Below, one piece after another: positions 1-64,000 of a stretch of 64,000 bases of DNA. Location of the stretch: assembly GCF_024223415.1 (NCBI RefSeq), contig NZ_CP100500.1; one strand, written 5' to 3'. This DNA is from Escherichia coli. GTDB taxonomy: Bacteria > Pseudomonadota > Gammaproteobacteria > Enterobacterales > Enterobacteriaceae. The notes below the pieces were generated by a model that worked only from the letters and a program-made list of their open reading frames with translations, was not told the DNA's origin and did not search any database. Numbering within the stretch: position 1 is the stretch's first letter; every line of letters begins with the position of its first letter. The translations under genes and the position numbers were made by a program.

Positions 1-17147: not shown

Positions 17148-18749
17148 ATGTTTAATCGTATTCGAATTTCGACCACGCTGTTTTTAATTTTGATTCTCTG
17201 CGGGATCTTGCAGATTGGCAGTAACGGCATGTCTTTTTGGGCATTTCGCGACGATTTGCAACGACTGAATCAGGTCGAGCAGAGCAATCAGCAACGTGCG
17301 GCATTAGCGCAAACTCGGGCGGTAATGTTACAGGCCAGTACCGCGCTGAACAAAGCGGGCACTCTGACGGCACTTAGCTATCCGGCGGATGACATTAAAA
17401 CGTTGATGACGACGGCGCGCGCCAGTCTGACGCAATCCACCACGCTGTTTAAAAGTTTTATGGCGATGACTGCGGGCAACGAGCACGTCAGGGCATTGCA
17501 AAAAGAGACGGAGAAAAGTTTTGCCCGCTGGCACAACGATCTCGAACATCAGGCGACCTGGCTTGAAAGTAATCAACTTTCGGATTTCCTCACTGCGCCG
17601 GTGCAGGGATCACAGAATGCGTTTGACGTTAACTTTGAGGCCTGGCAGCTGGAGATCAACCATGTGCTGGAAGCCGCCAGTGCGCAAAGCCAGCGTAACT
17701 ATCAGATTTCGGCACTGGTGTTTATCAGCATGATTATTGTTGCGGCGATCTACATCAGCAGTGCGCTGTGGTGGACGCGCAAGATGATTGTTCAACCACT
17801 GGCCATTATCGGTAGCCATTTTGACAGCATTGCTGCGGGTAATCTGGCGCGTCCGATTGCGGTGTATGGTCGCAATGAGATCACCGCCATTTTTGCCAGC
17901 CTGAAGACCATGCAGCAGGCTTTGCGTGGGACGGTGAGTGATGTGCGTAAGGGAAGCCAGGAGATGCACATTGGTATCGCGGAGATTGTCGCAGGCAATA
18001 ACGATCTCTCAAGTCGTACCGAACAGCAGGCGGCATCGCTGGCACAAACGGCCGCCAGTATGGAGCAATTAACCGCCACGGTAGGGCAAAACGCCGATAA
18101 CGCACGACAGGCGTCGGAACTGGCAAAAAATGCCGCGACAACGGCGCAGGCGGGCGGTGTTCAGGTCAGTACCATGACTCACACCATGCAGGAGATCGCC
18201 ACCAGCTCGCAAAAAATTGGCGACATTATCAGCGTTATCGACGGAATTGCTTTCCAGACCAATATTCTGGCCCTGAATGCGGCAGTGGAAGCGGCTCGCG
18301 CCGGAGAGCAGGGGCGTGGTTTTGCGGTAGTGGCAGGTGAAGTGCGCAATCTTGCCAGCCGTAGCGCGCAGGCAGCAAAAGAGATCAAAGGGCTGATCGA
18401 AGAGTCAGTCAATCGTGTCCAGCAGGGTTCGAAACTGGTGAATAACGCCGCCGCGACCATGATCGATATTGTCAGTTCGGTGACCCGCGTGAACGACATT
18501 ATGGGAGAAATTGCCTCTGCGTCGGAAGAACAACAGCGGGGGATTGAGCAGGTTGCACAGGCTGTCAGCCAGATGGATCAGGTGACTCAGCAGAACGCCT
18601 CGCTGGTAGAAGAAGCGGCGGTGGCAACGGAACAACTGGCGAATCAGGCCGACCATCTTTCGTCGCGTGTGGCGGTATTTACCCTTGAAGAACATGAAGT
18701 AGCACGACATGAGTCGGTGCAGTTACAAATTGCGCCAGTGGTATCCTGA
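17148..18749 (+). CDS. tap: Methyl-accepting chemotaxis protein IV (dipeptide)
   Basis: MFNRIRISTTLFLILILCG..., 533 aa, lacks NWETF tail. Confidence 0.95.
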   Translation: MFNRIRISTTLFLILILCGILQIGSNGMSFWAFRDDLQRLNQVEQSNQQRAALAQTRAVMLQASTALNKAGTLTALSYPADDIKTLMTTARASLTQSTTLFKSFMAMTAGNEHVRALQKETEKSFARWHNDLEHQATWLESNQLSDFLTAPVQGSQNAFDVNFEAWQLEINHVLEAASAQSQRNYQISALVFISMIIVAAIYISSALWWTRKMIVQPLAIIGSHFDSIAAGNLARPIAVYGRNEITAIFASLKTMQQALRGTVSDVRKGSQEMHIGIAEIVAGNNDLSSRTEQQAASLAQTAASMEQLTATVGQNADNARQASELAKNAATTAQAGGVQVSTMTHTMQEIATSSQKIGDIISVIDGIAFQTNILALNAAVEAARAGEQGRGFAVVAGEVRNLASRSAQAAKEIKGLIEESVNRVQQGSKLVNNAAATMIDIVSSVTRVNDIMGEIASASEEQQRGIEQVAQAVSQMDQVTQQNASLVEEAAVATEQLANQADHLSSRVAVFTLEEHEVARHESVQLQIAPVVS

Positions 18750-18767
18750 AGTGATTGAGAAGGCGCT

Positions 18768-19628
18768 ATGACTTCATCTCTGCCCTGTGGGCAAACGTCT
18801 TTATTGTTACAGATGACCGAGCGCCTGGCGCTTTCCGACGCGCATTTTCGGCGGATAAGTCAATTGATCTATCAACGAGCCGGGATCGTTCTGGCTGACC
18901 ATAAACGCGACATGGTTTACAACCGACTGGTTCGTCGTTTGCGTTCGCTGGGACTGACGGATTTCGGTCATTATCTGAACTTGCTGGAATCTAATCAGCA
19001 CAGCGGTGAGTGGCAGGCGTTTATCAATTCGCTGACCACGAATCTGACGGCATTTTTCCGTGAGGCACACCATTTCCCTCTGCTCGCGGATCACGCACGT
19101 CGCCGTTCTGGCGAGTATCGCGTATGGAGCGCGGCGGCTTCGACCGGCGAAGAGCCGTACAGCATTGCGATGACGCTGGCTGACACATTGGGCACCGCGC
19201 CCGGACGCTGGAAAGTGTTTGCCAGTGATATCGACACCGAAGTGCTGGAAAAAGCCAGAAGCGGTATTTATCGCCATGAAGAGTTGAAAAACCTGACGCC
19301 GCAGCAACTGCAACGGTATTTCATGCGAGGGACGGGACCGCATGAAGGGCTGGTACGCGTGCGTCAGGAGCTGGCGAACTATGTTGATTTTGCCCCGCTG
19401 AATCTACTGGCGAAACAGTACACCGTGCCGGGGCCGTTTGATGCGATCTTCTGTCGTAACGTCATGATCTACTTCGATCAAAATACCCAGCAGGAGATTT
19501 TGCGCCGCTTTGTTCCGCTCCTTAAACCCGACGGATTGCTGTTTGCGGGTCACTCTGAAAACTTTAGCCACCTCGAGCGCCGCTTCACGCTGCGTGGTCA
19601 GACGGTGTATGCGCTAAGTAAGGATTAA
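18768..19628 (+). CDS. cheR: Chemotaxis methyltransferase CheR
   Basis: 286 aa, SAM-dependent methyltransferase. Confidence 0.95.
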
Positions 19629-19630
19629 CG

Positions 19631-21084
<1,454 letters not shown>

Positions 21085-21094
21085 GGATGCGACT

Positions 21095-21739
21095 ATGATG
21101 CAACCATCAATCAAACCTGCTGACGAGCATTCAGCTGGCGATATCATTGCGCGCATCGGCAGCCTGACGCGTATGCTGCGCGACAGTTTGCGGGAACTGG
21201 GGCTGGATCAGGCCATTGCCGAAGCGGCGGAAGCCATCCCGGATGCGCGCGATCGTTTGTACTATGTTGTGCAGATGACCGCCCAGGCTGCGGAGCGGGC
21301 GCTGAACAGTGTTGAGGCGTCACAACCGCATCAGGATCAAATGGAGAAATCAGCAAAAGCGTTAACCCAACGTTGGGATGACTGGTTTGCCGATCCGATT
21401 GACCTTGCCGACGCCCGTGAATTGGTAACAGATACGCGACAATTTCTGGCAGATGTACCCGCGCATACCAGCTTTACTAACGCGCAACTGCTGGAAATCA
21501 TTATGGCGCAGGATTTTCAGGATCTCACCGGGCAGGTCATTAAGCGGATGATGGATGTCATTCAGGAGATCGAACGCCAGTTGCTGATGGTGCTGTTGGA
21601 AAACATCCCGGAACAGGAGTCGCGTCCAAAGCGTGAAAATCAGAGTTTGCTTAATGGACCTCAGGTCGATACCAGCAAAGCCGGTGTGGTAGCCAGTCAG
21701 GATCAGGTGGACGATTTGTTGGATAGTCTTGGATTTTGA
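21095..21739 (+). CDS. cheZ: CheY-P phosphatase CheZ
   Basis: ATG at 21095 ([18 protein letters not shown]...), 214 aa. Confidence 0.95.
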
Positions 21740-21744
21740 TTTGT

Positions 21745-21830
21745 ATTGCCTGATGTGGCGTGACCACGTCATATCAGGCGGTCTGATAAGGCGATGACGC
21801 CGCATCCGACAAACGCACACTATGCTTGAT
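21745..21830. repeat. REP/BIME-like palindromic elements downstream of cheZ
   Basis: gcctgatgtggcgt...cgccgcatccgaca palindromic unit. Confidence 0.5.
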
Positions 21831-21940
21831 GTGTGGCAGCAAAAGCCCTAAATCCCGCCTGTTTTGCCCCTTACTCAAACCATTGAACGCTTTGCGCTCT
21901 GGCATCATTTACGCTTAATACTCTTTCCAGGATTGGCGAC

Positions 21941-23089
21941 GTGTCTGACGAGAGCGACGACAAAACAGAAGCCCCCACTCCTCACCGACTAGAAAAAGCG
22001 CGGGAAGAGGGGCAAATCCCGCGTTCCCGTGAACTGACCTCACTGCTGATTTTGCTGGTGGGCGTTAGTGTTATCTGGTTTGGCGGTGTGTCGCTGGCCC
22101 GTCGATTGTCGGGCATGCTCTCCGCTGGGCTGCATTTTGATCACAGTATTATCAAAGACCCGAATCTGATCCTCGGGCAAATTATTCTGCTGATCAGAGA
22201 AGCCATGCTGGCGCTGCTACCGCTGATTAGCGGCGTGGTGCTGGTGGCGCTCATTTCTCCGGTTATGCTGGGGGGGCTGGTATTTAGCGGAAAATCCTTG
22301 CAGCCGAAGTTTTCCAAACTCAACCCGCTACCGGGCATAAAACGGATGTTCTCGGCACAGACTGGCGCGGAGTTGCTTAAAGCAATTTTGAAAACCATCC
22401 TGGTTGGTAGCGTGACGGGGTTTTTTCTCTGGCATCACTGGCCGCAGATGATGCGCTTAATGGCCGAGTCTCCGATTACCGCCATGGGTAATGCGATGGA
22501 TCTGGTAGGGCTATGCGCACTGCTGGTGGTGCTTGGTGTCATTCCGATGGTGGGATTTGACGTCTTTTTTCAAATCTTCAGCCACCTGAAAAAGCTGCGT
22601 ATGTCGCGGCAGGATATTCGTGATGAGTTCAAACAAAGCGAAGGCGATCCCCATGTCAAAGGGCGAATTCGTCAGATGCAGCGAGCTGCGGCGCGGCGGC
22701 GGATGATGGCCGATGTGCCGAAAGCGGACGTCATTGTCAATAACCCGACCCACTATTCGGTAGCGTTGCAGTATGACGAAAACAAAATGAGCGCACCGAA
22801 AGTGGTCGCTAAAGGTGCAGGGCTGGTCGCGCTGCGCATTCGTGAAATTGGCTCTGAAAATAACGTCCCGACGCTTGAAGCGCCGCCGCTGGCGCGAGCG
22901 CTGTATCGACATGCGGAGATTGGTCAACAAATCCCGGGTCAACTGTACGCCGCGGTGGCGGAAGTGCTGGCCTGGGTCTGGCAACTGAAACGCTGGCGTC
23001 TGGCTGGTGGACAGCGCCCTGTACAACCTACTCATCTTCCGGTGCCGGAAGCCCTGGATTTTATTAACGAGAAACCGACCCATGAGTAA
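21941..23089 (+). CDS. flhB: Flagellar export apparatus protein FlhB
   Basis: GTG start, MSDESDDKTEAPTPHRLEKAREEG..., 382 aa, NPTH autocleavage motif. Confidence 0.95.
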   Translation: MSDESDDKTEAPTPHRLEKAREEGQIPRSRELTSLLILLVGVSVIWFGGVSLARRLSGMLSAGLHFDHSIIKDPNLILGQIILLIREAMLALLPLISGVVLVALISPVMLGGLVFSGKSLQPKFSKLNPLPGIKRMFSAQTGAELLKAILKTILVGSVTGFFLWHHWPQMMRLMAESPITAMGNAMDLVGLCALLVVLGVIPMVGFDVFFQIFSHLKKLRMSRQDIRDEFKQSEGDPHVKGRIRQMQRAAARRRMMADVPKADVIVNNPTHYSVALQYDENKMSAPKVVAKGAGLVALRIREIGSENNVPTLEAPPLARALYRHAEIGQQIPGQLYAAVAEVLAWVWQLKRWRLAGGQRPVQPTHLPVPEALDFINEKPTHE

Positions 23090-25160
23090 TCTGGCCGCGA
23101 TGCTGCGCCTGCCCGCAAACCTGAAATCGACACAATGGCAGATCCTTGCCGGACCGATTTTGATCCTGTTGATCTTGTCGATGATGGTGCTGCCACTGCC
23201 CGCATTCATACTCGACCTGTTGTTTACCTTCAATATTGCCTTGTCGATCATGGTGTTGCTGGTGGCGATGTTTACCCAGCGCACGCTTGAGTTTGCTGCG
23301 TTTCCGACCATTTTGTTGTTTACCACGCTGTTGCGTCTGGCACTTAACGTGGCTTCAACCCGTATCATTTTGATGGAAGGGCATACCGGCGCAGCGGCGG
23401 CAGGGAAGGTGGTTGAAGCGTTCGGTCACTTCCTCGTTGGTGGCAATTTCGCTATCGGTATCGTGGTGTTTGTCATTCTCGTGATCATCAACTTTATGGT
23501 CATTACCAAAGGTGCCGGGCGTATCGCAGAAGTGGGTGCGCGCTTTGTTCTCGATGGTATGCCGGGTAAGCAGATGGCGATTGACGCCGACCTTAACGCC
23601 GGATTGATTGGTGAAGATGAGGCGAAAAAACGCCGCTCCGAAGTCACTCAGGAAGCCGATTTTTACGGCTCAATGGACGGGGCAAGTAAGTTTGTCCGCG
23701 GCGATGCCATCGCCGGGATCCTCATCATGGTCATTAACGTTGTCGGCGGGTTGCTGGTCGGTGTGCTGCAACATGGCATGAGCATGGGACACGCGGCGGA
23801 AAGTTATACGCTCTTGACCATTGGTGACGGTCTGGTGGCACAAATCCCGGCGCTGGTGATTTCTACCGCCGCGGGGGTCATTGTTACGCGTGTCAGCACC
23901 GATCAGGATGTTGGCGAGCAGATGGTGAATCAGCTTTTCAGTAACCCAAGCGTTATGTTGTTAAGCGCTGCCGTGCTCGGTTTACTCGGCCTGGTGCCTG
24001 GAATGCCGAACCTGGTATTTTTGCTGTTCACTGCCGGATTGCTGGGGCTGGCCTGGTGGATCCGTGGACGCGAACAAAAAGCGCCTGCCGAACCAAAACC
24101 GGTAAAAATGGCAGAGAATAATGCCGTTGTCGAAGCGACGTGGAACGATGTACAACTGGAAGATTCTCTGGGAATGGAAGTGGGTTATCGACTGATCCCG
24201 ATGGTCGATTTCCAGCAGGATGGTGAGTTGTTGGGCCGTATACGCAGTATCCGCAAGAAATTTGCCCAGGAGATGGGCTTCCTGCCGCCGGTGGTGCACA
24301 TTCGCGACAATATGGATCTGCAACCTGCCCGCTATCGCATTTTGATGAAAGGCGTGGAGATAGGCAGTGGTGATGCTTATCCGGGGCGCTGGCTGGCGAT
24401 TAACCCTGGAACCGCTGCCGGGACGTTACCTGGTGAGGCGACCATCGATCCGGCATTTGGCCTGAATGCTATCTGGATTGAAAGTGCGCTAAAAGAACAG
24501 GCGCAGATTCAGGGGTACACCGTGGTTGAGGCCAGCACGGTGGTGGCAACGCATCTTAACCACCTCATTAGCCAGCATGCCGCAGAGCTGTTTGGTCGTC
24601 AGGAGGCGCAACAGCTGTTGGATCGCGTCGCCCAGGAGATGCCAAAGCTGACGGAAGATCTCGTTCCTGGCGTCGTCACGCTCACCACACTGCATAAAGT
24701 GCTGCAAAATCTCCTCGATGAAAAAGTACCGATTCGCGATATGCGCACCATTCTCGAAACGCTGGCGGAACATGCACCCATCCAAAGCGATCCACATGAA
24801 TTAACCGCCGTCGTGCGCGTGGCGTTGGGACGGGCGATTACCCAGCAGTGGTTTCCTGGCAAAGATGAAGTCCATGTTATTGGCCTCGATACACCGCTGG
24901 AACGTTTGTTACTACAGGCGCTGCAGGGCGGGGGCGGACTGGAGCCAGGGTTGGCGGATCGTTTACTGGCGCAAACTCAGGAAGCGCTATCCCGTCAGGA
25001 GATGTTGGGTGCGCCGCCAGTATTGTTGGTGAACCACGCGCTGCGACCATTATTGTCTCGCTTTCTGCGCCGCAGCTTGCCGCAGTTAGTGGTGCTGTCG
25101 AATCTGGAACTATCTGATAACCGACATATCCGCATGACGGCGACAATTGGCGGTAAATGA
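23082..25160 (+). CDS. flhA: Flagellar export apparatus protein FlhA
   Basis: ATG at 23082 (MSNLAAMLRLPANLKSTQWQ...), 692 aa. Confidence 0.95.
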   Translation: MSNLAAMLRLPANLKSTQWQILAGPILILLILSMMVLPLPAFILDLLFTFNIALSIMVLLVAMFTQRTLEFAAFPTILLFTTLLRLALNVASTRIILMEGHTGAAAAGKVVEAFGHFLVGGNFAIGIVVFVILVIINFMVITKGAGRIAEVGARFVLDGMPGKQMAIDADLNAGLIGEDEAKKRRSEVTQEADFYGSMDGASKFVRGDAIAGILIMVINVVGGLLVGVLQHGMSMGHAAESYTLLTIGDGLVAQIPALVISTAAGVIVTRVSTDQDVGEQMVNQLFSNPSVMLLSAAVLGLLGLVPGMPNLVFLLFTAGLLGLAWWIRGREQKAPAEPKPVKMAENNAVVEATWNDVQLEDSLGMEVGYRLIPMVDFQQDGELLGRIRSIRKKFAQEMGFLPPVVHIRDNMDLQPARYRILMKGVEIGSGDAYPGRWLAINPGTAAGTLPGEATIDPAFGLNAIWIESALKEQAQIQGYTVVEASTVVATHLNHLISQHAAELFGRQEAQQLLDRVAQEMPKLTEDLVPGVVTLTTLHKVLQNLLDEKVPIRDMRTILETLAEHAPIQSDPHELTAVVRVALGRAITQQWFPGKDEVHVIGLDTPLERLLLQALQGGGGLEPGLADRLLAQTQEALSRQEMLGAPPVLLVNHALRPLLSRFLRRSLPQLVVLSNLELSDNRHIRMTATIGGK

Positions 25161-25552
25161 TGAGAACCTTATTAGCAATATTATTGTTTCCGCTGCTGGT
25201 GCAAGCCGCCGGGGAGGGGATGTGGCAGGCAAGTAGTGTCGGAATTACGCTAAATCATCGCGGTGAGTCGATGTCGTCTGCGCCTCTTTCTACGCGACAA
25301 CCTGCTTCAGGATTGATGACGCTGGTAGCGTGGCGTTATCAGCTTATCGGCCCGACACCTGCAGGACTGCGGGTTCGCTTGTGTTCGCAATCTCGTTGTG
25401 TCGAATTAGAGGGGCAGAGCGGAACCACCGTGGCCTTTTCCGGTATAGCGGCAGTAGAACCGTTGCGCTTTATCTGGGAAGTGCCTGGCGGTGGGCGGTT
25501 AATTCCGTCGCTGAAAGTACAACGTAATGAAGTGATTGTGAATTATCGCTGA
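25160..25552 (+). CDS. flhE: Flagellar protein FlhE
   Basis: 130 aa with signal peptide, overlaps flhA stop. Confidence 0.9.
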   Translation: MRTLLAILLFPLLVQAAGEGMWQASSVGITLNHRGESMSSAPLSTRQPASGLMTLVAWRYQLIGPTPAGLRVRLCSQSRCVELEGQSGTTVAFSGIAAVEPLRFIWEVPGGGRLIPSLKVQRNEVIVNYR

Positions 25553-25672
25553 AGGACAAAAAAAATTACGCGCTCGCGAGTATGTTTAATAACTCAGTGA
25601 AAAAGGCTGGATGTTTTGTTGCAATCATTTATCAGGAATAGATTGCAACAAAACATGCCAAAAATATGTGAA

Positions 25673-26161
25673 TTATCCTCTTGTCAAAGGGCTTGGATAA
25701 AAATCTTCAGAGTTACGGTATAGCTGCAACTGGCGAGTTCGCGTATTGGTCTGTATGATCATACATGATAGCCATTCTGATTCAGAATAAGGGTCACTTA
25801 AATCCTGAACATCCTCATTTGAAAGGATTAATTCACATTCTTTGTCCCTAAAATCCAGCCAGGCTCGCTGTGATTTTTTAAGCAAGTTAAGTTGTTCAGT
25901 ATCAGGTTTTTTTGCACCTGTGCGTGGCACTTGTTCTATATAACGATAAGCTTCACCATAAGCTTTATTTAATTGCGCATCGACGAGATTGTATTCTTGT
26001 CGCAGGCATGATTTGATCACGTTAATGTCAGTATCATCATCTGAATTTTTTTGCCAACAATCTTTGATGGCTGAAATGTCATGGTCGTTTACTATAACCG
26101 TATCTTCTGCGTAAGCCTGGCAAGAGATAATGCCTAATGTTAATACAAGAAATTTAAACAC
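25673..26161 (-). CDS. yecT: YecT (DUF1311, LprI-like periplasmic protein)
   Basis: 162 aa with signal peptide; between flhE and argS. Confidence 0.75.
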   Translation of the reverse strand: MFKFLVLTLGIISCQAYAEDTVIVNDHDISAIKDCWQKNSDDDTDINVIKSCLRQEYNLVDAQLNKAYGEAYRYIEQVPRTGAKKPDTEQLNLLKKSQRAWLDFRDKECELILSNEDVQDLSDPYSESEWLSCMIIQTNTRTRQLQLYRNSEDFYPSPLTRG

Positions 26162-26337
26162 TGCGGTATTCCTTAAATTGAACCGTTATCGTTTTCCTGG
26201 GCCTGGATATTACGCTTCTGGCCTCTTACTCAACAGTGAGAAAACGATGGCATGTCCGTTTTCAGAATACATTTAGATGGCAATAAAAAAGCCTGATCGG
26301 CTAACCCTGATCAGGCTTCACTCTCACGAAAAATCGA

Positions 26338-28071
26338 TTACATACGCTCTACAGTCTCAATACCCAGCGTATCCAGACCCAGCTTCAGCGTCTTCGCCGT
26401 CAGTTGTGCCAGTTTTAGACGGCTGTTACGCACTTCTTCGTTTTCTGCGCTGAGGATCGGGCAGTGCTCGTAGAAGCCAGAGAACAGACCGGCCAGATCG
26501 TACAGGTAAGCACACATTACATGCGGCGTGCCTTCACGGGCAACCACGGTGAGGGTTTCTTCAAACTGCAGCAGGCGAGCTGCCAGTTGCGCTTCACGAT
26601 CTTCACGGATGATAACCGGAGCTGCAGCCAGTTGCTCTTCGTCAATTTCTGCTTTACGGAACACGGACAATACACGCGTGTATGCATACTGCATGTAAGG
26701 CGCGGTATTACCCTCAAACGCCAGCATGTTGTCCCAGTCGAAGATGTAGTCCGTGGTGCGGTTTTTGGAGAGATCCGCATATTTCACCGCACCAATACCA
26801 ACCGCGTTAGCCAGTTTTTCCAGCTCGTCGGCTGGCATATCCGGGTTCTTTTCTGCCACCAGACGGCGTGCACGTTCCAGGGCTTCATCCAGCAGATCGG
26901 CCAGTTTCACTGTACCACCCGCGCGGGTTTTGAACGGTTTGCCGTCTTTACCCAGCATCATGCCGAACATGTGGTGTTCCAGCGGTACGGATTCCGGTAC
27001 ATAGCCTGCTTTACGGACGATCGCCCATGCCTGCATCAGGTGTTGATGCTGACGGGAGTCGATGTAATACAGCACGCGATCGGCATGCAGTGTTTCATAA
27101 CGATATTTCGCACAGGCGATATCAGTGGTGGTATAGAGATAGCCGCCATCTTTCTTCTGAATGATCACGCCCATCGGTTCGCCTTCCTTGTTTTTAAACT
27201 CATCAAGGAATACGACGGTCGCCCCTTCGCTTTCTACTGCCAGACCTTTGGCTTTGAGATCCGCCACGATTCCTGGCAGCATCGGATTGTAGAGGCTTTC
27301 GCCCATCACGTCATCACGGGTCAGCGTCACGTTGAGACGATCGTAGGTGATCTGGTTCTGCGTCATGGTGATGTCGACCAGTTTGCGCCACATCTCGCGG
27401 AAATATTCGTCACCGCTTTGCAGTTTTACCACGTAGTTACGTGCACGCTCGGCAAACTCTTCATCTTCGTCGTAATGCTTTTTCGCATCGCGGTAGAAAC
27501 CTTCAAGGTCAGCCAGCTCCATTTCACCGGCGTTTTCCTGCTGCTGCTTTTCCAGCCATGCAATCAGCATACCGAACTGAGTGCCCCAGTCGCCGACGTG
27601 GTTTGCGCGAATCACTTTGTGACCGAGGAACTCCAGAGTACGCACTGCTGCGTCACCAATAATGGTAGAGCGCAGGTGACCGACGTGCATCTCTTTCGCC
27701 ACGTTTGGCGCAGAGTAGTCAACCACAATGGTCTGTTTTTCTGGCGTAGCAACACCGAGACGATCGGACGCCAGCGCCTGCTGAACATGTTCAGCCAGGA
27801 ATGCCGGATCAAGGAAAATGTTGATAAAGCCTGGACCGGCGATCTCAACTTTGCTGGCGATACCGTTAAGATCCAGATGAGTCAGCACCTGCTCTGCTAA
27901 TTGTCGCGGTGCCATACCCAGTTTTTTAGCAACTGCCATCATGCCGTTAGCCTGATAGTCGCCGAACTGAACTTTTGCTGACTGACGAACCTGCGGTTCG
28001 CAATCCGCAGGCGCGCCTGCCGCAATCATGGCCTGACGGACTTTTTCTGAGAGAAGAGCCTGAATATTCAC
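26338..28071 (-). CDS. argS: Arginine--tRNA ligase
   Basis: 577 aa, class I synthetase HIGH-like motif HVGHLRS. Confidence 0.97.
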
Positions 28072-28286
28072 CGGAATACCTTACATTGATGAAGCGAGCA
28101 AAAATTGCCCGCACCAGTTAAAGAAATTAGGGCGGGAGTATACTGCAAATGGCTGTTTTCGTCAGCAACGTGCACGTGGCGTATTGCCGTTTTCACTATT
28201 GCATCAGAAGCGGCGTGAAATCAGCGGTTGGTTGGCGCAGGGCAACAGGGTAAATTAACGCTTTTACTGAAAGACGAAGAGTGATT

Positions 28287-28853
28287 ATGGCGAACTGGCA
28301 ATCTATCGACGAGCTGCAGGATATTGCATCGGATTTACCGCGATTTACCCACGCATTAGATGAACTTTCCCGCCGTTTGGGGTTGGATATCACTCCGTTG
28401 ACTGCCGATCACATTTCCTTGCGTTGCCATCAAAACGCCACCGCTGAACGCTGGCGTCGCGGGTTTGAACAGTGCGGCGAGCTTTTGTCAGAAAATATGA
28501 TCAATGGCAGACCGATTTGTCTGTTTAAATTGCATGAACCGGTACAGGTTGCGCACTGGCAGTTTTCCATTGTGGAGCTACCGTGGCCTGGGGAAAAACG
28601 TTACCCGCACGAAGGTTGGGAACATATTGAAATCGTTCTGCCGGGTGATCCAGAAACGCTGAATGCCCGTGCGCTGGCATTGCTTTCTGATGAAGGACTC
28701 AGCCTACCGGGGATCTCAGTGAAAACCAGTTCGCCAAAAGGTGAGCATGAACGATTACCGAATCCGACGCTGGCGGTCACCGATGGCAAAACAACCATTA
28801 AATTTCATCCGTGGTCCATTGAAGAGATTGTTGCCAGCGAGCAGTCGGCGTAA
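28287..28853 (+). CDS. yecM: YecM (VOC/glyoxalase-fold protein)
   Basis: MANWQSIDELQDIASDLPRF..., 188 aa; divergent from argS. Confidence 0.8.
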   Translation: MANWQSIDELQDIASDLPRFTHALDELSRRLGLDITPLTADHISLRCHQNATAERWRRGFEQCGELLSENMINGRPICLFKLHEPVQVAHWQFSIVELPWPGEKRYPHEGWEHIEIVLPGDPETLNARALALLSDEGLSLPGISVKTSSPKGEHERLPNPTLAVTDGKTTIKFHPWSIEEIVASEQSA

Positions 28854-28857
28854 TTAA

Positions 28858-29613
<756 letters not shown>

Positions 29614-29659
29614 TTTTTACCGTTGCATCATGTCGCCCAATATGATGCTTGCTCGTACC

Positions 29660-29695
29660 AGGCCCCTGCAATTTCAACAGGGGCCTTTTTTTATC
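29660..29695 (+). terminator. Terminator after cutC
   Basis: Hairpin caggcccctg...caggggcc followed by T7. Confidence 0.65.
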
Positions 29696-30000
29696 CCTGA
29701 ATAGTGTAAAAAATGAACGATTACCGCGATCTGTTGAGCGGGTGACAGTGCACATAGCGTTGTGCTAAAAATATTTTATATATTCACATTAATTATGTGA
29801 TTTAAATTGCTAAAACTGACAAATATATATTCTAAATAACAACTGGATTATTCCTTAGCAATTAATGATTACATTGTAATAAATCATATTCTTTAGCGAT
29901 TATTTCAGGCAGTGTTGTGCCGAATTAAGCAAGTAGTCAATTCGTTGTATATTTATTTATACAATGATTTCGGTGTTCTGGAATTTAATTAGAGGAATCT

Positions 30001-31101
30001 ATGCGAGGGAAAAAACGCATTGGGTTATTGTTTTTGCTGATAGCGGTTGTGGTTGGTGGTGGCGGGTTCTTGCAGGTGCAAAAAGCCTTACATAAAACGT
30101 CGGATACAGCATTTTGCCTTTCCTGCCACTCGATGAGTAAACCTTTTGAGGAATATCAGGGAACTGTCCACTTTTCGAACCAGAAAGGGATACGTGCGGA
30201 ATGTGCCGATTGCCATATTCCAAAGTCAGGGATGGATTATTTATTCGCTAAATTAAAAGCATCTAAAGATATTTATCATGAATTTGTTAGCGGCAAAATA
30301 GACAGTGACGATAAGTTCGAAGCTCATCGCCAGGAAATGGCCGAAACAGTATGGAAAGAATTAAAAGCAACTGACTCTGCAACGTGCCGTAGTTGCCATT
30401 CTTTTGATGCCATGGATATTGCCTCGCAAAGTGAATCTGCGCAGAAAATGCATAACAAAGCACAAAAGGGCGGCGAAACCTGTATCGATTGTCATAAAGG
30501 CATTGCCCATTTTCCGCCAGAAATAAAAATGGATGACAACGCGGCGCATGAGCTGGAAAGTCAGGCCGCTACTTCAGTGACTAATGGCGCACATATTTAT
30601 CCTTTCAAAACTTCTCGCATAGGCGAGCTGGCTACCGTGAATCCTGGTACCGATCTCACCGTCGTTGATGCCAGTGGCAAACAGCCGATCGTTCTGTTGC
30701 AGGGTTATCAAATGCAGGGCAGTGAAAACACGCTCTACCTGGCGGCAGGTCAACGGCTGGCGCTAGCCACATTAAGTGAAGAAGGTATCAAGGCGCTCAC
30801 GGTAAACGGGGAATGGCAGGCTGACGAATACGGCAATCAATGGCGTCAGGCGTCTTTACAGGGTGCGCTTACCGATCCCGCATTAGCGGACCGTAAACCG
30901 CTATGGCAATACGCTGAAAAACTTGACGATACCTATTGCGCTGGTTGTCATGCCCCTATTGCCGCCGACCATTACACCGTCAATGCGTGGCCTTCCATTG
31001 CCAAAGGAATGGGGGCACGAACCAGCATGAGCGAAAACGAACTGGACATTTTAACGCGGTATTTCCAGTACAACGCCAAAGATATTACCGAGAAACAGTG
31101 A
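30001..31101 (+). CDS. torY: Pentaheme c-type cytochrome TorY (NapC/NirT family)
   Basis: 366 aa, N-terminal TM and several CxxCH haem motifs. Confidence 0.9.
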
Positions 31102-31125
31102 TCCTCGTTGATCAGGGAGGAAGTT

Positions 31126-33555
31126 ATGACATTAACAAGACGTGAATTTATTAAACACAGCGGTATTGCCGCTGGAGCGCTGGTGGTGACATCGGCAGCA
31201 CCGCTACCCGCATGGGCAGAAGAGAAGGGCGGTAAAATCCTCACCGCGGGACGTTGGGGAGCGATGAACGTAGAAGTGAAGGACGGCAAGATTGTTTCTT
31301 CGACAGGCGCGCTGGCGAAAACCATACCGAACTCCTTACAGTCTACGGCGGCGGATCAGGTACACACCACGGCGCGTATTCAGCATCCGATGGTGAGAAA
31401 AAGCTATCTCGACAATCCACTGCAACCGGCGAAAGGTCGTGGCGAAGATACCTATGTACAGGTGAGCTGGGAACAGGCATTAAAACTGATTCATGAGCAA
31501 CATGAGCGTATTCGTAAAGCTAACGGACAATCGGCCATTTTTGCCGGATCTTACGGCTGGCGCTCTTCTGGCGTGTTGCATAAAGCGCAAACCTTACTGC
31601 AACGTTATATGAACCTGGCGGGCGGTTATTCCGGGCATAGCGGCGATTATTCAACCGGGGCAGCACAGGTGATCATGCCGCATGTGGTCGGTTCTGTAGA
31701 GGTGTATGAACAGCAGACCTCCTGGCCGCTGATTCTGGAAAACAGCCAGGTTGTGGTGCTGTGGGGAATGAACCCGCTGAATACCTTAAAAATTGCCTGG
31801 AGCAGTACCGATGAGCAAGGGCTGGAATACTTCCATCAGCTGAAAAAATCTGGCAAACCAGTGATTGCCATTGATCCTATCCGCTCCGAAACCATCGAGT
31901 TCTTTGGCGATAATGTCACCTGGATCGCGCCGAATATGGGCACCGACGTGGCACTGATGTTAGGGATTGCGCATACCCTGATGACACAAGGCAAACACGA
32001 TAAAGTGTTCCTTGAAAAATACACCACCGGGTATCCGCAGTTTGAAGAATATCTGACAGGTAAGAGCGATAATACTCCGAAGAGCGCGGCCTGGGCGGCG
32101 GAAATTACTGGCGTACCGGAAGCGCAGATAGTCAAACTCGCTGAACTGATGGCGGCGAATCGCACAATGCTGATGGCAGGCTGGGGAATTCAGCGCCAGC
32201 AATATGGTGAACAGAAACACTGGATGCTGGTGACGCTGGCGGCGATGTTAGGGCAGATTGGTACACCGGGCGGCGGTTTTGGTTTCTCTTATCATTACTC
32301 CAACGGTGGCAACCCGACGCGTGTTGGCGGCGTGCTGCCGGAAATGTCTGCGGCGATTGCCGGACAGGCCAGCGAGGCCGCTGATGATGGCGGAATGACG
32401 GCGATTCCTGTTGCCCGTATCGTCGATGCGCTGGAAAATCCTGGCGGCAAATATCAGCATAACGGTAAAGAACAAACGTATCCGAATATCAAAATGATCT
32501 GGTGGGCGGGTGGTGGTAACTTTACCCATCACCAGGATACTAATCGTCTGATCAAAGCATGGCAGAAACCGGAGATGATCGTCGTTTCTGAATGCTACTG
32601 GACTGCAGCTGCTAAACATGCAGATATCGTATTACCGATCACCACATCGTTTGAGCGCAATGACTTGACGATGACCGGTGATTACAGCAACCAGCATATT
32701 GTGCCGATGAAGCAGGCTGTCGCTCCGCAATTTGAAGCGCGTAACGATTTTGACGTGTTTGCCGATCTTGCTGAATTACTGAAACCTGGCGGAAAAGAGA
32801 TCTATACCGAAGGTAAAGATGAAATGGCGTGGCTGAAATTTTTCTATGATGCCGCTCAGAAAGGTGCCCGTGCGCAACGCGTCACTATGCCAATGTTTAA
32901 TGCCTTCTGGCAGCAAAATAAACTGATCGAAATGCGCCGCAGCGAGAAGAACGAACAGTATGTTCGTTATGGTGATTTCCGCGCCGATCCGGTGAAAAAT
33001 GCGCTGGGTACGCCAAGCGGCAAAATTGAGATTTACTCCAAAACGCTGGAAAAATTTGGCTATAAGGATTGCCCGGCACACCCAACCTGGCTTGCGCCTG
33101 ATGAGTGGAAGGGTACCGCCGACGAGAAGCAGTTGCAGCTTCTGACCGCACATCCGGCACACCGTTTACACAGTCAGCTTAACTATGCGGAACTGCGTAA
33201 AAAATATGCGGTTGCCGATCGTGAACCAATCACTATTCACACCGAAGATGCTGCTCGCTTTGGTATTGCGAATGGTGATCTGGTGCGTGTCTGGAACAAA
33301 CGTGGTCAGATTCTGACAGGTGCGGTGGTGACTGACGGGATCAAAAAAGGCGTGGTATGCGTGCATGAAGGTGCATGGCCAGATCTGGAAAATGGCTTGT
33401 GTAAAAACGGCAGTGCGAACGTGTTAACCGCGGATATCCCCAGCTCGCAGCTGGCAAATGCCTGTGCCGGTAACTCTGCGCTGGTGTATATCGAAAAATA
33501 TACGGGTAACGCACCGAAGTTAACGGCGTTTGATCAGCCAGCTGTTCAGGCGTAA
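31126..33555 (+). CDS. torZ: TMAO/biotin sulfoxide reductase catalytic subunit TorZ (BisZ)
   Basis: ATG at 31126, Tat signal [21 protein letters not shown]..., 809 aa molybdopterin oxidoreductase. Confidence 0.92.
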
Positions 33556-33589
33556 GACGTGAATAGCGCCCGGAAACGGGCGCAGAGGT

Positions 33590-33715
33590 TATGCAAACGT
33601 AAAGCTGCCTGATGCGCTATGCTTATCAGGCCTACATAGTCCCTGCAATATATTGAATTAGCAAGGTTTTGTAGGCCGGATAAGGCGTTCACGCCGCATC
33701 CGGCAGTAATACCAG
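33590..33715. repeat. REP/BIME cluster between torZ and cmoB
   Basis: Palindromic units gcctgatgcgctatgcttatcaggcctaca and tgtaggccggataaggcgttcacgccgcatccggca. Confidence 0.6.
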
Positions 33716-33719
33716 ACCT

Positions 33720-35867
<2,148 letters not shown>

Positions 35868-35919
35868 ACAAACTCCCTTTAAAATGGCCGATGGCACCTG
35901 TCTATGATAGGTGGCAAAT

Positions 35920-36678
35920 TCAGAAAAGAGAAGATTGCTGTGGAATAGCCGGAACTGCTCCGATCTCTGGAAGCGTTTTACGTAAGTCTTCCCACAGGGT
36001 ATGTACCAGTTCCGGTGCCTGGGCAATGTCTGGCGTATGTAAAAAAAGATAAGGCGTAGTGGTCTGATGCCACTGCGCTAATTTCTGTAACCAGACCTGA
36101 AATAATTCCCGGTTTTGCGTCATATCATCACTACCGATAAAACGGATCAGCGGATTTGTCGCCGTCAGTACAGCATGTACCGGAACTTTAGGTTTTTTTC
36201 GTTGAGCGTCGCGAATAGCTTCACTGTGTGGACGTGCTGCATGAACCGGGCGGCTGTCTAAAATCACCCGATTAACGCCGCGCTGATGTAAACCGCGATT
36301 AAGCGTTTGTTCCTCTTCCCCTTTGGCGAAAAACTGTGGATGGCGGACTTCCACACCATAATTAAATTCGCCAGGGAGAGAATCGAGAAAATGCCAAAGC
36401 GCAGGCAGCTCCCGTGGGCCGAATGTGGCAGGCAGTTGCAGCCAGTATTGCCCAATGCGCGGAGCCAACGGTGACATGCGGGTCAAAAATTCAGTCACTA
36501 AATCATCGCAATGTCGTAATGCTGCCTGATGCGAAATGGTCGCCGGAAACTTAAAACAGAAGCGGAAGTCATCTGTGGTCTGTTCACGCCAGCGCAGGAC
36601 AACCTCGGGTTTCGGCAGGGCGTAAAGCGTGGTGTTGCCCTCCACGCAGTTAACATGACGGGTATTGAAGGCTAACAC
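35920..36678 (-). CDS. yecE: YecE (DUF72) with 5' end altered by prophage insertion
   Basis: Matches YecE from ...NCVEGNTTLYALPKPEVVLRWREQ onward; N-terminus begins at a GTG overlapping the integrase stop; a decayed, stop-interrupted partial copy of the yecE 5' sequence lies upstream. Confidence 0.7.
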   Translation of the reverse strand: MLAFNTRHVNCVEGNTTLYALPKPEVVLRWREQTTDDFRFCFKFPATISHQAALRHCDDLVTEFLTRMSPLAPRIGQYWLQLPATFGPRELPALWHFLDSLPGEFNYGVEVRHPQFFAKGEEEQTLNRGLHQRGVNRVILDSRPVHAARPHSEAIRDAQRKKPKVPVHAVLTATNPLIRFIGSDDMTQNRELFQVWLQKLAQWHQTTTPYLFLHTPDIAQAPELVHTLWEDLRKTLPEIGAVPAIPQQSSLF

Positions 36679-37985
36679 ACTGATTTTAATAAGTTTCTTG
36701 TGTCACTTTGGTGACCATGGGACATCATTGGGACATAATCTGCCAGCTTCTGATTCAGCATTGCGATCTGTTCTGCATTACTGTCAGTCATCCATGCTCC
36801 GTATACATTGAACACCATCTGGGCACTTGCATGGCCCATCTGGCTGGCAATGAAGCTTGGGTTTGCTCCGGCAGATAATGACCAGCACGCATAAGTGTGT
36901 CGTGACTGGTATGCTTTCCGGTGCCTGATGCCCGCACGCTTAATGGCTGTTTCCCATGAGTCGCCAATAGAATCTACCTTGTAGATAAAACCGACCTGTT
37001 TGCTTTTTCTAACCACCTGGGGGTTAAATACGAAAGTACATTCATGGTTCACTGTACGTCCATATTCACGTAGTTGAACCTTGATGTGGTGCTGCTTACC
37101 CAGTCTTGTCATTTCAGCCTGATTTTTCAGGACACTGATAGCGGGCTGGATAAGATGCACAACCCTGTTTGTACTTGCTTCAGTTTTAGGTAGAGTGAAC
37201 TCACCGAGTTTCGTATAATTGCGCCTGATAGTAATTGTTCCTGCTTTCAGATCGATATCTTCCCAGGCCAGGGAGACCAGTTCACCATGACGCATTCCTG
37301 TGTACACAGCCAATGACCACAGGTTTTTCGTCTGCTGATGTCGGCAAGCATCTATCAGGCGAATAAATTCGTCACGAGTTAGCGGATCTGGCTCTGCCCT
37401 GGCTCTTTTAAGAGGCTTAATTCCCTGGAAGGGATTTGCTTCTAAGTAACCGTGATCTGCAGCAAACTGAAACATTCCAGCGATTGTCGTCATGTAATAA
37501 TTTACAGTAACGACGCTCCGTCCTTTTGCTGCTGCTTTGTTTTTCGTTGAATTCTGGTACCCGGTCAGCAAATCTTTCCTGATATACAGCAATTCCTCTT
37601 TAGTTACCGATGACACCAGTCTGCTGCCTCCAATTTTCGGAACCATCGTTCTTGCAACGGATTCATAGCGATTGAATGCATTTGCAGAGATCTCCATTCG
37701 TTTCAGATCCAGCCACTTTTCTTCAAGTTCCTTCACCGTAATTTCTTTTTTACTTACCCCAAAAGCCTGAAGGTTAGGGGAGTCAGGGAACTGTGCAGCA
37801 TAATCAAAGCTTCCTGTGCGGATGGCAAAACATACCGATGTCCGCAGTTCCCCGGCGATCTTCCTGTTCTTGGCAGTGTCAGGGACACCAAGATTTTCCC
37901 TGACACGTTTACCTTTAAAATTAAACCAGATGCGTAATGTGCCGCCGTGGTTTTCGACGCCTGTTGGATATTTGACTTTATCCAT
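36672..37985 (-). CDS. Phage tyrosine integrase
   Basis: 437 aa with tyrosine-recombinase C-terminal region (HASAQMVFNVYGAWM); stop adjoins yecE junction. Confidence 0.9.
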   Translation of the reverse strand: MDKVKYPTGVENHGGTLRIWFNFKGKRVRENLGVPDTAKNRKIAGELRTSVCFAIRTGSFDYAAQFPDSPNLQAFGVSKKEITVKELEEKWLDLKRMEISANAFNRYESVARTMVPKIGGSRLVSSVTKEELLYIRKDLLTGYQNSTKNKAAAKGRSVVTVNYYMTTIAGMFQFAADHGYLEANPFQGIKPLKRARAEPDPLTRDEFIRLIDACRHQQTKNLWSLAVYTGMRHGELVSLAWEDIDLKAGTITIRRNYTKLGEFTLPKTEASTNRVVHLIQPAISVLKNQAEMTRLGKQHHIKVQLREYGRTVNHECTFVFNPQVVRKSKQVGFIYKVDSIGDSWETAIKRAGIRHRKAYQSRHTYACWSLSAGANPSFIASQMGHASAQMVFNVYGAWMTDSNAEQIAMLNQKLADYVPMMSHGHQSDTRNLLKSVC

Positions 37986-38040
37986 TGATACCTCCAGACG
38001 CCCAAGAGCGATACGAGCTTACATACTTCATGGCATTAAA

Positions 38041-38277
38041 TCACCCAGGTTGTTTGTTTTTCATTGAAGCGACCCAGGCATCTATTGCTTTTCTGTTATA
38101 CATACATTCACTGGAAGGCTTTGGATTACCGTCTGGTGATACGTGAATATACTCTCTTCCAACCATCCAGCATTCTTTCCGGGCCCGAAGAATTGTGCCT
38201 GGTTTGAGCCCGGTAATTGCGATTAGAACGCTTTCACAAACCCATTCATTGGGAGCCAGTTGAATCACATTGCCCAT
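38041..38277 (-). CDS. Putative excisionase
   Basis: 78-aa ORF immediately upstream of int on the same strand. Confidence 0.55.
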   Translation of the reverse strand: MGNVIQLAPNEWVCESVLIAITGLKPGTILRARKECWMVGREYIHVSPDGNPKPSSECMYNRKAIDAWVASMKNKQPG

Positions 38278-38285
38278 GCATTACC

Positions 38286-38432
38286 TCACACAACACTCAG
38301 CCCACGGCAGTGGCACCACACTTCAAACATTCGTTTCACAATTTCACGACAGTAGAAACCGTCAACATCTCGTGTCAGGTCATAGCGATTGCCGTAACGC
38401 TGGTGGACCCATTGTTCAAATGCTTTATTCAT
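38286..38432 (-). CDS. Hypothetical small phage protein (48 aa)
   Basis: Hand-translated: MNKAFEQWVHQRYGNRYDLTRDVDGFYCREIVKRMFEVWCHCRGLSVV; below ORF-track cutoff. Confidence 0.35.
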   Translation of the reverse strand: MNKAFEQWVHQRYGNRYDLTRDVDGFYCREIVKRMFEVWCHCRGLSVV

Positions 38433-38435
38433 TCT

Positions 38436-38678
38436 TTACTTCCTTTTCATGGCCCGTAATTTTTTCAGATGAGTTTCCTGTTCTGTTTCTGCCAGAATTT
38501 GTCGGTATTCCTGATGATCGAGCCGTTCAAACGTTTCATTAAAATCGTTTATTTTTACCGACTGTGTTCGCCCATCCATTCTTCTGTACAACACGGTGTT
38601 ATTTATGCAGCGAATAATTTTTACCGGGTAACCGGCACTGTCGGTATACAGTTGTCCCTGATTAATCAAAGCGAACAT
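38436..38678 (-). CDS. Hypothetical phage protein (about 80 aa from internal ATG)
   Basis: MFALINQGQLYTDSAGYPVKIIRCINN...; start uncertain (track ORF extends to 38801). Confidence 0.4.
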   Translation of the reverse strand: MFALINQGQLYTDSAGYPVKIIRCINNTVLYRRMDGRTQSVKINDFNETFERLDHQEYRQILAETEQETHLKKLRAMKRK

Positions 38679-38709
38679 TTTTTCTCCTGCTCTCTGAATA
38701 GTGAGAACT

Positions 38710-39075
38710 TCAGAGTCGTATGTTTGTAGCGGGTTCAATGCTGATGATTTCTGCTGAGATAAGCATCCCGGCCAGCCAGAGCTCTCCGGACAGGTTTTCA
38801 TCCTTGCATTCCAGTCCGCCGATATTAATGGTGGCTATGATATCGCGCTTATCCTCGACTTCTTCATAAGGCAGCGTTGCGTACAGGCTTTCAATAGCGC
38901 AACTGATAACATCCAGTCCGGTCAGATTGCCGCCGACAGTGACTTCGAATGTTTCGCGGTATTCCCATAGCCCGAAAGTTAATCGAACGGTTTGTTTTGC
39001 CATGCGCCCGCATGACGTCAGATTCGGGTCATAGTTCATTATTTGCGGTTGAGTATTCTGGGCGTTCATCTGCAT
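38710..39075 (-). CDS. Hypothetical phage protein (121 aa)
   Basis: MQMNAQNTQPQIMNYDPNLTSCGRMAKQTVRLTFGLWEY...; follows SPFH gene in the same operon. Confidence 0.45.
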   Translation of the reverse strand: MQMNAQNTQPQIMNYDPNLTSCGRMAKQTVRLTFGLWEYRETFEVTVGGNLTGLDVISCAIESLYATLPYEEVEDKRDIIATINIGGLECKDENLSGELWLAGMLISAEIISIEPATNIRL

Positions 39076-39109
39076 TTCCCTTAGCCCGGCGGCCTGCCGG
39101 GCGTATAAG

Positions 39110-39937
39110 TTATTTAACCTGGATAAATGGTGTATTAGCACCGCTGGTCATGTATTGCGGCAGTGTGCCGTTCCATTTATTGATGGCTTCCAGCTCCATA
39201 ACGCCGGGGTTCTGACGCAGAGCTTCACCGCGTAAACGAATAGCATCAGCTTCGGCCTGGGCTTTTGTGCGAATCGCATCAGCCTGTCCGGCAGCTTCTG
39301 CGCGCAACATATTGGCTTCCGCTTCGCGCTGTTTTACTTCCTGCTCGCGCTGCAGTGTTTTCTGGTTCGCCGTGACTTTGGCATTAATGCTGTCGATAAC
39401 TGTTGGCGGGTACTCCGGCTTACCCACATATGAGAGGCTCATTACCTGAATACCGATAGGTGTCATCTCTGCCTGAATGTCTTTAAGAGCTTCATCCAGC
39501 AGCTCAGACTTGCCGCCGTCGATAAATTTGTCAGTGGTCATTTTGCTGGCCAGTCGGTTGAGTGCGTCGGCGATCTTCTGGCGCAGGTCAGTGTCGGTAA
39601 TGTCATCCACGCCTTTGCGGTAGGTCTGAAACACCGTGGTAACTTTGGATGGATCAACTTTGTAGGCCACGCCAATGTGATAGCCGATGGTTGTACCGTC
39701 ACTCATCTGGAAACTGAACGGTTCATCGTAGGTCTTCATTTGTTTGAAGGTGGGGAAGATATAAACTTCAGTATTCCAGCCAGTCCAGTAGCGACCAACA
39801 CCGACCACCTCACCGACGCCTTTGTCGTCGCCCAGTTTATTTACCTTGATGCCAACATTACCTGGTTCAACGCGATCGCAACCGACAAGGCCAATAGTCG
39901 GCAGAACAATGGCTAAAGCAAAAATAATTTTTTTCAT
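39110..39937 (-). CDS. SPFH/band-7 (HflK/C, stomatin, prohibitin-like) domain lipoprotein
   Basis: 275 aa; signal peptide with lipobox LVGC; SPFH-type core followed by a long Ala/Glu/Arg/Gln-rich segment of the kind seen in flotillin-like proteins. Confidence 0.7.
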   Translation of the reverse strand: MKKIIFALAIVLPTIGLVGCDRVEPGNVGIKVNKLGDDKGVGEVVGVGRYWTGWNTEVYIFPTFKQMKTYDEPFSFQMSDGTTIGYHIGVAYKVDPSKVTTVFQTYRKGVDDITDTDLRQKIADALNRLASKMTTDKFIDGGKSELLDEALKDIQAEMTPIGIQVMSLSYVGKPEYPPTVIDSINAKVTANQKTLQREQEVKQREAEANMLRAEAAGQADAIRTKAQAEADAIRLRGEALRQNPGVMELEAINKWNGTLPQYMTSGANTPFIQVK

Positions 39938-40122
39938 CTTTTATCCTTAGTGAAAGAAAGACCCTTGTAAATGGCATAAATGCAGGGCGGGGTCAGAAAC
40001 GCCAGTGCAAAGCCAGAAATAACTGCTATCGTATCCTTCATGGATATAAGGAACGGAACGAGTAATCCGTAAATGCATGCGATAATTGCCAGTAAAATTA
40101 CTATTGTGAAATACAGTCTCAT
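39934..40122 (-). CDS. Small two-TM membrane protein translationally coupled to SPFH gene
   Basis: 62 aa, two hydrophobic helices; stop overlaps SPFH start codon in an ATGA arrangement. Confidence 0.5.
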   Translation of the reverse strand: MRLYFTIVILLAIIACIYGLLVPFLISMKDTIAVISGFALAFLTPPCIYAIYKGLSFTKDKR

Positions 40123-40298
40123 TGGTCTGTGGTATCCCGATATTTTTAACCGACTGACAGCGCAATAAAGAGAATAATGATTTCTGTTAGTGTCAGCACT
40201 GTGGCAAGGATTAAAATCAGTTTTACTCTGTTTAATTCACGGTTGCTTTTCATATAAACGGTTAGTAAAAAACGGAAGAATTATTTTCTTCTTAATAT

Positions 40299-40880
40299 TT
40301 AATGTGTCACTGGCGCTTCTGGCATACCATGAGTATTCAGGTCGTGAATCATTTCATCCAGAAGGAGTTCAAGCCCTTCGCGCCCCATAGCAGAGAGAAT
40401 GAAACCATTATCAGGATCTGCGATGAGCATTTTTTGATAGAGAAACAGAACTCGCCCCATGCCTTCAGTTTCGCCATATTTTTCAATAAATCCCCATTCG
40501 ACATGGTTTTGCAGGGCAATGCGAAGTGGTCCTGGGTATATACTTATGCAACCATGTTTCCCCTTGTAAATAACTGCGCGATCTGTCGTCCCGTTATCGT
40601 TAGGGATATCAATAGTGCCGTTCTTGTCTTCCTCTTCACTGATAAACTTCATCACATACAGCCAGCGCCACTGAGCAACCTTCAGATCGACTGAAAATCT
40701 TCCCAGCAATCCGGCATCATCAGCTTCGGCAAGACATTGCATGATTCTTAAACCGTGCCAGTATGGATTATCGAATTCGCCATCATTAAGCCGCTGTACG
40801 GCCTGAATATAATCAATGGTTGTATTACCAATTTTTATGCCATGTGGCGTTACTTCTGGTCGGAACTCTGAATGATTCAT
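40299..40880 (-). CDS. Hypothetical phage protein (about 193 aa from ATG at 40880)
   Basis: MNHSEFRPEVTPHGIKIGNTTIDYIQ...; no recognisable motif; ATGA overlap with upstream 67-aa ORF. Confidence 0.5.
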   Translation of the reverse strand: MNHSEFRPEVTPHGIKIGNTTIDYIQAVQRLNDGEFDNPYWHGLRIMQCLAEADDAGLLGRFSVDLKVAQWRWLYVMKFISEEEDKNGTIDIPNDNGTTDRAVIYKGKHGCISIYPGPLRIALQNHVEWGFIEKYGETEGMGRVLFLYQKMLIADPDNGFILSAMGREGLELLLDEMIHDLNTHGMPEAPVTH

Positions 40881-41080
40881 AATATTTGCTCCTTTGCTGG
40901 TGGAATAATCGTGTAGCCAGCTCTTTTTGCCATCCACAGAAATGTATCCATGCAGCCAACGAATTCATTATCCAGCAGATGTTTTGAGTAAATTACTTCA
41001 CCATTTTCAATGGTTAGCAACACTCTTACTTTTTTATGTGTTATGTTTTGTTGTTTTTCTTCCATTGACTTATCTCCCAT
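40877..41080 (-). CDS. Hypothetical small protein (67 aa) coupled to downstream gene
   Basis: MGDKSMEEKQQNITHKKVRVLLTIENGEVIY...; 4-nt overlap with next gene. Confidence 0.45.
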   Translation of the reverse strand: MGDKSMEEKQQNITHKKVRVLLTIENGEVIYSKHLLDNEFVGCMDTFLWMAKRAGYTIIPPAKEQIL

Positions 41081-41261
41081 ATGCTTTGCGCAAATACAGG
41101 TTGGCTATATGAAGATAAGAATCTCCATGTTGTGCAATGAGGCAGGCAGTTTTATACGATGCCTTATGTTTCAGGAAAGTCATAACATAATCTCCTGCGA
41201 ATAAAGGTTGCAACAATCCCCGGCGATAAAACCGTAATAAACATTCAGGGAATATTTATTG

Positions 41262-41627
41262 TTATTGCGCTAATTCTTTTTCGGCAGCAGATTTTGCATA
41301 TTCACATGCAAAATTCAGAATTTCGCTGCCAAGTGTTTTTGTTTCGTGATTACTGGACATATGTAATACCTGTGTTGCATGCAATAAATGATAAACATTT
41401 ACCGCAAATGAGTCCGGCTCCAGACAAATGCCTTCATAATCATCTTGTTGTGAGGTTGTTTCTGTCATTGCTCCTGAAGTGCATGCGAGCCTGTTTTTGA
41501 CAATTCTCTTTCCTCTAATCACTATATCGGCAACATCTATTGCCTTTACAACCTCCGGGAGAAGTTCCGGGTTTGTATAATCAAAGTCATCAACATGGAG
41601 AACAGTTATGTTTTCGAACTTTTTCAT
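41262..41627 (-). CDS. Hypothetical acidic phage protein (121 aa)
   Basis: MKKFENITVLHVDDFDYTNPELLPEVV...; second gene downstream of cI. Confidence 0.5.
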   Translation of the reverse strand: MKKFENITVLHVDDFDYTNPELLPEVVKAIDVADIVIRGKRIVKNRLACTSGAMTETTSQQDDYEGICLEPDSFAVNVYHLLHATQVLHMSSNHETKTLGSEILNFACEYAKSAAEKELAQ

Positions 41628-41755
41628 GGCTTCCTCAGCTGACTTATATGTTCTGCTATATAGCGAGTCTCAGAAGTGTTTTCATATTGAGACTGTTTCC
41701 GCAATGATTGATAAAAATGTTCGCATGTACCTTGAGGGGCGAAGCGGCGATTATG

Positions 41756-42304
41756 TCACCATTGGTATTGGTTCTTCCGTAGAAGAGCTTCGCGAGATAA
41801 GGAGCAAACTTGTTGAGATGCGTCATGGTGTTGCTGCTCCTCACTTTTTGGTTGCTCCGGAGGAGTAACCTCGCCAGTTAACAGCCACATCGGATCGCAG
41901 CCAAGAATATTTGCCAGTGGGGTAAGCATACTGATAGTTGGTTCATACTCTCCGCTCTCCCACTGGATGATGATTTCTTCATCGAGATCGAGCAGCCTGG
42001 CGAGTTCGGCGGTTGTTAAGCCGCAGGCTTCGCGTTGGGTGCGAAGGTTAACCAGCCAGCTTTTAGGGAAGGATTGTTTTTGTTGTGCAGGAGAAGCCGT
42101 AGATAGAGCATATTCATGGATAAATTCCATTACCTCAATGCCCAGTTCCTTTGAGCGAGCACAATCCAGAAGATGGAATGTGCGTACAGCACTTAGCAAA
42201 TTTGCAATATTTAATGCAAAGGAATCAAGTTCTAAGCCTTCAAGCGTAACACAGCCGCAGTTGATAAAATTAGTTGTTTCTGGAGTTGCTTTTAGTGTCT
42301 TCAT
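41756..42304 (-). CDS. Protein with unknown N-terminal domain and C-terminal XRE-type HTH
   Basis: HTH-like segment LRTQREACGLTTAELARLLDLDEEIIIQWESGEYEPTISMLTPLANILG in C-terminal half; first gene downstream of cI. Confidence 0.55.
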   Translation of the reverse strand: MKTLKATPETTNFINCGCVTLEGLELDSFALNIANLLSAVRTFHLLDCARSKELGIEVMEFIHEYALSTASPAQQKQSFPKSWLVNLRTQREACGLTTAELARLLDLDEEIIIQWESGEYEPTISMLTPLANILGCDPMWLLTGEVTPPEQPKSEEQQHHDASQQVCSLSREALLRKNQYQW

Positions 42305-42449
42305 ATACCCACCAACAATTTTAAATTGAATTTAATCAAGTTATAATTGATGGTGCGATATTATGCTTTGAGAAATAGGCTGTCAAGAAAAAATTGATAC
42401 CGTGTGTTTTAGGCAGAAAAAAACGGGCAAAGCCCGTTAAAATCAAAGA

Positions 42450-52914: not shown

Positions 52915-53254
52915 CTAAATTTCCAGGCTCGTGCTCACGGCCTGCTTCATATCCGCGCCAGGTCCGTCGCGATTAAACCACAGGGCTTTTCAGGAGGGGC
53001 CACAGAGAGCGTCACACTGACCATTCCCTGTGGCTTGTGCTGAGATCCGGTCAGTGAAATTGTGCAAAGGGAATCTTCGGGAGCTTTGGGCAGAATGTCA
53101 GTTATTGATGTTGACATCCTCCACACCCTGAAGGTCGGGGTTTTACGGCGCACTGGATAAAATACCTGAACAAACAGCCTCTTCGTGCGGCTTTTTTATA
53201 ACGAGATTCTGACTTGCTGCCGTCCGTAATGTCGGATGGCGGAGGTGAGGGACT

Positions 53255-53527
53255 ATGAGAATGGACGAACGATACAGTAACGCTGCATACGGCAGCGCAG
53301 GACTTGTTGCGTTCTTTGCCAGCCTGTCACTGCAGGATTGGGGATTTATTATCGGCGTGGCGTTCAGTATCATTCTTGGCGTTCTTACTTATCGCCTTAA
53401 CAAACGGGAGCAGGAAAAACGAACCCGCATATTGCTCGAAATTCTGGAACGAACTAATGCCGGTAATGTTCCGGCTACGGCACATGCTGTGGCTGAGATT
53501 GCGAAAAAGGCACCAAAAGAAATATGA
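53255..53527 (+). CDS. Pinholin (phage 21 S-like) with dual-start motif
   Basis: Starts M-R-M; pattern AYGSAG...W...IGV...LTYRLNKREQEKR resembles S21-type pinholin; precedes SAR endolysin. Confidence 0.6.
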   Translation: MRMDERYSNAAYGSAGLVAFFASLSLQDWGFIIGVAFSIILGVLTYRLNKREQEKRTRILLEILERTNAGNVPATAHAVAEIAKKAPKEI

Positions 53528-53683
53528 CGAATATCCCGGGAGTGAGGGGATAATATACCTTTTAACAAAATCCGGGAACATGAAACGCCCGGAACGTTTC
53601 ATGAGGCATGCCCCGTGGGGAGCAGGGCATAACTGTGCGGAATAGCTTTCATTGTGATATCAATAATCACGGTATTCAAAATA

Positions 53684-54061
53684 TTACGGGCCTGTGGGAT
53701 CAGGTTGTTTTTTGTCTGATTCCAGAGGGAAGGGACGCTGTTTCGGTTCTCTGAACTTTAGTGATAATGAATTGAAAATCCTCATTTTTTGCTGCCATGC
53801 ATAATGTCTGTCCCATGAACAGGGGGGGCTCAATTCTTCATTCACCCATGCGTTAATATCTTGTTTCAGGTGTTGAAGCATACGGGGTGTTAATGCACTC
53901 ATAATAATATCCAGCGTTTTATGCGAGAGTTTACCGTAAGGGTCTGCAAGGATGCTGCTCGTTGCTTCGTTATTATCCACCATAAGTGGAAGTAGCGCTG
54001 ATTTAACTTTTTCTGTCATTAGTTGCAAAAATCTACTGCGCAAATTTTCTTTACTGTTCAT
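53684..54061 (-). CDS. Hypothetical protein on opposite strand inside the lysis cassette
   Basis: 125-aa ORF in the 655-bp gap between pinholin and endolysin. Confidence 0.35.
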   Translation of the reverse strand: MNSKENLRSRFLQLMTEKVKSALLPLMVDNNEATSSILADPYGKLSHKTLDIIMSALTPRMLQHLKQDINAWVNEELSPPCSWDRHYAWQQKMRIFNSLSLKFREPKQRPFPLESDKKQPDPTGP

Positions 54062-54184
54062 TTCTGAAGCCTCATCTGTTGTCGTTTGGTTTTCCTGAAC
54101 GGGTATGTTTATGAGACATGCTGGTACTGGATTATATACCTGATATATCCAGGGTTATAAACCTTTAGATCCTGATAAATATAC

Positions 54185-54718
54185 ATGAACGCAAAAATCA
54201 GATACGGCCTGTCGGCTGCCGTTCTGGCGCTGATTGGTGCTGGCGCATCTGCTCCTCAGATACTTGATCAGTTTCTGGACGAAAAAGAGGGTAACCACAC
54301 AACGGCATACCGCGATGGGTCCGGCATCTGGACCATCTGTCGGGGTGCCACGATGGTGGATGGAAAACCCGTTTTTCCCGGAATGAAGCTGTCGAAGGAA
54401 AAATGCGACCAGGTTAACGCTATTGAACGTGATAAGGCACTGGCATGGGTGGAGCGCAATATTAAAGTACCTCTGACCGAACCACAGAAAGCGGGTATTG
54501 CGTCATTCTGTCCCTATAACATTGGCCCCGGTAAGTGTTTCCCGTCGACGTTTTATAAGCGGCTTAATGCCGGTGATCGAAAAGGCGCCTGCGAGGCGAT
54601 TCGCTGGTGGATAAAGGATGGTGGGCGCGATTGCCGCATACGTTCAAATAACTGCTATGGACAGGTTATTCGTCGTGACCAGGAAAGCGCATTAGCCTGT
54701 TGGGGGATAGATCAGTGA
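54185..54718 (+). CDS. SAR endolysin (phage lysozyme, R21 type)
   Basis: 177 aa; N-terminal Gly/Ala-rich SAR segment [17 protein letters not shown]; catalytic E-x8-D-x5-T in [16 protein letters not shown]. Confidence 0.85.
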
Positions 54719-55182
54719 GCAGAGTCGCCGCGATTATTTATGCTCTGGTTATCTGCATCATCGTCTGCCTGTCGTGGGCGGTCAATCATTACCGTGATAA
54801 CGCCATCGCCTACAAAGAACAGCGAGATAAAAAAGTCAGTGAGCTGAAGCAGGCGACCGCCACCATTACTGACATGCAGCAACGCCAGCGTGCTGCTGAT
54901 GTACTCGATGCTAAATACACGAAGGAGTTAGCTGATGCGAAAGCTAAAAATGATGCTCTTCGGCGCAAGCTTGATAATGGTGGCAGGGTGCTCGTCAAAG
55001 GAAAATGCCCTGTGCCATCCTCAGCCGAAACCTCCAGCGCCTCCGGCATGGGCAATGATGCCACCGTCGAACTCTCTCCAGTTGCTGGACGAAACGTTCT
55101 CGGTGTCCGGGACGGAATTATCCGCGACCAAACAGCACTGAGAACGCTTCAGGAATACATCAGGACGCAATGCCTTCGATGA
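54700..55182 (+). CDS. Rz i-spanin
   Basis: N-terminal TM ([19 protein letters not shown]) then coiled coil; overlaps endolysin stop; exact start uncertain. Confidence 0.75.
54935..55141 (+). CDS. Rz1 o-spanin lipoprotein embedded in Rz
   Basis: +1-frame ORF inside Rz; lipobox VAGC; proline-rich [11 protein letters not shown]. Confidence 0.7.
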
Positions 55183-55400
55183 TAGCGATAATTTTACTCA
55201 TCATCCTTCACATCTGGCTCTGTAGACAGGGTGGTGATCACTTCTGGAGTGAATCCAGATTAAACATCTCATTGCTGATTCTTGATATTGAGCATCTGGC
55301 GCGCGGTAAGGGGCTGCGTTGAGATAAGAGCCAGTCATCACAAACACCAGGATTTAGCCTCGCATTCGCGGGGCTTTTTATTGCAACAAAGGTAAAGACG

Positions 55401-55688
55401 ATGGATGAAGAATATCGTAAAAACCTGCAACTGTGGTTTGGTCTTACGCATGCGTCGTTCTGCGTGATGCCGCGAGTATTCATGGAGGCTATGCCACCAG
55501 AATGGCAAGAGAAGATGGCTCAGTTGCTTTTTGAGTATAGCGACACAATCAAAACGGATGTCTGCGGAGTTCACAGCTGTTTTGTTACTGCCAAAGACGG
55601 CAACAACCGCTTTATGAGGATGCCAGAAGATATTCTGAACTATCGTCATCCCCGACGTGAATTCATCGAATCATTTCTGAAGAAGTAG
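55401..55688 (+). CDS. Hypothetical phage protein (95 aa)
   Basis: ORF downstream of spanins. Confidence 0.4.
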   Translation: MDEEYRKNLQLWFGLTHASFCVMPRVFMEAMPPEWQEKMAQLLFEYSDTIKTDVCGVHSCFVTAKDGNNRFMRMPEDILNYRHPRREFIESFLKK

Positions 55689-56309
55689 CCATTACAAAGC
55701 CTATCTACGGGTGGGCTTGATAATGAAACCAGAATTTATTCTGGGAAACCAGTTACGGCAGTACAGCGAAACAACCCAAGCCAGTAAGTGGGGAAATAAC
55801 ACTGGCAGCCACTGAAAGATGAACCTCCTGCCTTATGGCAAAAAAGATTCTTTGTGGTGGCGGACTGATGGAAAGACATCGGTTATTGCAGAGACCATTC
55901 AATGAGTGGTCTCGACAATGGCTTATACCCTACACGGGATAACTTAACTGATATCCCTTTTAACGGATAAAGGTATTCAAGCCTGACATATCATGCGCTG
56001 TATCGTCGCCGTATTCCCGTATTAACAGAGACCGTAGCCCGACGGGGAACTCCTTCTGCGCGAGTGTGCGGGAATAATCAAAAACGATGCACACCGGGTT
56101 TTTACCGCGTTTATGGTTCGCGGGTTTGTCCCTCATGCTCGCCAGTCCGGTGCGATGGTGGAAGAAACCGGAAGCTGTATTACAGAAAGTGCTACTACTG
56201 TATCCTGATGCGATGTATGTAATGTGAGTCAGATAATGGCACAGGATGTGGTGATGTGGCAGTCTGGAACACAGGATATATTGTCAGAATAAGACCCGTA
56301 GGAATAAAA

Positions 56310-56636
56310 ATGAAAAGACGCCTTTCACTACTTTTTCTGTTATCTGCCCTGGCAGTGGGATGCTCGCAGCAAAAAGCTGATGAGCCCCGGCAATTAGTGA
56401 CGGTGTATCCACGATATCCGGAATATGCTGCAGCAAATTATATCAAGGGGCTGGTTGAGGTTAAGTTCGATATTGGTGCTGACGGGACTGTGACACGGAT
56501 CGTTTTTCTCCGCTCAGAGCCTCATAATTTGTTTCGTGATGAAGTGGTGAAGGCCATGGCGAAATGGAGATTTGAAAAGAATAGTCCCCGTCAGGGAGTG
56601 AAGAGACAATTTATCTTTACGCCATCACGTCCCTGA
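56310..56636 (+). CDS. Lipoprotein with TonB C-terminal-like domain (moron candidate)
   Basis: ATG at 56310: MKRRLSLLFLLSALAVGCSQQ...; C-terminal YPRYPEYAAANYIKGLVEVKFDIGADGTVTRIVFLRSEPHNLFRDEVVKAMAKWRFE fits TonB_C pattern. Confidence 0.6.
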   Translation: MKRRLSLLFLLSALAVGCSQQKADEPRQLVTVYPRYPEYAAANYIKGLVEVKFDIGADGTVTRIVFLRSEPHNLFRDEVVKAMAKWRFEKNSPRQGVKRQFIFTPSRP

Positions 56637-57000
56637 TGCTTCCAGGTAGAGAGGGGCTGGAAGCAGGAGAAAAATGAAAGAGCCAGCGGTTATATTTTTG
56701 TCATGGCTGACGAGAAATGATGGAAGAAGGCGTTGTATGCCACACAACGCCTCACTGTTCATTTCTTCTTTTTCTCTGGTGTAACCCGATGAATAAGAGT
56801 TGCACTGGTTTCCGATGAGATGGCGATATGCTCGGGCAAAGTATGCTGGCAGTTTTCCAACTGGTCAAAAATACCTGCTCTCGTCTGTTGCAATGCCTGC
56901 AGCATGCGGCGGCAATGCGCCTTTGCTTTTGCTAACCATCTTTCCTTACTCTATCAGTCGCTGCGTGAACTCATCATGGAATACCAGGTAAATGCGGATG

Positions 57001-57252
57001 TTATCGGTTTTGGCTACGCAGCATAGTACAAAACGGACAGGTGCATCCCGGAATGGGGGAGGCGTCACATGTCCCTGTGATGGTTGTTCCGGGTAATGCA
57101 CTGTGTGGGGCATAAAAATGTCCGATAATTTTACTTTCTACCGCAGTTAGTTGATTCGTTGGTCCTGGTAGCACATTGGGCGAGGGTTTAAATGCCAGGC
57201 AACTGAAGGATGATGTTGCAAGGGAGATAGCGAGAATATTTCTGATTTTCAT
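57001..57252 (-). CDS. Small secreted cysteine-rich protein (moron candidate)
   Basis: From ATG 57252: MKIRNILAISLATSSFSCLAF... signal peptide; six Cys in mature part. Confidence 0.35.
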   Translation of the reverse strand: MKIRNILAISLATSSFSCLAFKPSPNVLPGPTNQLTAVESKIIGHFYAPHSALPGTTITGTCDASPIPGCTCPFCTMLRSQNR

Positions 57253-57403
57253 TTGATGATGCCTCTGTGTGAAATGACGGTAAACGACGCACTTGTGCCG
57301 GCACATAATAGCAAGCATCAGAATAGATCAGATTCGATTCTTGCTGTAAGTGATAATTATTCTCGTTTTTTTCGGGTCCTTTCCGGCGATCCAACAGGTT
57401 ACG

Positions 57404-57415
57404 GGGCGTCGACCT
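57404..57415 (+). other. cosN cohesive-end site (lambda-type)
   Basis: GGGCGTCGACCT, one mismatch from lambda GGGCGGCGACCT; flanking CTCGCG(C)GTTTTCGCTATTTATGAAAATTTTCCGG also matches lambda cos. Confidence 0.75.
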
Positions 57416-57449
57416 CGCGCGTTTTCGCTATTTATGAAAATTTTCCGGG

Positions 57450-57560
57450 ATCCATGTCCGGTTTCTCTGCAAGTTAACTATATGAAAAATATAAAAACAT
57501 GCTTTCTGCGAACCGGACATGTGCAAAAAATGTACAAACAAACCGGACATATGCGTGCGT
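57450..57560. promoter_or_regulatory. cosB-like terminase-binding repeats
   Basis: Three copies of CCGGACAT(G/A)TG core (one inverted) between cosN and terS. Confidence 0.5.
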
Positions 57561-57627
57561 TTGCATAAAGTTGCTCGCAAGATGCATGTTTAAAACGCAT
57601 GAGGGGAGATTTTTTGCGAGGTGAACA

Positions 57628-58137
57628 GTGGCTACGCAGACTGAAGTTGCCAGGCATTTGAGTCTGACCGATCGCCAGCTTCGCAGACTGCAGAAATTGC
57701 CGGGTGCCCCGATATCGAATAAGCGAGGGCAACTGGATCTGGATGCCTGGCGTGATTTTTACATATCGTATCTGAGAAGAAGTAAAAACGATGTGCCTGA
57801 TGGCGATAGCGAAGACGACTATGAGGAGAAATTGCTTATTGCCAGATGGGAACTGACAGCAGAACAGGCTGTTACACAGCAGTTAAAAAATGAGGTGTCA
57901 AAAGGAAAACTTATTGACACCGGATTCTGTATTTTTGCCCTCAGCAAGCTGGCAATGGCGTTATCCAGTACGCTTGATTCCATCCCTTTATCCATGCAAC
58001 GACAGTTTCCTGATTTAACACCGCGCCATCTTGACCATCTGAAAACCCTTATTGCGAAGGGGGCAAATCAGTGTGCGCGGGCAGGGGATAAATTACCGGA
58101 TTTACTCGATGAATATATCAGAGCAACAACTGAATAA
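57628..58137 (+). CDS. Terminase small subunit (Nu1-like)
   Basis: 169 aa; C-terminal region resembles lambda Nu1 (FPDLTPRHLDHLK... vs lambda FPELENRHVDFLK). Confidence 0.85.
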   Translation: MATQTEVARHLSLTDRQLRRLQKLPGAPISNKRGQLDLDAWRDFYISYLRRSKNDVPDGDSEDDYEEKLLIARWELTAEQAVTQQLKNEVSKGKLIDTGFCIFALSKLAMALSSTLDSIPLSMQRQFPDLTPRHLDHLKTLIAKGANQCARAGDKLPDLLDEYIRATTE

Positions 58138-60037
58138 TATGATGAGTGCTGTCACAACAGCATTACAGCCCCTGATAAGGGCATTGCCGGTGACGGCAGT
58201 TGAATGGGCTGATCAAAATTATTATCTGCCTAAAGAATCTTCATATGGTGAGGGAGAATGGAAAACGCTGCCGTTCCAGATCGCCATCATGAACTGTATG
58301 GGCAACGATCTGATTCGCACTGTTAACCTGATTAAATCTGCCCGTGTTGGTTATACAAAGATGTTGCTGGGGGTGGTCGGGTATTTTATTGAGCATAAAT
58401 CCCGAAACAGTCTGCTTTTTCAGCCCACGGATTCTGCCGCTGAAGATTTTATGAAGTCTCACGTGGAGACGACGATTAGGGACGTGCCATGCCTGAAAGA
58501 CCTTTCCCCATGGCTGGGTCGTAAACATCGTGATAATACCCTCACGCTGAAACGCTTTTCATCGGGCGTCGGTTTCTGGTGCCTGGGCGGCGCTGCCGCC
58601 AAAAACTACCGTGAAAAATCCGTGGACGTGGTCTGCTATGACGAACTCTCATCGTTTGAACCTGATGTTGAAAAAGAGGGCTCGCCAACCCTGCTGGGGG
58701 ATAAGCGTATTGAGGGCTCTGTATGGCCAAAATCCATTCGCGGCTCGACGCCTAAAATCAAAGGCTCCTGCCAGATCGAAAAAGCCGCTAACGAGTCGGC
58801 ACATTTCATGCGTTTTTATGTGCCCTGTCCGCACTGTGGGGAGGAGCAGTATCTGAAATTTGGTGATGATGCCTCGGCTTTCGGTCTTAAGTGGGAGAAG
58901 AATAAGCCAGAAAGTGTTTTCTACCTTTGTGAGCATCATGGCTGTGTGATCCATCAGTCTGAGCTTGACCAGAGTAACGGGCGGTGGATCTGTGAAAACA
59001 CGGGGATGTGGACCCGTGACGGTCTGACGTTTTTCAGCGCCCGGGGTGATGAAATTCCGCCGCCGCGCTCCATCACTTTCCATATCTGGACGGCGTACAG
59101 TCCGTTCACCACCTGGGTACAGATAGTCTATGACTGGCTGGATGCACTGAAAGATCCCAACGGCCTGAAAACCTTTGTGAACACCACGCTGGGCGAGACC
59201 TGGGAAGAGGCCGTGGGCGAAAAACTCGATCACCAGGTACTGATGGATAAGGTTGTGCGTTACACGGCGGCGGTGCCTGCCCGGGTGGTTTATCTGACGG
59301 CGGGCATTGACTCGCAGCGAAACCGTTTTGAGATGTATGTCTGGGGATGGGCTCCGGGAGAGGAAGCCTTTCTGGTGGATAAAATCATCATTATGGGACG
59401 TCCCGATGAGGAAGAGACGCTGTTACGTGTGGATGCGGCGATCAACAAAAAATACTGCCATGCAGACGGAACCGAAATGACCATTTCCCGTGTCTGCTGG
59501 GACATCGGGGGGATCGATGGCGAAATCGTTTATCAGAGGTCAAAAAAACACGGTGTTTTCCGGGTGCTGCCGGTAAAAGGCGCATCTGTCTATGGCAAGC
59601 CGGTGATCACCATGCCAAAAACCCGCAATCAGCGGGGCGTGTATCTGTGTGAAGTGGGGACGGACACCGCAAAAGAAATTCTCTATGCCCGTATGAAAGC
59701 CGCTCCCACGCCTGCGGATGAATCCACGTCGTATGCCATCCGTTTTCCTGATGATCCGGAGATTTTTTCGCAGACAGAGGCGCAGCAACTGGTCGCGGAA
59801 GAGCTTGTGGAGAAGTGGGAAAAAGGAAAGATGCGTCTGCTGTGGGATAACAAAAAGCGGCGTAACGAAGCGCTGGACTGCCTGGTGTATGCCTACGCGG
59901 CATTACGTGTGTCCGTGCAACGCTGGCAGCTTGATCTGGCTGTACTGGCAAAATCCCGGGAAGAAGAGACGACCCGGCCAACCCTTAAAGAACTGGCAGC
60001 GAAGCTGTCCGGAGGAGTGAATGGTTACAGTCGCTGA
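58109..60037 (+). CDS. Terminase large subunit (gpA-like)
   Basis: MNISEQQLNN...TAVEWADQNYYLPKESSYGEGEWKTLPFQIAIMN...; 642 aa. Confidence 0.92.
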   Translation: MNISEQQLNNMMSAVTTALQPLIRALPVTAVEWADQNYYLPKESSYGEGEWKTLPFQIAIMNCMGNDLIRTVNLIKSARVGYTKMLLGVVGYFIEHKSRNSLLFQPTDSAAEDFMKSHVETTIRDVPCLKDLSPWLGRKHRDNTLTLKRFSSGVGFWCLGGAAAKNYREKSVDVVCYDELSSFEPDVEKEGSPTLLGDKRIEGSVWPKSIRGSTPKIKGSCQIEKAANESAHFMRFYVPCPHCGEEQYLKFGDDASAFGLKWEKNKPESVFYLCEHHGCVIHQSELDQSNGRWICENTGMWTRDGLTFFSARGDEIPPPRSITFHIWTAYSPFTTWVQIVYDWLDALKDPNGLKTFVNTTLGETWEEAVGEKLDHQVLMDKVVRYTAAVPARVVYLTAGIDSQRNRFEMYVWGWAPGEEAFLVDKIIIMGRPDEEETLLRVDAAINKKYCHADGTEMTISRVCWDIGGIDGEIVYQRSKKHGVFRVLPVKGASVYGKPVITMPKTRNQRGVYLCEVGTDTAKEILYARMKAAPTPADESTSYAIRFPDDPEIFSQTEAQQLVAEELVEKWEKGKMRLLWDNKKRRNEALDCLVYAYAALRVSVQRWQLDLAVLAKSREEETTRPTLKELAAKLSGGVNGYSR

Positions 60038-60227
60038 ACTGCAGGCGCTGCGTCAGGCGCGCCTTGATTTATTAACCGGTAAACGGGTGGTGTCTGTCCA
60101 GAAAGATGGTCGCAGAATTGAATATACGGCGGCTTCTCTGGATGAGCTTAACCGGGCGATCAATGATGCGGAGTCGGTACTGGGGACAACCCGACGTCGC
60201 CGTCGTCCGCTGGGAGTGAGGTTATGA
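60021..60227 (+). CDS. Head-tail joining protein (gpW-like)
   Basis: 68 aa between terminase and portal. Confidence 0.8.
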   Translation: MVTVAELQALRQARLDLLTGKRVVSVQKDGRRIEYTAASLDELNRAINDAESVLGTTRRRRRPLGVRL

Positions 60228-61816
60228 AAAGAACGCCTGTCCTGATTGATGTGAACGGCGTTCCGCTTCGTGAGAGTCTCAGCTACAACGGGGGCGGCGC
60301 AGGATTTGGCGGGCAAATGGCGGAGTGGTTGCCACCGGCGCAGAGTGTCGATGCGGCCCTGCTGCCCGCGTTGCGTCTGGGGAATGCCCGGGCAGATGAT
60401 CTGGTGCGCAATAACGGAATAGCGGCTAATGCGGTGGCCCTGCATAAGGATCACATAGTCGGGCATATGTTTCTGATCAGCTACCGTCCGAACTGGCGCT
60501 GGCTGGGGATGCGGGAGACCGCAGCAAAAAGCTTTGTCGATGAGGTGGAGGCGGCCTGGTCGGAATACGCCGAAGGGATGTCTGGCGAGATCGACGTGGA
60601 AGGAAAACGCACGTTCACGGAATTTATCCGGGAAGGCGTGGGCGTTCATGCGTTTAACGGCGAAATCTTTGTGCAGCCGGTCTGGGATGCGGAGACTACG
60701 CAGCTGTTTCGTACGCGTTTTAAAGCCGTGAGTCCGAAACGGGTGGACACGCCAGGATACGGTTTGGGGAACCGCTTTCTGCGGGCCGGGGTGGAGGTCG
60801 ATCGGCATGGACGGGCCGTTGCGTACCATATCTGTGAGGATGATTTTCCGCTCTCTGGTAGTGGACGATGGGAACGGATCCCGCGTGAACTTCCCACCGG
60901 GCGTCCGGCCATGCTGCATATTTTCGAGCCGGTTGAGGACGGGCAGACCCGTGGGGCTAATCAGTTTTACAGCGTCATGGAACGGCTGAAAATGCTCGAT
61001 TCCCTGCAGGCAACACAGCTTCAGTCAGCCATAGTGAAGGCGATGTATGCAGCGACGATTGAAAGTGAACTTGATACCGAAAAGGCCTTTGAATATATCG
61101 CCGGTGCGCCGGAGGGGCAGAAGGATAATCCGCTTATTAATATTCTGGAGAAGTTCTCCAGCTGGTATGACACGAATAACGTGACACTGGGCGGTGTCAA
61201 AATTCCGCACCTTTTCCCCGGTGATGATCTGAAACTACAGACTGCGCAGGATTCAGACAATGGATTTTCTGCGCTTGAACAGGCGCTGCTGCGGTATATC
61301 GCCGCCGGTCTTGGCGTTTCCTACGAACAGTTGTCCCGTGATTACTCGAAGGTCAGCTATTCAAGTGCCCGCGCCTCCGCCAATGAGTCGTGGCGCTATT
61401 TTATGGGGCGGCGAAAATTTATTGCGGCCCGGCTGGCCACGCAGATGTTTTCCTGCTGGCTGGAAGAGGCTCTTCTGCGGGGGATTATTCGTCCGCCACG
61501 GGCGCGTTTTGATTTTTATCAGGCGCGTTCATCCTGGTCACGGGCAGAGTGGATTGGAGCCGGAAGAATGGCCATTGACGGGCTCAAGGAGGTCCAGGAA
61601 TCGGTGATGCGCATTGAGGCCGGACTGAGCACGTATGAGAAAGAGCTGGCGCTGATGGGTGAGGATTATCAGGACATTTTCCGCCAGCAGGTCAGGGAAT
61701 CTGCAGAGCGGGAAAAAGCCGGACTCTCACGTCCGGTGTGGATAGCGCAGGCGTATCAGCAGCAGATAGCGGCGAGTCGCAGGCCGGAAGAGGAGACAAC
61801 ACCACGTGAGACGTAA
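60224..61816 (+). CDS. Portal protein (gpB-like)
   Basis: 530 aa, lambda head-gene order. Confidence 0.88.
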   Translation: MKRTPVLIDVNGVPLRESLSYNGGGAGFGGQMAEWLPPAQSVDAALLPALRLGNARADDLVRNNGIAANAVALHKDHIVGHMFLISYRPNWRWLGMRETAAKSFVDEVEAAWSEYAEGMSGEIDVEGKRTFTEFIREGVGVHAFNGEIFVQPVWDAETTQLFRTRFKAVSPKRVDTPGYGLGNRFLRAGVEVDRHGRAVAYHICEDDFPLSGSGRWERIPRELPTGRPAMLHIFEPVEDGQTRGANQFYSVMERLKMLDSLQATQLQSAIVKAMYAATIESELDTEKAFEYIAGAPEGQKDNPLINILEKFSSWYDTNNVTLGGVKIPHLFPGDDLKLQTAQDSDNGFSALEQALLRYIAAGLGVSYEQLSRDYSKVSYSSARASANESWRYFMGRRKFIAARLATQMFSCWLEEALLRGIIRPPRARFDFYQARSSWSRAEWIGAGRMAIDGLKEVQESVMRIEAGLSTYEKELALMGEDYQDIFRQQVRESAEREKAGLSRPVWIAQAYQQQIAASRRPEEETTPRET

Positions 61817-63311
61817 TCTTTCACACATTATTGCCGCAGCATTCAATGAACCGCTGCTTCTGGAGCCCGCCTATGCGCGGGTTTTCTTTTGCGCGCTCGG
61901 GCGCGAGATGGGGGCAGCAAGTCTTTCGGTACCACAACAGCAGGTACAGCTTGATGCTCCCGGAATGCTGGCTGAAACGGACGAGTACATGGCCGGAGGT
62001 AAACGACCGGCCCGTGTTTACCGGGTGGTGAACGGTATTGCTGTACTGCCGGTGACCGGCATGCTGGTGCACCGGCTGGGTGGTATGCGGCCATTTTCCG
62101 GAATGACAGGCTATGACGGCATTGTCGCCTGTCTTCAGCAGGCAATGGCGGACACCGCTGTCCGGGGCGTACTGCTGGACATTGACAGTCCGGGCGGGCA
62201 GGTCGCAGGCGCGTTTGACTGCGCTGACATGATTTACCGCCTCCGTCAGCAGAAGCCGGTCTGGGCACTGTGCAATGACACGGCCTGTTCTGCAGCCATG
62301 CTGCTGGCGTCGGCCTGCTCCCGACGGCTGGTTACCCAGACATCCCGTATCGGCTCCATTGGCGTGATGATGAGCCATCTCAGCTATGCCGGTCATCTGG
62401 CGCAGGCCGGTGTGGATATCACGCTGATTTATGCCGGGGCGCACAAGGTGGATGGCAATCAGTTTGAAGCCTTACCGGAAGAGGTGCGTCAGGACATGCA
62501 GCAGCGCATTGATGCGGCACACCGGATGTTTGCCGAAAAAGTGGCGATGTATACCGGGCTGTCTGTGGATGTGGTCACGGGAACAGAGGCCGCCGTTTTT
62601 GAAGGTCAGTCCGGCATTGAGGCCGGGCTGGCGGATGAATTAGTCAATGCGTCGGATGCCATCAGTGTGATGACCACGGCGCTGTACACACATGATACAG
62701 GAGGCACTATGCCGCAATTAACTGCAACGGAAGCCGCCGCGCAGGAGAACCAGCGAGTGATGGGGATCCTGACGAGTAAGGAAGCGAAAGGACGTGAACA
62801 GCTTGCCACGATGCTGGCGGGACAACAGGGCATGAGCGTTGAACAGGCCCGGGAGATCCTGGCCGCGGCGGCACCACAGCAGCCGGTGGCATCCGCGCAG
62901 AGTGAAGCCGATCGCATTATGGCGTGTGAAGAGGCGAAAGGTCGTGAACAACTGGCGGCAACGCTGGCGGCGATGCCGGAGATGACGGTGGAAAAAGCCC
63001 GCCCGATCCTGGCAGCTTCACCGCAGGCGGATGCCGGACCATCACTCCGTGATCAGATCATGGCCCTGGATGAGGCAAAAGGGGCTGAGGCGCAGGCTGA
63101 ACAGCTGGCTGCCTGCCCGGGAATGACCGTGGAGAACGCCCGGGCTGTGCTGGCTGCGGGATCAGGTAAGGCAGAACCGGTCTCTGCATCCACAACCGCC
63201 ATGTTTGAACATTTCATGGCGAACCATTCACCGGCAGCGGTACAGGGTGGCGTGCCACAGACGTCAGCAGACGGTGATGCGGACGTGAAAATGCTCATGG
63301 CCATGCCATGA
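61806..63311 (+). CDS. Capsid maturation protease/scaffold (gpC-Nu3-like, ClpP fold) with C-terminal tandem repeats
   Basis: 501 aa; C-terminal region contains three imperfect ~38-aa repeats (EAKGREQLA...M.VE.AR.ILAA). Confidence 0.8.
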   Translation: MRRNLSHIIAAAFNEPLLLEPAYARVFFCALGREMGAASLSVPQQQVQLDAPGMLAETDEYMAGGKRPARVYRVVNGIAVLPVTGMLVHRLGGMRPFSGMTGYDGIVACLQQAMADTAVRGVLLDIDSPGGQVAGAFDCADMIYRLRQQKPVWALCNDTACSAAMLLASACSRRLVTQTSRIGSIGVMMSHLSYAGHLAQAGVDITLIYAGAHKVDGNQFEALPEEVRQDMQQRIDAAHRMFAEKVAMYTGLSVDVVTGTEAAVFEGQSGIEAGLADELVNASDAISVMTTALYTHDTGGTMPQLTATEAAAQENQRVMGILTSKEAKGREQLATMLAGQQGMSVEQAREILAAAAPQQPVASAQSEADRIMACEEAKGREQLAATLAAMPEMTVEKARPILAASPQADAGPSLRDQIMALDEAKGAEAQAEQLAACPGMTVENARAVLAAGSGKAEPVSASTTAMFEHFMANHSPAAVQGGVPQTSADGDADVKMLMAMP

Positions 63312-63347
63312 AGCCAGTGCTGACCATCAATAGGAGGTTTTTACAAT

Positions 63348-63695
63348 ATGGTAACGAAAACCATCACTGAACAGCGTGCGGAAGTACGTATTTTTGCCGG
63401 TAATGATCCGGCTCATACCGCCACAGGCAGCAGCGGGATTTCCTCGCCAACACCGGCACTGACGCCCCTGATGCTGGATGAAGCCACCGGGAAACTGGTG
63501 GTCTGGGACGGACAGAAAGCCGGTAGTGCGGTTGGCATACTGGTACTGCCGCTTGAAGGCACAGAGACGGTGCTGACGTATTACAAGTCGGGAACCTTTG
63601 CGACGGAGGCAATCCGCTGGCCTGACAGTGTGGATGAACACAAAAAGGCCAACGCCTTTGCCGGTAGTGCCCTGAGTCACGCGGCGCTGCCGTAA
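63348..63695 (+). CDS. Capsid decoration protein (gpD-like)
   Basis: 115 aa; resembles lambda D (DPAHTATG..., LTPLMLDEATGKLVVWDG..., YYKSGTF...). Confidence 0.88.
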   Translation: MVTKTITEQRAEVRIFAGNDPAHTATGSSGISSPTPALTPLMLDEATGKLVVWDGQKAGSAVGILVLPLEGTETVLTYYKSGTFATEAIRWPDSVDEHKKANAFAGSALSHAALP

Positions 63696-63752
63696 CACGT
63701 TATCAGGCCACCGCGGTGGCCTGACTGATTTCTGAATGAAAGGAACTGATTT

Positions 63753-64000
63753 ATGGGATTGTTTACGACCCGCCAGTTACTCGGTTATACCGAACAAAAA
63801 GTGAAATTTCGTGCGCTGTTTCTGGAGCTGTTTTTCCGTCGTACGGTGAATTTCCATACCGAAGAGGTGATGCTGGACAAAATTACCGGAAAAACGCCGG
63901 TGGCGGCCTATGTCTCCCCGGTTGTTGAAGGAAAAGTGCTGCGTCATCGTGGTGGTGAAACCCGCGTGTTGCGTCCGGGCTACGTCAAGCCGAAACACGA
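63753..64000 (+). CDS. Major capsid protein (gpE-like), N-terminal part, runs off window end
   Basis: From ATG 63753: MGLFTTRQLLGYTEQKVKFRALFLELFFRR...YVSPVVEGKVLRHRGGETRVLRPGYVKPKH resembles lambda E N-terminus. Confidence 0.8.
   Translation, partial: MGLFTTRQLLGYTEQKVKFRALFLELFFRRTVNFHTEEVMLDKITGKTPVAAYVSPVVEGKVLRHRGGETRVLRPGYVKPKH

Follow-up and report, generated by a model that had tools for sequence, protein, structure and literature searches.

The 64,000-nucleotide stretch of the Escherichia coli genome analysed here (GCF_024223415.1, NZ_CP100500.1; referred to as the window in the following) contains one end of a lambdoid prophage that interrupts yecE, and we consider it very probable that this arrangement arose through ordinary tyrosine-recombinase integration of a non-Stx phage at a known attB site, which split the gene. 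A preliminary description, based on the sequence, had proposed a prophage at yecE with an attachment site within the gene, and this is what we find: the integrase gene adjoins the 3' part of yecE. It had also named yecE as a reported phage integration site, including for Stx phages, which is borne out by the records of phiP27 and 297-type phages and by the literature, where an att of 21 bp at yecE has been described, together with secondary attB sequences that derive from yecE and lie within other prophages (Nakamura et al. 2021, PMC8112680), and where a review lists yecE among the integration sites of Stx phages (PMC8065619). Accordingly annotated att sites at yecE are found in the records of phiP27, phage 297/EH297, phage 258-320 and many O145:H28 prophages with Stx1a, Stx2a or Stx2d. 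This kind of junction is already known and has been documented since phiP27 and phage 297; among complete E. coli genomes, an integrase of this family abuts the truncated yecE in 489 of 5,426 (~9%), where a genome was counted as occupied if the match extended over 80% or more of a 1.2-kb probe.

The gene order on the host side of the junction, in which yecN is the next gene after cmoA in the window, matches the K-12 order cmoB-cmoA-yecN-yecE-yecD. Compared with the intact gene in prophage-free E. coli, the host-derived 3' part of yecE shows 98.7-99.7% identity. The features at and around the junction are compiled in Table 1.

Table 1. Features of the yecE/prophage junction and its surroundings, with positions counted from the first nucleotide of the window.
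Feature	Position	Strand	Remarks
cmoB	33720-34691	-	
cmoA	34688-35431	-	
Hybrid ORF yecE'	35920-36678	-	252 aa; the first 9 codons, beginning with GTG, come from the phage, the rest is yecE (codon 29 onwards)
yecE 3' part, host-derived	35920-36642	-	codons 33-272 and stop; aligned to K-12
att core TTAACTGCGTG	36643-36653	-	yecE codons F29-V32; makes this junction attL; equals the 11-bp attL/attR of phiP27
Phage-derived 18 nt, core to int stop	36654-36671	-	includes left core-flank CCCGTCAT, 8/12 identity to attB near the core
Lambdoid prophage, left end to window edge	36654-64000	.	attR outside the window
Tyrosine integrase, phiP27 type	36672-37985	-	437 aa; by Pfam, PHROG integrase and aa identity
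Arm-type-like repeat ATGTCCCA	36718-36725	-	position -72 from core; putative function
Arm-type-like repeat ATGTCCCA	36729-36736	-	position -83 from core; putative function
Excisionase	38041-38277	-	78 aa; phrog_539, E = 7e-40

The extent of the att core follows from a comparison with the prophage-free locus, which the preliminary description had suggested for this purpose. Identity between the window and K-12 begins exactly at TTAACTGCGTG and continues through the remainder of yecE, so that the core comprises 11 bp in codons 29-32 of the gene. The GenBank record of phiP27 begins at this very base, and the same 11 bp are annotated there as attL (1-11) and attR (42565-42575); it is this annotation that defines the att sites of phiP27. 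Within the window, the core occurs once, and the canonical 5' end of yecE was found neither upstream of position 36678, in agreement with the preliminary description, nor anywhere else in a search allowing 3 mismatches. Therefore, attR would lie beyond the window edge.

What such a far end looks like can be seen in strain CFIAFB20180540, whose genome matches the window at 99.6% identity over the junction. Here, the far end of the prophage reads yecD, yecE codons 1-28 and T-TTAACTGCGTG-ACACGGCTATTTTAAAAATCAC..., such that a phiP27-like right arm follows the core; the first 32 yecE codons are intact and the core is identical. The matching direct repeat that had been predicted for the other end of the prophage is thus present in a genome that shares this junction, while the repeat in the window itself, that of attL, matches the core of attB, of attP and of phiP27. 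An uninterrupted attP, in which the 3' end of int, the core and the other arm are contiguous, is found in phage CharmingMan and in two viral contigs from IMG/VR. The latter were retrieved with a degenerate attP pattern; neither the exact phiP27-type attP nor its GTG variant (see below) had a match in a scan of IMG/VR. Taken together, attB, attP, attL and attR are consistent with a simple reciprocal crossover within the 11-bp core. In strains AVS0171 and TUM1886, the attL core is TTAACTGTGTG instead of TTAACTGCGTG. This is either an allelic difference in yecE or a variant phage core, and it could help to place the points of strand exchange.

The genes next to the junction form an integration module. 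Residues 202-395 of the integrase (Int) match Phage_integrase (PF00589, E = 9e-18), and the protein is assigned to the PHROG integrase family phrog_1 (E = 2e-86), which at the level of these domains identifies it as a tyrosine recombinase with its catalytic domain. At its N-terminus, it carries an Arm-DNA-bind_2 domain (PF12167, E = 2e-23). Int can be aligned to its phiP27 counterpart over the full 437 aa, without gaps and with 97% identity, and it is 76% identical to that of EH297; the close match to phiP27 Int, combined with the core TTAACTGCGTG in yecE, marks the phage as a yecE-integrating phage of the phiP27 type. An excisionase gene lies beside int, as in other integration modules of the lambda family.

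The module also includes short repeats. NTG(T/C)CCCA motifs occur in pairs with 11-bp spacing at -83/-72, +127/+138 and +168/+179 from the core, where the first pair is the one in the window and the other two lie in the other arm of phiP27 and CharmingMan. The offsets of these pairs are equal to within 1 nt in the two phages, which are only ~80% identical, and the -72 motif is found at the identical offset in both of their attP sites. Since Int has an arm-binding domain, the TG(T/C)CCCA repeats are most simply read as its arm-type sites. An arm-type DNA-binding domain and repeated attP motifs are both present, and we would expect the one to bind the other. Closer to the crossover, attB shows an 8-bp inverted repeat, CCCGCCAC / GTGGAGGG (7/8), around TTTAACTGC, and at the corresponding positions attP has an imperfect inverted repeat, CCCGTCAT / GTGAC(A/G)CG (5-6/8). 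Core-type half-sites, to which Int would presumably bind, are expected to look like this.

These elements suggest the following course of events. The attP of a phage with a phiP27-type module, consisting of an arm-binding Int and Xis, would recombine with attB at the 11-bp core TTAACTGCGTG. This would split yecE, such that its 3' 240 codons and the core come to lie beside int as attL, in the window, while the 5' 28 codons and the core are carried to the far end as attR, outside the window and still behind yecD. For the prophage in question, we infer an attR of the form ...GAAGAGTATGCCCGCCACT-TTAACTGCGTG-ACACGG(C/G)..., with codons 1-28 of yecE on its host side and yecD behind them. On the phage side of attL, only the 12 nt beside the core resemble yecE (8/12 identities in the window and 7-9/12 across three phage types), presumably because attP and attB must offer similar core-type half-sites to Int. 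The extension of the reading frame into the phage and the GTG codon over the int stop would then be by-products; int ends 18 nt from the core, and the GTG stems from a private single-nucleotide exchange.

The closest known relative of this module is that of phiP27 (AJ298298 / NC_003356), which has the same xis, core and position in yecE, and whose first 5.1 kb are 97% identical on the DNA level (5,084 bp, 36643-41714 in the window). However, phiP27 carries stx2e whereas the window carries no such gene, the remainder of the prophage is a mosaic with lambda-like terminase, portal and protease, and only the window has a single-nucleotide exchange at position 36677. The 297/EH297-type phages and the O145:H28 Stx prophages (AJ431361, LC5678xx) likewise target yecE and share the order xis-int-att-yecE', and the EH297 type also has paired TG(T/C)CCCA repeats in the 3' end of int. 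Yet, their att is annotated with 19-21 bp, their int ends 57 nt rather than 18 nt from the core, their phage-derived frame extension is a different one, and many of them carry stx. Phage 21 and e14, which integrate at icd, resemble the prophage in the window in having a lambda-family integrase and a target within a protein-coding gene, but they differ in what happens to this gene: at icd, the 3' end is duplicated and the length of the ORF remains unchanged, whereas yecE is disrupted by prophage integration (Bobay et al., PMC3603311); here, the gene gains 9-13 unrelated codons without a conserved start or N-terminal motif. With lambda itself, the prophage shares an arm-binding Int, the location of xis upstream of int, the transcription of int towards attP and a short core between repeat-bearing arms. 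Unlike in lambda, the arm repeats on the int side are part of the coding sequence of int, integration takes place within a gene, and the sites have been deduced from sequence.

Beyond the integration module, the prophage encodes a cI-like repressor, an anti-repressor, a replication initiator (O), DnaC-like and DnaB-like proteins, an HNH endonuclease, a Q antiterminator, tRNA-Met and tRNA-Lys, an endolysin and Rz, as well as packaging functions, namely the small and large terminase subunits, portal and head protease. It is covered to 66% at best by any complete E. coli genome and to 39% at best by any phage record. In Stx phages, tRNAs are found at this place downstream of Q, followed by stx. 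In the window, tRNA-Met (CAT) and tRNA-Lys (TTT) are indeed located downstream of Q (52686-52839, + strand), and stxA and stxB do not follow them; we found no stx in the window, and tblastn searches with the A and B subunits of phiP27 Stx2e gave no significant match there. Instead, the interval from Q to the lysis genes holds the two tRNAs and a porin pseudogene. The latter, an OmpF/OmpC/NmpC-like gene between Q (50365-50802) and the tRNAs (50981-52086, - strand), has an in-frame stop just past the signal peptide (MKNLTVALSAVAASVFLATSSNAA*IYNKD...) and is, judging by this stop, probably non-functional. Further downstream, a small ORF (56256-56636, + strand) combines a lipoprotein-like signal (…LSALAVGCSQ) with a TonB_C domain (Pfam E = 5e-13) and bears the PHROGs family label 'Rz-like spanin'; situated between the lysis and packaging modules, it is probably a moron gene. 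A PADLOC analysis of the accessory ORFs of the prophage returned generic HTH matches only. In CFIAFB20180540, the prophage at yecE spans only 23.3 kb between the cores. IS2/IS3 elements have inserted into it and its lysis and tail genes are truncated, which makes it a decaying remnant, although it retains both att repeats.

This raises the question of whether the prophage in the window is itself a remnant with just one genuine junction, whose far end was lost by deletion or rearrangement together with the 5' end of yecE and perhaps yecD, leaving the element fixed and yecE permanently destroyed. The absence of attR from the window would fit this view, as would the frequent degradation of related prophages at this site, exemplified by the reduced size and the IS insertions in CFIAFB20180540, and the pseudogenization of the porin gene. 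Against it stand int and xis, which are both of full length, the former (437 aa) without a gap relative to phiP27 Int, and the early, replication, lysis and head genes, all of which are found before the window edge and seem to be intact. We therefore regard such a loss as rather unlikely.

Under the preferred reading, an ordinary integration that split yecE, the gene loses a conserved part of its product. Among 42 homologues with 34-62% identity to K-12 YecE, 15 alignment columns are invariant, and five of these fall in residues 1-28, i.e. in the displaced segment (G5, W9, W14, L22 and Y25), which aligns to the N-terminal segment of a solved DUF72 structure (1VPY). The hybrid ORF begins at the equivalent of residue 21 and is unrelated to YecE up to residue 26; it lacks G5, W9, W14 and Y25, matches L22 only coincidentally, and accordingly does not contain a complete DUF72 domain. 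This conservation indicates that the displaced 28 residues are not dispensable, and it makes an insertional inactivation of yecE, reversible on excision, the most likely outcome. The 5' fragment at attR would encode a peptide of 36 aa. A literature search on the function of DUF72/YecE found nothing relevant.

The truncation is easily overlooked. In a comparison with the NCBIfam model PRK10302, the hybrid ORF covers only model positions 25-272, but it obtains 491 bits against a cutoff of 412, and because its score exceeds this cutoff, PGAP calls it an intact DUF72 protein. In RefSeq, split yecE genes at three loci (L002 of strain CFIAFB20180540, 20021-20791; L007 of AVS0171, 221-991; L009 of TUM1886, 907-1677) are annotated as intact 256-aa 'DUF72 domain-containing protein' or 'yecE', with an ATT codon as the start. 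A further database protein, P0001, has an unrelated N-terminus of 75 aa fused to YecE residues 33-215, with the fusion point at the att core; it may be one more hybrid of prophage and yecE, or else a chimera of the assembly. Several YecE homologues, P0013, P0105 and P0119 among them, start with MEGN..., that is, at the GTG of V32 in the att core. One of these shares only 37% identity with E. coli YecE, which hints at similar splits, or at miscalled starts, in other species.

The preliminary description had gone further and assumed that the phage replaces the N-terminal coding sequence of yecE with a substitute 5' end, and that a decayed, stop-interrupted copy of this end lies upstream in the same frame. 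Its observations at the junction are accurate: the int stop codon (TAG, 36672-36674) and the start of the yecE'-containing ORF (GTG, 36676-36678) are so close that the two ORFs overlap by 7 nt, and the N-terminus starting from this GTG (VLAFNTRHVNCVEG...) differs from the canonical one, as K-12 YecE (272 aa) has ...SLEEYARHFNCVEG... at the same point. In its strongest form, the idea is that attP carries a diverged 5' end of yecE and that integration rebuilds a functional gene, much as phage 21 and e14 do with the 3' end of icd. Several points speak in its favor: no stop interrupts the frame in the 13 codons that precede the core, with a GTG there in this window; codons R27-H28 and N30-V32 are retained in all phage variants; and the hybrid is, as mentioned, called intact above the NCBIfam cutoff. 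Nevertheless, we consider it very unlikely.

First, the start codon is private to the window. It owes its existence to the exchange at 36677 (G to T on the - strand), which replaces GGG by GTG and gives Int a final Cys instead of Gly. In a search with a 41-nt probe centred on the T, this variant was found in 0 of 5,426 complete E. coli genomes, and in IMG/VR it was not found either, while GGG, the commonest close variant, is present in 52 of the 5,426. In most of the other junction variants (phiP27, CFIAFB20180540, AVS0171, TUM1886, CharmingMan and those from IMG/VR), the stretch from the preceding in-frame stop to the core contains no ATG, GTG or TTG; EH297-type phages alone have a GTG, which is located 30 codons upstream, within int. 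Moreover, a promoter and terminator scan around the junction gave counts equal to those in shuffled sequences; between int and yecE', the minus strand showed nothing resembling a promoter, and the hybrid ORF has no visible Shine-Dalgarno sequence.

Second, the phage arm does not look like yecE. Beyond the 12 nt next to the core, a local gapped alignment of the arm (nt -13 to -120) with nt 1-72 of yecE is at chance level (p ~0.35), and the in-register identity over -13 to -84 amounts to 22/72 (range 22-24/72), compared to 17.6 +/- 3.6 in shuffles (p = 0.14; 0.06-0.15). This in-register identity lies a little over the mean of the shuffles, and phage arm and yecE might, formally, share a very distant origin. 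As for the decayed copy, a string PWSPK* does exist in frame (36703-36720), but its derivation from yecE does not hold up: besides the chance-level similarity, the string is not conserved, with a stop in place of its W codon in phiP27, APKHT in CharmingMan and CPIEPD in EH297. We consequently rejected this candidate, as the region is explained by Int coding and arm-type repeats; it lies inside the int coding sequence, where the Int frame reads ...YVPMMSHGHQSD..., and the P codon of PWSPK overlaps the ATGTCCCA repeat closer to the core.

Third, the hybrid lacks four invariant residues, as described above, and yecE has been scored as disrupted rather than end-duplicated (PMC3603311). Neither a yecE homologue in the phage arm nor a full-length ORF, the hallmarks of an attP that reconstitutes its target gene, is found. 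With a start that is a private exchange, without a promoter-like site above chance and without the invariant residues, the phage-supplied 5' end is largely refuted. The N-terminal coding sequence is not replaced but displaced, as codons 1-32 are intact at the far end of the prophage in the same-junction genome.

Two further readings concern the activity of the locus. The overlap between the int stop and the yecE' start (GTGTGTTAG) could serve functional translational coupling, by which a truncated DUF72 protein would be made along with Int; 7 nt is a geometry that allows coupling, but this is hardly credible with a start codon that is a private exchange, an int that ends 57 nt from the core in EH297-type phages, and a product that lacks the conserved N-terminal residues. 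It is similarly far-fetched that the private GTG might permit such an int-coupled truncated protein as one facet of a more general role of the prophage as a reversible yecE switch, in the sense of active lysogeny, with excision restoring yecE upon induction.

For our understanding of E. coli biology, the junction described here carries little weight, as the yecE site has long been documented and ~9% of the complete genomes are occupied. Its significance is of a more practical nature. The annotation of the hybrid as an intact DUF72 protein hides the disruption of yecE in pangenome and core-genome analyses. Furthermore, since a phiP27-type module is found here on a non-Stx lambdoid mosaic, the occupancy of yecE is no marker of a Stx phage.

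Follow-up and report, generated by a model that had tools for sequence, protein, structure and literature searches.

The genes lying between xis (38041-38277) and the repressor gene cI (42450-43145) of an Escherichia coli prophage are catalogued but uncharacterised phage genes assembled in a mosaic, and not a new defence system. We consider it fairly probable (about 0.7) that the segment is an early-left operon of the pL type, belonging to a mosaic lambdoid prophage that sits in yecE and has a left arm of the phiP27 type. Within the 64,000-nucleotide stretch that was analysed (the window), a run of minus-strand open reading frames (ORFs) fills positions 38286-42304, and xis and the integrase gene (36672-37985), also on the minus strand, come last in the leftward transcription unit to which these ORFs belong.

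An earlier note on this DNA had proposed a novel prophage accessory or defence system. Its view of the genes as accessory and functionally uncharacterised is supported; the novelty did not survive comparison. Genes L03-L10 of phiP27 cover 90% of the segment at 97.6% nucleotide identity, E. coli A36 is 98.8% identical to it, pieces of it are contained in 943 of 5,426 complete E. coli genomes, and a PHROGs search placed every ORF in a catalogued family, with Pfam DUF assignments for some. The note was right that functions of the lambda N, cIII or recombination type are missing: no ORF matched the N, cIII, Kil, Gam, Exo/Bet, Erf or RecT families in PHROGs, NCBIfam or Pfam. It had also named homology to known regulators as evidence against its reading, and this was found in part, one ORF belonging to DUF4222, the Pfam family of RgdR, and another containing an XRE-type helix-turn-helix (HTH).

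That the ORFs are real is confirmed by purifying selection, seen in the main ORFs as an excess of variation at the third codon position (counts at the three positions of 49/29/202 for the SPFH lipoprotein gene, 57/35/110 for the 193-aa ORF, 20/7/42 for residues 1-145 of the HTH protein and 9/7/27 for the DUF5406 gene). These selection signatures largely refute the notion of a decaying, non-functional prophage filler, which is hardly credible: two ORFs do have ambiguous start codons and some homologues are truncated or frameshifted, but the main ORFs combine their strong third-position bias with zero internal stops in dozens of distinct homologous sequences, two of the proteins have confident AF2 folds, and conservation of the pair formed by a two-transmembrane (two-TM) protein and the SPFH lipoprotein reaches from E. 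coli to Burkholderia phages. The AT-richness reported earlier holds for the mean, the GC content of 44.3% being below that of all 163 equal-size host windows (host part, 50.4%), but it is patchy, the SPFH (50.0%) and DUF5406 (49.2%) genes differing little from the host and the 67-aa (35.8%) and acidic 121-aa (38.5%) ORFs lying far below it.

Eleven nucleotides past the cI stop codon lies a strong minus-strand intrinsic terminator (42422..42438), with a 7-bp GC-rich stem followed by seven U, whose folding energy of -11.2 kcal/mol (z -3.1) was equalled by none of 200 shuffles. Because this terminator intervenes, cI transcription is predicted to end here and the operon not to be co-transcribed with cI. 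A pL-like sigma-70 promoter (42358..42386, minus strand; TTGACA-17-TAATAT, 10 of 12 consensus positions) follows 36 bp beyond it and is the top minus-strand match within 37900-43700; as the total of promoter-like matches in that interval does not exceed that of shuffles, the argument for it rests on its position and its operators. Three 17-bp operator-like sites of the form ATCAA-N7-TTGAT (42314..42398) are placed over the -35, just past the -10 and ahead of the first start codon, and three further ones in the cI-cro intergenic region (43169-43264). Six of the 48 window-wide matches with at most two mismatches thus cluster in about 180 bp, and the sole perfect match is at 42335-42351; since the motif was itself defined on this region, only its recurrence at OR counts as an independent test. 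This clustering suggests that cI binds the repeats. Given the terminator after cI and a near-consensus promoter carrying repeats shared with cI/cro, the sequence indicates that the operon is most likely a cI-repressed early operon of the pL type, silent in lysogens. The expectation that genes downstream of the repressor would be expressed in the lysogen accordingly finds no support. No minus-strand terminator was predicted between 42300 and 38000. Against this reading stand possible weak internal promoters, such as a candidate at 40310-40283 (9 of 12 positions) upstream of the block formed by the 35-aa, two-TM and SPFH genes, the solitary occurrence of the two-TM/SPFH pair in P1-like plasmids, and a convergent plus-strand gene of 86 codons, which would collide with pL transcription.

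The pL operon of lambda (N-cIII-kil-gam-bet-exo-xis-int) offers a close parallel in layout: it too runs leftward between the immunity repressor and xis/int, and has its own promoter, with repressor-operator-like repeats that also occur in the control region for rightward transcription; read-through into xis and int, as in lambda, is predicted for the segment. In contrast to lambda, the segment has no homologues of N, cIII, Kil, Gam or Red, its first gene encodes an XRE HTH protein, and the convergent gene is embedded in it. The Stx2e phage phiP27 (NC_003356 / AJ298298) shares the gene order, xis (100% identical), int (97%) and attachment in yecE, but its first gene is the 138-aa L10 instead of a 182-aa HTH protein, and the immunity and replication region and lambda-like late genes of the present prophage come from other lambdoid lineages. 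Stx2 phages at yecE have query positions 17-2954 in common with the segment, at about 87%.

Comparison of 80 related viral loci, which have three integrase types, showed genes coming and going independently, with only the two-TM and SPFH genes constant; neighbouring genes range from 43 to 100% identity while the SPFH gene stays at 97-100%. The 193-aa and DUF5406 proteins have distant homologues that again lie in early-left or P4-like early operons, among other neighbours. Since its genes assort independently, the segment is a mosaic and not one system, and the earlier picture of a single acquisition made up of three sub-modules is not supported. Overlapping stop and start codons do join two of the proposed sub-modules, the 67-aa/193-aa and two-TM/SPFH genes (ATGA in both), but not the third: 128 bp separate the HTH gene from the acidic 121-aa gene, and a further gap of 34 bp lies between the SPFH and DUF5406 genes.

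The sole real multi-gene unit of the operon is the two-TM/SPFH pair, a module of the N4 gp19/gp20 type, whose overlap indicates translational coupling. The 62-aa two-TM hairpin protein (39934..40122, minus strand; phrog_1130, 2.5e-23) is homologous to N4 gp19 (37% identity over 38 aa, E 1e-6), and its motif YGxLxPxLISxxS, with an invariant proline, recurs in N4, SSU5, PVP-SE1, P88, P1-like elements and phi1026b. Its gene invariably accompanies that of the SPFH protein in viral loci reaching that far, and a mosaic junction lies directly 5' of its start codon, which argues that the cassette lacks a promoter of its own. The partner is a 275-aa SPFH/Band-7 lipoprotein (39110..39937, minus strand; Pfam Band_7, 3e-31; phrog_200, 2.7e-114) with the lipobox LVGC, Asp at +2 and a C-terminal coiled coil; it is 62% identical to N4 gp20 over the full length. 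In N4 the two genes lie in the middle-gene region and likewise form a unit of overlapping frames with the shared loop motif; unlike the present prophage, N4 is virulent. A total of 383 phage records contain the lipoprotein. Many of these phages are virulent, and Schitoviridae, Vequintavirinae, Bruynoghevirus, Ounavirinae, Crassvirales and phiCbK are represented; the pair is found in the P88 early operon, N4, SSU5, PVP-SE1, phi1026b and P1-like plasmids, where it stands alone. Being common in virulent phages, the pair would act for the phage during infection rather than for the lysogen in particular.

These distributions bear on the proposal that the lysogen expresses the operon or its sub-modules as a system for anti-phage defence, abortive infection or exclusion. 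In its favour, the genes are accessory and mobile, the PHROGs category of the two-TM protein is 'moron, auxiliary metabolic gene and host takeover', and superinfection exclusion by membrane/lipoprotein pairs is a classic arrangement, as in T4 Imm/Sp, T5 Llp and phi80/N15 Cor; in N4 the pair adjoins gp18, annotated 'superinfection exclusion, similar to P22 gp17'. We nevertheless think such a system unlikely, given that the genes assort independently, that the cI terminator and operator-flanked promoter argue against expression in the lysogen, and that the pair is found widely among virulent phages, for which there is no lysogen in need of protection, and sits inside early lytic operons of P88 and N4. 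In the PADLOC comparison only the generic HTH matched a defence model and every other ORF was without a match; PADLOC-DB dates from 2023, so newer systems fall outside it.

The relatives of the SPFH domain raise a different possibility, namely a functional analogue of lambda cIII, in which an HflK/C-like periplasmic cage would capture or modulate FtsH, stabilise FtsH-sensitive phage proteins (CII-like, Xis) and bias the lysis/lysogeny or excision decision. The module occupies the pL-operon position of cIII, HflK is the top PDB match and nearest solved structure (E 4e-4), with entries 7vhp and 7wi3 of the HflK/C-FtsH cage also among the matches, and HflC and HflK are weak NCBIfam matches. HflK/HflC likewise have an SPFH/Band-7 domain followed by a coiled coil, located at the periplasmic face of the inner membrane as predicted for the lipoprotein. 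However, the lipoprotein scores 23-26 bits against family cut-offs of 134-159, has a lipid anchor in place of an N-terminal TM helix, and is encoded by a single gene with a two-TM partner rather than as a K/C heteromer; its family also abounds in virulent phages, which make no lysogeny decision. We give this idea a small but real chance.

The remaining genes are small. The first gene of the operon (41756..42304, minus strand) encodes a 182-aa protein in which an N-terminal domain precedes an XRE/Cro-C1 HTH at residues 87-141 (HTH_3, 3.1e-10; phrog_4836, 1.5e-77; PDB matches to P22 C2 and 434-type HTH), and variants of 150 and 153 aa exist. The acidic 121-aa protein (pI 4.97; 41262..41627, minus strand; phrog_5451, 3.5e-83) had no match in Pfam or PDB, and its C-terminal 47 aa are paralogous to that N-terminal domain (45% identity, E 4e-10). 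Its start is uncertain: a 68-aa form is also annotated, and codon-position variation clearly indicates coding over the C-terminal 68 codons (9/5/17) but gives an ambiguous signal over the N-terminal 53 (13/7/11). In the gap between these two genes sits the 86-aa plus-strand ORF (41608..41868), which overlaps the 3' end of the HTH gene and had been missed when all ORFs were described as same-strand. It belongs to phrog_6104 (9.6e-50) but to no Pfam, NCBIfam or PADLOC family, has a ribosome site (GGAG-N7-ATG), varies as 6/1/12 without stops, and has been annotated on over 1,000 contigs.

The 67-aa protein (62 aa in PGAP; 40877..41080, minus strand; phrog_340, 3.8e-24) had no PDB match; its gene is translationally coupled to that of the 193-aa soluble alpha/beta protein (40299..40880, minus strand), a member of a family restricted to Enterobacterales prophages, whose confident AF2 model resembles no known fold. 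A possible 35-aa one-TM ORF (MKSNRELNRVKLILILATVLTLTEIIILFIALSVG; 40146..40253, minus strand), also overlooked earlier, falls between the 193-aa and two-TM genes. It is open in 23 distinct homologous sequences (variation 10/4/10), accompanies the two-TM/SPFH block in phiP27- and Stx-type loci but not elsewhere, and had no family match. Downstream of the SPFH gene lie those of the acidic, beta-rich DUF5406 protein (121 aa, PGAP 119; 38710..39075, minus strand), likewise with a confident AF2 model and no known fold relative, of the basic DUF4222 protein (pI 9.46; 38436..38678, minus strand; 8.6e-16) and of a 48-aa protein (38286..38432, minus strand; phrog_3871, 3.5e-35; variation 8/8/19), the last before xis. 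A longer, 121-aa reading of the DUF4222 ORF is wrong; stops interrupt the 5' extension in 5 of 23 homologous sequences, and the protein is hence 80 aa, as in PGAP.

RgdR (ECs1581) of EHEC, a small basic protein that is encoded in a P4-like cryptic prophage and contains DUF4222 according to a review (PMC10877973), acts as an activator of LEE type III secretion and a repressor of motility (PMC3378721). In Pasteurella multocida, an SPFH protein that resembles HflK/C and is encoded by a prophage is reported to be a virulence factor secreted in OMVs (PMC9872710). By analogy, the DUF4222 and XRE HTH proteins might rewire host expression and the SPFH lipoprotein might be a surface or OMV-borne factor, in a form of lysogenic conversion; the module is also frequent in Stx phages. 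We regard this as very improbable: the pairwise similarity of RgdR to the present protein is marginal (E 0.095) and its functionally important RGD is replaced by QGQ, the predicted cI control argues against expression in lysogeny, and commensal and environmental strains carry these genes too.

Under the preferred reading of a cI-controlled early-left operon, cI would occupy the repeats and silence the genes in the lysogen, and induction or infection would fire transcription that reads through to xis and int. The products would be non-essential early accessory proteins acting separately. The XRE regulator and the small acidic protein sharing its N-domain may modulate each other, probably through heteromerisation; the DUF4222 protein would be a small basic regulator of the RgdR family; and the small acidic soluble proteins (193 aa, DUF5406, 67 aa and 48 aa) most likely bind host factors. 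The SPFH lipoprotein would be exported, acylated and, because of Asp at +2, kept on the periplasmic face of the inner membrane, a retention that is uncertain: an Arg at +3, as found here, may reduce the effect of Asp at +2, and in N4 gp20 the +2 residue is Tyr. What phage SPFH lipoproteins do was still described as unclear in a 2026 paper (PMC13239085). Through its C-terminal coiled coil the protein could assemble into a ring or cage resembling that of HflK/C, which would enclose the two-TM hairpin or lie next to it. The module would thereby alter an inner-membrane process during lytic growth, possibly by preventing superinfecting DNA from entering, by sequestering FtsH, or by keeping the membrane stable until lysis.

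The segment at 38286-42304 (minus strand), lying between xis and cI and proposed by the earlier note as a novel accessory or defence system, is an ordinary early-left operon of the phiP27 type, sequenced before and uncharacterised. It does not form a coherent system, nor can it be recognised as a defence locus. Along 90% of its length it is 97.6% identical to genes L03-L10 of the Stx2e phage phiP27, and over its full length it is 98.8% identical to a locus of E. coli A36. At least 80% of it is carried by 72 complete E. coli genomes, parts of it occur in 943 of the 5,426 complete genomes, and a single IMG/VR contig encodes all twelve proteins tested at 100% identity. Every ORF falls in a PHROG family, and the DUF4222, DUF5406, SPFH and HTH proteins had already been named by PGAP; in the light of the phiP27 identity and these families, the supposed novelty of the sequence has to be given up. 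The remainder of the prophage is a mosaic of lambda-like late genes with immunity and replication regions that resemble those of Stx2 phages of the yecE type.

The gene map and the PHROG matches bear out the run of ORFs itself. Leftward of the minus-strand gene for a cI-type repressor with a Peptidase_S24 domain (42450-43145), from which a cro-like gene diverges, the minus strand successively encodes a 182-aa protein with a C-terminal XRE HTH (41756-42304), an acidic 121-aa protein (41262-41627), a 67-aa protein (40877-41080), a 193-aa protein (40299-40880), possibly a 35-aa protein with one transmembrane (TM) helix (40146-40253), a 62-aa two-TM protein (39934-40122), an SPFH lipoprotein (39110-39937), a DUF5406 protein (38710-39075), a DUF4222 protein (38436-38678) and a 48-aa protein (38286-38432). 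Then follow, on the same strand, the excisionase (xis, 38041-38277) and the integrase (36672-37985), and the host chromosome with cmoA, yecN and yecE occupies 1-36,600 of the window. Across dozens of distinct homologous sequences, the distribution of variation over codon positions indicates purifying selection on the main ORFs, and the same test marks a long reading of the DUF4222 ORF as spurious. That these genes are non-functional filler is scarcely credible beside such selection. The candidate 35-aa ORF, situated between the 193-aa and two-TM genes, stays uninterrupted in 23 distinct homologous sequences and has no family match.

The segment is not purely co-directional, as had been supposed, because an 86-aa ORF on the plus strand (41608-41868) lies between the HTH and acidic genes. 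Its match to phrog_6104 (9.6e-50) runs from end to end; it is preceded by a GGAG ribosome-binding site, shows a coding-type bias of substitutions to the third codon position, and has been annotated on more than 1,000 contigs. It runs towards the HTH gene and covers the last 113 nt of that gene; HTH-protein variants of 150 and 153 aa exist that would shrink this overlap. The AT-richness reported for the segment holds for its mean GC (44.3%, against 50.4% for the host part) and not as a uniform property, since individual genes range from 35.8% to 50.0%. The host part of the window has two low-GC stretches of about 1 kb, at 2001-3000 (38.4%) and 9001-10000 (37.3%).

The control signals point to an operon expressed at induction, not in the lysogen. 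An intrinsic terminator, formed by a 7-bp GC stem and a run of seven U (dG -11.2 kcal/mol, z -3.1), stands 11 nt past the cI stop (42438-42422), and 36 bp beyond it is a promoter of the form TTGACA-17-TAATAT (10/12 match). Three 17-bp ATCAA-N7-TTGAT sites fall at the -35 element, just past the -10 element and in the leader, and three more lie between cI and cro; 6 of the 48 matches in the window, including the only perfect one, are gathered within about 180 bp. No leftward terminator is predicted from this pL-like promoter to xis. Like a lambda-type pL operon, the segment is placed between the immunity repressor and xis/int, is transcribed towards int, and appears to have its own promoter overlapped by putative repressor operators that are repeated at OR. 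It differs from one in that N, cIII, Kil, Gam and Red/Erf/RecT are without match in PHROG, NCBIfam and Pfam, as the earlier note had surmised of lambda-like functions. A rexAB-type cassette, in contrast, is co-transcribed with the repressor and has no terminator in between, whereas here the terminator separates the two. The architecture is that of a repressor-controlled pL operon and not of a rexAB-like cassette, with repression presumably exerted by cI.

Our preferred reading, to which we assign a probability of about 0.7, is that loss of cI switches on this leftward early operon and that its products are independent early accessory factors. RNA polymerase would then start at 42386-42358 and transcribe leftward through the coupled genes as far as xis and int. 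The products would act separately and early, as regulators, probable binders of host factors and a membrane module. In the last of these the SPFH lipoprotein would be exported, lipidated and kept on the periplasmic face of the inner membrane, and would oligomerise with the two-TM hairpin into an HflK/C-like ring that may interfere with an inner-membrane process.

The contrary view, that the genes are expressed in the lysogen for defence or exclusion, had been argued from their place just downstream of cI; with a terminator and an operator-flanked promoter intervening, that argument loses its force, and we regard this view as quite unlikely. Searches of PADLOC-DB 2.0.0, which dates from 2023, returned only generic HTH matches for the HTH protein and cI (RmrA, capH, HTH_VI), which lend the defence claim no support, and zero families for the remaining ORFs of the segment; the 86-aa plus-strand and 35-aa ORFs gave just a marginal Cas11a match (E 0.04). 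Profile searches had been proposed as a check, and scans of the ORFs against PADLOC, NCBIfam and Pfam did recover the HTH, SPFH, DUF4222 and DUF5406 families and nothing past them; the Rfam scan gave no RNA family within the segment. A type II toxin-antitoxin system was also considered and rejected: the HTH protein scores far under the HipB, MqsA and spr1629 cut-offs, and the neighbours of its gene match no toxin family.

Several features were observed elsewhere in the prophage. By the PGAP names of the A36 locus, cro is followed on the plus strand by genes for a KilA-N-domain protein (43649-44494) and a Lar-family restriction-alleviation protein (44491-44703). Rfam matches over the gathering score to isrK (63.6 bits, 44775-44851, plus) and C4 antisense RNA (84.3 bits, 44876-44963, plus) sit in the 5' part of a long ORF (44700-45380) that PGAP assigns to the 'ash family' in a related genome; these resemblances suggest an antirepressor switch of the P1/P7 c4-ant or Gifsy IsrK type to the right of the immunity region. 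Further on, a Q-like antiterminator gene (50365-50802, plus) is followed in reverse orientation by a 335-aa ORF (50981-51988, minus) of phrog_410, in DNA of about 42% GC and with no PADLOC match, and then by tRNA-Met and tRNA-Lys (52686-52839). The stretch downstream of a Q-like antiterminator is the classic position of morons or Stx, and a search for cargo expressed in the lysogen would do better at 50365-52839 than in the pL operon.

The proposal of a single acquired system with three sub-modules was weighed against 80 viral loci anchored on the SPFH gene (SPFH 97-100% identical), across which the genes assort independently. The two-TM gene is present in every locus whose contig extends to it (84-100% identity). 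The 193-aa gene is missing from about 25 of the 80, the DUF5406 gene from about 15 and the 48-aa/DUF4222 pair from about 12; the HTH gene is often replaced, the acidic 121-aa gene is absent in many, the integrases are of three unrelated types, and identities of the SPFH neighbours span 43 to 100%. A single co-inherited multi-gene system is ruled out by this failure of the genes to co-occur. In one locus class a mosaic junction falls exactly at the two-TM ribosome-binding site, and the two-TM/SPFH cassette therefore brings no promoter of its own.

Neither of two smaller groupings survives. What precedes the distant 193-aa homologues of a Citrobacter yecE prophage and a P4-like element is an unrelated small protein of 59 or 140 aa instead of the 67-aa partner; DUF5406, besides being lacking in those SPFH loci, occurs in Stutzerimonas and Serratia prophages, where it belongs to early-left operons devoid of SPFH. 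Of the three overlapping stop/start pairs that had been reported, two do overlap on the gene map and the third does not. Since nearly all adjacent genes in the loci of these distant homologues overlap by 4 bp, such overlap reflects generic translational coupling and is not a module signature. A P4-like element, on an ENA metagenome contig (L093, 1495-4642), has AlpA, AntA and a D5-type primase, and its early operon holds both a DUF4222 gene and a homologue of the 193-aa family; these accessory families of lambdoid pL operons are thus shared by satellite-type elements. The DUF4222 regulator RgdR likewise lies in a satellite-type element, Sakai Sp7.

The two-TM and SPFH genes, which overlap as ATGA, are the exception to this assortment. 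The SPFH protein matches Pfam Band_7 (PF01145; 3e-31, residues 22-208) and has a signal peptide, a lipobox LVGC with Asp at +2, and a coiled coil at its C-terminal end. Its nearest solved relative is HflK (E 4e-4), but it scores 23-26 bits against the HflK and HflC equivalogs of NCBIfam, whose cut-offs are 134-159, and it has a lipobox where HflK/HflC have an N-terminal TM anchor. In NfeD-SPFH operons the partner has the NfeD C-terminal OB-fold, whereas the 62-aa partner here is essentially two TM helices and has no NCBIfam match. That the two-TM/SPFH pair exerts a cIII-like control of FtsH, a reading to which the HflK relationship lends itself and against which stand the low equivalog scores, we consider unlikely.

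Relatives of the SPFH protein occur in 383 phage records, including P2-like P88, P1-like and SSU5/RCS47 phage-plasmids, N4 and N4-like phages, PVP-SE1 and rV5-like phages, TL and LUZ24-like phages, Ounavirinae, phi1026b, phiCbK, a crAss-like phage, and Lak and jumbo phages. N4 gp20 is 62% identical to it over residues 2-275, and the upstream, overlapping gp19, a 68-aa membrane protein, is homologous to the 62-aa protein (E 1e-6). A motif YGxLxPxLISxxS with an invariant proline is conserved in the two-TM partner in 7 phages, among them N4, SSU5, PVP-SE1, P88, P1-like phage and phi1026b. In the P1-like MH445380 (L004) a 78-aa two-TM partner gene, unannotated in the record, lies upstream of SPFH (4275-4511, minus), and the pair stands alone, flanked by the gene for a DnaB-like helicase and by a tRNA-like stretch, in a part of this plasmid-prophage that is variable.

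In P88 and N4 the pair lies within early or middle lytic operons. Because many of its carriers are virulent phages by taxon, it must benefit the infecting phage, and a role confined to lysogen protection is unlikely. A 2026 paper calls the reason for the presence of phage SPFH lipoproteins unclear (PMC13239085), and in the literature that we searched for SPFH together with prophage, anti-phage or N4 there was no study of their function. A more specific possibility, which we offer tentatively and hold to be doubtful, is that the gp19/gp20-type pair is an unrecognised and very widespread phage membrane device, an HflK/C-like inner-membrane cage built early in infection that would exclude superinfecting phage DNA or neutralise FtsH or host defences that act on the membrane. 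Such a device would be common to temperate (phiP27, P2-like, P1- and SSU5-like) and virulent (N4-like, rV5-like, LUZ24-like, phiCbK, crAss-like) phages, with the remaining operon made up of unrelated accessory genes.

Among the other proteins, the HTH domain of the 182-aa protein is of the P22 C2/434 type, and the N-domain has a paralogue in the C-terminal part of the acidic 121-aa protein (45% over 47 aa, E 4e-10), which suggests a regulator and partner with a common interaction domain. The DUF4222 protein (PF13973, 8.6e-16) belongs to the family of RgdR (ECs1581), a prophage protein of EHEC that regulates motility and LEE type III secretion (PMC3378721, PMC10877973) and whose RGD motif is needed for T3SS activation (PMC3378721). 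The pairwise similarity of the two is marginal, and the protein here has QGQ at the residues aligned with RGD; lysogenic conversion or virulence regulation, to which this family membership might point, is accordingly a very improbable role for the operon. Single-sequence and profile searches gave no credible PDB match for the 193-aa, DUF5406, acidic 121-aa, 67-aa and DUF4222 proteins. The 193-aa and DUF5406 proteins have confident models with no known fold relative, and an exhaustive profile search yielded 132 representatives of the 193-aa family, essentially without informative fusions. These two proteins, part of phage 'dark matter', may bind host factors.

The sequencing of phiP27 had already made the DNA of the segment public, and it is widespread in E. 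coli; its candidacy as a new defence system fails. Two cautions for genome scans follow: a place just downstream of cI does not amount to lysogen expression if a terminator and an operator-flanked promoter intervene, and functional modules cannot be read off overlapping stop and start codons in the early operons of phages. The lasting interest lies in the two fold-orphan proteins and in the pan-phage two-TM/SPFH pair, a conserved two-gene unit found in hundreds of phages whose lifestyles differ widely, which presents a well-defined experimental target.

Follow-up and report, generated by a model that had tools for sequence, protein, structure and literature searches.

A two-gene module of an SPFH lipoprotein and a two-helix membrane protein is widespread in unrelated phages and may act on the host inner membrane

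SPFH proteins, which include the prohibitins, stomatins, flotillins and HflK/C, are universal membrane scaffolds; their cage structures were solved only recently, and how they choose their clients is still debated. Genes for such proteins also occur in viruses, from coliphages to giant viruses, and the role of these viral genes has been called unclear in a 2026 paper (PMC13239085). A prophage within the 64,000-nucleotide stretch of Escherichia coli DNA analysed here (contig NZ_CP100500.1, referred to below as the window) carries an SPFH gene directly downstream of a gene for a 62-aa membrane protein, which raises the question of what the two products do together and what a phage would gain from them. 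Our literature search found no demonstrated function for the phage SPFH gene, only speculation in genome papers and a study of PM0222 from Pasteurella, and the searchable literature yielded no description of the partner gene or of the fusions between the two proteins that are described below. While the SPFH gene itself is already known, its product being 100% identical to L05 of the Stx2e phage phiP27 (tblastn, AJ298298), the conserved pairing with the small upstream gene and the natural fusions are new.

The features of the locus are collected in Table 1. When the sequence is read directly, the stop codon of the 62-aa gene (TGA, 39934-39936) overlaps the start codon of the 275-aa gene (ATG, 39935-39937), and the Shine-Dalgarno sequence of the latter lies 6 nt 5' of its ATG, within the 3' end of the 62-aa gene; the two-helix gene upstream and its ATGA overlap had been described in the earlier note, and both were confirmed. 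The two genes are adjacent and co-oriented, and matched the PHROG 1130 and PHROG 200 profiles, respectively. Neither is a chance ORF, since both carry RefSeq annotation in E. coli genomes and the pair is kept in distantly related phages. The SPFH gene was found in 589 of the 5426 complete E. coli genomes, with STEC or ETEC accounting for many of these.

Table 1. Coordinates within the window of the gene pair, of the predicted parts of the SPFH protein and of a candidate promoter.
Feature	Position	Strand	Basis
Small-protein gene, 62 aa	39934..40122	minus	ORF list; PHROG 1130
SPFH/Band-7 lipoprotein gene, 275 aa	39110..39937	minus	ORF list; PHROG 200; 100% identical to phiP27 L05
ATGA stop/start overlap of both genes, translational coupling	39934..39937	minus	sequence read directly
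Shine-Dalgarno AAGGA for SPFH gene	39944..39948	minus	sequence read directly
Signal peptide with lipobox L17-V-G-C20, then Asp21	39878..39937	minus	translation
SPFH (Band_7) domain, residues 22-208	39314..39874	minus	Pfam PF01145, model, Foldseek
Long continuous alpha-helix, residues 178-242 (65 residues)	39212..39406	minus	AlphaFold model
C-terminal family motif K-W-N-G-x-L-P, residues 254-260	39158..39178	minus	106-sequence alignment
Best sigma-70-like site TTGACA-17-TAATAT, candidate early-left promoter	42358..42386	minus	consensus scan

The 275-aa protein matched PHROG 200 'lipoprotein' (E 2.7e-114) and the Pfam family Band_7 (PF01145, E 3e-31), the latter over residues 22-208 and over positions 2-176 of the 176 positions of the model. 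Its N-terminus (MKKIIFALAIVLPTIGLVGC, followed by D) contains a lipobox with Asp at +2, and with this LVGC lipobox the predicted membrane anchor is a lipid at the N-terminus and not a helix. Asp at +2 is the Lol-avoidance residue, which retains lipoproteins in the inner membrane of E. coli, and because of this residue the SPFH protein is expected to be kept in the inner membrane; a lipobox is present in 109 of the 142 family representatives, and 101 of the 105 close enterobacterial homologues having a lipobox also have Asp at +2. The AlphaFold model, which is of a monomer, has a pLDDT of 93.1, and the Foldseek search with this model gave HflC (E 5e-14), prohibitin-2 and HflK (E 1.2e-13) as top matches over the full length with a probability of 1.0, a value also obtained for erlin and stomatin, likewise over the full length, and for flotillin. 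Among the solved structures, prohibitin, HflK and HflC are nearest by sequence, with the family profile matching prohibitin-1 best (E 2.7e-10) and HflK at E 4e-7, while QmcA was matched both by structure and by sequence.

The earlier note had described a lipoprotein signal, an SPFH-like core and a helical tail rich in Ala, Glu, Arg and Gln, and had named the lack of an SPFH fold beforehand as a result that would speak against its proposal. All three parts are present, with the tail corresponding to the long helix (residues 178-242), and the fold was predicted with the pLDDT and Foldseek probability given above. The long helix is the counterpart of the coiled-coil segment that forms the wall of SPFH cages, and local alignment to the coiled coil of prohibitin-2 and to HflK places a prohibitin-like 'GEALxxNPG' stretch in this region. 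Within the C-terminal motif, W255, G257 and P260 are nearly invariant in the 106-sequence alignment of the family. Membership of the 275-aa protein in the SPFH/Band-7 superfamily is thus confirmed at the level of sequence profiles and of the predicted structure.

With regard to the 62-aa protein, this contains two hydrophobic segments and matched PHROG 1130 'membrane protein' (E 2.5e-23), which is placed in the PHROG category 'moron, auxiliary metabolic gene and host takeover'. The two TM helices are separated by a short conserved loop with the family motif G..P.[LM][IV]S[AS].[DS]T (here LLVPFLISMKDT), and the protein is predicted to be an inner-membrane protein with N-in/C-in topology; in the model of a fused homologue, the corresponding part folds into a hairpin of two helices (2-27 and 32-53). 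There was no Pfam match at E<=0.001, NfeD included, and no NCBIfam match. Assignment of the partner as an NfeD protein was rejected, as there was no match to the NfeD/OB-fold (PF01957) and 62 residues are too short for this domain.

The two genes form a self-contained phage accessory module, which is widespread in unrelated phages. A PHROG 1130 gene is located directly 5' of the SPFH gene in the lambdoid phage phiP27, the P2-like phage P88 and P1-like phages, in the N4-like phages MY01, S6 and QDWS595, and also in the Pseudomonas phages D14B and NV1, Burkholderia phage E174 and Rhizobium phage LG08, and it is one gene away from the SPFH gene in the rV5-like phages SalP219 and Mydo. Where the PHROG 1130 gene directly precedes the SPFH gene, the 4-nt overlap is the usual arrangement, and this same overlap was seen in P88, MY01, D14B, Burkholderia E174, Rhizobium LG08 and metagenomic contigs. 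The partner was present at 153 of the 157 viral-contig loci, a proportion which overstates the independent support, as these loci are redundant and belong to two clades; the independent support for the pairing comes from roughly 15 distinct phage lineages, each of which was inspected individually. Three out of four further metagenomic phage lineages have, immediately 5' of the SPFH gene, a gene for a 2TM protein that agrees in size and layout (in the first of the four lineages on one of the two contigs), with the small-protein HMM scoring only two of these three genes.

The SPFH family was found by tblastn in 737 phage records, mostly of virulent phages, which include N4-like, rV5-like, FelixO1-like, Kayvirus, Schiekvirus, phiCbK-like and crAss-like phages and haloarchaeal viruses, and podo-, myo- and siphoviruses all carry it. 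The PHROG 1130 partner was not found beside the distant SPFH genes of Bruynoghevirus DL54, phiEa104, crAss-like phages and HRTV-8, and the SPFH genes of the distant homologues in Caulobacter phage Ccr10 and Enterococcus phage GVEsP-1 adjoin genes for small membrane proteins. In P1-like variants the cassette is located between dmt and ban. The P1 genes named plp and upl ('putative lipoprotein' and 'upstream of plp') were considered as the same cassette and rejected, as the canonical P1 Plp and Upl match neither HMM.

Natural fusions of the two proteins make up about 18 of the 142 family representatives (taken at 50% identity), and three of these fusions were verified as uninterrupted ORFs. The fusions are scattered across the tree, with at least 15 state changes needed to explain their distribution. 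In these, the 2TM domain comes first and is joined by a basic linker to the lipobox signal and then the SPFH domain, a layout which fits the N-in/C-in topology of the 2TM part. From the gene order, the translational coupling and the fusions, we infer that the 62-aa protein and the SPFH protein are in physical contact.

In the window the module is located between the immunity region and xis/int of the prophage, while in P88 it is found inside the P2-like early operon and in N4-like phages near the genes for RNA polymerase and dUTPase. A short distance downstream of the gene for the cI-like repressor, past its terminator, is the best sigma-70-like site; there is no terminator-like site on the minus strand between this site and the module, and a weak candidate (9/12) for an internal promoter that might be active in the lysogen is present at 40310..40283, although the consensus scan behind these observations did not exceed shuffled sequence in the number of sites and says nothing firm on transcription. 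A gene of the PHROG 'CII-like regulator' family is also present in the same leftward operon (41756..42304). The position of the module suggests that it would be expressed from the repressor-controlled early-left operon, with early lytic timing after infection or induction.

When compared with other systems, the module is a variant of the known operons of SPFH proteins and their partners. The SPFH-NfeD operons (QmcA-YbbJ, YqiK-YqiJ and the archaeal stomatin pair PH1511-PH1510) likewise pair an SPFH gene with a co-transcribed one, whose small membrane product is thought to occupy the enclosed membrane patch; they differ in that the phage partner does not have the NfeD/OB-fold domain, and in that QmcA faces the cytoplasm, whereas the phage lipoprotein is predicted to be periplasmic. 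HflK and HflC have the same fold over the full length, detectable sequence similarity and the long wall helix, and the location of the bulk of the protein in the periplasm on the inner membrane is also common to both, although it is predicted for the phage protein. However, HflK and HflC are a TM-anchored heteropair, whereas the phage has a single, lipid-anchored SPFH protein with approximately 18% identity to them, and its operon partner is the 62-aa two-helix protein. Orthology with HflK or HflC (TIGR01933/TIGR01932) was rejected, as the architecture differs and the NCBIfam scores of 25.9 bits for HflC and 23.1 bits for HflK are far under the equivalog cut-offs of 134.4 and 159.4, respectively. 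Prohibitin is an SPFH ring of the mitochondrial inner membrane, which scaffolds the m-AAA protease and is exposed to the compartment that corresponds to the periplasm. The PHB1/PHB2 proteins include the best profile match among the solved structures (the E 2.7e-10 given above) and share the coiled-coil 'GEAL..NPG' motif, but are eukaryotic, TM-anchored and heteromeric, and do not have a small two-helix partner. Distant homologues, likewise with no known function, are MbpS of Kayvirus and the SPFH ORFs present in T4-like phages (PMC7150955, PMC1524935).

How these parts may work together can be proposed from the predicted topologies. The 62-aa protein would form a two-TM hairpin in the inner membrane, with both termini in the cytoplasm and the conserved loop in the periplasm, while the SPFH protein would be exported, receive its lipid at Cys20 and stay on the periplasmic face of the inner membrane. 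In the SPFH protein, the SPFH domain, the wall helix and the conserved C-terminal segment together make up the full architecture of prohibitin, HflK and HflC, and formation of an oligomeric ring or cage, which would fence off a patch of the inner membrane, is therefore most probable. This patch would hold the two-helix partner, or be lined by it, comparable to NfeD with QmcA and FtsH with HflK/C. We read the module as a general means by which phages would take over the inner membrane of the host, and not as a lysogeny-specific regulator. We put forward this reading as a whole, of a periplasm-facing SPFH ring or cage with a two-helix partner, acting on the inner membrane early in the lytic cycle, as a tentative but plausible one.

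Since those proteins most closely related to the SPFH protein that have been characterised have the same topology, facing the periplasm or the intermembrane space, and all act as scaffolds of FtsH-type proteases, the FtsH protease would by analogy be the first candidate for a host target, albeit a doubtful one. The low HflC and HflK scores argue against it, as do the absence of the N-terminal TM helix of HflK/C from the SPFH protein, the presence of a single gene instead of a K/C pair, and the distant homologues in haloarchaeal viruses, the hosts of which are not known to have FtsH. It is rather unlikely that the cage and its insert capture a universal host inner-membrane machine, for which FtsH is the obvious candidate and which would make the SPFH protein a viral mimic of HflK/C or prohibitin; in a broader version, lytic and temperate phages of many phyla would use the module to protect phage membrane proteins or to reprogramme membrane proteolysis. 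The contact reported for HflK is between its Arg191 and residues 62-64 of FtsH (PMC12048511).

The earlier note had connected the SPFH gene with the lysis-lysogeny decision, an idea already stated in the literature (PMC4936722, PMC8540360), in which the phage protein would mimic or compete with HflK/C and alter the degradation of CII/CIII-like regulators by FtsH. While this agrees with HflK, HflC and prohibitin being the closest solved relatives with the same predicted periplasmic topology, and with the gene of the CII-like regulator family in the same operon, the scores far under the HflK/HflC cut-offs do not favour it, and the cassette moves among lambdoid, P2-like and P1-like phages, which have unrelated lysogeny circuits. 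The 'operon slot normally holding cIII' that was invoked in the earlier note proved to be a loose analogy based on position alone. The same two-gene module is also present in obligately lytic phages of the N4-like and rV5-like groups, in which there is no lysogeny decision to be made, and as the 737 phage records include many obligately lytic groups, a lysogeny-specific role does not hold as the general function; one of the papers had already reported that obligately lytic phages carry the SPFH gene and questioned its role in lysogeny (PMC8540360). The module is therefore probably not a dedicated lysogeny switch, and control of the lysis-lysogeny decision via FtsH is very unlikely. Lysogenic conversion, whereby a lipoprotein expressed from the prophage would affect envelope stress tolerance or host-pathogen interaction, meets the same problem of distribution, as the module is equally found in virulent phages which are never resident in a host, and the consensus scan did not find a flanking promoter-terminator pair of the moron type. 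The analogy here is with the HflK/C-like prophage protein PM0222 of Pasteurella multocida, deletion of which is reported to lead to attenuation and which is reported to stimulate TLR1/2 (PMC9872710), but stimulation of TLR2 is generic to lipoproteins, and even with the moron/host-takeover category of PHROG 1130 and the many STEC or ETEC strains among the E. coli genomes with the gene, a role in conversion is extremely unlikely.

The known exclusion genes in virulent phages likewise belong to the early class, and encode membrane proteins or lipoproteins. The phage cassette resembles these in being an early-region, non-core and patchy element exchanged among unrelated phages, with its predicted site of action at the periplasmic face of the inner membrane, where cage and partner would block incoming DNA or ejection proteins in the manner of Imm and Sp of T4 or SieA of P22 (PMC10883804), and the SPFH gene can be present or absent inside one genus (PMC8540360). 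Superinfection exclusion, related to the exclusion module which the earlier note had named as its alternative, is nevertheless unlikely, as such proteins are usually specific for one entry route whereas the SPFH family spans podo-, myo- and siphoviruses with differing entry machineries, and in the prophage the module appears to sit in a repressed operon. Furthermore, no report of such a role was found in the literature, and neither protein matched a PADLOC-DB 2.0 family at E<=0.01, so that membership of a defence system was rejected. A role in lysis timing or membrane integrity, with the SPFH scaffold sequestering a holin-like protein or stabilising the energised membrane after injection, draws on the likeness of the partner to class II holins in size (about 60-70 aa), two TM helices and basic C-terminal tail, and on the Kayvirus SPFH gene mbpS, which follows the holin-like mbpV, both being located in the lysis region, flanked by lysK and tgl (PMC7150955); the small membrane proteins adjoining the homologues in Ccr10 and GVEsP-1 are also consistent with this. 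However, the 62-aa protein matched no holin family and its gene sits in the early-left operon with no adjacent endolysin gene, and in the window as well as in P88, P1-like, N4-like and rV5-like phages the module is found in early regions, with no annotated lysis gene near it in the stretches examined, which makes such a role distinctly improbable.

The SPFH gene is widely labelled as 'serine protease', 'transposase' or as a marker of lysogeny, and none of these labels is supported. The 'serine protease' label was rejected as the Pfam search gave no protease domain, and it was, we suspect, transferred from annotation as 'protease modulator' or NfeD, while there is no domain match to support the 'transposase' label given to phage SPFH genes. 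The presence of the SPFH gene is also no basis for calling a therapeutic phage temperate. If the capture of a host machine were true, the hundreds of viral SPFH genes would gain their first assigned function. The module is a minimal version of an SPFH system, with a lipid anchor, a single SPFH subunit and a 62-aa partner that in some cases is part of the same polypeptide. As it can be studied genetically in E. coli with lambdoid, P1-like and P2-like phages, it offers a simple system for asking what such a cage does and how phages benefit from it.

The 62-aa two-helix protein gene (product in PHROG 1130) and the downstream 275-aa SPFH lipoprotein gene (PHROG 200) are part of a lambdoid E. coli prophage, which in this window is inserted beside a 252-aa ORF that we take to be yecE; in the closest E. 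coli genome the module is located at another site. On direct reading, the TGA of the 62-aa gene overlaps the ATG of the 275-aa gene (ATGA), with an AAGGA ribosome-binding site 6 nt 5' of that ATG. The 62-aa protein carries two hydrophobic segments, and its C-terminus is basic. The 275-aa protein starts with a signal peptide that has the lipobox LVGC at its end, with Asp next to it, matches Pfam Band_7 (residues 22-208, E 3e-31), and ends in a long Ala/Glu/Arg/Gln-rich helix, a single helix (178-242) in the structural model. The earlier note was thus right in all details on the two ORFs, the ATGA overlap, the lipobox, the Band_7 core and the helical tail.

Features of the prophage region around the module (leftward order runs from repressor to integrase)
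Feature	Position	Strand	Remark
tRNA-Lys (TTT)	52763..52839	+	1 nt from tRNA-Met
tRNA-Met (CAT)	52686..52761	+
cI-like repressor gene	42450..43145		first in leftward order
Terminator-like hairpin	42422..42438	-	immediately after repressor gene
TTGACA-17-TAATAT	42358..42386	-	candidate early-left promoter
PHROG 'CII-like regulator' family match	41756..42304	-	after repressor gene
Shorter neighbour	41262..41627	-
35-aa ORF	40146..40253	-	unannotated; may be no real gene
62-aa ORF, two-helix partner gene	39934..40122	-	ORF reading
ATGA overlap	39934-39937	-	direct reading
275-aa ORF, SPFH lipoprotein gene	39110..39937	-	ORF reading
DUF5406 and DUF4222 genes	leftward of module		RefSeq annotation
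Excisionase gene	38041..38277		leftward of DUF5406/DUF4222 genes
Integrase gene	36672..37985		last in leftward order
252-aa ORF	35920..36678		beside prophage

Several function-unassigned genes sit between the CII-like regulator gene and the module. The region's best sigma-70-like site lies just past the terminator-like hairpin of the repressor gene, and a scan without statistical weight found no terminator-like sites between it and the module, which fits a single leftward early operon as far as such a scan goes. The CII-like regulator gene and its shorter neighbour both match PHROG 5451, 4587 and 4836, and the longer one has an additional helix-turn-helix region; together they look like a partial duplication within the early-left regulatory region. 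The 176-nt gap 5' of the 62-aa gene contains a 35-aa ORF (MKSNRELNRVKLILILATVLTLTEIIILFIALSVG) with one hydrophobic helix, which is probably outside the conserved module, since the cassettes of P88 and the P1-like phages lack it. The tRNA-Met/tRNA-Lys pair probably belongs to this prophage too, in its later part.

The AlphaFold2 model of the 275-aa protein, based on an alignment of 106 diverse homologues, has a mean pLDDT of 93.1, and Foldseek matched it over its full length with probability 1.0 to HflC (E 5e-14), prohibitin-2 and HflK in the PDB, followed by erlin, stomatin, flotillin, QmcA and the vault shoulder domain; the SPFH fold, on which the earlier note had staked its reading, is thus present. 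The family sequence profile best matched prohibitin-1 (E 2.7e-10), then HflK, HflC and QmcA, while the sequence alone matched HflK (E 4e-4) and the prohibitin-2 coiled coil, with which it has a 'GEAL..NPG' stretch in common. Within the SPFH superfamily the protein is nearest to the prohibitin/HflKC group. Orthology with HflK/HflC is ruled out, since the NCBIfam scores (23-26 bits) are below the cut-offs (134-159), and since the phage module has one SPFH gene and a lipid anchor, whereas HflK/HflC are a K/C gene pair with a helix as anchor. Asp at position +2 of lipoproteins is a classical inner-membrane retention signal in E. coli, and is found in 101/105 lipobox-bearing close enterobacterial homologues; judging from this residue, the mature protein should be on the outer leaflet of the inner membrane and reach into the periplasm, the side on which HflK/C are also located.

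In phiP27, P88 (P2-like) and P1-like phages, the small proteins encoded ahead of the SPFH gene are only 25-32% identical to each other, and all three match PHROG 1130. Further phages were inspected one at a time, and a homologous two-helix protein of 61-84 aa was encoded directly upstream, mostly with a 4-nt overlap, in N4-like MY01, vB_EamP-S6 and QDWS595, Pseudomonas phages D14B (temperate) and NV1, Burkholderia phage vB_E174 (107 aa) and Rhizobium phage LG08; in the rV5-like phages SalP219 and Mydo it is one gene farther upstream. Three of four further metagenomic phage lineages have a 2TM gene of the same size directly upstream (in the first lineage on one of two contigs), only two of these genes being scored by the small-protein HMM. 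The family motif G..P.[LM][IV]S[AS].[DS]T lies between the helices. The partner is present at 153/157 loci in two sets of viral contigs, but as these are redundant, independent support comes from about 15 separate lineages. The partner gene belongs to a unit with the SPFH gene; its product has no match in Pfam or NCBIfam, and was rejected as an NfeD protein on that ground.

The two proteins also occur fused, in 18 of the 142 representatives of 50%-identity clusters (320-390 aa), which start with a part aligning to the small protein and continue through a basic linker and a signal-like, lipobox-bearing helix into the SPFH protein; three fusions were verified as uninterrupted ORFs on phage-like contigs. 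The fusions explain why the PHROG 200 profile (379 positions) is longer than the 275-aa protein, which covers 81-359. Fused forms are scattered on a neighbour-joining tree and require at least 15 state changes, hence fusion and fission appear frequent. The fusion layout suggests that the partner likely has its N-terminus in, a short loop out and its C-terminus in, followed in fusions by the export signal, and fused forms are predicted to be cut back to two pieces by signal peptidase II. One fusion was modelled with helices at 2-27 and 32-53 and a four-residue loop between them. Among the 18, the metagenomic cluster representative P0133 has the opposite order: its two-helix domain follows the SPFH domain, and the usual C-terminal motif is truncated. 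It may stem from read-through into the next gene, from genes in reversed order, from cassettes in tandem or from a frameshift in the assembly.

With tblastn, homologues were found in 737 phage records (652 with <60% identity), including Staphylococcus Kayvirus, Enterococcus Schiekvirus, N4-like, rV5-like, FelixO1-like, Bruynoghevirus, phiCbK-like, crAss-like and Lak phages and haloarchaeal tailed viruses; in the representative library, 3019 clusters matched at E<=0.001, and among viral SPFH structures are some from giant viruses. Many homologue-bearing phages are obligately lytic, and in N4-like and rV5-like phages the very same two genes make up the module. In N4-like phages the module has RNA polymerase and dUTPase genes nearby, in P88 it is inside the early operon, and in P1-like phages it lies between dmt and ban; its genes are early wherever the neighbourhood tells, except in Kayvirus, whose distant homologue MbpS is encoded in the lysis region, after the holin-like MbpV (PMC7150955).

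The module region has 98% DNA identity with Stx2e phage phiP27, whose L05 and the 275-aa protein are 100% identical. Close relatives are found in 589/5426 complete E. coli genomes (~11%), with 239 of 694 places being plasmid-borne. The 62-aa gene is annotated in RefSeq E. coli genomes and omitted from the phiP27 GenBank and RefSeq records (NC_003356 3304..3492), and many records name the SPFH gene 'putative serine protease', 'transposase' or 'transferase', domains of which none is detectable in the protein. P1-like phage-plasmids (MH422554 3967..5011) have the SPFH cassette at the variable dmt-ban locus, which in canonical P1 (NC_005856 11473..12930) is taken up by plp, upl and tciABC. Neither Plp nor Upl of canonical P1 is related to the cassette, and both were rejected as members.

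The genes for the prohibitin/HflKC-like lipoprotein and the two-helix inner-membrane protein, translationally coupled and at times fused, make up a cassette travelling among unrelated phages. Since all full-length SPFH proteins of known structure assemble, to our knowledge, into a ring or cage, we propose that the lipoprotein would do so at the inner membrane, on its periplasmic side, with the partner located in, or lining, the enclosed membrane patch, and that the module would be active in early lytic growth. Among possible roles, taken in descending order, capture or modulation of FtsH is put forward tentatively, from family and topology only. It is unlikely that the module blocks superinfecting DNA, a role that would suit an early, patchy and mobile cassette, and less likely again that it sets lysis timing or stabilises the membrane, as the holin-like partner and the Kayvirus context might suggest. 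The lysis-lysogeny role proposed in the earlier note is in keeping with the HflKC/prohibitin-like fold, but the spread of homologues through obligately lytic phages disfavours a lysogeny-specific role and makes lambda-style control improbable as the primary function. Lysogenic conversion, to which a putative homology to the Pasteurella multocida prophage-borne protein PM0222 would point, is very improbable.

Phage SPFH genes have earlier been linked to HflK/C, FtsH and lambda CII (PMC4936722, PMC8540360), with their presence in obligately lytic phages already raised as an objection (PMC8540360), and a 2026 paper describes it as still unclear why a phage should carry an SPFH gene (PMC13239085). 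The P. multocida HflK/C-like gene has been termed a virulence factor (PMC9872710). In the literature covered, an incomplete collection, we found neither a functional study of the SPFH lipoprotein family nor any account of the partner gene or of fused forms. The earlier observation is confirmed and its interpretation partly supported. The SPFH gene is already recorded in databases and belongs to a well-known broad class; the phage-specific architecture, of which we found no description in the same literature, is a variant of the SPFH-partner operons, with a two-helix partner instead of NfeD, a lipid anchor and recurrent fusion. While unsurprising to a specialist, it offers a compact, testable way into a widespread viral gene family.

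Follow-up and report, generated by a model that had tools for sequence, protein, structure and literature searches.

Why should the holin and endolysin genes of a phage lysis cassette be held apart by several hundred base pairs of DNA that carry an ORF on the opposite strand? In the 64,000-nucleotide stretch of Escherichia coli DNA that we analysed (the window), positions 53255-55182 make up, to judge from their sequence, a lysis cassette carried by a lambdoid E. coli prophage, with a dual-start class II holin, an R21-type SAR (signal-arrest-release) endolysin and Rz/Rz1 spanins. The holin and endolysin genes are separated by 657 bp (53528-54184), and this gap holds a minus-strand ORF that we call RevL. 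Sequence and ORF translations place the holin, the minus-strand ORF and the endolysin where an earlier note on this DNA had put them. That note offered three identities for the ORF: a moron, a regulator of lysis timing or non-coding filler.

The genes on either side of the gap are readily classified. The holin (53255-53527, plus strand, 90 aa) belongs to the two-transmembrane-domain class II and is a probable pinholin, an assignment that draws on profile matches, BLASTP and hydropathy. It matches the holin family phrog_1350 (3e-29). Two overlapping SD-like motifs can be read immediately upstream (53241-53251, plus strand): GGAGG (53241-53245) lies 9 nt before the first ATG (53255), and GAGGG (53247-53251) lies 9 nt before the ATG of the third codon (53261). 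The dual start described previously is therefore borne out at the sequence level, with one motif 9 nt ahead of each ATG. The N-terminus, M1-R2-M3, corresponds to M-K-M in two homologous holins (L005 and L006), and the two starts probably give rise to an antiholin/holin pair in which the antiholin has an extra positive charge. Hydrophobicity is weak in the first transmembrane domain (residues ~10-27; KD15 up to 1.5), which has many Gly, Ala and Ser residues, a composition compatible with a SAR domain that exits the membrane and with small heptameric pinholes. The second (residues ~29-46) is strongly hydrophobic (KD15 up to 2.6), and is followed by a charged C-terminal tail of 44 aa, longer than that of S21. 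From these features we infer two transmembrane domains in an N-in/C-in topology. The suggested likeness to the pinholin of phage 21 is real in that the protein is related to S21 (38% identity over 53 aa, E 3e-5, BLASTP), but among Pfam families the HP1 holins score best (PF16080, Phage_holin_2_3, 1.7e-4), and the match to the P21 S family is weaker (PF04971, Phage_holin_2_1, 1.2e-3).

The endolysin (54185-54718, plus strand, 177 aa) is classed as an R21-type SAR endolysin, a GH24 lysozyme, on the basis of its match to phrog_7 (7e-64), its profile matches to PDB entries and its hydropathy. The PDB matches are phage 21 R (3HDE, 5.7e-17, aligned from residue 9 with the SAR region included; 3HDF, 7e-16) and RrrD (4ZPU, 1.1e-16). 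Residues E35, D44 and T50 form the catalytic triad, with the spacing E-8-D-5-T, and align with those of R21. Residues ~6-27 are rich in Gly and Ala and weakly hydrophobic (KD15 1.2-1.9); they are predicted to be the SAR segment. The earlier description of a Gly/Ala-rich SAR anchor and an E-D-T triad thus agrees with the matches to R21 and RrrD. By inspection of 54062-54184, no obvious SD precedes the endolysin start. The GTG start of the i-spanin gene Rz (54715-55182, plus strand) overlaps the endolysin stop codon (GTGA); Rz matches phrog_13 (1.7e-71), and PGAP annotates a “lysis protein” at the same coordinates in a sister genome (L001). Embedded in Rz in the +1 frame is an ORF (54935-55141, plus strand) with a lipobox, LIMVAG/C, and a proline-rich mature part, which we take to be the o-spanin Rz1, given the established Rz/Rz1 architecture. 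Lysis would run as in phage 21: the holin would depolarise the membrane, the SAR endolysin would be released and refold, and the spanins would fuse the membranes.

Where does the gap between these genes come from? In the closest relatives of this holin (L005 and L006), which carry the same holin type, there is no insert, and the holin gene adjoins the lysozyme gene through an ATGA overlap. The expectation that S and R genes are usually adjacent holds for these relatives, but an insert at this position is not unusual in E. coli prophages, and the rarity that the earlier note had implied is contradicted by the occurrence of the same reverse ORF upstream of a lysozyme gene in ~12.7% of complete E. 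coli genomes. The ORF and its upstream region are present in 688 of the 5426 complete genomes searched, many of them EHEC. The cassette as a whole is a three-part mosaic found in 19 of these genomes only, and consists of an HP1/P21-like holin, a 220-bp orphan spacer and a RevL-R-Rz block of a type common in EHEC prophages. Homology to the holin relatives ends exactly at the holin stop codon. Comparison shows that the left joint took away the stop codon of RevL, extending the product by 21 aa. GC content is 34-44% across 53600-54200, lower than the 50-56% of the holin, endolysin and Rz genes. We read the 657-bp gap as what is left of an accessory module that recurs in a slot at the front of lambdoid lysis cassettes.

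RevL itself (53684-54061, minus strand, 125 aa) is a member of phrog_1853, as judged from profile matching, alignments, dN/dS and an AlphaFold model. The match is strong (4.8e-41) and aligns residues 1-102 with positions 57-158 of the 159-position profile, whose first 56 positions have no counterpart in the subfamily to which RevL belongs. Residues 1-104 (53750-54061) form the conserved core, and the core is 79-80% identical to the O157-type protein, with all 104 codons intact and no internal stops. Residues 105-125 (53684-53749) are a non-homologous read-through tail that results from loss of the family stop codon at 53747-53749. The 125-aa ORF noted previously is present and coding, but the normal length of the family is 104-106 aa and the additional residues come from stop loss. 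Intact homologues of 104-106 aa share 48-80% identity. PGAP often calls a 90-aa version of the family, shorter than its true length.

The family is under purifying selection, with dN/dS values of 0.11-0.32, and a value of 0.18 between two lineages that both lack phrog_1085, the gene that often accompanies RevL. The AlphaFold (AF2) model, built from 8 sequences, has five helices (pLDDT 89.6, pTM 0.79). RevL is thus predicted to be a small, soluble, basic (pI ~9.4), five-helix cytoplasmic protein, and it has no membrane segment. Its calculated mass is 14.5 kDa here and 12.2 kDa in the 104-aa O157 form. Together, the dN/dS values and the confident fold exclude non-coding filler at the level of the family, and comparative evidence marks RevL as a true coding gene whose family is an enterobacterial orphan. 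Sequence searches gave no match in Pfam, NCBIfam or PADLOC, or in the PDB by sequence profile. Foldseek retrieved only RevL's own family from AFDB50 and nothing from BFVD, and literature searches found nothing on the reverse ORF. Members in AFDB come from E. coli, Shigella and Salmonella only, and the family comprises 20 representative clusters among 1.84 billion proteins. We also looked for a conserved plus-strand ORF beneath RevL and found none of at least 50 aa.

Strains that carry RevL include many of serotypes O157:H7, O111, O145 and O103, and it is present in Stx2 phage 86 (as orf6) and in other Stx2a phages. It occurs with S21-like, HP1-like and lambda-S-like holins, and most phages with the same lysozyme lack the insert. 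In all 80 IMG/VR loci examined it is in the reverse orientation, and in every locus where both flanks could be detected it has the holin on one side and the lysozyme on the other. In L008, L009, L010 and L092 the module lies upstream of the holin, divergent from the holin gene or from an HNH-holin pair. The neighbour from which RevL directly diverges is thus a lysis gene, most often R.

The partner gene, phrog_1085, is carried by 29 of the 80 IMG/VR loci. It is often convergent with RevL and is sometimes fused to YdfR/DUF1327; where present, its 3ʹ end is overlapped by 20-30 bp by the RevL unit. It is absent from the locus described here. The two proteins are unrelated in sequence. Among phrog_1085 members, DUF1327 was found in one only, and no relative was found in the PDB or PADLOC (the PADLOC score of 0.056 is at chance level). 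A toxin-antitoxin pair was considered and rejected, since purifying selection on RevL persists in lineages without the partner. In these comparisons the insert is left over from a larger module of two genes (phrog_1085 plus phrog_1853) that is found repeatedly, and the front of lambdoid lysis cassettes is a recurrent cargo site, for RevL, phrog_1085 and ydfR alike.

How might RevL be expressed? The sequence GAGG (54070-54073, minus strand) lies 8 nt before its ATG. Alignment of upstream regions across the divergent RevL-endolysin intergenic region (54062-54184, minus strand) revealed a perfect TATAAT at 54131-54136 on the minus strand that is conserved in three diverged lineages, with a poor -35 element. 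A simple consensus scan returned no full sigma-70 site on the minus strand, and manual inspection found the conserved -10 element alone. Promoter architecture is not uniform in the family, because other lineages, of the phage 86 type, lack the TATAAT and have a hairpin and T-run upstream of RevL instead.

Downstream of RevL is the ~220-bp orphan spacer (53528-53746), for which no homologue was detected outside its own prophage lineage. It has no match in phages, and within E. coli it is confined to the 19 genomes that carry the complete mosaic; an exact 25-mer search returned one viral contig, of the same lineage. Over its final 63 bp it is read through as the aberrant C-terminal tail of RevL. 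Two hairpins, at 53579-53603 (9-bp stem) and 53608-53630, are located 3ʹ of RevL and could serve as its terminator; their folding z-scores (-1.8 and -1.2) are not significant, and a clear T-tract is absent. Two identities for the spacer were tried and rejected. It is not recognisably derived from the partner gene or the original lysozyme gene, as blastn and tblastx detected no similarity and homology to the holin relatives stops at the holin stop codon. Nor is it a known RNA, as Rfam gave no match and the folding z-scores are not significant.

The copy of RevL described here shows signs of damage. PGAP calls it a pseudogene: in each of the five sister genomes inspected the gene is marked incomplete, and in two it is marked frameshifted. 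The frameshift maps to a G7 homopolymer (53822-53828; C7 on the coding strand, codons S78-P79-P80-C81), which is G7 here and in L001, L099 and L100, and G6 in L097 and L098, where the product is frameshifted and 92 aa long. Frameshift variants also appear in the alignment of RevL homologues (P0004 and P0005). Given the stop-loss tail, the pseudogene call and the frameshifts in two sisters, this copy may be decaying. The outcome that the earlier note said would count against it, a degraded remnant of a known gene, is therefore borne out in part: the insert is a remnant of a two-gene module, and this copy of the ORF has a lost stop codon and a PGAP pseudogene call.

What, then, is RevL? We consider it probable that the locus is a lambdoid lysis cassette whose gap is the residue of an accessory module, and that RevL is a real gene, most likely a low-GC moron rather than a core lysis component. 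Among the three identities originally proposed, non-coding filler fails for the family and the moron fits best, because RevL combines low GC content, presence or absence among relatives, opposite orientation and purifying selection; the insert is missing from L005, L006 and most phages with the same lysozyme. RevL would have its own minus-strand promoter, built on the conserved TATAAT (54131-54136). Since its transcription would run antisense to that of the Q-dependent late operon, it would be expressed chiefly in lysogens, in which that operon is off. Its transcript would end at the spacer hairpins, and Q-antiterminated transcription of the lysis genes would read through the insert. The protein would bind some host or phage partner and would not form a structural part of the lysis machinery. 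Two observations sit less comfortably with a moron. The invariant placement of the family in lysis cassettes could point to a lysis-related role, and the signals expected of an independent transcription unit are imperfect: the -35 element is poor, the hairpins lack a clear T-tract and the scan of the minus strand was negative.

That placement is the main argument for RevL as a dedicated regulator of pinholin/SAR-endolysin lysis, which could act, for example, as a cytoplasmic factor by binding the charged tail of the holin or the unreleased SAR endolysin, or by setting the ratio of S to R expression. Such a role would explain why the gene stays inside lysis cassettes. It would also accord with the reverse orientation in 80 of 80 viral loci, immediately divergent from a lysis gene, with persistence alongside three holin types (S21-like, HP1-like and lambda-S-like), and with purifying selection that is maintained after loss of the partner gene. 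However, RevL faces against the late transcript and so would be poorly expressed when the lysis genes are on, most cassettes that share its S and R types function in its absence, and it has neither similarity to known antiholins or lysis inhibitors nor a membrane segment. Moreover, the conserved S and R genes on either side offer homology for recombination, which would yield the same fixed position. We therefore regard a dedicated lysis regulator as unlikely. A further proposal is that RevL, alone or originally together with phrog_1085, is an unrecognised factor, expressed in lysogens and specific to pinholin/SAR-endolysin cassettes; possibilities include a cytoplasmic anti-lysis or superinfection-exclusion guard against premature or foreign-phage-triggered lysis, and a new prophage-encoded regulator in EHEC. 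On this view the G7 tract could make RevL phase-variable in its lineage. This, too, we consider improbable.

Two further readings were weighed. This copy may be a pseudogene carried between two functional lysis genes, with the family functional elsewhere. The PGAP calls (incomplete in five of five sisters, frameshifted in two), the truncation of G6 alleles at 92 aa, the slippery G7 tract, the 21-aa non-homologous tail in place of a stop codon, the recombination scar on the left flank and the loss of the partner gene all point this way. Nonetheless, the core of 104 codons is uninterrupted and its product shares 79-80% identity with the O157 type, the ribosome-binding site and -10 box are retained, a C-terminal tail need not abolish the function of a helical bundle, and the G6 alleles could be homopolymer sequencing errors; a mere pseudogene is doubtful. 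The other reading is that the RNA, or transcription itself, matters most, through head-on interference or through an RNA that is antisense to the late transcript where it covers S and R. By analogy with lambda paQ or oop, this would damp leaky expression of the lysis genes in lysogens. RevL lies antisense to the late operon with its 3ʹ end pointing at the holin gene, it overlaps the 3ʹ end of the partner gene by 20-30 bp where the partner is present, and a strong terminator is absent after the ORF. The codon-phase-specific dN/dS of 0.11-0.32 and the confident fold, however, show selection on the protein, and there is neither an Rfam match nor significant RNA structure. Interference or antisense control of this kind is very unlikely, and its proposed use in damping leaky lysis is likewise a long shot. 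A moron remains our preferred interpretation: RevL belongs to a real gene family, an ordinary kind of phage add-on gene, and the copy here is slightly damaged.

Pinholin/SAR-endolysin cassettes control the release of Shiga-toxin phage and toxin from EHEC, and about one in eight E. coli genomes has a conserved orphan gene inside that cassette. If RevL affects lysis timing, prophage stability or superinfection, it bears on toxin release; if not, it is another uncharacterised moron. For annotation, the family should be called at 104-106 aa, the present copy treated as a stop-loss variant and the front of the cassette recognised as a recurrent cargo slot.

The closest known systems are orf6 of Stx2 phage 86 (Stx2-86_gp06, YP_794053) and the equivalent ORFs of EHEC O157, O111 and O145 prophages, which belong to the same family (48-80% amino acid identity) and, like RevL, are reverse-oriented and immediately upstream of, and divergent from, an R21-type lysozyme gene. 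They differ in being 104-106 aa long with a normal stop codon and in lying behind an S21-type pinholin. In phage 86, orf6 is convergent with a phrog_1085/DUF1327 gene, whereas RevL has another holin, no partner, an orphan spacer and a read-through tail. The S21/R21/Rz cassette of phage 21 follows the same logic, with a two-transmembrane-domain dual-start holin, an endolysin that bears an N-terminal SAR domain together with the E-D-T residues, and Rz/Rz1 in the embedded arrangement. In phage 21, as in L005 and L006, S and R overlap (ATGA), in contrast to the 657 bp between them here, and our holin is a distant relation of S21, set apart by its HP1-family Pfam match and its 44-aa tail. Pinholins and SAR endolysins have been confirmed in Stx phages (PMC8136144, PMC10462455).

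The slot itself has a counterpart in the Qin prophage of K-12, where ydfR (DUF1327) lies between essQ and rrrQ, the same S-R position as RevL. It differs from RevL in sharing the strand of the lysis genes, and the two show no sequence relationship. The locus described here has no DUF1327 gene; in phage 86, the gene that is convergent with the RevL homologue carries a DUF1327 domain as its N-terminal part. YdfR has been reported to bind RNase E's catalytic domain and RNA (PMC13232886). The moron concept (PMC3594210) provides the general frame for such genes.

Among individual morons, a close comparison is lambda bor, likewise a small accessory gene beside the lysis genes, oriented against late transcription, atypical in composition and present or absent among relatives. 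The bor gene is expressed in the lysogen and has a role in serum resistance. Bor is an outer-membrane lipoprotein encoded downstream of Rz, whereas RevL is predicted to be a cytoplasmic helical protein encoded between S and R.

The lysis cassette in the window is a functional-looking set of pinholin-type holin, SAR endolysin and spanin genes, interrupted by a recurrent, protein-coding orphan gene in the reverse orientation. An ORF listing and direct reading agree with the earlier note on the positions of a 90-aa holin (S) that begins M-R-M (53255–53527, plus strand), a 177-aa endolysin (R; 54185–54718, plus strand) and, within the 657-bp gap between them (53528–54184), a 125-aa minus-strand ORF (53684–54061), here called RevL, with GAGG 8 nt 5ʹ of its ATG. 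Downstream, the start of Rz (54715–55182, plus strand) overlaps the endolysin stop (GTGA), and the lipoprotein ORF Rz1 (54935–55141; lipobox LIMVAGC) is embedded in Rz. A 126-aa ORF lies 3ʹ of these spanins (56256–56636, plus strand) and has a lipoprotein-like signal, LSALAVGC; its annotations clash, being “TonB family protein” by PGAP in a sister genome and “Rz-like spanin” by phrog_1267 (2.6e-40).

The holin matches phrog_1350 (holin; 3e-29), and its hydropathy profile has a Gly/Ala/Ser-rich, weakly hydrophobic TMD1, a strongly hydrophobic TMD2 and a charged 44-aa tail. SD-like motifs are located 9 nt 5ʹ of both ATG1 (GGAGG) and ATG3 (GAGGG), as expected if the M-R-M motif provides the two starts previously proposed. 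Together, these features make a dual-start class II holin a well-supported prediction from sequence. In phage PhiR46_1 and a phage-plasmid, the homologous holins begin with M-K-M. The proposed likeness to the phage 21 pinholin holds in part: S21 aligns with 38% identity over 53 residues that cover both TMDs, but PF16080 (HP1 holin family; 1.7e-4) is a better match than PF04971 (P21 holin S; 1.2e-3), and pinholin function is a reasonable inference from the pairing with a SAR endolysin. The endolysin itself is as described, with a Gly/Ala-rich N-terminus, the triad E35, D44 and T50, and alignment from residue 9 with structures of phage 21 R (3HDE, 5.7e-17; 3HDF, 7e-16) and also RrrD (4ZPU). Published surveys predict pinholins and R21-like SAR endolysins in nearly all Stx phages (PMC8136144, PMC10462455). 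There is no recognisable SD sequence before the endolysin start (54150–54184, and the equivalent regions of loci L002 and L007) in any lineage with RevL between holin and R.

The neighbourhood is typical of a lambdoid prophage, with genes for replication, one gene of HNH/DUF968 type, a Q-like antiterminator (50365–50802), a reversed porin gene, tRNA-Met(CAT) and tRNA-Lys(TTT) directly upstream of the holin (52686–52839), then the lysis cassette, and terminase and portal genes after it. PGAP calls the first tRNA tRNA-Ile in a sister genome, and a degenerate third tRNA-like stretch (52842–52914; 19.8 bits, E 0.61) falls under the Rfam threshold. The OmpC/NmpC-like porin gene (50981–52087, minus strand; phrog_410, 1.7e-137), situated between the antiterminator and the tRNAs, is a second reversed moron within the same late operon as RevL. 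It has an in-frame TAA at 52013–52015, right after the signal peptide (MKNLTVALSAVAASVFLATSSNAA, stop, IYNKD...), and is thus probably a pseudogene or expressed only by reinitiation. Of 5426 complete E. coli genomes, 19 contain the segment 53150–54800 at 98.3–99.7% identity, and most of these were isolated from poultry. The lysozyme gene is annotated as frameshifted in one of these, E. coli TUM9803 (1036–1577 of its locus), and an IS66 element cuts the large terminase gene of another sister genome, so several copies of the prophage are defective.

RevL is a real protein-coding gene. It matches phrog_1853 (4.8e-41; function not assigned), and pairwise Nei-Gojobori comparison of the copies from the window, O157, Stx2a phages and phage 86 gives dN/dS of 0.11–0.32, with 0.18 between two lineages that lack the usual partner gene, X. 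An AlphaFold2 model built from only eight sequences has five helices (pLDDT 89.6, pTM 0.79). The match, the dN/dS values and the confident fold exclude non-coding filler, one of the earlier suggestions, for the family. The protein is basic (pI ~9.4), with no hydrophobic segment by hydropathy, and Pfam, NCBIfam and PADLOC contain nothing that matches it. When 1.84 billion representative proteins were searched by profile, 20 clusters came up; this is a small orphan family of enterobacteria whose few homologues, including orf6 of phage 86, are already in databases, every one as “hypothetical protein”.

The arrangement is less rare than had been implied. Of the 5426 complete E. coli genomes, 688 have a ~80% identical match to RevL plus its upstream region (query 53751–54172), many O157:H7, O111, O145 and O103 strains among them. 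Among isolated phages, only four records contain RevL, and all four are Stx2 phages. O157 strain 644-PT8 has the order class II holin, reverse ORF, lysozyme, Rz; its RevL is annotated by PGAP as 90 aa, yet the full 104-codon frame is intact. Stx2 phage 86, like several Stx2a phages, has S followed by same-strand X (213–268 aa, phrog_1085), then the convergent reverse ORF, R, (ant) and Rz. Copies of X lie at L002 4349–5023, L003 3792–4598, L004 3827–4468, L009 1710–2264 and L092 5338–5895. The overlap with RevL is often 20–30 bp; the C-terminal motif IGRCMGYLQLAAEIE...PPFKK...YLKGR is conserved, and the N-terminus is variable, with a DUF1327/YdfR domain in phage 86. All 80 IMG/VR loci have the ORF in reverse orientation, always between holin and R21-type lysozyme where both flanks were detected, and 29 also have X. 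Among the more distant members, RevL, paired with X or alone, is directly upstream of a holin of P21 (L092), HP1 (L008) or lambda-S (L009, L010) type. These arrangements indicate that what recurs at the front of lysis cassettes is X and RevL as a convergent module, in which X is often lost, being a 65-aa stub in some loci, and RevL is kept.

The window, which lacks X, carries a stop-loss allele within a recombinant arrangement that is rare. In relatives that share its holin type, an R21-type lysozyme gene comes straight after the holin through an ATGA overlap, and homology to them ends exactly at the holin stop codon. EHEC-type RevL-R-Rz homology begins at ~53745–53751, the position of the normal RevL stop codon, which is GAA in the window (53747–53749). 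By alignment, read-through adds 21 residues to a family length of 104–106 aa ending in KFR. The 220-bp spacer between these joints has no homologue outside this prophage lineage among phages, E. coli genomes, viral contigs and other loci, and no Rfam match; its two hairpins are not significantly more stable than shuffled controls. Is RevL, then, the degraded remnant of a known gene? In part: X and the stop codon are lost, and in all sister genomes inspected PGAP annotates a pseudogene (“missing C-terminus”). A G7 tract (53822–53828) is shortened to G6 in strains Ch1 and F1022, throwing RevL out of frame; the cause could be phase variation, decay or an error in sequencing the homopolymer. However, the 104-codon core in the window is otherwise intact, and we consider a decaying pseudogene in this lineage unlikely.

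We infer that RevL is a moron-like unit. Of the functions suggested earlier for the insert, this is the best supported, given its low GC content (34–44%, versus 50–56% in the lysis genes), reverse orientation and coding under the observed dN/dS. A promoter of its own would drive RevL against the direction of the late operon, suggesting expression mainly in lysogens. A perfect minus-strand TATAAT (54131–54136) has been conserved by the lineages of the window, O157 and L002/L062 despite diverged surroundings; its -35 region is poor, and an automated scan called no minus-strand promoter. Phage 86-type lineages (L003 3383–3467, L004, L009, L010) lack the TATAAT and have, directly upstream of the ORF in the RevL sense, a conserved GC-rich hairpin and T-run (CGCCAGYGG...CACTGGCGTTTT) that looks like a terminator or attenuator. 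An element acting by antisense RNA or transcriptional interference would fit such opposing transcription, but the ORF is coding, and we think this explanation very unlikely. The fixed position beside the lysis genes could suggest a dedicated lysis regulator, which we regard as improbable; that position may instead simply result from exchange through homologous recombination within S and R, the conserved genes on either side. As a moron product, RevL may be soluble and helical and act through binding to a partner. It would gain in importance only if, in EHEC, it turned out to affect lysis, exclusion or the stability of the prophage.

RevL is ordinary in kind. Like lambda bor, it is probably a late-region moron, and the slot between S and R is known to hold cargo: the Qin prophage of K-12 has ydfR there. 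RevL shares this slot but is not related to YdfR, which has been reported to bind RNA and RNase E's catalytic domain (PMC13232886).

What the first reader, a model, noticed from the sequence alone, without database searches (positions are those of the whole stretch)
55689..56309. ORF-poor 0.6 kb segment between the spanin-region genes and the TonB-C lipoprotein gene
No plus-strand ORF of 60 aa or more occupies this segment, which sits in a moron hotspot. It contains only short reading frames such as a 30-codon MKPEFILGNQLRQYSETTQASKWGNNTGSH, so it may be a degraded gene remnant or a non-coding regulatory or RNA element.
Basis: seen in the sequence. Interest (0 to 1): 0.2.

Follow-up and report, generated by a model that had tools for sequence, protein, structure and literature searches.

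The report
Conserved hairpins in phage gene gap
The 0.6 kb gene-free stretch is genuine non-coding spacer in a prophage late operon, not a dead gene, and it carries two copies of a previously undescribed, structure-conserved RNA-type hairpin that marks the boundary between lysis and DNA-packaging genes in prophages of many enteric bacteria.

Summary
Window 55689-56309 has no ORF of 60 aa or more on either strand, and RefSeq annotates nothing there.

It is not a decayed gene:
- A six-frame protein search found nothing.
- The small ORFs are broken in homologues.
- Sequence variation shows no codon periodicity.

The gap is a mosaic of non-coding modules shared at 82-100% identity with P22, HK97, HK620, Sf6, phage 21, lambda and thousands of E. 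coli prophages. These modules have recurrent breakpoints where different accessory genes (P22 pid, Sf6 gp66, this window's 95-aa ORF and TonB-C gene) are inserted.

The new result is a hairpin family, C-AUUR-CA-[10 bp]-loop-[10 bp]-GA-YAAU-G, with two copies at 55691-55725 and 55885-55920.
- Stems differ between types but stay paired: 6-7 of 14 pairs show compensatory changes.
- G·U pairs favour the sense strand.
- The hairpin recurs in about 17 enterobacterial genera, always after the lysis genes and before the packaging genes. It lies 2-7 nt after a stop codon or just after a terminator.
- It has no Rfam match and no match in the literature searched.

Function is inferred, not shown. I read it as a cis-acting hairpin in the late mRNA (protecting, processing or insulating RNA ends) whose repeated copies also act as recombination joints. 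Interest is moderate.

The parts
55356..55385 (+). Context: intrinsic terminator t1 (AGCCTCGC-ATTC-GCGGGGCT + TTTTTATTG) after the 50-aa Sf6-gp65-like ORF
   Evidence: z = -3.15. It is annotated as a Rho-independent terminator in phage epsilon34. In O157:H7, E. albertii, Serratia, Raoultella and Pantoea a terminator sits 5-8 nt upstream of the hairpin.
55401..55688 (+). Context: 95-aa accessory ORF, itself an insertion between t1 and hairpin 1. It matches only the C-terminal part of PHROG 3527.
   Evidence: Its last 9 nt (gaagTAGcc, 55682-55690) are shared with the unrelated hkbL/HK97-type upstream gene.
55691..55725 (+). Hairpin copy 1 (type I): ATTA-CA-AAGCCTATC-tacg-GGTGGGCTT-GA-TAAT-G. It starts 2 nt after the TAG stop of the 95-aa ORF.
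   Evidence: CM score 54.7 bits. Fold -14.9 kcal/mol, z = -5.56. Covariation. More than 10 unrelated left flanks join at its base.
55726..55884 (+). Module A2: near-invariant non-coding spacer (core 55755-55880) between the two hairpins. It contains the 30-codon and 28-codon pseudo-ORFs.
   Evidence: 97-99% identical in HK97, mEp234, HK620, Sf6, P22, epsilon34, POCJ13 and Chlobot. It is absent from O157:H7-type prophages. Breakpoints lie at 55738/48, 55753-55 and 55880/82.
55885..55920 (+). Hairpin copy 2 (type III): ATTG-CA-GAGACCATTC-aat-GAGTGGTCTC-GA-CAAT-G
   Evidence: CM score 58 bits on the + strand and only 13 bits on the - strand. Fold -18.2 kcal/mol, z = -6.12. Stem position 4 varies A-U, G·U, G-C among homologues including P22.
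55921..55971 (+). Module A3: common downstream segment (GCTTATACCC...) with a small hairpin GGGATA/TATCCC (55936-55957) followed by TTTT
   Evidence: A3 with its flanking sequence (window 55904-55975) is the most widespread piece: roughly 1,500 further E. coli genomes carry only that part of the query. Right-hand breakpoints lie at 55934, 55941 (P22 pid moron) and 55971 (hkbM/DUF2560 or HNH gene).
55972..55993 (+). Short linker shared with POCJ13, Chlobot and O157:H7 prophages
55994..56101 (+). Module B1: long irregular hairpin. It is homologous (82%) to lambda 46868-46974 (between bor and lambdap78) and to the DLP12 borD-ybcV spacer.
   Evidence: 98.5% of pair cells are kept, one pair is compensatory (CG13/UG9/GC4), and several C-to-U changes keep wobble pairing on the + strand. 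The single-sequence z is only -1.43.
56102..56172 (+). B1 tail: variable region with small stem-loops (CCGCG..CGCGG; TCCGGT..ACCGGA). Its right edge is a recurrent breakpoint where ybcV/lambdap78-type genes abut in other phages.
56173..56309 (+). Leader that travels with the TonB-C gene (94.8% to phage 21), with the Shine-Dalgarno AGGA at 56300-56303. It contains ATTACA...GATAATG flanks (56179-56239) that do not fold.
   Evidence: 13 bits, E = 2.5; z = +0.76. Phage 21's annotated 45-aa ORF is truncated here.
56310..56636 (+). Context: TonB_C-domain lipoprotein gene (a moron), followed by its own stem-loop at 56637-56665
   Evidence: Pfam PF03544, E = 2.6e-13. Hairpin z = -3.91.

Best explanation
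The segment is true non-coding inter-cassette spacer of a lambdoid prophage late operon, at the boundary between the lysis cassette and the packaging genes. It is built from portable non-coding modules. These are two copies of a 35-39 nt hairpin (C-AUUR-CA-[~10 bp]-loop-[~10 bp]-GA-YAAU-G), a near-invariant 160 nt spacer, a lambda-type long hairpin (B1), and the leader of the TonB-C gene.

Shown:
- The DNA is non-coding.
- The hairpin is conserved as a structure, not as a sequence.
- It folds best on the sense (late-mRNA) strand.
- Across many enterobacterial genera it always sits between the lysis and packaging genes, either 2-7 nt after the stop codon of an accessory gene or 5-8 nt after an intrinsic terminator, and in compact loci 20-60 nt before the next start codon.
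- Cassettes are gained or lost exactly at hairpin copies.

Inferred: the region is transcribed as part of the Q-antiterminated late mRNA. There the hairpins act in cis as RNA-end structures. They would protect the 3' end of the upstream cassette, or the 5' end of the downstream message after processing, or insulate one from the other. This would uncouple the fates of the lysis, accessory and morphogenesis parts of one long transcript. Because the hairpin is repeated, its copies also serve as short homologies for recombination that inserts, swaps or deletes accessory (moron) cassettes.
For: Non-coding:
- No ORF of 60 aa or more and no annotation.
- No protein homologue in six frames.
- Small ORFs are interrupted in homologues.
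- No codon periodicity (p = 0.50 and 0.85), whereas the adjacent hkbM gene shows 6.4% divergence at third positions against 0.4% at positions 1+2.

Hairpin family:
- 34 E. coli/Salmonella-phage variants are 96.6% paired. 7 of 14 pairs carry compensatory changes. 0 of 500 shuffles reach the covariation score. Slid controls pair only 35-49%.
- The cross-genus set is 99.2% paired, with 6 of 14 pairs compensatory.
- A genome scan that constrained only the 3' arm and the flanks returned 33 hits. In about 27 of them the unconstrained 5' arm is complementary. About 17 genera are represented, including Serratia, Pantoea, Enterobacter, Klebsiella, Kluyvera, Raoultella, Kosakonia, Citrobacter, Leclercia, Phytobacter and Trabulsiella.

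Strand:
- 47-56 G·U cells would be A·C mismatches on the other strand.
- The CM scores 58 bits on + and 13 bits on -.

Position:
- The hairpin is always downstream of endolysin/Rz and upstream of terS/HNH.
- Stop codons lie 2-7 nt upstream for many unrelated ORFs.
- Non-homologous terminators lie immediately upstream in five genera.

Recombination joints:
- Arrays seen are I, I-III, I-II, II, III and IV-III.
- O157:H7-type prophages have a hairpin joined directly to A3, with A2 missing.
- The Gp49/Sf6 gp66 cassette carries its own hairpin copy.

Constraint and hotspot:
- Block A diverges 2.5% against 6.4% at neighbouring third codon positions.
- P22 pid is described as a moron inserted where relatives have no insert or a different one (PMC3573128).
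Against: - No transcript, processing or stability data exist for this element.
- The BTP1/P22-type RNA-seq study lists no RNA feature here.
- The hairpin lacks a U-tract, so it is not a canonical terminator.
- With 15 bp it is short for an RNase III substrate.
- Every module, including A2 and each hairpin type, is missing from some functional phages (lambda, phage 21 and DLP12 have no hairpin). None is therefore essential.
- High identity of A2 and B1 could reflect recent spread rather than selection. A2 offers almost no informative variation.
- An ssDNA hairpin tolerating G·T cannot be told apart from an RNA hairpin by sequence.
- The variant lists were gathered with sequence patterns, and the cross-genus alignment was fitted to the model. 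Both inflate pairing statistics somewhat.
Confidence: 0.5

Rival explanations
1. Passive linker DNA. The modules have no function of their own. They persist because lambdoid phages exchange modules by homologous recombination, and these stretches are the shared homology ('boundary' or 'linker' sequences) flanking alternative morons. The hairpins would be relics of old moron terminators.
For: There are many recurrent breakpoints and alternative inserts. Every module is dispensable in some phage. A2 and B1 are nearly invariant, as expected from recent spread. Types I and II look like weak bidirectional terminators (A-run, stem, T-run).
Against: Relics should decay. Instead the hairpin keeps pairing through compensatory changes in four sequence types and about 17 genera, while both flanks are unrelated. 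Type III has no U-tract on either strand, yet it covaries.
Confidence: 0.2
2. The hairpin is a DNA-level recombination site, comparable to integron attC or REP/RAYT. Folded single-stranded DNA would be recognised by a nuclease or recombinase that moves accessory cassettes in and out of the lysis-packaging junction.
For: The hairpin lies at the 3' end of same-orientation cassettes. It has conserved inverse cores (ATTRCA / GAYAAT) with a variable but paired interior. More than 10 unrelated left flanks join at its base, and cassettes are deleted between copies. GTAG sits 2 nt upstream in several unrelated flanks, as in REP elements. GIY-YIG or HNH genes lie nearby in some phages.
Against: No dedicated recombinase or RAYT is linked. 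The distance from the upstream junction varies (2-65 nt) rather than being a fixed crossover point. Copies occur only at this locus, not dispersed. Short-homology recombination explains the joints.
Confidence: 0.07
3. The segment encodes an independent small RNA, for example A2 plus hairpin 2, expressed from the prophage.
For: Block A folds much better than shuffles (z = -4.16) and is conserved in 2552 of 5426 E. coli genomes.
Against: No sigma-70-like promoter scores 9/12 or better on either strand. No U-tract terminator is present. There is no Rfam hit at E <= 1. No ncRNA is listed at the homologous place in BTP1 across 22 RNA-seq conditions. The known prophage sRNAs (AgvB/AsxR, Pas) map upstream of the lysis genes.
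Confidence: 0.07
4. The segment is a decayed protein-coding gene, or it holds real small-protein genes.
For: Two frames in 56064-56180 give weak hits to consecutive parts of PHROG 6954 (E about 1e-3), with a possible frameshift at a T5 run. A minus-strand frame of about 45 codons is open in many E. coli copies. Other annotators have called ORFs here: P22 orf25, Dewey CDS0073/74, phage 21 CPT_21_72 and two ORFs in Chlobot.
Against: The open frames differ in phase and length between loci and are broken in lambda and DLP12. Variation is not periodic. There is no hit among 5.8 billion proteins. The translations are Cys/Arg/Gly-rich. The PHROG families are probably built from such spurious calls.
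Confidence: 0.06
5. The hairpin is a translational device. It would sequester a Shine-Dalgarno-like GAGUGG/GGUGGG and the AUG of GAUAAUG, so that a downstream frame is translated only when a ribosome terminating 2-7 nt upstream melts the stem.
For: The stop codon lies 2-7 nt before the stem in many unrelated cassettes. The AUG at the 3' end of the hairpin is conserved.
Against: The frames opened by that AUG are not conserved: 30 aa, 21 aa or 9 aa, and the start is lost in mEp234. In terminator-preceded copies no ORF ends nearby. The real downstream genes use their own start 20-60 nt further on.
Confidence: 0.05

Closest known systems
Moron insertion site flanking the P22 pid locus (Cenens et al. 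2013, PMC3573128; Wolput et al. 2022, PMC8835761)
   Same: It is the same DNA. P22 40180-40368 is 93% identical to window 55755-55941, and the pid moron (40357-40998) begins where the homology ends. Those authors noted that relatives carry no insert or a different insert at this site.
   Different: Those papers treat the flanks only as homology lines. They do not describe the hairpin, which in P22 lies at 40312-40347 and overlaps the annotated orf25. This window carries a TonB-C gene and B1 instead of pid.
REP/BIME elements of enterobacteria (own knowledge)
   Same: Both are imperfect palindromes of about 35 nt placed just after stop codons within operons. Both come in several sequence types that keep pairing, and both occur singly or in tandem. 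REPs have known roles as mRNA 3' stabilisers and as recombination or insertion hotspots. GTAG lies just 5' of several copies here.
   Different: The sequence is unrelated and AT-rich at the base, where REP is GC-rich. The hairpin is confined to one syntenic locus in prophages rather than hundreds of dispersed copies. No RAYT link is seen.
Intercistronic RNase III processing hairpins of phage T7 (R1.1 and others) (own knowledge)
   Same: Both are a hairpin with an internal loop placed between cistrons of a long phage polycistronic mRNA. In T7, cleavage leaves a protective 3' hairpin on the upstream message.
   Different: This hairpin has only about 15 bp and a symmetric 2x2 loop, which is closed in one variant (L158). 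No cleavage data exist. T7 sites are longer.
Integron attC sites (own knowledge)
   Same: Both are structure-conserved, sequence-variable imperfect palindromes with conserved inverse cores at the 3' end of each same-orientation cassette.
   Different: There is no integrase. The core consensus is different. Arrays hold at most two copies. Junction offsets are variable.
Factor-independent terminators that bound morons (Juhala et al. 2000, as cited in PMC4104026; own knowledge)
   Same: Both are a stem-loop directly after an accessory gene in the Q-antiterminated late operon. Types I and II have A-run/T-run flanks.
   Different: There is no adequate U-tract. Type III has none on either strand. 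In five genera the hairpin sits right after a genuine terminator, so it is an additional element.
Lambda bor-lambdap78 and DLP12 borD-ybcV intergenic region
   Same: Window 55994-56101 is 82% identical and keeps the same long hairpin.
   Different: In lambda it lies between two minus-strand genes. Here both genes are absent and a plus-strand TonB-C gene follows.

Membership tests
Protein-coding gene or pseudogene | Homology of a translated frame to known proteins | tested here: not met
   The six-frame translation searched against 5.8 billion proteins gave no hit at E <= 1e-3. Only weak PHROG hits appeared (E about 1e-3), to families likely built from ORFs called on this same DNA.
Protein-coding gene or pseudogene | Reading frame kept open in homologues, with variation concentrated at third codon positions | tested here: not met
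   Homologues carry stops and 1-nt indels. Variation by phase is 20/22/15 and 56/58/52 (p = 0.50 and 0.85). The positive control hkbM shows 6.4% against 0.4%.
Rho-independent terminator | G+C-rich stem-loop | tested here: met
   The hairpins fold at -14.9 and -18.2 kcal/mol, with z = -5.6 and -6.1.
Rho-independent terminator | U-rich tract directly 3' of the stem | tested here: not met
   The tails are GAUAAUGAAACC and GACAAUGGCUUA. The scan reports no plus-strand terminator inside the gap. In other genera a true terminator lies just upstream of the hairpin.
Independent sRNA gene | Own promoter and terminator, and a discrete transcript | tested here: not met
   No promoter scores 9/12 or better and there is no terminator. 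No ncRNA is listed at the homologous BTP1 site. Transcription in this strain is not testable here.
Any Rfam 15 family | Covariance-model match | tested here: not met
   cmscan of 54000-58000 on both strands at E <= 1 gave 0 matches.
REP / BIME | Imperfect palindrome of about 35 nt located after stop codons | tested here: met
REP / BIME | Conserved GTAG tetranucleotide 5' of the palindrome | tested here: inconclusive
   GTAG lies 2 nt upstream in 4-5 unrelated left flanks, including window copy 1 and Serratia Ag1. It is absent from copy 2 and from many others.
REP / BIME | REP consensus sequence and many dispersed genomic copies | tested here: not met
   The sequence is unrelated. The CM finds only the two copies in 64 kb and at most two per locus, all at one syntenic site.
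Integron attC | Adjacent integron integrase and the R''/R' core consensus (RYYYAAC/GTTRRRY) | tested here: not met
   The neighbours are lysis, accessory and terminase genes. The cores here are ATTRCA/GAYAAT.
RNase III processing site (T7 R1.1 type) | Intercistronic hairpin with an internal loop | tested here: met
   The structure is ((((..((((((((((...))))))))))..)))), placed between cistrons.
RNase III processing site (T7 R1.1 type) | About 20 bp of duplex and demonstrated cleavage | not testable with these tools
   There are only 14-15 bp, and cleavage needs an experiment.
Lambdoid late-operon moron insertion region | Located downstream of the lysis genes in the late operon, with alternative unrelated inserts at the same point in related phages | tested here: met
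   PMC3573128.

The most novel reading that the evidence does not exclude
The hairpin is a dedicated cassette-boundary site, functionally like integron attC or REP. It would be recognised as a folded strand by an as yet unidentified nuclease or recombinase, making the lysis-packaging junction of enterobacterial prophages a site-specific acquisition platform for accessory (moron) genes.
Probability: 0.07. Interest if true: 0.8.

Novelty: new variant of a known kind. Interest (0 to 1): 0.38.

Why it matters
The stretch itself is ordinary. It is non-coding spacer at a recognised moron hotspot, and annotation pipelines are right to leave it empty.

What is worth keeping is the hairpin. It is a compact element under structural selection, present in roughly half of complete E. 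coli genomes and in prophages of about 17 enterobacterial genera. It always lies at the lysis/packaging boundary. It is absent from Rfam and from the literature I could search.

If it sets RNA ends or stability, it would help explain how one long late transcript yields very different amounts of lysis, accessory and structural proteins.

If it guides recombination, it would give a concrete mechanism for how virulence and fitness morons are shuffled.

It also flags several published small-ORF annotations (P22 orf25 and others) as probable artefacts.

P22, HK97 and HK620 all carry it, so it is directly testable in model phages.

Tried and rejected
- Rfam scan of 54000-58000 at E <= 1: nothing.
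- tRNA/tmRNA scan: nothing.
- Six-frame protein search: nothing.
- PHROG scan of nine small ORFs (plus the 95-aa ORF): only marginal hits, which I judge to be families of spurious ORFs.
- Promoter scans, from the tool and my own relaxed scan: best score 8/12.
- I first thought the 28-aa ORF was a Rha N-terminal remnant, because BLAST rows listed 'Rha'. This was rejected: the homology starts exactly at the END of rha in P22 and POCJ13.
- STnc6030 and the other BTP1 ncRNAs map elsewhere.
- EHEC anti-sRNAs (AgvB/AsxR) and the Pas sRNAs map upstream of the lysis genes.
- Covariation in A2 was uninformative, because copies are 93-100% identical and the variable sites fall at helix ends or in loops.
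- B1 hairpin: only one compensatory pair, and the 3' arm was partly fixed by my search pattern.
- The third ATTACA...GATAATG at 56179-56239 does not fold (z = +0.76). I treat it as chance or decayed.
- Repeat search for target-site duplications or terminal inverted repeats around A2: nothing convincing.
- Base composition is unremarkable.
- Literature searches, by topic and by the hairpin sequence strings, found no prior description.
- The supplement of Tree et al. could not be mined for coordinates.
- Genome-scan hits in Undibacterium, Planctomyces and one MAG do not fold and are not hit by the model, so I treat them as chance. Hits in Collinsella and Bacillota MAGs are identical to the E. 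coli block and are probably bin contamination.
Full report
**Setting.** The window region is the late operon of a lambdoid prophage of E. coli.
- The stretch I queried, window 55600-56400, is identical in four complete genomes, for example NZ_CP120557.
- The gene order is lysozyme (54185-54718, PF00959), Rz/Rz1 (54700-55182), a 50-aa Sf6-gp65-like ORF (55170-55322), and an intrinsic terminator t1 (55356-55385).
- Next come a 95-aa accessory ORF (55401-55688), the gap in question, and a TonB_C lipoprotein gene (56310-56636, PF03544).
- The Nu1-type small terminase starts at 57628 and the large terminase at 58052.

**Observation.**
- No ORF of 60 aa or more lies on either strand between 55689 and 56255. 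This is the third-longest such stretch in the window.
- PGAP annotates nothing in the gap.
The only correction is that the left neighbour is an accessory ORF, not a spanin gene.

**Not a gene remnant.**
- A six-frame translation of 55680-56315 found no relative among 5.8 billion proteins.
- The 30-, 28- and 35-codon frames acquire stops or 1-nt indels in Chlobot, HK97, mEp234, POCJ13, epsilon34 and P22.
- Frames through the right half differ in phase and length from locus to locus. They are broken in lambda and DLP12.
- Variable sites are spread evenly over the three codon phases (20/22/15 and 56/58/52; p = 0.50 and 0.85).
- By contrast, the adjacent real gene hkbM shows 6.4% divergence at third positions against 0.4% at positions 1+2.
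- PHROG gave only marginal hits (E about 1e-3) to small families. These look like ORFs called on this same conserved DNA in other phages.
- Rfam (E <= 1), ARAGORN and promoter scans were negative.

**A mosaic of portable non-coding modules.** BLAST against phages and E. coli genomes shows the gap is stitched from widely shared pieces.

Block A (55682-55971):
- It is 91-100% identical in P22-like, HK97-like and Stx-like phages and in many Salmonella phages.
- It occurs in 2552 of 5426 complete E. coli genomes and is unannotated in nearly all the records listed.
- It always lies just after the last post-Rz accessory gene: rha in P22, gp73/hkbL in HK97 and HK620, a GIY-YIG gene in epsilon34.
- Downstream of it lie hkbM/orf80 (DUF2560), an HNH gene, or further morons.

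Breakpoints:
- They recur at 55738/48, 55753-55, 55880/82 (Sf6 gp66, a Gp49-family gene), 55885/55904, 55934, 55941, 55971 and 56172.
- P22's pid moron (40357-40998) starts where the P22 homology ends.
- Cenens et al. described pid as a genuine moron, integrated where relatives carry no insert or a different one (PMC3573128).

Block B1 (55994-56101):
- It is 82% identical to lambda 46868-46974, between bor and lambdap78, and to the DLP12 borD-ybcV spacer.
- From 55994 onward the DNA travels with the TonB-C gene in phage 21 (94.8% identity).

The 95-aa ORF:
- It is itself an insertion. In O157:H7-type prophages, terminator t1 is followed directly by the sequence that here begins at 55691.

**The hairpin family.** Reading the junctions showed that two places in the gap share one architecture:
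- ATTACAAAGCCTATC-tacg-GGTGGGCTTGATAATG at 55691-55725
- ATTGCAGAGACCATTC-aat-GAGTGGTCTCGACAATG at 55885-55920

A third type (ATTACAAAAGCCAYTC-cctaca-GAGTGGCTTTGATAATG) ends the Gp49 cassette, and in O157:H7 it follows t1. A fourth type (ATTACAGAAGCCCTTC-att-GAGGGGCTTCGATAATG) also exists.

The general form is a 4-5 bp AU-rich lower helix (C-AUUR/YAAU-G), a 2x2 internal loop (CA/GA), a stem of about 10 bp and a 3-6 nt loop.

Evidence for the structure:

| Test | Result |
|---|---|
| 34 distinct variants: cells paired | 96.6% |
| 34 variants: pairs with compensatory changes | 7 of 14, including ATTA/TAAT against ATTG/CAAT |
| 34 variants: shuffles reaching the covariation score | 0 of 500 |
| 34 variants: slid controls, cells paired | 35-49% |
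| Window copies, fold against shuffles | z = -5.6 and -6.1 |
| Covariance model over 64 kb | only these two sites: 58 and 54.7 bits on +, 13 bits on - |
| Cross-genus set (model-fitted alignment): cells paired | 99.2%, with 6 of 14 pairs compensatory |

The many G·U pairs would be A·C mismatches on the complementary strand. The folded strand is therefore the sense strand of the late operon.

**Breadth and position.**
- I scanned one genome per species with a pattern fixing only the flanks and the 3' arm. It returned 33 hits.
- In about 27 of them the unconstrained 5' arm is complementary.
- The hits come from about 17 enterobacterial genera: Escherichia, Serratia, Pantoea, Enterobacter, Klebsiella, Kluyvera, Raoultella, Kosakonia, Citrobacter, Atlantibacter, Leclercia, Phytobacter, Trabulsiella, Pseudocitrobacter, Shimwellia and others.
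- In those genomes both flanks are unrelated to the E. coli modules, yet the place is the same: downstream of endolysin and Rz, upstream of HNH/terS/terL.
- The hairpin begins either 2-7 nt after the stop codon of an unrelated accessory ORF, or 5-8 nt after the T-run of a genuine intrinsic terminator whose stem is not homologous between genera.
- The next start codon is usually 20-60 nt downstream.
- Lambda, phage 21 and DLP12 lack the hairpin.
- Loci carry one or two copies in the orders I, I-III, I-II, II, III and IV-III. Leclercia has two copies.

**How it most likely works.**

Shown: the DNA is non-coding; the hairpin is selected as a structure on the sense strand; it is tied to the lysis/packaging junction and to the 3' ends of accessory cassettes; and cassettes come and go exactly at hairpin copies. 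Examples of the last point are type I hairpins followed directly by A3, A2 missing in O157:H7, and Gp49 bringing its own copy.

Inferred:
- The region is read as part of the Q-antiterminated late transcript.
- The hairpins act in cis on that RNA. They could be protective 3' ends for upstream cassettes, protective 5' ends for the downstream message after processing, or insulators.
- Their repetition provides short homologies for cassette exchange.
- I cannot tell from sequence whether cleavage, exonuclease blocking or protein binding is involved.
- The hairpin is not a canonical terminator, because it has no U-tract and in five genera it follows a real terminator.
- At 15 bp it is short for RNase III.

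A2 and B1:
- A2 (55726-55884) and B1 remain unexplained beyond being conserved, structured and dispensable.
- Block A folds with z = -4.16 and diverges 2.5% against 6.4% at neighbouring third codon positions. Its copies are too alike to test covariation.
- B1 keeps a long hairpin with a single compensatory pair.

**Rivals.** The alternatives are passive linker or relic terminators, an attC/REP-like DNA site, an independent sRNA, a pseudogene or small proteins, and a translational-coupling device. Each is weighed in the rivals section. The strongest argument against pure passivity is that pairing is maintained through compensatory change across genera while both flanks turn over.

**Comparison with what is known.**
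- The locus is the moron site already noted around P22 pid, but the hairpin has not been described. It has no Rfam match and its sequence strings are absent from searchable full text.
- In layout it most resembles REP elements and T7 intercistronic processing hairpins, and more loosely integron attC. It fails defining features of each, as listed in the membership table.

**Verdict.** The gap as a whole is ordinary moron-hotspot spacer. The hairpin family inside it is a real, widespread and apparently undescribed cis-element of unknown, probably RNA-level, function. Interest is moderate (0.38).

Noticed in passing
window 55401-55688: The 95-aa ORF matches only the C-terminal 40% of PHROG 3527 (profile positions 139-230 of 233; E = 4e-55) and has no Pfam hit. 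It may be a truncated or domain-only version of a longer phage protein. It lies as an insertion between terminator t1 and hairpin 1.
   Followed up: partly
window 55685-55690; loci L004, L100, L116, L103, L260: The tetranucleotide GTAG lies 2 nt (1 nt in Serratia Ag1) upstream of the hairpin in 4-5 otherwise unrelated left flanks. Its TAG often serves as the stop codon of the upstream ORF. This is the arrangement known for REP elements. I could not decide between chance, shared ancestry and function.
   Followed up: partly
window 56637-56665: The TonB-C gene is followed directly after its stop codon by its own perfect 8-9 bp stem-loop (GCTTCCAG..CTGGAAGC, z = -3.9), unrelated in sequence to the hairpin family. 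The accessory genes examined here end in a stem-loop.
   Followed up: partly
window 56637-57627: A second gene-poor kilobase lies between the TonB-C gene and the Nu1-type small terminase. PGAP calls only two tiny ORFs there. It presumably holds the cos site. I did not examine it.
   Followed up: no
P22 NC_002371.2 40329-40406 (orf25); Dewey CDS0073/0074; phage 21 CPT_21_72; POCJ13 28545-28658; Chlobot CDS0086/0087: Small ORFs annotated in other phages on this same conserved DNA are not conserved as reading frames. The start codon of P22 orf25 lies in the hairpin loop. They are probably annotation artefacts.
   Followed up: partly
L133 (E. coli O157:H7 NE122, NZ_CP038319.1 3766902-3768068): O157:H7 lambda-like prophages have a 675-bp unannotated gap between the gp65-like ORF and a DUF1441 small terminase. 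It is built from t1, a type II hairpin, A3 and B1, and then a cos-like GC-rich stretch.
   Followed up: partly
window 56064-56180: Two overlapping plus-strand frames give weak hits to consecutive parts of PHROG 6954 ('Rz-like spanin', 81 aa), with the apparent frame switch at the T5 run near 56100. This is either a very old remnant or a family of spurious ORFs. I favour the latter.
   Followed up: partly
window 9158-9926 and 1992-2723: These are the two other long stretches (769 and 732 bp) without any ORF of 60 aa or more on either strand. I did not examine them.
   Followed up: no
L253 (Collinsella MAG) and L276 (Bacillota MAG): Contigs binned into Gram-positive MAGs carry the E. coli-type block A, with the hairpin and its immediate flanks identical. 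This most likely reflects bin contamination by enterobacterial prophage DNA.
   Followed up: no
L158 7284-7322: One variant has the internal loop closed (ATTATCAAAGCC...GGCTTTGATAAT), making a perfect 16-bp palindrome that scores on both strands. The CA/GA loop is therefore not strictly required.
   Followed up: no

What the first reader, a model, noticed from the sequence alone, without database searches (positions are those of the whole stretch)
56310..56636. Prophage-encoded lipoprotein with a TonB C-terminal-like domain between lysis genes and cos
A 108-aa lipoprotein (lipobox AVGC) whose mature part fits the TonB C-terminal domain pattern (YP...A....G.V.V.F.V..DG.V..V.V..S....F...A..A...WRF) sits in a classic moron position. 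A free periplasmic TonB-C domain anchored to a membrane could compete with host TonB for TonB-box receptors and block TonB-dependent phages or colicins, by analogy with the Cor and Llp exclusion lipoproteins. This mechanism is speculative.
Basis: partly seen in the sequence, partly recalled or inferred. Interest (0 to 1): 0.65.

Follow-up and report, generated by a model that had tools for sequence, protein, structure and literature searches.

The report
Phage lipoprotein carrying a TonB end-domain
A lambdoid prophage gene found in about 30% of complete E. coli genomes encodes a small lipoprotein, predicted to sit in the outer membrane, made of a copy of the receptor-docking end of the host protein TonB; it probably acts as an unpowered decoy for TonB-dependent uptake, but this has never been tested.

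Summary
Window 56310..56636 (+) encodes a 108-aa protein with a lipoprotein signal peptide (Cys18, Ser at +2, so predicted outer membrane). A seven-residue tether leads to a complete TonB C-terminal domain: Pfam TonB_C E 3e-13, 41% identity to E. coli TonB 150-230, and an AlphaFold model 1.0 A from PDB 1u07 and 2gsk. It lies after holin, endolysin and Rz/Rz1 and 770 bp before cosN.

It is not new as a gene. It is gp73 of phage 21 ("TonB C-terminal domain protein") and "TonB fragment" of phage Perceval, and occurs in 1615 of 5426 complete E. coli genomes.

It is not a dead fragment. dN/dS is 0.12 between the two E. coli alleles, all 80 viral copies are intact, and the lipobox is kept down to 38% identity. 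Homologues sit in the same slot on three phage backbones.

Published RNA-seq shows the 97.8%-identical Perceval gene is transcribed in the lysogen while its neighbours are silent.

No functional study was found. The decoy mechanism is plausible: engineered periplasmic TonB fragments block TonB-dependent transport, and a fusion model places the BtuB Ton box as a beta-strand. It remains inferred. Verdict: known gene, unknown function, cheaply testable hypothesis.

The parts
56310..56636 (+). Gene for the 108-aa TonB-C lipoprotein (phage 21 gp73 / Perceval PERCE_65 homologue)
   Evidence: ORF and translation. 98% DNA identity to phage 21, ev017 and Perceval. Annotated 'TonB family protein' in RefSeq. 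dN/dS 0.117 against the 73% allele.
56300..56303 (+). Shine-Dalgarno AGGA, 6 nt upstream of the ATG
   Evidence: Read from the sequence. Phage 21 annotates a ribosome-binding site at the equivalent position.
56310..56363 (+). Lipoprotein signal peptide: MKRR n-region, hydrophobic core, lipobox LAVG|C18. Ser19 at +2 predicts outer-membrane sorting.
   Evidence: The PROSITE-type pattern matches residues 8-18. Cys18 is invariant in alignment A3. Homologues carry LVMGC, FLMGC, LLLGC, LISAC and LLVGC.
56385..56618 (+). TonB C-terminal domain, residues 26-103, equivalent to E. coli TonB P153-F230 and including strand beta3 (residues 94-103)
   Evidence: Invariant residues P26, P34, Y36, G59, P71, F75 and W86.
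56712..56777 (+). Long hairpin (56712-56767) followed by a U-rich run; candidate terminator of the cassette
   Evidence: RNA fold -27.2 kcal/mol, z -2.2. The strict terminator scan did not call it.
55994..57403 (.). Conserved 1.4-kb block shared at 96% with phage 21 and Perceval. It carries the gene and runs to the right cohesive end.
   Evidence: blastn of the window against L001 and L010.
57374..57380 (+). cosQ (GGGTCCT)
   Evidence: Phage 21 annotation transferred to the window.
57404..57415 (+). cosN 12-nt cohesive end (GGGCGTCGACCT). The phage 21 linear record ends at window 57403.
53255..55182 (+). Upstream lysis cassette: holin 53255-53527, endolysin 54185-54718, Rz 54700-55182, embedded Rz1 54935-55141
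   Evidence: PHROG hits phrog_1350, phrog_7, phrog_13 and phrog_3198.
57628..60037 (+). Downstream terminase small subunit (57628-58137) and large subunit (58052-60037)
   Evidence: PHROG phrog_57 and phrog_1790. RefSeq annotation of the matching prophage.

Best explanation

A tether of only seven residues would hold a complete TonB C-terminal domain directly under the TonB-dependent transporters. The protein has no N-terminal membrane anchor and no proline-rich spacer, so it cannot be energised by ExbB/ExbD.

It is proposed to bind exposed Ton boxes of transporters (FhuA, FepA, Cir, BtuB and others), and of group B colicins, by beta-strand addition to its free beta3 edge. This would compete with the scarce host TonB. 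The result would be dampened TonB-dependent entry of phages (T1 and phi80 type), colicins, microcins and siderophore-linked antibiotics, at some cost to siderophore and vitamin B12 uptake.

A weak promoter of its own expresses it in the lysogen. It should also be read through from the late promoter during lytic growth.

Shown here or in the literature: gene anatomy, homology, fold, purifying selection, prevalence and transcription in a lysogen. Inferred: lipidation, outer-membrane location, Ton-box binding, and every phenotype.
For: - Homology and fold match the E. coli TonB CTD.
- Core TonB residues are retained: Y163/P164, F180, G186, F202, W213 and F230 correspond to Y36/P37, F53, G59, F75, W86 and F103. 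The beta3 strand is present, with no beta4 after it.
- The lipobox is conserved, with S, T or A at +2, in homologues down to 38% identity.
- Selection is purifying: dN/dS 0.117 at dS 1.48, and 80 of 80 viral copies are intact.
- Homologues lie between the lysis cassette and the terminase on three different phage backbones: lambda/21-like, HK97-like (L003, L018) and P22-like terminase (L015).
- The near-identical Perceval gene is transcribed in lysogens at log2 fpkm 5.0-6.6. Flanking Rz and TerS are at 2.3-4.3 (PMC9928086).
- There is experimental precedent. Secreted TonB fragments 33-239, 103-239 and 122-239 inhibit TonB-dependent activity (bioRxiv 10.1101/2020.01.05.895219; Howard et al. 2001, reference found).
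- In an AF2 model of the mature domain joined by a 25-aa Gly-Ser linker to BtuB residues 1-20, the Ton box DTLVVT is a beta-strand. The 10-residue block that contains it has pLDDT 73; the linker has 39-46.
Against: - No phenotype is reported anywhere in the searched literature.
- The docking model had no negative control, and AF2 may simply recall 2GSK/2GRX. Only the best of five models was inspected.
- The TonB residues genetically or structurally tied to Ton-box and cork contact, Q160 and R166, are both Tyr here (Y33, Y39).
- No consensus sigma-70 promoter and no Fur box lie upstream. Lysogenic transcription is moderate, whereas transporters greatly outnumber TonB, so full titration of Ton boxes is unlikely.
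- The gene is in 30% of complete E. coli genomes, with up to 4 copies, including pathogens that depend on siderophores. A strong global TonB block would be costly.
- Small homologous lipoproteins also occur in ordinary chromosomal contexts (L006 next to ahpCF; L012/L013), so the family is not restricted to phage defence.
- There is no PADLOC hit.
- Whether a 7-residue tether allows the TonB-Ton-box geometry was not tested.
Confidence: 0.4

Rival explanations
1. It is a specific rather than a general blocker. One version: it docks on the periplasmic face of one particular transporter and shuts it allosterically, as T5 Llp does with FhuA. The other version: it pairs with the C-terminal domain of host TonB itself, by the strand-exchange dimerisation seen in TonB CTD crystals. 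That would poison the few TonB molecules rather than the many receptors.
For: - Llp is an outer-membrane inner-leaflet lipoprotein that binds the periplasmic plug surface of FhuA and blocks phages, ferrichrome and colicin M (bioRxiv 10.64898/2026.03.26.714494).
- The Tyr substitutions at the Q160 and R166 positions are conserved within the phage-type lipoproteins (Y or H at position 39). This suggests an altered partner surface.
- High prevalence is easier to reconcile with a narrow target.
- TonB is scarce relative to receptors (established knowledge).
Against: Nothing in the sequence points to a particular receptor. The domain is a close copy of the generic TonB CTD. No co-variation with a tail-tip receptor type was examined.
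Confidence: 0.2
2. It is an envelope-conversion lipoprotein unrelated to TonB traffic. The domain would bind peptidoglycan or another periplasmic or imported ligand, and would change envelope robustness, serum resistance or host interaction, like the neighbouring moron Bor.
For: - It occupies the slot next to bor in phage 21 and Perceval.
- TonB_C domains can bind partners other than Ton boxes, for example the FusB CTD with ferredoxin (PDB 9hi3, listed).
- Peptidoglycan binding by the TonB CTD has been reported (recalled from the literature, not checked here).
- Chromosomal homologues occur in non-phage contexts.
Against: Unlike bor, its transcript did not respond to macrophage conditions (log2FC 0.26, not significant). 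No specific ligand is suggested by the data. The conservation pattern mirrors the TonB core and its Ton-box-binding strand.
Confidence: 0.12
3. It is a lysis accessory, as implied by the PHROG 1267 label 'Rz-like spanin'. On this reading it is made late, together with holin, endolysin and spanins, and helps disrupt the envelope.
For: It lies immediately downstream of, and co-oriented with, the lysis cassette on three phage backbones. PHROG 1267 carries the spanin label, E 2e-40.
Against: A complete Rz/Rz1 pair is already present. The protein is a folded 90-aa domain, not a short proline-rich o-spanin, and is not embedded in an i-spanin gene. It is transcribed in the lysogen independently of Rz. 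The PHROG label probably comes from position and lipobox alone.
Confidence: 0.05
4. It is a decaying fragment of a captured tonB gene with no function, as the database names 'TonB fragment' and 'partial tonB-like' imply.
For: It has only 41% identity to host TonB and lacks two-thirds of the protein.
Against: - dN/dS is 0.12 across saturated synonymous sites.
- All 80 viral copies are intact.
- 1611 of 1615 genomes hold a copy covering at least 80% of the gene.
- It has an acquired, conserved lipoprotein signal peptide.
- It is transcribed on its own.
Confidence: 0.02

Closest known systems
C-terminal domain of the energy transducer TonB (Pfam PF03544; E. coli TonB 150-239; PDB 1u07, 1xx3, 2gsk, 2grx)
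   Same: The domain shares about 40% identity and an alpha/beta fold at 1.0 A rmsd. It keeps the YP motif, F180, G186, F202, W213 and F230, and the beta3 strand that pairs with Ton boxes.
   Different: There is no N-terminal transmembrane anchor and no proline-rich spacer, so it cannot couple to ExbB/ExbD. It has a lipoprotein signal peptide instead, and is therefore predicted to be fixed to the outer, not the inner, membrane. Q160 and R166 are replaced by Tyr. It ends five residues after beta3.
Engineered periplasmic TonB fragments (Howard, Herrmann, Stratilo and Braun 2001; Postle laboratory ompT(ss)-TonB33-239)
   Same: Both are an exported TonB C-terminal region without energy coupling. 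The engineered fragments inhibit TonB-dependent transport.
   Different: Those are laboratory constructs. They are soluble, longer and overexpressed. This one is natural, lipid-anchored, minimal, and expressed from a prophage.
Phage superinfection-exclusion lipoproteins Llp (T5) and Cor (T1, phi80, N15, HK022)
   Same: All are small phage-encoded lipoproteins of the outer-membrane inner leaflet. Llp and Cor inactivate a TonB-dependent transporter from the periplasmic side (for Cor and Llp as receptor blockers).
   Different: The only Pfam and PHROG matches here are TonB_C families. Llp and Cor are specific for FhuA. They are encoded next to the receptor-binding protein gene, not between the lysis genes and cos.
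Lambda Bor / Iss lipoprotein moron
   Same: Both are outer-membrane lipoprotein morons in the lysis-to-cos interval, expressed in the lysogen. Bor lies adjacent to this gene in phage 21 and Perceval.
   Different: Bor is an unrelated protein on the opposite strand, with a serum-resistance role, and it is strongly induced in DMEM and macrophage conditions, which this gene is not.
TolA domain III
   Same: It has a related fold that also binds partners by beta-strand addition. The matches are weak Foldseek hits (2x9a, 3qdr, 6s3w).
   Different: It is only a distant structural relative (TM about 0.4, E above 0.1), not a sequence relative.

Membership tests
TonB_C domain family (PF03544 / TIGR01352) | Profile HMM match above the curated threshold | tested here: met
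   PF03544 E 3.2e-13. TIGR01352 scores 48.6 bits against a cut-off of 27.1.
TonB_C domain family (PF03544 / TIGR01352) | TonB CTD fold (three-stranded sheet plus two helices) | tested here: met
   The AF2 domain has pLDDT above 95. Foldseek TM 0.90-0.92 and rmsd 1.0 A to 1u07 and 2gsk_B.
TonB_C domain family (PF03544 / TIGR01352) | Binds Ton-box peptides by beta-strand addition to beta3 | tested here: inconclusive
   The AF2 fusion model puts BtuB DTLVVT into a strand; the 10-residue block containing it has pLDDT 73. There was no negative control and no biochemistry.
Energy transducer TonB (NCBIfam equivalogs NF008081-NF008084) | Full-length architecture: N-terminal transmembrane anchor coupling to ExbB/ExbD, then a proline-rich spacer, then the CTD; score above the equivalog cut-off | tested here: not met
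   The best score is 66.8 bits against a cut-off of 265. Only profile positions 152-224 of 242 are matched, and the protein is 108 aa.
Bacterial lipoprotein (signal peptidase II substrate) | Basic n-region, hydrophobic core, and lipobox ending in Cys within the first 35 residues | tested here: met
   The pattern matches residues 8-18, LFLLSALAVGC. Cys18 is invariant across A3.
Bacterial lipoprotein (signal peptidase II substrate) | Actual acylation and outer-membrane localisation | not testable with these tools
   This is inferred from Ser at +2 (no Asp retention signal; the established +2 rule). It needs globomycin or palmitate labelling and fractionation.
Phage moron (lysogenic-conversion cassette) | Transcribed in the lysogen independently of neighbouring lytic genes | tested here: met
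   The evidence is indirect, from the 97.8%-identical Perceval gene. LF82_160 is 8-fold above prophage background, at log2 fpkm 5.0-6.6, whereas Rz and TerS are at 2.3-4.3 (PMC9928086).
Phage moron (lysogenic-conversion cassette) | Own promoter and terminator flanking the gene | tested here: inconclusive
   There is no consensus sigma-70 site on the + strand; the best candidate is a weak GTGGCA-15-TATATT at 56256-56282. A downstream hairpin with a U-run lies at 56712-56777.
Cor / Llp superinfection-exclusion lipoproteins | Sequence or fold relationship to Cor or Llp, and a location beside the receptor-binding tail gene | tested here: not met
   The only Pfam and PHROG matches are TonB_C families; no direct comparison with Cor or Llp was run. 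The gene lies between Rz and cos, not near gene J.
Spanins (PHROG 1267 label 'Rz-like spanin') | An o-spanin is a short proline-rich lipoprotein embedded in, or overlapping, its i-spanin gene | tested here: not met
   A separate Rz/Rz1 pair is present at 54700-55182 and 54935-55141. This protein is a folded TonB_C domain lying 1.1 kb downstream.
Known anti-phage defence systems (PADLOC-DB 2.0) | Match to any defence-system protein model | tested here: not met
   0 families at E up to 1.

The most novel reading that the evidence does not exclude
This would be a natural, phage-borne dominant-negative TonB. It would be an outer-membrane-tethered TonB head domain, carried by roughly 30% of complete E. 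coli genomes, that throttles TonB-dependent entry. It would then act as a broad shield against TonB-dependent phages, group B colicins and microcins, and might shift susceptibility to siderophore-linked antibiotics. In the phage 21 lineage the TonB-independent SitABCD iron/manganese importer rides on the same phage, which could offset the cost in iron uptake.
Probability: 0.3. Interest if true: 0.75.

Novelty: new variant of a known kind. Interest (0 to 1): 0.5.

Why it matters
If the decoy mechanism is right, a very common prophage gene tunes the main gated entry route of the E. coli outer membrane. That would affect several things:
- which phages and bacteriocins can kill a strain;
- iron and vitamin B12 acquisition;
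- possibly uptake of Trojan-horse antibiotics that use TonB-dependent transporters.

It would also be a new exclusion principle. The phage would copy the host's own docking domain and anchor it on the opposite membrane, rather than evolving a receptor-specific blocker such as Llp or Cor.

If the mechanism is wrong, the gene is still one of the most widespread uncharacterised lysogenic-conversion genes of E. coli, and it is currently mislabelled as a 'fragment' or a 'spanin'.

Tried and rejected
- **Literature.** Seven full-text searches for any functional study found none. The terms covered TonB with prophage, lipoprotein or superinfection exclusion; phage 21; TonB-like; moron; and colicin tolerance. 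The only relevant items were the LF82 transcriptome paper and papers on engineered TonB fragments. Howard 2001 itself is not held.
- **Iron regulation.** No Fur-box-like site lies near the gene. The best matches, 14-15 of 19, are elsewhere.
- **Own promoter.** No consensus sigma-70 site lies upstream on the + strand.
- **Defence-system membership.** There is no PADLOC hit.
- **Spanin reading.** Rejected, because a true Rz/Rz1 pair is present.
- **Dead-fragment reading.** Rejected by dN/dS and the intactness of all copies.
- **Host tonB in the window.** It is absent, so a recent local duplication is excluded.
- **Functional link with sitABCD.** All 7 phage records with this allele carry sit. 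However, 20 sit-positive phage records lack the gene. The 70% allele phages lack sit, and so does the closest prophage, in strain Ch1. The link may simply reflect shared descent.
- **Viral-contig scan.** The scan with the broad alignment A1 failed because no stretch was conserved enough. The narrower A3 returned only close E. coli relatives among the best 80.
- **Coordinate error.** My first dN/dS run used coordinates off by one and was discarded.

Full report
**Observation**

It runs from 56310 to 56636 on the + strand, with an AGGA ribosome-binding site at 56300-56303, and encodes 108 residues. The longer GTG-initiated reading (56256) is not used by RefSeq or by any homologue.

The N-terminus MKRRLSLLFLLSALAVGC matches the PROSITE-type lipoprotein pattern, with the lipidated Cys at residue 18. 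Residue +2 is Ser. By the established +2 rule this means Lol-dependent transfer to the outer membrane.

Only seven residues (S19-E25) separate the Cys from the first residue of the folded domain.

**Domain identity**

Residues 26-103 form a TonB C-terminal domain.
- Pfam PF03544 gives E 3.2e-13.
- TIGR01352 scores 48.6 bits against a cut-off of 27.1.
- phmmer to the E. coli TonB CTD 1u07 gives E 2.3e-14.
- Identity to E. coli TonB 150-230 is 40.7%.

An AlphaFold2 model built on a 26-sequence alignment has pLDDT above 95 over the domain. It superposes on 1u07_A, 2gsk_B and 2grx_C with target-normalised TM 0.90-0.92 and rmsd 1.0-1.2 A. The refutation criterion 'no TonB_C fold' is therefore not met.

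With the offset query n = TonB n+127, the conserved TonB residues map as follows:

| TonB residue | Residue here |
|---|---|
| Y163 / P164 | Y36 / P37 |
| F180 | F53 |
| G186 | G59 |
| F202 | F75 |
| W213 | W86 |
| F230 | F103 |

Y215 is conservatively replaced by F88. Strand beta3, which pairs with Ton boxes in the BtuB and FhuA complexes, is present (residues 94-103). It is followed by only five residues containing two prolines, so its edge is not covered by a beta4 strand.

There are two notable differences. TonB Q160 and R166 are both Tyr here (Y33, Y39), and a Tyr or His at position 39 is typical of the phage-type lipoproteins.

The protein fails the full-length TonB equivalog models (66.8 bits against 265). 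It has no membrane anchor and no proline-rich spacer.

**Genomic setting**

Upstream lie a holin, an endolysin, Rz and embedded Rz1. Downstream lie cosQ (57374-57380), the cohesive end GGGCGTCGACCT (57404-57415) and the terminase genes.

A 1.4-kb block (55994-57403) is 96% identical to the right end of phage 21 and of phage Perceval. A long hairpin followed by a U-rich run at 56712-56777 (-27 kcal/mol, z -2.2) is a plausible terminator.

No consensus sigma-70 promoter and no Fur box were found upstream.

**The gene is already known**

It is gp73 of phage 21, annotated 'TonB C-terminal domain protein'. It is PERCE_65, 'TonB fragment', in Perceval. It is named 'partial tonB-like membrane protein' in ev017 and 'TonB family protein' in RefSeq.

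It occurs in 1615 of 5426 complete E. coli genomes: 1224 carry the allele at 95% identity or more, and 391 carry a roughly 73% allele. There are up to four copies per genome.

The exact protein is on at least 999 contigs, and always carries generic names.

PHROG 1267, which it matches at E 2e-40, is labelled 'Rz-like spanin'. That label is wrong here, because a genuine Rz/Rz1 pair is present.

**It is a functional gene, not a fragment**
- Between the window allele and the O157:H7 allele, dN/dS is 0.117 with dS 1.48. Against phage 21 it is 0.24.
- All 80 viral-contig copies retrieved are intact 108-codon ORFs with the lipobox.
- A search of 1.84 billion cluster representatives found a wider family of 107-133-aa proteins at 35-45% identity. 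Most of them have a lipobox followed directly by a TonB_C domain.
- Homologues sit between the lysis cassette and the terminase in an HK97-type phage (L003, after a DUF2514 spanin and before HNH/TerS/TerL). They do so too in the O157:H7 prophage with HNH and terminase (L018). The same is seen in a phage with a P22-type terminase (L015), and a 41% homologue is present in a Klebsiella phage.
- Other members are chromosomal, for example next to ahpCF in L006 and in L012/L013.

**Expression**

The LF82 study (PMC9928086) lists Perceval LF82_160, 'TonB fragment', among genes transcribed at least 5-fold (here 8-fold) above prophage background in the lysogen.

Its supplementary table gives log2 fpkm 5.0-6.6 in all conditions. 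The adjacent Rz and small terminase genes are at 2.3-4.3. There is no significant change in macrophages (log2FC 0.26), whereas bor is strongly induced.

The Perceval gene is 97.8% identical in DNA to the window gene. The moron status is thus supported by data, though for a near-identical copy rather than for this window.

Because the gene is co-oriented with the late operon, it should also be transcribed by read-through late in lytic growth. This is an inference.

**Mechanism**

The best-supported model is an unpowered, outer-membrane-tethered TonB head that binds Ton boxes and competes with host TonB. Four lines of support:
1. The domain is a faithful TonB CTD.
2. Its predicted location places it next to the periplasmic face of the transporters.
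3. Engineered periplasmic TonB fragments (33-239, 103-239, 122-239) inhibit TonB-dependent activity (Howard et al. 2001, reference).
4. An AF2 model was built of the mature domain joined by a 25-residue Gly-Ser linker to BtuB residues 1-20. In it, exactly the Ton box DTLVVT (construct residues 121-126) is predicted as a beta-strand. The 10-residue block containing it has pLDDT 73, against 39-46 for the linker.

Weaknesses:
- The docking test had no negative control and may reflect memorised complexes.
- The Q160 and R166 equivalents differ from TonB.
- Lysogenic expression is moderate, while transporters outnumber TonB.
- The very high prevalence argues against a strong global block.
- Chromosomal homologues suggest the family has uses beyond phage defence.
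- No phenotype has been published.

I give this model a confidence of 0.4.

**Rivals**
- A narrow, Llp-like block of a single transporter, or poisoning of TonB itself by heterodimerisation (0.2; one search gives the Llp precedent).
- An envelope or ligand-binding conversion factor unrelated to TonB traffic (0.12). The FusB CTD-ferredoxin structure shows that TonB_C domains can bind other partners.
- A lysis accessory (0.05).
- A dead fragment (0.02; effectively refuted).

**Comparison with known systems**

The protein is a member of the TonB_C domain family. It is not a TonB energy transducer. Its only Pfam and PHROG matches are TonB_C families, so no relationship to Cor, Llp or Bor was detected, although no direct comparison was run. 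It is not a spanin and is not in PADLOC.

Functionally it would resemble Llp and Cor: a phage lipoprotein of the outer-membrane inner leaflet acting on TonB-dependent transporters. It would use a captured host domain and would probably have a broader target range.

**Verdict**

I rate the novelty as a new variant of a known kind, and the interest as moderate (0.5), because a simple experiment on a gene present in about 30% of complete E. coli genomes could reveal a new exclusion principle.

Noticed in passing
window 56437-56464 (- strand); L018 5127-5154: An antisense promoter-like site (TTAACC, 16 nt, TATAAT with an upstream TG, 10 of 12) lies inside the gene. It is at the same codon position in the 73% O157:H7 allele (TTCACA, 16 nt, TATAAT, 11 of 12). 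It points towards the 58-aa minus-strand ORF 55960-56136, which RefSeq annotates as hypothetical. It may be a by-product of the conserved ANYIKG codons.
   Followed up: partly
phage 21 record OL657228.1 21967-24502 (L019 9968-12001); outside the window: All 7 phage records with the 96% allele of this gene also carry the sitABCD iron/manganese importer: phage 21, Perceval, ev017 (two records), PhiR47_2, PhiR57_1 and PhiR63_2. However, 20 other sit-positive phage records lack the gene. The 70% allele phages and the closest prophage (strain Ch1) lack sit. The link may be shared descent or compensation for reduced TonB-dependent iron uptake.
   Followed up: partly
window 55356-55375 (+); L003 1092-1111: A terminator-like hairpin, AGCCTCGCATTCGCGGGGCT followed by TTTTATT, lies just after Rz. 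It recurs almost identically (AGCCTCGCACTTGCGGGGCT TTTTACT) in L003, a phage on a different (HK97-type) backbone that also carries a TonB-C lipoprotein homologue.
   Followed up: no
window 55401-55688 (+): This 95-aa ORF matches only the C-terminal part (positions 139-230 of 233) of PHROG 3527, which has no known function. It is probably a truncated remnant lying between Rz and the conserved cassette. The interval 55385-55903 is the only part of this region not shared with the closest prophage, in strain Ch1.
   Followed up: partly
window 56675-56797 (+): The small ORF annotated as gp74 in phage 21 overlaps the long hairpin at 56712-56767. It is more likely non-coding terminator sequence than a gene.
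   Followed up: no
PHROG 1267 (database label): PHROG 1267 is labelled 'Rz-like spanin', but the window protein matches it full-length at E 2e-40 and is a lipoprotein carrying a TonB_C domain. The label looks like an annotation error that will propagate to phage genome annotations.
   Followed up: partly
window 52686-52839 (+): Two phage tRNA genes (tRNA-Met CAT and tRNA-Lys TTT) lie upstream of the lysis cassette. In the matching Ch1 prophage they follow the antiterminator Q gene, and RefSeq calls the first of the pair there tRNA-Ile.
   Followed up: no
L011 (E. coli strain Ch1) 1150-5895; outside the window: In strain Ch1 the closely related prophage is integrated beside ompW, only about 3 kb from the host tonB gene. 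The window itself does not contain tonB, and its prophage has a different left arm.
   Followed up: partly

Follow-up and report, generated by a model that had tools for sequence, protein, structure and literature searches.

A candidate moron beside the phage 21-type cos site encodes a predicted exported four-cysteine protein whose family is probably linked to the Zur regulon

A small unannotated gene lying next to cos in an Escherichia coli prophage is best read overall as a prophage moron whose origin lies in the enterobacterial zinc-limitation regulon, a reading to which we assign a probability of about 0.55 from comparative sequence analysis. The gene lies on the minus strand of the window (the whole stretch of E. 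coli DNA that was analysed, 64,000 nucleotides long), and its product would be exported by the Sec pathway and would carry a compact cluster of four cysteines. What is new here is an Enterobacterales family of relatives of about 80 aa, whose chromosomal members carry predicted Zur boxes. The features of the locus are collected in Table 1.

Table 1. Features of the small gene and its surroundings in the window
Feature	Coordinates	Strand	Description
Small gene, complete	57001..57252	-	83 codons plus stop; pre-protein MKIRNILAISLATSSFSCLA followed by FKPSPNVLPGPTNQLTAVESKIIGHFYAPHSALPGTTITGTCDASPIPGCTCPFCTMLRSQNR, split at the predicted cleavage site
Shine-Dalgarno (SD) sequence	57262..57266	-	AGAGG, 9 nt 5' of the ATG, read from the sequence
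Signal peptide, residues 1-20 (predicted)	57193..57252	-	n-region MKIRN, h-region ILAISLATSSF, c-region SCLA; predicted signal peptidase I cut A20/F21
Mature protein (predicted)	57004..57192	-	63 residues, ~6.6 kDa, pI ~8.5, from the sequence
Four-cysteine cluster	57028..57069	-	C62-x7-C70-x-C72-x2-C75; motif G-T-C-x3-P-x2-G-C-x-C-P-F-C-T-M-L-R
Fur-box-like 7-1-7 palindrome	57351..57365		TGATAATTATTCTCG on the + strand; between the small gene and cosQ
TonB_C-domain protein gene	56310..56636	+	Pfam TonB_C, E 2.6e-13; annotated by PGAP and in the phage 21 record
cosQ and cohesive end	57374..57415	+	cosQ GGGTCCT at 57374-57380 and 12-nt cohesive end GGGCGTCGACCT at 57404-57415; phage 21-type cos
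Terminase small subunit gene, Nu1 of phage 21 type	57628..58137	+	Pfam Phage_Nu1, E 1e-18; PGAP

Results

Coding evidence and intactness

The minus-strand ORF of 83 codons described in the original prediction is present, with an ATG start and with its stop codon inside the coordinates. Its size is not beyond chance, other ORFs of 68-105 aa being found in the region, and we call it a real gene because its conservation, rather than its length, exceeds chance expectation. When the window copy was compared with five homologues, pS was 0.75-0.83 and pN 0.17-0.23, synonymous change being saturated, while dN/dS was 0.10-0.28 among the remaining homologue pairs. Most changes fell at the third codon position (for example 49 versus 19 and 11). 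These homologues, 58-76% identical, come from E. coli prophages, Salmonella and Citrobacter. In their DNA alignment, the conserved block begins at the SD and ends exactly at the stop codon, and every homologue has a purine-rich SD at equal distance, followed by a conserved ATCATCA(A/G)ATG. Translation would begin at the ATG at 57252, behind the SD. A longer ORF of 105/106 aa from the ATG at 57318, which some gene callers report (P0001), was rejected, since its extension is unconserved and the SD stands in front of the internal ATG.

The ORF was undisrupted in all 42 sequences inspected (35/35 IMG/VR loci, and 7/7 from sampled genomes and phage 21), which include phage 21, Nissle 1917 and ST131. 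Frameshifted or truncated alleles occur as a minority in the protein database (P0003, P0004, P0006, P0012 and P0013). A copy at least 95% identical is carried by 1222 of 5426 complete E. coli genomes (~22%).

The ORF could in principle be a by-product of conserved DNA flanking cos or of coding on the opposite strand. It was called neither by NCBI PGAP nor in the curated phage 21 record, both of which call other small ORFs nearby; a sigma-70 consensus scan upstream gave no convincing promoter, and a terminator scan with RNA folding found no terminator downstream. However, homologues far from any cos, on the chromosomes of C. koseri, Klebsiella, Serratia and Pantoea and in a Salmonella island, keep the frame, the signal peptide and the cysteines despite saturated synonymous sites. 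The ORF list contains no long + strand ORF across the small gene, and Rfam gave no match in this region. We regard this alternative as extremely improbable, and the chance ORF that the original prediction had allowed for is rejected by the purifying selection (pN far below pS) and by conservation that stays between SD and stop codon. On this comparative evidence, the ORF is very probably a real gene for an exported protein, maintained under purifying selection.

The predicted exported protein

The typical signal peptide claimed for the product is borne out as a prediction. K2 and R4 precede a hydrophobic core from I6 to F16, the mean Kyte-Doolittle hydropathy of residues 6-20 is 1.8, and the cleavage site reads C(-3)-L-A(-1)/F, as for Sec export and signal peptidase I. 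In a family alignment of 22 sequences, A20 and F21 are invariant. Residue 18 is C only in a subgroup from phage, Salmonella and Citrobacter, while A, S, G, Q, V or Y stands there in the others, distant members having the form A-x-A/F.

This cysteine raises the alternative of an outer-membrane lipoprotein, in which Cys18 would be the lipobox cysteine and the protein would work at the cell surface as Bor/Iss or Cor do, to give serum resistance or to exclude superinfecting phages. C18 is invariant within the subgroup, the sequence S-F-S-C18 fits, in a formal sense, the loose PROSITE-type lipobox pattern, and lipoprotein morons (iss/bor) lie nearby, as does the TonB_C protein, called a lipoprotein in the original prediction. 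Yet position 18 varies in most family members, whereas the invariant A20 and F21 form a classical signal peptidase I site, and position -3 of the would-be lipobox is S instead of the usual L. No invariant signal peptidase II lipobox cysteine preceded by L-[AS]-[GA] was recognised, and the lipoprotein reading, very unlikely on these grounds, was dropped for the lack of conservation of residue 18 in distant homologues.

The mature protein begins with a variable linker, continues with a conserved stretch predicted to be helical (ESKIIGHFY) and carries the cysteine cluster towards its C-terminus. C62, C70, C72 and C75 are invariant in all 22 family members, and conservation reaches 90% or more at G60, P66, G69, L78 and R79, so that a stretch of 14 residues brings together four conserved candidate ligands and contains a C-P-x-C knuckle. 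The earlier figure of six cysteines for the mature region was wrong. The pre-protein has five (C18, C62, C70, C72 and C75), and the mature protein has four because C18 falls inside the signal peptide, at cleavage position -3. AlphaFold2 with an 8-sequence alignment gave an unreliable model (pLDDT 40); with 22 sequences it placed helices at 32-46 and 73-81, at a mean pLDDT of only 59 that gives no reliable geometry.

The prophage locus

The small gene lies between the TonB_C gene and cos and is antisense to the late operon, and both of these statements in the original prediction were seen to hold in the window. The TonB_C gene is convergent with the small gene and belongs to a separate transcript; it serves here as context only. 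On the other side of cos, the terminase small subunit gene starts the packaging and head genes. The cos site bounds the upstream region of the small gene; the right end of lambda aligns there, and in the phage 21 record cosQ lies 24-30 nt from the right end.

Within the prophage, the gene points the same way as iss/bor and has lysis/iss/TonB_C on one side and cos on the other, and at two further loci (L004 and L013) it sits in the identical slot with different neighbours. Lambda has no such gene, and it is therefore dispensable for the phage life cycle. An antisense insert between phage modules, absent from lambda and with chromosomal homologues outside phages, has the properties of a moron. 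Among the three functions offered earlier for such a position (toxin, inhibitor or lysogenic-conversion factor), the last fits best, given the tie of the family to Zur boxes and zinc-starvation loci; the positional part of that proposal stood, and as to function we lean, from the sequence comparisons, towards a moron with a host-benefit role.

The slot would also suit a secreted toxin, enterotoxin or bacteriocin-like peptide acting as a virulence moron. Heat-stable enterotoxin b (E. coli STb) is of a similar size class, being made as a small pre-protein with a Sec signal and four mature cysteines and encoded on mobile DNA. STb differs, however, in its cysteine spacing, the cluster of the small protein spanning 14 residues, and the small protein gave no Pfam enterotoxin match at E<=1. 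Nor was any Pfam or NCBIfam family matched at E<=1, or anything in PADLOC at E<=0.1; no immunity, partner or export gene adjoins, and the probiotic Nissle 1917 carries the gene. Its relatives occur singly on the chromosomes of plant and soil enterobacteria that are not pathogenic, within loci for zinc homeostasis. The toxin option of the original prediction thus found no support in the family searches, the neighbouring genes or the zinc loci of the relatives, and we consider it highly improbable.

A Fur-box-like palindrome lies upstream of the small gene (Table 1). The extended site agrees with the 19-bp Fur consensus at 14/19 positions, and a score of at least 14 has a chance of 0.7% per 170 nt; at L004 the palindrome is perfect (TGATAATAATTATCA). 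From its sequence and place, it is a possible operator of the small gene. Lambda carries TGATAATGATTATCA at the corresponding place and has a palindrome without the gene, so that the element may instead belong to the flank of cos. The N15/cos paper, in the literature on cosQ, does not mention it.

Relatives and the Zur regulon

All homologues named in databases are called "hypothetical". PHROG at E<=1 gave nothing for the window protein, family databases (Pfam, NCBIfam, PHROGs and PADLOC) searched with six distant relatives gave no usable match, and a PDB profile search found no relative. With PADLOC and PHROG both empty for the window protein, no match to known anti-phage defence or superinfection-exclusion proteins was obtained. 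Searching the supplements of the small-gene Ribo-seq study on E. coli O157:H7 Sakai (PMC5597208) for the peptide or the DNA of the gene gave no match. An exhaustive profile search returned 30 proteins (E<=1e-3), of which about 25 are ~80 aa long. These ~80-aa relatives form about 25 clusters confined to Enterobacterales and share an invariant C-x7-C-x-C-x2-C; genomes were scanned for family members with a 10-sequence alignment. No Pseudomonas-named member was among the returned proteins. P. aeruginosa has an unannotated Zur-operon protein of its own, PA5534 (PMC11761036, PMC10393844), which was considered as a possible relative.

Upstream regions were scored against the published 23-bp Zur consensus, GAAATGTTATA-N-TATAACATTTC (PMC4219657). 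A score of at least 15/22 was reached in 12/19 non-phage upstream regions of 200 nt, against 4.7% of random 200-nt windows. Similarly, the palindrome TGTTATNNNATAACA (<=1 mismatch) was found at 10/2584 positions upstream of family genes versus 11/178152 elsewhere. A Zur box is thus predicted for the family as a whole, as represented by its non-phage copies, those of Phytobacter, Kosakonia and C. koseri among them. PliG (E. coli ycgK) is a proven member of the Zur regulon in E. coli (PMC4219657), and four Salmonella pliG promoters score 15-16/22 against the same consensus.

The genomic neighbourhoods point in the same direction. Salmonella arizonae/diarizonae carry the small gene downstream of pliG, at a distance of 93 nt, co-oriented with it and behind a perfect Zur-type palindrome; the identity of the upstream gene is clear from its match to PliG (PDB 4DY3/4DY5, E 1e-57). 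In this Salmonella island bor, the next gene downstream, and an omptin gene follow the small gene. In the Klebsiella/Enterobacter group, the small gene adjoins aztD-aztCBA, which are zinc chaperone and transporter genes, and at L015 the neighbour is AztD (PDB 6CMK, E 1e-279), beside ZnuA, ABC-3 and ABC_tran genes. In Pantoea it lies between DksA/GCHY-1/hexapeptide genes and cobW with a Fur-family gene, a dksA2/folE2/cobW/zur cluster. Taken together, promoters and neighbours make it likely that the family is linked to the Zur regulon.

This does not extend to the phage copy, to which zinc regulation cannot be transferred because the window copy has no Zur box. Its best score in the 200 nt upstream was 11/22, the mode of the null distribution, and TGTTATNNNATAACA (<=2 mismatches) was not found within ~2 kb of the gene, the nearest occurrence being at 59838. 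Consensus scoring also found no Zur box at the Rahnella and Klebsiella mobile-element copies.

The company of pliG suggests a second interpretation of the zinc link, in which the product would be not a metal binder but a disulfide-stabilised periplasmic protective factor or inhibitor, with the four cysteines forming two disulfides. Low zinc would then act as the signal of a host, as for PliG, and the target would be an envelope-attacking protein of a host or a competitor, or else a periplasmic enzyme or sensor would be modulated. The arrangement with pliG behind a shared Zur box agrees with this, as do the envelope defence genes nearby (bor and omptin in Salmonella, iss/bor in E. coli prophages) and the basic mature protein (pI 8.5). 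The periplasm is moreover an oxidising compartment. However, cysteines confined to 14 residues in CxC and CPxC arrangements would close small local loops only, which is atypical of fold-stabilising disulfides, there is no homology to known inhibitor families in Pfam or PDB, and the neighbours of many family members are genes for zinc transport or chaperones, not for defence. We consider a protective factor of this type doubtful, and prefer the moron derived from the zinc-limitation regulon.

Comparison with known systems

The small protein was compared with characterised proteins that share its location, its regulation or its cysteines. PliG (periplasmic inhibitor of g-type lysozyme) is Sec-exported and periplasmic, as is predicted for the small protein, and either can be prophage-borne, a Salmonella PliG homologue having been deposited as 'Gifsy-1 prophage protein' (4DY5). 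The two differ in that PliG has a PPC fold of 133 aa, against 63 aa and a Cys4 cluster for the mature small protein, and there is no sequence similarity between them. ZinT, AztD (6CMK), PA4063 and Zcp/DUF4198 are periplasmic, of small to medium size, and are induced when zinc is limiting, and the small-protein family resembles them in its Zur boxes and in its place next to aztD-aztCBA. Histidines are the main zinc ligands of these proteins, whose solved folds are unrelated, whereas the small-protein family has no His-rich segment but four cysteines, shows no detectable homology to any of them, and in its phage copy lacks a Zur box.

The lambdoid morons Bor and Iss share with the small gene the niche between lysis cassette and cos, and the orientation. 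They are lipoproteins of ~97 aa (Pfam Lambda_Bor), while the small protein is unrelated in sequence and is predicted not to be a lipoprotein. Periplasmic thiol metal-binding proteins of the MerP type have a Sec signal peptide, a mature part of ~60-70 residues and a CxxC motif. The small protein is similar in its Sec signal and mature size, and its CxxC may keep thiols free for a soft metal. It has no Pfam HMA/MerP match, its family is found in the context of Zur rather than MerR, and the beta-alpha-beta-beta-alpha-beta fold of the MerP type contrasts with its predicted helices, which are themselves of low confidence.

Discussion

We propose that a phage captured a copy of the Salmonella/Citrobacter type as a moron and then uncoupled it from Zur. 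The phage copy would be expressed near cos, on the strand opposite to the late operon, and lysogens would thereby receive an extra, differently regulated dose. The mature protein of 63 residues would be released into the periplasm, where it would act in the response to zinc limitation or host stress.

As to mechanism, the likeliest would be that the clustered cysteines (the CPxC knuckle and CxC) capture or hand over Zn(II) or another thiophilic metal, in parallel to the Zur-controlled periplasmic zinc-capture proteins ZinT, AztD, PA4063 and Zcp. Periplasmic thiols are normally oxidised by DsbA, which counts against metal binding by these cysteines, and we put forward direct metal binding as a tentative suggestion from the motif. 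A still more specific proposal is that the family represents a novel type of periplasmic Cys4 capture protein, working in the zinc-starvation response of Enterobacterales, for zinc or thiophilic metals, of which phage 21-type prophages took a copy without Zur control, maybe under control of the Fur palindrome, and are spreading it in E. coli, a species with no chromosomal copy, through Nissle 1917, ST131 and APEC. Lysogens would then owe to a temperate phage a metal-acquisition factor that makes them more resistant to nutritional immunity. This full version is speculative and, as a whole, unlikely.

The conserved, predicted-exported protein has gone unannotated in phage 21, a classical model phage, and in ~22% of complete E. 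coli RefSeq genomes, among them probiotic Nissle 1917 and ST131, a pandemic lineage. The predicted Zur regulon gains an undescribed family in Salmonella, Klebsiella, Enterobacter, Citrobacter, Serratia, Pantoea and relatives, and in Salmonella the small gene is assigned to the operon of pliG. Should its product indeed capture zinc or protect the envelope during metal starvation imposed by the host, a temperate phage would be spreading a countermeasure to nutritional immunity.

Conservation of the window ORF

A phage-21-type lambdoid E. coli prophage has its late region in the right part of the window, with the gene order Q antiterminator, class II holin, lysozyme, spanin, small ORFs, TonB_C-domain gene, cos, Nu1 and gpA. 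The cosQ and cohesive-end positions were assigned by comparison with the lambda right end and with the curated phage 21 record, in which cosQ occupies nt 24–30 counted from the right end. The predicted 83-aa minus-strand ORF was present between the TonB_C-domain gene and cos, antisense to the late operon like iss/bor. Its length is unremarkable on its own: several 68–105-aa ORFs lie close by.

Features of the cos region in the window and of related loci
Feature	Position	Strand	Details
TonB C-terminal-domain protein gene	56310-56636	+	Pfam E 2.6e-13
Small ORF called hypothetical	56759-56905	-	48 aa
Small ORF called hypothetical	56820/56904-57026	+	40-61 aa
Window gene	57001-57252	-	ATG, 83 codons, TAA
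Shine-Dalgarno (SD) AGAGG of window gene			9 nt upstream of ATG
Fur-box-like 7-1-7 palindrome TGATAATnATTATCA	57351-57365		just inside cosQ, right end of lambda-type genomes
Same palindrome, lambda (L038)	~37-51 nt from right end
Same palindrome, divergent prophage allele (L004)	~4866-4880
Same palindrome, phage 21 (L003)	~30-48
cosQ GGGTCCT	57374-57380
12-nt cohesive end GGGCGTCGACCT	57404-57415
Nu1	57628-58137	+
Citrobacter koseri chromosomal copy (L010)	5046-5300		~170 nt downstream of icd

Among 5.8 billion proteins, a word-indexed search returned full-length homologues at 58–76% identity in other E. coli prophages, Salmonella enterica and C. koseri. In codon alignments of the window gene with its homologues, 75–83% of synonymous sites but only 17–23% of non-synonymous sites differ; third-position differences predominate (e.g. 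49 vs 19 and 11), and dN/dS is 0.10–0.28 among the remaining homologue pairs. When 200-nt flanks were included on each side, DNA conservation was found to start at the SD and an ATCATCA(A/G)ATG motif, and to end at the stop codon. The original prediction had allowed for a chance ORF, which is contradicted by this codon-level selection pattern and by the confinement of DNA conservation to the SD-to-stop segment. Judged by these alignments, the window ORF is a gene, and the non-gene reading is disfavoured.

The region was found at ≥ 95% identity in 1222 of 5426 complete E. coli genomes. Absence or disruption in related prophages had been named as evidence against the ORF; it was intact in phage 21, in six genomes (Nissle 1917, one ST131 strain and four others) and in 35/35 E. 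coli-type IMG/VR viral contigs. The exact window protein was matched on 220 contigs, and each of two close variants on at least 1000, with frameshifted or truncated alleles (P0003, P0004, P0006, P0012 and P0013) in the minority. A longer ORF from an ATG at 57318 (105 aa; 106 aa in some database entries) was rejected as a mis-start, because the extension is unconserved and an SD precedes the internal ATG.

PGAP left the gene unannotated in all RefSeq genomes inspected, and it is absent from the annotation of the curated phage 21 record (OL657228). Both instead annotate other small ORFs nearby, as hypothetical. These calls (56759–57026) may be spurious, because, in the divergent prophage alleles L004 and L013, conservation does not extend downstream of the window-gene homologue. 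The TonB_C-domain gene, whose product had been called a lipoprotein, runs in the direction of the late operon, with the lysis genes on one side and the window gene on the other, and has conserved counterparts in phage 21 (CPT_21_73) and Nissle 1917. Carried by a phage, a TonB_C domain could disturb the working of TonB-dependent receptors.

The protein family

The N-terminus is signal-peptide-like, in agreement with the original prediction (MKIRN, ILAISLATSSF, then SCLA/FK, the slash marking predicted cleavage). Six cysteines had been predicted in the mature region; we found five in total (18, 62, 70, 72 and 75), just four of them in the mature part. A profile search, exhaustive over 1.84 billion cluster representatives, gave 30 proteins at E ≤ 1e-3, some 25 of which are ~80-aa proteins with the same architecture. 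In a 22-sequence family alignment, A20, F21, C62, C70, C72 and C75 are invariant, and M1, K2, G60, P66, G69, L78 and R79 almost so. Position 18, a Cys in the window protein, is taken by A, S, G, Q, V or Y in the majority of the family. Since this position varies, the conserved element is the A-x-A/F signal peptidase I site, and a lipoprotein reading was rejected.

The product is predicted to be exported and processed at A20/F21, giving a mature protein of 63 residues (~6.6 kDa, pI 8.5). This consists of a variable linker, a helix-like conserved segment (E-S-x-I-x-x-x-F-Y-x-x-H) and a cysteine motif (G-T-C-x3-P-x2-G-C-x-C-P-F-C-T-M-L-R). AlphaFold2 models had low confidence (pLDDT 40 and 59), too low for comparing folds. 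Family members are named 'hypothetical protein' throughout the databases. No relative was found in Pfam, NCBIfam, PHROG, PADLOC or PDB, which disfavours the toxin option raised originally. Two ~600-aa, asparagine-rich proteins with a ubiquitin-like N-terminus (P0034 and P0036) carry 4–5 repeats of P-[IL]-P-G-C-N-C-P-K-C-T-[NE]-L-R-N; these repeats, with three cysteines each, closely resemble the family C-terminal motif PGCxCPFCTMLR.

Chromosomal relatives and Zur boxes

The family occurs in Salmonella (arizonae, diarizonae and some enterica), Citrobacter, Klebsiella, Enterobacter, Serratia, Pantoea, Kosakonia, Phytobacter, Rahnella and Superficieibacter; E. coli copies were found only in prophages, adjoining cos. 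Three independent chromosomal contexts point, by their gene content, to zinc limitation. In Pantoea, the family gene is divergent from an operon of DksA-like, GCHY-1 (FolE2-type) and hexapeptide-repeat genes, and abuts cobW (COG0523), a Fur-family regulator gene and a cysteinyl-tRNA synthetase paralogue, a composition matching the Zur-controlled zinc-sparing clusters described in Pseudomonas (PMC11761036, PMC10393844). In the Klebsiella/Enterobacter/Phytobacter/Superficieibacter type, it is flanked on one side by dihydroorotase-like, ALAD (HemB-like) and DAO genes, and on the other by the gene for a 417-aa protein, the periplasmic zinc chaperone AztD (PDB 6CMK, E 1e-279), followed by ZnuA-like, ABC-3 and ABC ATPase genes. 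In Salmonella arizonae/diarizonae, it lies 93 nt downstream, on the same strand, of a 133-aa gene encoding PliG (PDB 4DY3/4DY5, E 1e-57), with bor and then omptin after it; in E. coli, control of pliG by Zur has been established experimentally (PMC4219657).

The palindrome TGTTATNNNATAACA (≤ 1 mismatch) was found at 10/2584 positions when the 150 nt preceding each of 19 non-phage family genes were scanned, and at 11/178152 positions in the rest of those loci, where several matches sit upstream of azt/znu-type genes or pliG. Against the published 23-bp proteobacterial Zur consensus, GAAATGTTATA-N-TATAACATTTC (PMC4219657), 12 of the 19 upstream regions score at least 15/22, with Kosakonia reaching 19/22; a score of 15 was reached by just 4.7% of random 200-nt windows of the same loci. 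Four Salmonella pliG promoters scored 15–16, with a perfect TGTTATAGTATAACA core. From these boxes, the chromosomal form of the family is very probably Zur-regulated.

The Salmonella island (L011, L025 and L026) contains, in order, a SPATE-type autotransporter, an SDR, the Zur box, pliG, the family gene, bor, omptin and a large SET-domain protein. Its make-up suggests clustered envelope/virulence-type genes, with at least the first two genes after the box apparently under the Zur operator. In the Serratia inhibens/plymuthica type (L016), a Zur-like box (15/22, ~4958–4980) lies in a 300-nt intergenic region common to the family gene and a divergent SBP_bac_5 / BPD_transp_1 x2 / ABC_tran x2 transporter. 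This sharing suggests that the peptide/metallophore-type ABC importer may be zinc-regulated too. A Zur-like box precedes the ATG of the C. koseri copy by 40 nt; icd, the neighbour of this copy, is the integration site of phage 21 and e14. The C. koseri gene may be what is left of an integrated element, or may typify the loci from which the phage acquired its own.

Regulation of the phage and mobile copies

Upstream scoring gave no Zur box for the window gene, L004, L013 or the Klebsiella loci L018, L078 and L079. The best score of the window gene, 11/22, is the mode of the null. The Klebsiella variicola/quasipneumoniae-type member at the latter three loci (P0019) is divergent (40% identity) and has a mobile-element-like context (SocA/Panacea antitoxin, SLT transglycosylase, TOBE protein; IMG/VR viral contigs). 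By its context and upstream sequence, it is a second example of a mobile copy without a Zur operator. A consensus scan found neither a convincing promoter upstream of the window gene nor a terminator downstream.

In the E. coli phages, a Fur-box-type 7-1-7 palindrome lies between the window gene or its homologue and cosQ. It is perfect in L004 (TGATAATAATTATCA), and matches the 19-bp Fur consensus at 15/19 positions in phage 21 and L013 and 14/19 in the window (chance rate 0.7% per 170 nt). In lambda, which lacks a homologue of the window gene, a perfect TGATAATGATTATCA occupies the corresponding position. This marks the palindrome as a conserved feature of the cos flank, with an uncertain connection to the window gene. 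A search of the cos literature found no description of a Fur-box-like palindrome.

Origin and function

The best-supported origin is that a phage-21-type ancestor captured a Salmonella/Citrobacter-type family member, of the subgroup sharing the signal-peptide end SSFSCLAFK, and that the captured gene would then have been carried as a moron in the classical slot between lysis cassette and cos. A lysogenic-conversion moron for an exported host-fitness factor is a well-known kind of element.

With modest confidence, we propose that the exported product captures metal, because its four invariant cysteines, packed into 14 residues and including both a CPxC knuckle and a CxC pair, resemble a metal site. 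The main rival is a disulfide-bonded protective factor working alongside PliG, Bor and omptin. The periplasm is oxidising, and known zinc binders use histidine-based chemistry, both of which favour this rival; fold-stabilising disulfides, however, usually join distant segments rather than closing small local loops. Metal capture is also preferred because Zur typically controls proteins that capture zinc in the periplasm, with AztD, PA4063 and Zcp as examples from published abstracts; ZinT is a periplasmic zinc-trafficking protein (PMC4219657).

What is new here is, first, a gene that current annotation overlooks in a model phage and in more than 1000 complete E. coli genomes and, second, a protein family without a characterised or even named relative. 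Also new is the family's tie to Zur boxes, pliG and azt loci, a control that appears to have been lost in the mobile copies.

What the first reader, a model, noticed from the sequence alone, without database searches (positions are those of the whole stretch)
57404..57560. Lambda-type cos site with near-identical cosN and three terminase-binding repeats
GGGCGTCGACCT plus its flanks nearly matches the lambda cohesive-end region, and three CCGGACAT-core repeats (one inverted) lie between it and the terminase small-subunit gene. This marks the packaging module as lambda-like and potentially functional. Combined with lambda-like A, W, B, C, D and E but different early and accessory regions, it shows the prophage is mosaic.
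Basis: partly seen in the sequence, partly recalled or inferred. Interest (0 to 1): 0.3.

Follow-up and report, generated by a model that had tools for sequence, protein, structure and literature searches.

The report
Prophage cos site, non-lambda terminase specificity
This is a real lambda-type DNA-packaging start site (cos) of a phage-21-like E. coli prophage; that makes it an ordinary kind of feature, but its terminase-binding repeats and its small terminase subunit belong to a common class that has not been characterised, and its cohesive end carries a rare G-to-T change.

Summary
cosQ (57374-57380) lies 30 bp before the nick, as in lambda. The 12-nt cohesive end (57404-57415, GGGCGTCGACCT) matches lambda at 11 of 12 bases. 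Three CATGTCCGGTT repeats follow at 57453-63 (+), 57511-21 (-) and 57541-51 (-), upstream of a Nu1-family small terminase gene (57628-58137).

The head genes are of the phage 21 type (95-98% amino-acid identity; 53-66% to lambda). A 746-bp cassette (57445-58190) is unrelated to phage 21. It holds cosB, TerS and the first ~27 TerL codons.

The repeats are very probably TerS sites:
- R3 lies at nt 50-60.
- R2 is inverted exactly 57 bp away in all 10 relatives with a complex cosB, from several enterobacterial genera. This is the phage 21 spacing.
- An IHF-like site lies between them.
- TerS residue 20 (Arg versus Asp/Asn/Thr) covaries perfectly with one repeat base (G versus T) in 14 loci.

Unlike lambda and 21, the third repeat points the same way as R2.

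The T at nt 6 is rare (about 15 of 5426 E. coli genomes). It is shared with a satellite (PICI) lineage that carries near-identical TerS-less copies of this cosB. Whether this particular copy still works is not shown.

The parts
57374..57380 (+). cosQ (GGGTCCT), the packaging-termination subsite
   Evidence: Identical to lambda and 21, and 30 nt from its first base to the nick as in lambda. Invariant in 47 distinct relatives. The function is inferred from lambda genetics (PMC4669245).
57402..57417 (.). cosN. The cohesive-end sequence is 57404-57415 (GGGCGTCGACCT), flanked by the conserved CG dinucleotides. A rare T sits at nt 6 (57409).
   Evidence: 11 of 12 bases match lambda, 21 and PhiR12. 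Unique in the window. T6 is rare: 15 of 5426 complete E. coli genomes, and 7 IMG/VR contigs against more than 120 with G6.
57433..57447 (+). I2-like block (TATGAAAATTTTCCG), part of the conserved stretch nt 17-44
   Evidence: Aligns with the IHF I2 site annotated in phage 21 record M81255. Nearly invariant in relatives.
57453..57463 (+). R3-equivalent TerS site (CATGTCCGGTT), genome nt 50-60
   Evidence: Same position as R3 of lambda and 21 (nt 50-65). Invariant core in 47 relatives. Present in all cross-genus relatives.
57475..57487 (-). I1-like IHF site (TTTCATATAGTTA on the - strand; 7 of 9 consensus positions)
   Evidence: Relatives carry an 8/9 or 9/9 match to WATCAANNNNTTR at the same offset from R3 and on the same strand in 6 of the 8 cross-genus relatives with a complex cosB. 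In the window the match is weak. Assigned by homology.
57511..57521 (-). R2-equivalent TerS site (CATGTCCGGTT on the - strand), inverted relative to R3
   Evidence: The R3-R2 distance is exactly 57 bp in all 10 class-A loci with a complex cosB, and equals that of phage 21.
57541..57551 (-). Third repeat, 'R1' (TATGTCCGGTT on the - strand), 30 bp from R2 and in R2's orientation
   Evidence: The CCGGACAT core is invariant in 47 relatives. Orientation matches R2 in PhiR12, Klebsiella P0010 and E. kobei P0036. The repeat is absent in three Salmonella-type relatives, P0014, E. coli P0013 and the Citrobacter relative. Satellite copies are conserved up to this core and diverge immediately after it.
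57552..57627 (+). Spacer between R1 and TerS, with the Shine-Dalgarno GAGGTG. It is 29 bp longer than in most relatives.
   Evidence: Only 3 of 47 distinct upstream sequences share the long form.
57628..58137 (+). Small terminase subunit (TerS, Nu1 family), 169 aa, GTG start
   Evidence: Pfam PF07471 at 67.9 bits, covering residues 49-150 only. 46% identical to lambda Nu1 over the C-terminal 92 aa, with no BLASTP similarity in the N-terminal ~70 aa. Predicted N-terminal winged helix-turn-helix. RefSeq relatives annotate the same ORF.
58109..60037 (+). Large terminase subunit (TerL, gpA family), 642 aa. It overlaps TerS by 29 nt.
   Evidence: Pfam GpA_ATPase plus GpA_nuclease. 95% identical to phage 21 TerL over 626 aa, but the first ~27 codons are not 21-like.
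57445..58190 (+). Packaging-specificity cassette (cosB + TerS + TerL N-terminus) with no similarity to phage 21, flanked by 95-96% identical DNA
   Evidence: blastn of the window against phage 21. The matches are 57235-57444 and 58191-64000 only.

Best explanation
This is the cos site of a lambdoid prophage whose head module is of the phage 21 type. The expected mechanism is as follows.

1. The small terminase subunit (TerS) binds, through an N-terminal winged helix-turn-helix, to the inverted pair R3 (57453-63) and R2 (57511-21).
2. IHF bends the DNA at a site between them, which brings the two repeats together.
3. This anchors the large subunit (TerL) so that it makes staggered nicks 12 nt apart at cosN. 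The result is 5' cohesive ends GGGCGTCGACCT (57404-57415).
4. Packaging runs rightwards through TerS, TerL and the head genes, and ends at the next cosQ-cosN on the concatemer.
5. The third repeat (57541-51) is an optional accessory site.

What is shown: the sequence anatomy, its conservation, its covariation with TerS, and the predicted fold of TerS. What is inferred from lambda and 21 biology: binding, bending, nicking and the direction of packaging.

The recognition part (cosB, TerS, TerL N-terminus) is a swapped-in cassette of a specificity class different from lambda, 21, N15/Monarch and Gifsy-1. The T at nt 6 is a rare allele shared with co-resident PICI-type satellites, and it probably does not abolish cutting.
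For: Anatomy and conservation
- cosQ, cosN and I2 are conserved in sequence and spacing with lambda and 21.
- R3 lies at nt 50-60, where lambda, 21 and N15 have R3.
- R2 is inverted exactly 57 bp from R3 in all 10 class-A loci with a complex cosB, from E. coli, Klebsiella, Salmonella, Citrobacter and Enterobacter. Phage 21 has the same spacing.
- An IHF consensus match of 8-9 out of 9 positions lies at one fixed offset in 6 of the 8 cross-genus relatives with a complex cosB.

Covariation with TerS
- TerS helix-2 residue 20 is Arg in the 5 loci whose repeats read ATGTCCGG. It is Asp, Asn or Thr in the 9 loci whose repeats read TTTCCGG or CTTCCGG.
- Among IMG/VR loci with a lambda-type cosN, each TerS N-terminal class has its own triple repeat at the same positions.

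TerS fold
- The TerS model has mean pLDDT 77, and about 80 over the N-terminal 50 residues.

Evidence that the class works
- Isolated phages PhiR12_1 to PhiR12_5, with recorded hosts MG1655 or E. coli C, carry the same cosB and a TerS whose N-terminal 76 aa are 98.7% identical.
- Satellites keep TerS-less copies of this cosB that are conserved exactly through R1.

Tolerance of T6
- The phiARM81ld record starts GGGCGTTAGACC.
- Two Salmonella relatives have A at nt 6.
- A satellite lineage is fixed for T6 and occurs at up to 5 places per genome.
Against: - No experiment exists: binding, nicking and the virion DNA ends are all inferred.
[quoted passage not shown] Lambda genetics finds that half sensitive and under selection (PMC4669245, section read).
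- The I1 match in the window is only 7 of 9 positions.
- The third repeat carries A instead of G (TATGTCCGGTT).
- In two genomes that carry the same ompW prophage with an identical cos core, the prophage is inactivated: the portal is truncated and the tail genes are deleted in GF4, and an IS66 element sits in TerL in 24A16CRGN010. The lineage may therefore be decaying.
- The window ends 240 nt into the capsid gene, so the completeness of the prophage is unknown.
- The residue-20/base covariation may rest on one or a few evolutionary events.
Confidence: 0.82

Rival explanations
1. The site has the anatomy of a cos but is a dead relic. The G-to-T change at nt 6, the weakened I1 and R1, or defects elsewhere in the prophage mean that it is no longer cut or packaged.
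For: - T6 is rare and lies in the cosN half that lambda genetics finds sensitive.
- Relatives of this ompW prophage are broken in independent ways.
- A rem pseudogene and a truncated ORF are annotated in those relatives.
Against: - In the window TerS, TerL, W, B, C and D are all full-length.
- T6 is fixed in a multi-copy satellite lineage at both of its cos sites.
- T6 occurs with at least 4 cosB classes.
- nt 6 varies naturally in relatives: A6 in Salmonella, T6 in phiARM81ld.
- Single mismatches in cohesive ends are tolerated in lambda/N15 hybrids (PMC4669245).
Confidence: 0.22
2. The three repeats are not terminase sites. They are chance repeats or binding sites for another protein, for example a late-gene regulator.
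For: The 8-mer CCGGACAT alone is not over-represented in the whole window: 4 found against 1.9 expected. No binding data exist.
Against: - Three copies lie within 99 bp at the positions of R3, R2 and R1 of lambda and 21.
- The cores are invariant in 47 relatives.
- The R3-R2 spacing is a fixed 57 bp across genera.
- One repeat base covaries with TerS residue 20.
- Each TerS class has its own repeat.
- Satellites retain the repeats without the TerS gene.
Confidence: 0.04
3. The segment from cosN to R1 in this prophage was imported by recombination from a co-resident PICI-type satellite, or exported to it. On this reading T6 and the unusual cosB haplotype are a satellite signature rather than a change that arose in the phage.
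For: - The window's nt 1-147 differ by 2 nt from satellite copies (L091, and L231 in strain GF4) but by at least 11 nt from all other class-A prophages apart from two G6 relatives (L080, L190: 3 nt) and one T6 contig (L062/L092: 2 nt).
- One satellite left-flank haplotype is T6 in 12 of 12 strong matches in complete genomes.
- GF4, B771 and Ch1 carry both elements.
- Left-flank haplotypes combine freely with cosB classes, so cosN is a recombination junction.
Against: - The direction of transfer cannot be told.
- Two G6 prophages with the same haplotype exist (L080, L190).
- Co-occurrence may reflect clonal descent of the host strains.
Confidence: 0.45

Closest known systems
Phage 21 cos and terminase (Jouyvirus; records M81255 and OL657228)
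   Same: - cosQ, cosN and I2 are 93-95% identical in DNA.
- Subsite order is R3-I1-R2-R1, with R3 at about nt 50 and a 57-bp R3-R2 spacing.
- TerL (from about codon 28), W, portal, protease/scaffold and decoration protein are 95-98% identical.
- Even the repeat core is similar: CATGTCGG in 21 against CATGTCCGG here.
   Different: - cosB, TerS and the first ~27 TerL codons (57445-58190) are unrelated in DNA.
- TerS is 40% identical, and only in its C-terminal part.
- The recognition helix is DRQLRRLQK, against PRTIERWQS in 21.
- R1 is inverted relative to 21's R1 and lies about 10 bp closer to R2.
- nt 6 of the cohesive end is T.
Phage lambda cos (cosQ-cosN-cosB with R3, I1, R2, R1) and gpNu1/gpA terminase
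   Same: - Same architecture and spacing, with 11 of 12 cohesive-end bases identical.
- TerS C-terminal half is 46% identical and TerL is 66% identical.
- The TerS N-terminus is predicted to have the same winged-HTH fold.
   Different: - The R sequences (CGTTTCC...) and the recognition helix are unrelated.
- There is no detectable sequence similarity in the DNA-binding domain: BLASTP finds none, and hhalign gives probability 4.8%.
- R1 has the opposite orientation.
- The head proteins are only 53-66% identical.
Escherichia phages PhiR12_1 to PhiR12_5 (PV340549-PV340554)
   Same: - Same cosB class, with R3, I1, R2 and R1 in the same order and orientation.
- The N-terminal 76 aa of TerS are 98.7% identical.
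- DNA is 92.5% identical over 57336-59200.
- They are the only isolated E. coli phages in the 50,697-record collection with this TerS domain at more than 60% identity.
   Different: - Canonical G at nt 6.
- R1 reads CCGGACATGACCGGTT (quasi-palindromic).
- The spacer to TerS is 29 bp shorter.
- The left flank is different.
N15-type 'simple' cosB, and Aeromonas phage phiARM81ld
   Same: Distant relatives of this TerS domain (51-58% identical: phiARM81ld and EcoM-705R4; also P0101 and P0086) have a related R3 (TTTCCGGTTCCGGTT) at about nt 52.
   Different: Those have a single R3 and no I1, R2 or R1, and TerS starts about 26 bp after R3. The window has the complex tripartite form.
PICI (EcCI) cos sites and Rpp redirection (Fillol-Salom 2019; Murialdo & Feiss 2022, PMC9026076)
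   Same: - Same cosQ and cosN.
- Some PICI-like satellites carry a copy of this very cosB.
   Different: The window's cos is followed by TerS, TerL and head genes, so it belongs to a phage. Its cosB is tripartite. It does not resemble the single GTGACACCACCACC site that precedes the Rpp-type gene in the satellites examined.

Membership tests
Lambda-like cos, complex type (cosQ-cosN-I2-R3-I1-R2-R1) | 12-nt cohesive-end sequence with strong identity to lambda's, flanked by conserved CG dinucleotides | tested here: met
   GGGCGTCGACCT matches 11 of 12 bases, with ACG before and CGCG after.
Lambda-like cos, complex type (cosQ-cosN-I2-R3-I1-R2-R1) | cosQ (GGGTCCT) at a fixed distance upstream of the nick | tested here: met
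   57374-57380, 30 nt to the nick as in lambda and 21.
Lambda-like cos, complex type (cosQ-cosN-I2-R3-I1-R2-R1) | R3 TerS site at about nt 48-65, at a critical distance from cosN | tested here: met
   The repeat lies at nt 50-60. The cosN-R3 distance is conserved within about 1 bp in relatives.
Lambda-like cos, complex type (cosQ-cosN-I2-R3-I1-R2-R1) | IHF site I1 between R3 and R2 | tested here: inconclusive
   7 of 9 consensus positions in the window. Six of the 8 cross-genus relatives with a complex cosB have 8-9 of 9 at the same offset and strand. IHF binding was not tested.
Lambda-like cos, complex type (cosQ-cosN-I2-R3-I1-R2-R1) | R2 inverted relative to R3 | tested here: met
   57511-21 on the - strand. 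The 57-bp spacing is constant in 10 loci and equals that of phage 21.
Lambda-like cos, complex type (cosQ-cosN-I2-R3-I1-R2-R1) | R1 in the same orientation as R3 (R2 opposite to both) | tested here: not met
   The third repeat, 57541-51, is on the - strand like R2. The same holds in PhiR12, Klebsiella P0010, E. kobei P0036 and the satellite copies. In the majority form a one-mismatch reading in R3's orientation overlaps it, but that reading is absent in the window.
Lambda-like cos, complex type (cosQ-cosN-I2-R3-I1-R2-R1) | Virion DNA ends are 5' 12-nt overhangs produced at this site | not testable with these tools
   This needs induction and end sequencing.
Nu1-family small terminase (Pfam PF07471) | Profile match above the curated threshold | tested here: met
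   67.9 bits against a cut-off of 30, but only residues 49-150 align to profile positions 62-163.
Nu1-family small terminase (Pfam PF07471) | N-terminal winged helix-turn-helix DNA-binding domain of the Nu1 type | tested here: met
Nu1-family small terminase (Pfam PF07471) | Gene lies directly upstream of, and overlaps, a gpA-type TerL | tested here: met
   29-nt overlap. TerL has the GpA_ATPase and GpA_nuclease domains. The TerL N-terminus was swapped together with TerS.
Lambda or phage 21 packaging specificity | R sequences and TerS recognition helix match those of lambda (CGTTTCC; RTIQNWQE) or 21 (CATGTCGG; RTIERWQS) | tested here: not met
   The repeats read CATGTCCGGTT and the helix reads RQLRRLQK. 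Cross-packaging was not tested.
Gifsy-1 cos class | R sequences of the CAGATCCGTTCTT type and a lambda/21-like TerS N-terminus | tested here: not met
   The Gifsy-1 cos and TerS were read directly and belong to a different class.
PICI cos (Rpp-dependent) | Single R3-like site, followed by rpp, with no terminase genes | tested here: not met
   The window has a tripartite cosB followed by TerS and TerL.

The most novel reading that the evidence does not exclude
The cosB-TerS-TerL(N) cassette would be an uncharacterised lambda-like packaging specificity, present in about 6% of complete E. coli genomes. It would have three distinguishing features:

1. A simple readable recognition code. TerS Arg20 would read the G:C pair at nt 53 of ATGTCCGG; Asp or Asn at residue 20 would go with T:A in TTTCCGG.
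2. A third site that is inverted relative to the lambda/21 paradigm.
3. Direct exploitation by PICI-type satellites. These satellites end in two inverted cos sites of different specificity classes, for example class A with class D, 536 bp apart. They would be packaged by mimicking the helper's cosB rather than, or in addition to, Rpp redirection. The rare T6 cohesive end would mark one such helper-satellite pair.
Probability: 0.45. Interest if true: 0.55.

Novelty: new member of a known kind. Interest (0 to 1): 0.33.

Why it matters
For annotation:
- It fixes the physical genome ends of this prophage type at 57403|57404.
- It shows that the prophage is a phage-21-type head module carrying a swapped packaging-specificity cassette. 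This is the same modular logic (cosB with the TerS N-terminus; the TerS C-terminus with the TerL N-terminus) that lambda/21 hybrids established experimentally.

For phage biology:
- Class A is common in E. coli prophages: 326 of 5426 complete genomes hold the cos plus TerS segment. It is absent from the studied model phages.
- It offers a natural series of TerS helix variants paired with repeat variants. That series would allow a direct test of how small terminases read DNA.
- The shared rare cohesive-end allele, and the TerS-less cosB copies in satellites, bear on which prophages can mobilise which islands.

In itself, however, a cos site upstream of Nu1/A homologues in a lambdoid prophage is expected and ordinary.

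Tried and rejected
- Gifsy-1 class: rejected. One relative (P0022) has Gifsy-1's cohesive end GGGCGGCAGCGT, so I asked whether this is the Gifsy-1 class. Reading Gifsy-1 itself showed a different cosB (CAGATCCGTTCTT) and a lambda/21-like TerS.
- Sequence homology of the TerS N-terminus to lambda Nu1: not detected. BLASTP finds none, phmmer against PDB sequences gives no significant hit, and hhalign gives probability 4.8% although the alignment is in register with the HTH. Only the predicted fold supports the relationship.
- Literature: the held library has no paper that mentions the CATGTCCGG motif together with cosB, and none on the PhiR12 phages.
- Source genome and completeness of the prophage: not achieved. 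No single complete genome matched both the cos segment and the head genes as one intact prophage.
- PICI cos: considered and rejected, because TerS, TerL and the head genes follow the site.
- Contig L092, which joins a satellite left flank to class-A TerS: treated as a possible assembly chimera across the shared cos repeat. It is not used as independent evidence.

Full report

Yes. The window reads ...CGGGTCCTTTCCGGCGATCCAACAGGTTACG|GGGCGTCGACCT|CGCGCGTTTTCGCTATTTATGAAAATTTTCCGGGATCCATGTCCGGTTTC.... An alignment with lambda, phage 21 (M81255, OL657228) and phage PhiR12_1 gives the following:
- cosQ (GGGTCCT, 57374-57380) lies 30 nt before the nick.
- The cohesive-end sequence (57404-57415) differs from GGGCGGCGACCT only at nt 6 (57409, T).
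- The I2 block CTATTTATGAAAATTTT is conserved.

The 15-mer around cosN is unique in the window, against 0.02 expected by chance.

The repeat core CCGGACAT occurs at 57454-61 (-), 57513-20 (+) and 57543-50 (+). As an 11-mer it reads CATGTCCGGTT at 57453-63 (+) and 57511-21 (-), and TATGTCCGGTT at 57541-51 (-). That is three of the window's five hits with up to one mismatch, all within 99 bp.

**2. What follows the site**

- A 169-aa ORF (GTG at 57628 to 58137) scores 67.9 bits on Pfam Phage_Nu1, but only over residues 49-150.
- Its C-terminal half is 46% identical to lambda Nu1 and 40% identical to 21 gp1. The N-terminal ~70 residues give no BLASTP alignment.
- It overlaps a 642-aa gpA-type TerL.
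- W, a lambda-family portal, an S49 protease/scaffold protein and a D-type decoration protein follow.

**3. The head module is phage 21's, with a swapped specificity cassette**

Against phage 21 the proteins are 95% (TerL, over 626 aa), 98.5% (W), 97.5% (B), 95% (C) and 97% (D) identical. Against lambda they are only 53-66% identical.

At the DNA level the window matches phage 21 at 95-96% over 57235-57444 and 58191-64000, and not at all in between. The unrelated 746 bp are exactly cosB, TerS and the first ~27 TerL codons. The TerL N-terminus here is identical to PhiR12's at 49 of its first 50 residues and is unlike 21's.

This is the unit that lambda/21 hybrid genetics defines as carrying packaging specificity: the TerS N-terminus reads cosB, and the TerS C-terminus binds the TerL N-terminus. 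That rule is established knowledge, summarised in PMC4669245 and PMC9026076.

The early region matches Stx-phage-like sequences in patches, 33-39% coverage at about 88% identity. So 'mosaic' is correct, and it is normal for lambdoid prophages.

**4. Are the repeats terminase sites?**

Four independent lines say yes.

(a) Position.
- The first repeat occupies nt 50-60, where lambda, 21 and N15 have R3.
- The second repeat is inverted, 57 bp further on, as in phage 21 (R3 at 50-65, R2 at 107-122).

(b) Conservation.
- 80 IMG/VR loci encode a 99%-identical TerS.
- Their 47 distinct upstream sequences keep cosQ, cosN, I2, the three repeat cores and the block between R3 and R2, while the sequence around them varies.

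(c) Comparison across genera. I fetched the DNA upstream of TerS homologues that are 43-81% identical, from Klebsiella, Salmonella, Citrobacter, Enterobacter kobei and metagenomes.
- All 10 loci with a complex cosB have R3 and R2 exactly 57 bp apart.
- Six of the 8 cross-genus loci with a complex cosB have an 8/9 or 9/9 match to the IHF consensus WATCAANNNNTTR at one fixed offset and strand. The window has 7/9 there.
- The third repeat is optional. It is present in the window, PhiR12, Klebsiella and E. kobei, and absent in the Salmonella-type relatives, P0014, E. coli P0013 and the Citrobacter relative.
- Wherever the third repeat is present it points the same way as R2.

(d) Covariation.
- TerS residue 20, in predicted helix 2 (RQLR-R-LQK), is Arg in the 5 lineages whose repeats read ATGTCCGG.
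- It is Asp, Asn or Thr in the 9 lineages whose repeats read TTTCCGG or CTTCCGG.
- Ignoring phylogeny, the association has p of about 5e-4. The number of independent switches is unknown, and wing residue 36 covaries as well.
- More broadly, loci with a lambda-type cosN fall into at least five classes by TerS N-terminus. Each class has its own triple repeat at the same positions.

**5. The TerS DNA-binding domain**

Sequence methods do not link it to Nu1. hhalign gives probability 4.8%, although the alignment is in register with the HTH.

The fold is therefore of the Nu1/Rpp type. The positions that discriminate lambda from 21 (residues 20 and 24) correspond here to Arg19/Arg20 and Lys23.

**6. 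Is this specificity class known?**

- It is not lambda, 21 or Gifsy-1. I read Gifsy-1's cos and TerS directly.
- It is not the N15 simple type either. However, distant relatives of this domain have a single R3-like TTTCCGGTTCCGGTT, with TerS starting about 26 bp later. These are Aeromonas phage phiARM81ld, EcoM-705R4 and two metagenomic contigs.
- Among 50,697 phage records only PhiR12_1 to PhiR12_5 carry the domain at high identity.
- The held literature has nothing on the motif.
- The class is nevertheless common: 326 of 5426 complete E. coli genomes hold at least 80% of the 1.2-kb cos plus TerS segment.

**7. The T at nt 6**

It is rare:
- 1 of about 79 class-A IMG/VR loci.
- 15 of 5426 complete genomes.

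Several observations argue against lethality:
- T6 occurs with at least four cosB classes and several left flanks.
- nt 6 is A in two Salmonella relatives, and T in the phiARM81ld record.
- A PICI-like satellite lineage is T6 in 12 of 12 strong genome matches, with up to 5 places per genome.

In strain GF4, which also holds the window-type ompW prophage with an identical cos core, this satellite sits at tRNA-Pro/yejM. It ends in two inverted cos sites, both T6. Its class-A cosB differs from the window's nt 1-147 by 2 nt. Apart from two G6 relatives (L080, L190: 3 nt) and one T6 contig (L062/L092: 2 nt), all other class-A prophages differ by at least 11 nt. Recombination between the prophage and the satellite at cos is the simplest account. 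The direction of that exchange is open.

**8. Is this copy functional?**

The genes visible in the window are intact. In two of the four complete genomes that hold this T6 cos, the same ompW prophage was examined:
- In GF4 the portal is truncated and the tail genes are deleted.
- In 24A16CRGN010 TerL is interrupted by an IS66-family element, while the rest of the head and tail genes are present.

The window stops 240 nt into the capsid gene. I put the chance that this cos can still be cut and packaged by a cognate terminase at about 0.6-0.7. I put the chance that it is a cos of the described anatomy at more than 0.9.

**9. Verdict**

This is a correct and essentially ordinary finding: the cos site of a lambdoid prophage. 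Its specifics are modestly interesting:
- an uncharacterised but widespread TerS/cosB specificity class, inserted as a cassette into a phage-21-type head module;
- a third repeat in the 'wrong' orientation;
- a rare cohesive-end allele shared with satellites.

Noticed in passing
L088 (IMG/VR) 9534(+)/10305(-); L231 (E. coli GF4, NZ_CP172217) 12066(+)/about 12601(-); also L093, L104, L110, L112, L119, L125, L136, L138-L140, L147, L149, L150, L152, L153, L165, L167, L192, L209: PICI-like satellites end in two inverted lambda-type cos sites 536-880 bp apart. These satellites encode an integrase, AlpA, a RepA-type helicase, SSB, an E-like capsid protein and a D-like decoration protein. The cosB parts of the two sites face each other and belong to different specificity classes. 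The pairings seen are A/D (536 bp, no gene between), E/D (771 bp) and E/A (751 bp) with an Rpp-type gene between, and 21/C and B/C (879 bp) with a small winged-helix gene between. This could let one island use helpers of two specificities. I found no description of it in the papers read.
   Followed up: partly
E. coli complete genomes, hits H108-H119; window 57409: The rare T at nt 6 of the cohesive end is tied to one satellite left-flank haplotype (...GGCATGTGGACCCGTTACG). All 12 strong genome matches are T6, with up to 5 places per genome. Three of the four genomes that carry the window-type T6 prophage also carry this satellite.
   Followed up: partly
IMG/VR loci L086-L212: Haplotypes of the cosQ-to-cosN spacer combine freely with at least five cosB/TerS classes, so the mosaic junction lies at cosN itself. 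Two further classes, which may also be undescribed, have their own R repeats in the lambda arrangement. Class C has TerS starting MKSHLMNKKNMAKS... and repeats GGTGGTGGT/GGTTGGTGT. Class D has TerS starting MAFLLNKSDMASS... and repeats GGTTGTTGT.
   Followed up: partly
window 52686-52761 and 52763-52839 (+): Two adjacent tRNA genes lie in the late-regulatory region of the prophage, downstream of the Q antiterminator in annotated relatives. One has anticodon CAT and is annotated tRNA-Ile in RefSeq relatives. The other is tRNA-Lys (TTT).
   Followed up: no
window 57001-57318 (-): A 105-aa ORF with a signal-peptide-like start (MKIRNILAISLATSS...) ends about 85 bp before cosQ. Its 5' part is 95% identical to the DNA left of cos in phage 21. 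It has no Pfam match, and nothing is annotated at this position in the two RefSeq relatives looked at.
   Followed up: no
L227 (GF4) and L228 (24A16CRGN010), the relatives of the window prophage at ompW: The same prophage lineage is integrated next to ompW and has decayed independently in two strains: a deletion from the portal through the tail genes in one, and an IS66-family insertion in TerL in the other. A rem pseudogene is shared by both.
   Followed up: partly
L092 (IMG/VR metagenome contig 3300008491_000088): This contig joins the satellite-type left flank to a T6 cos, the window-type cosB and class-A TerS. It is either a real hybrid or an assembly chimera across the shared ~150-bp cos repeat.
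   Followed up: no
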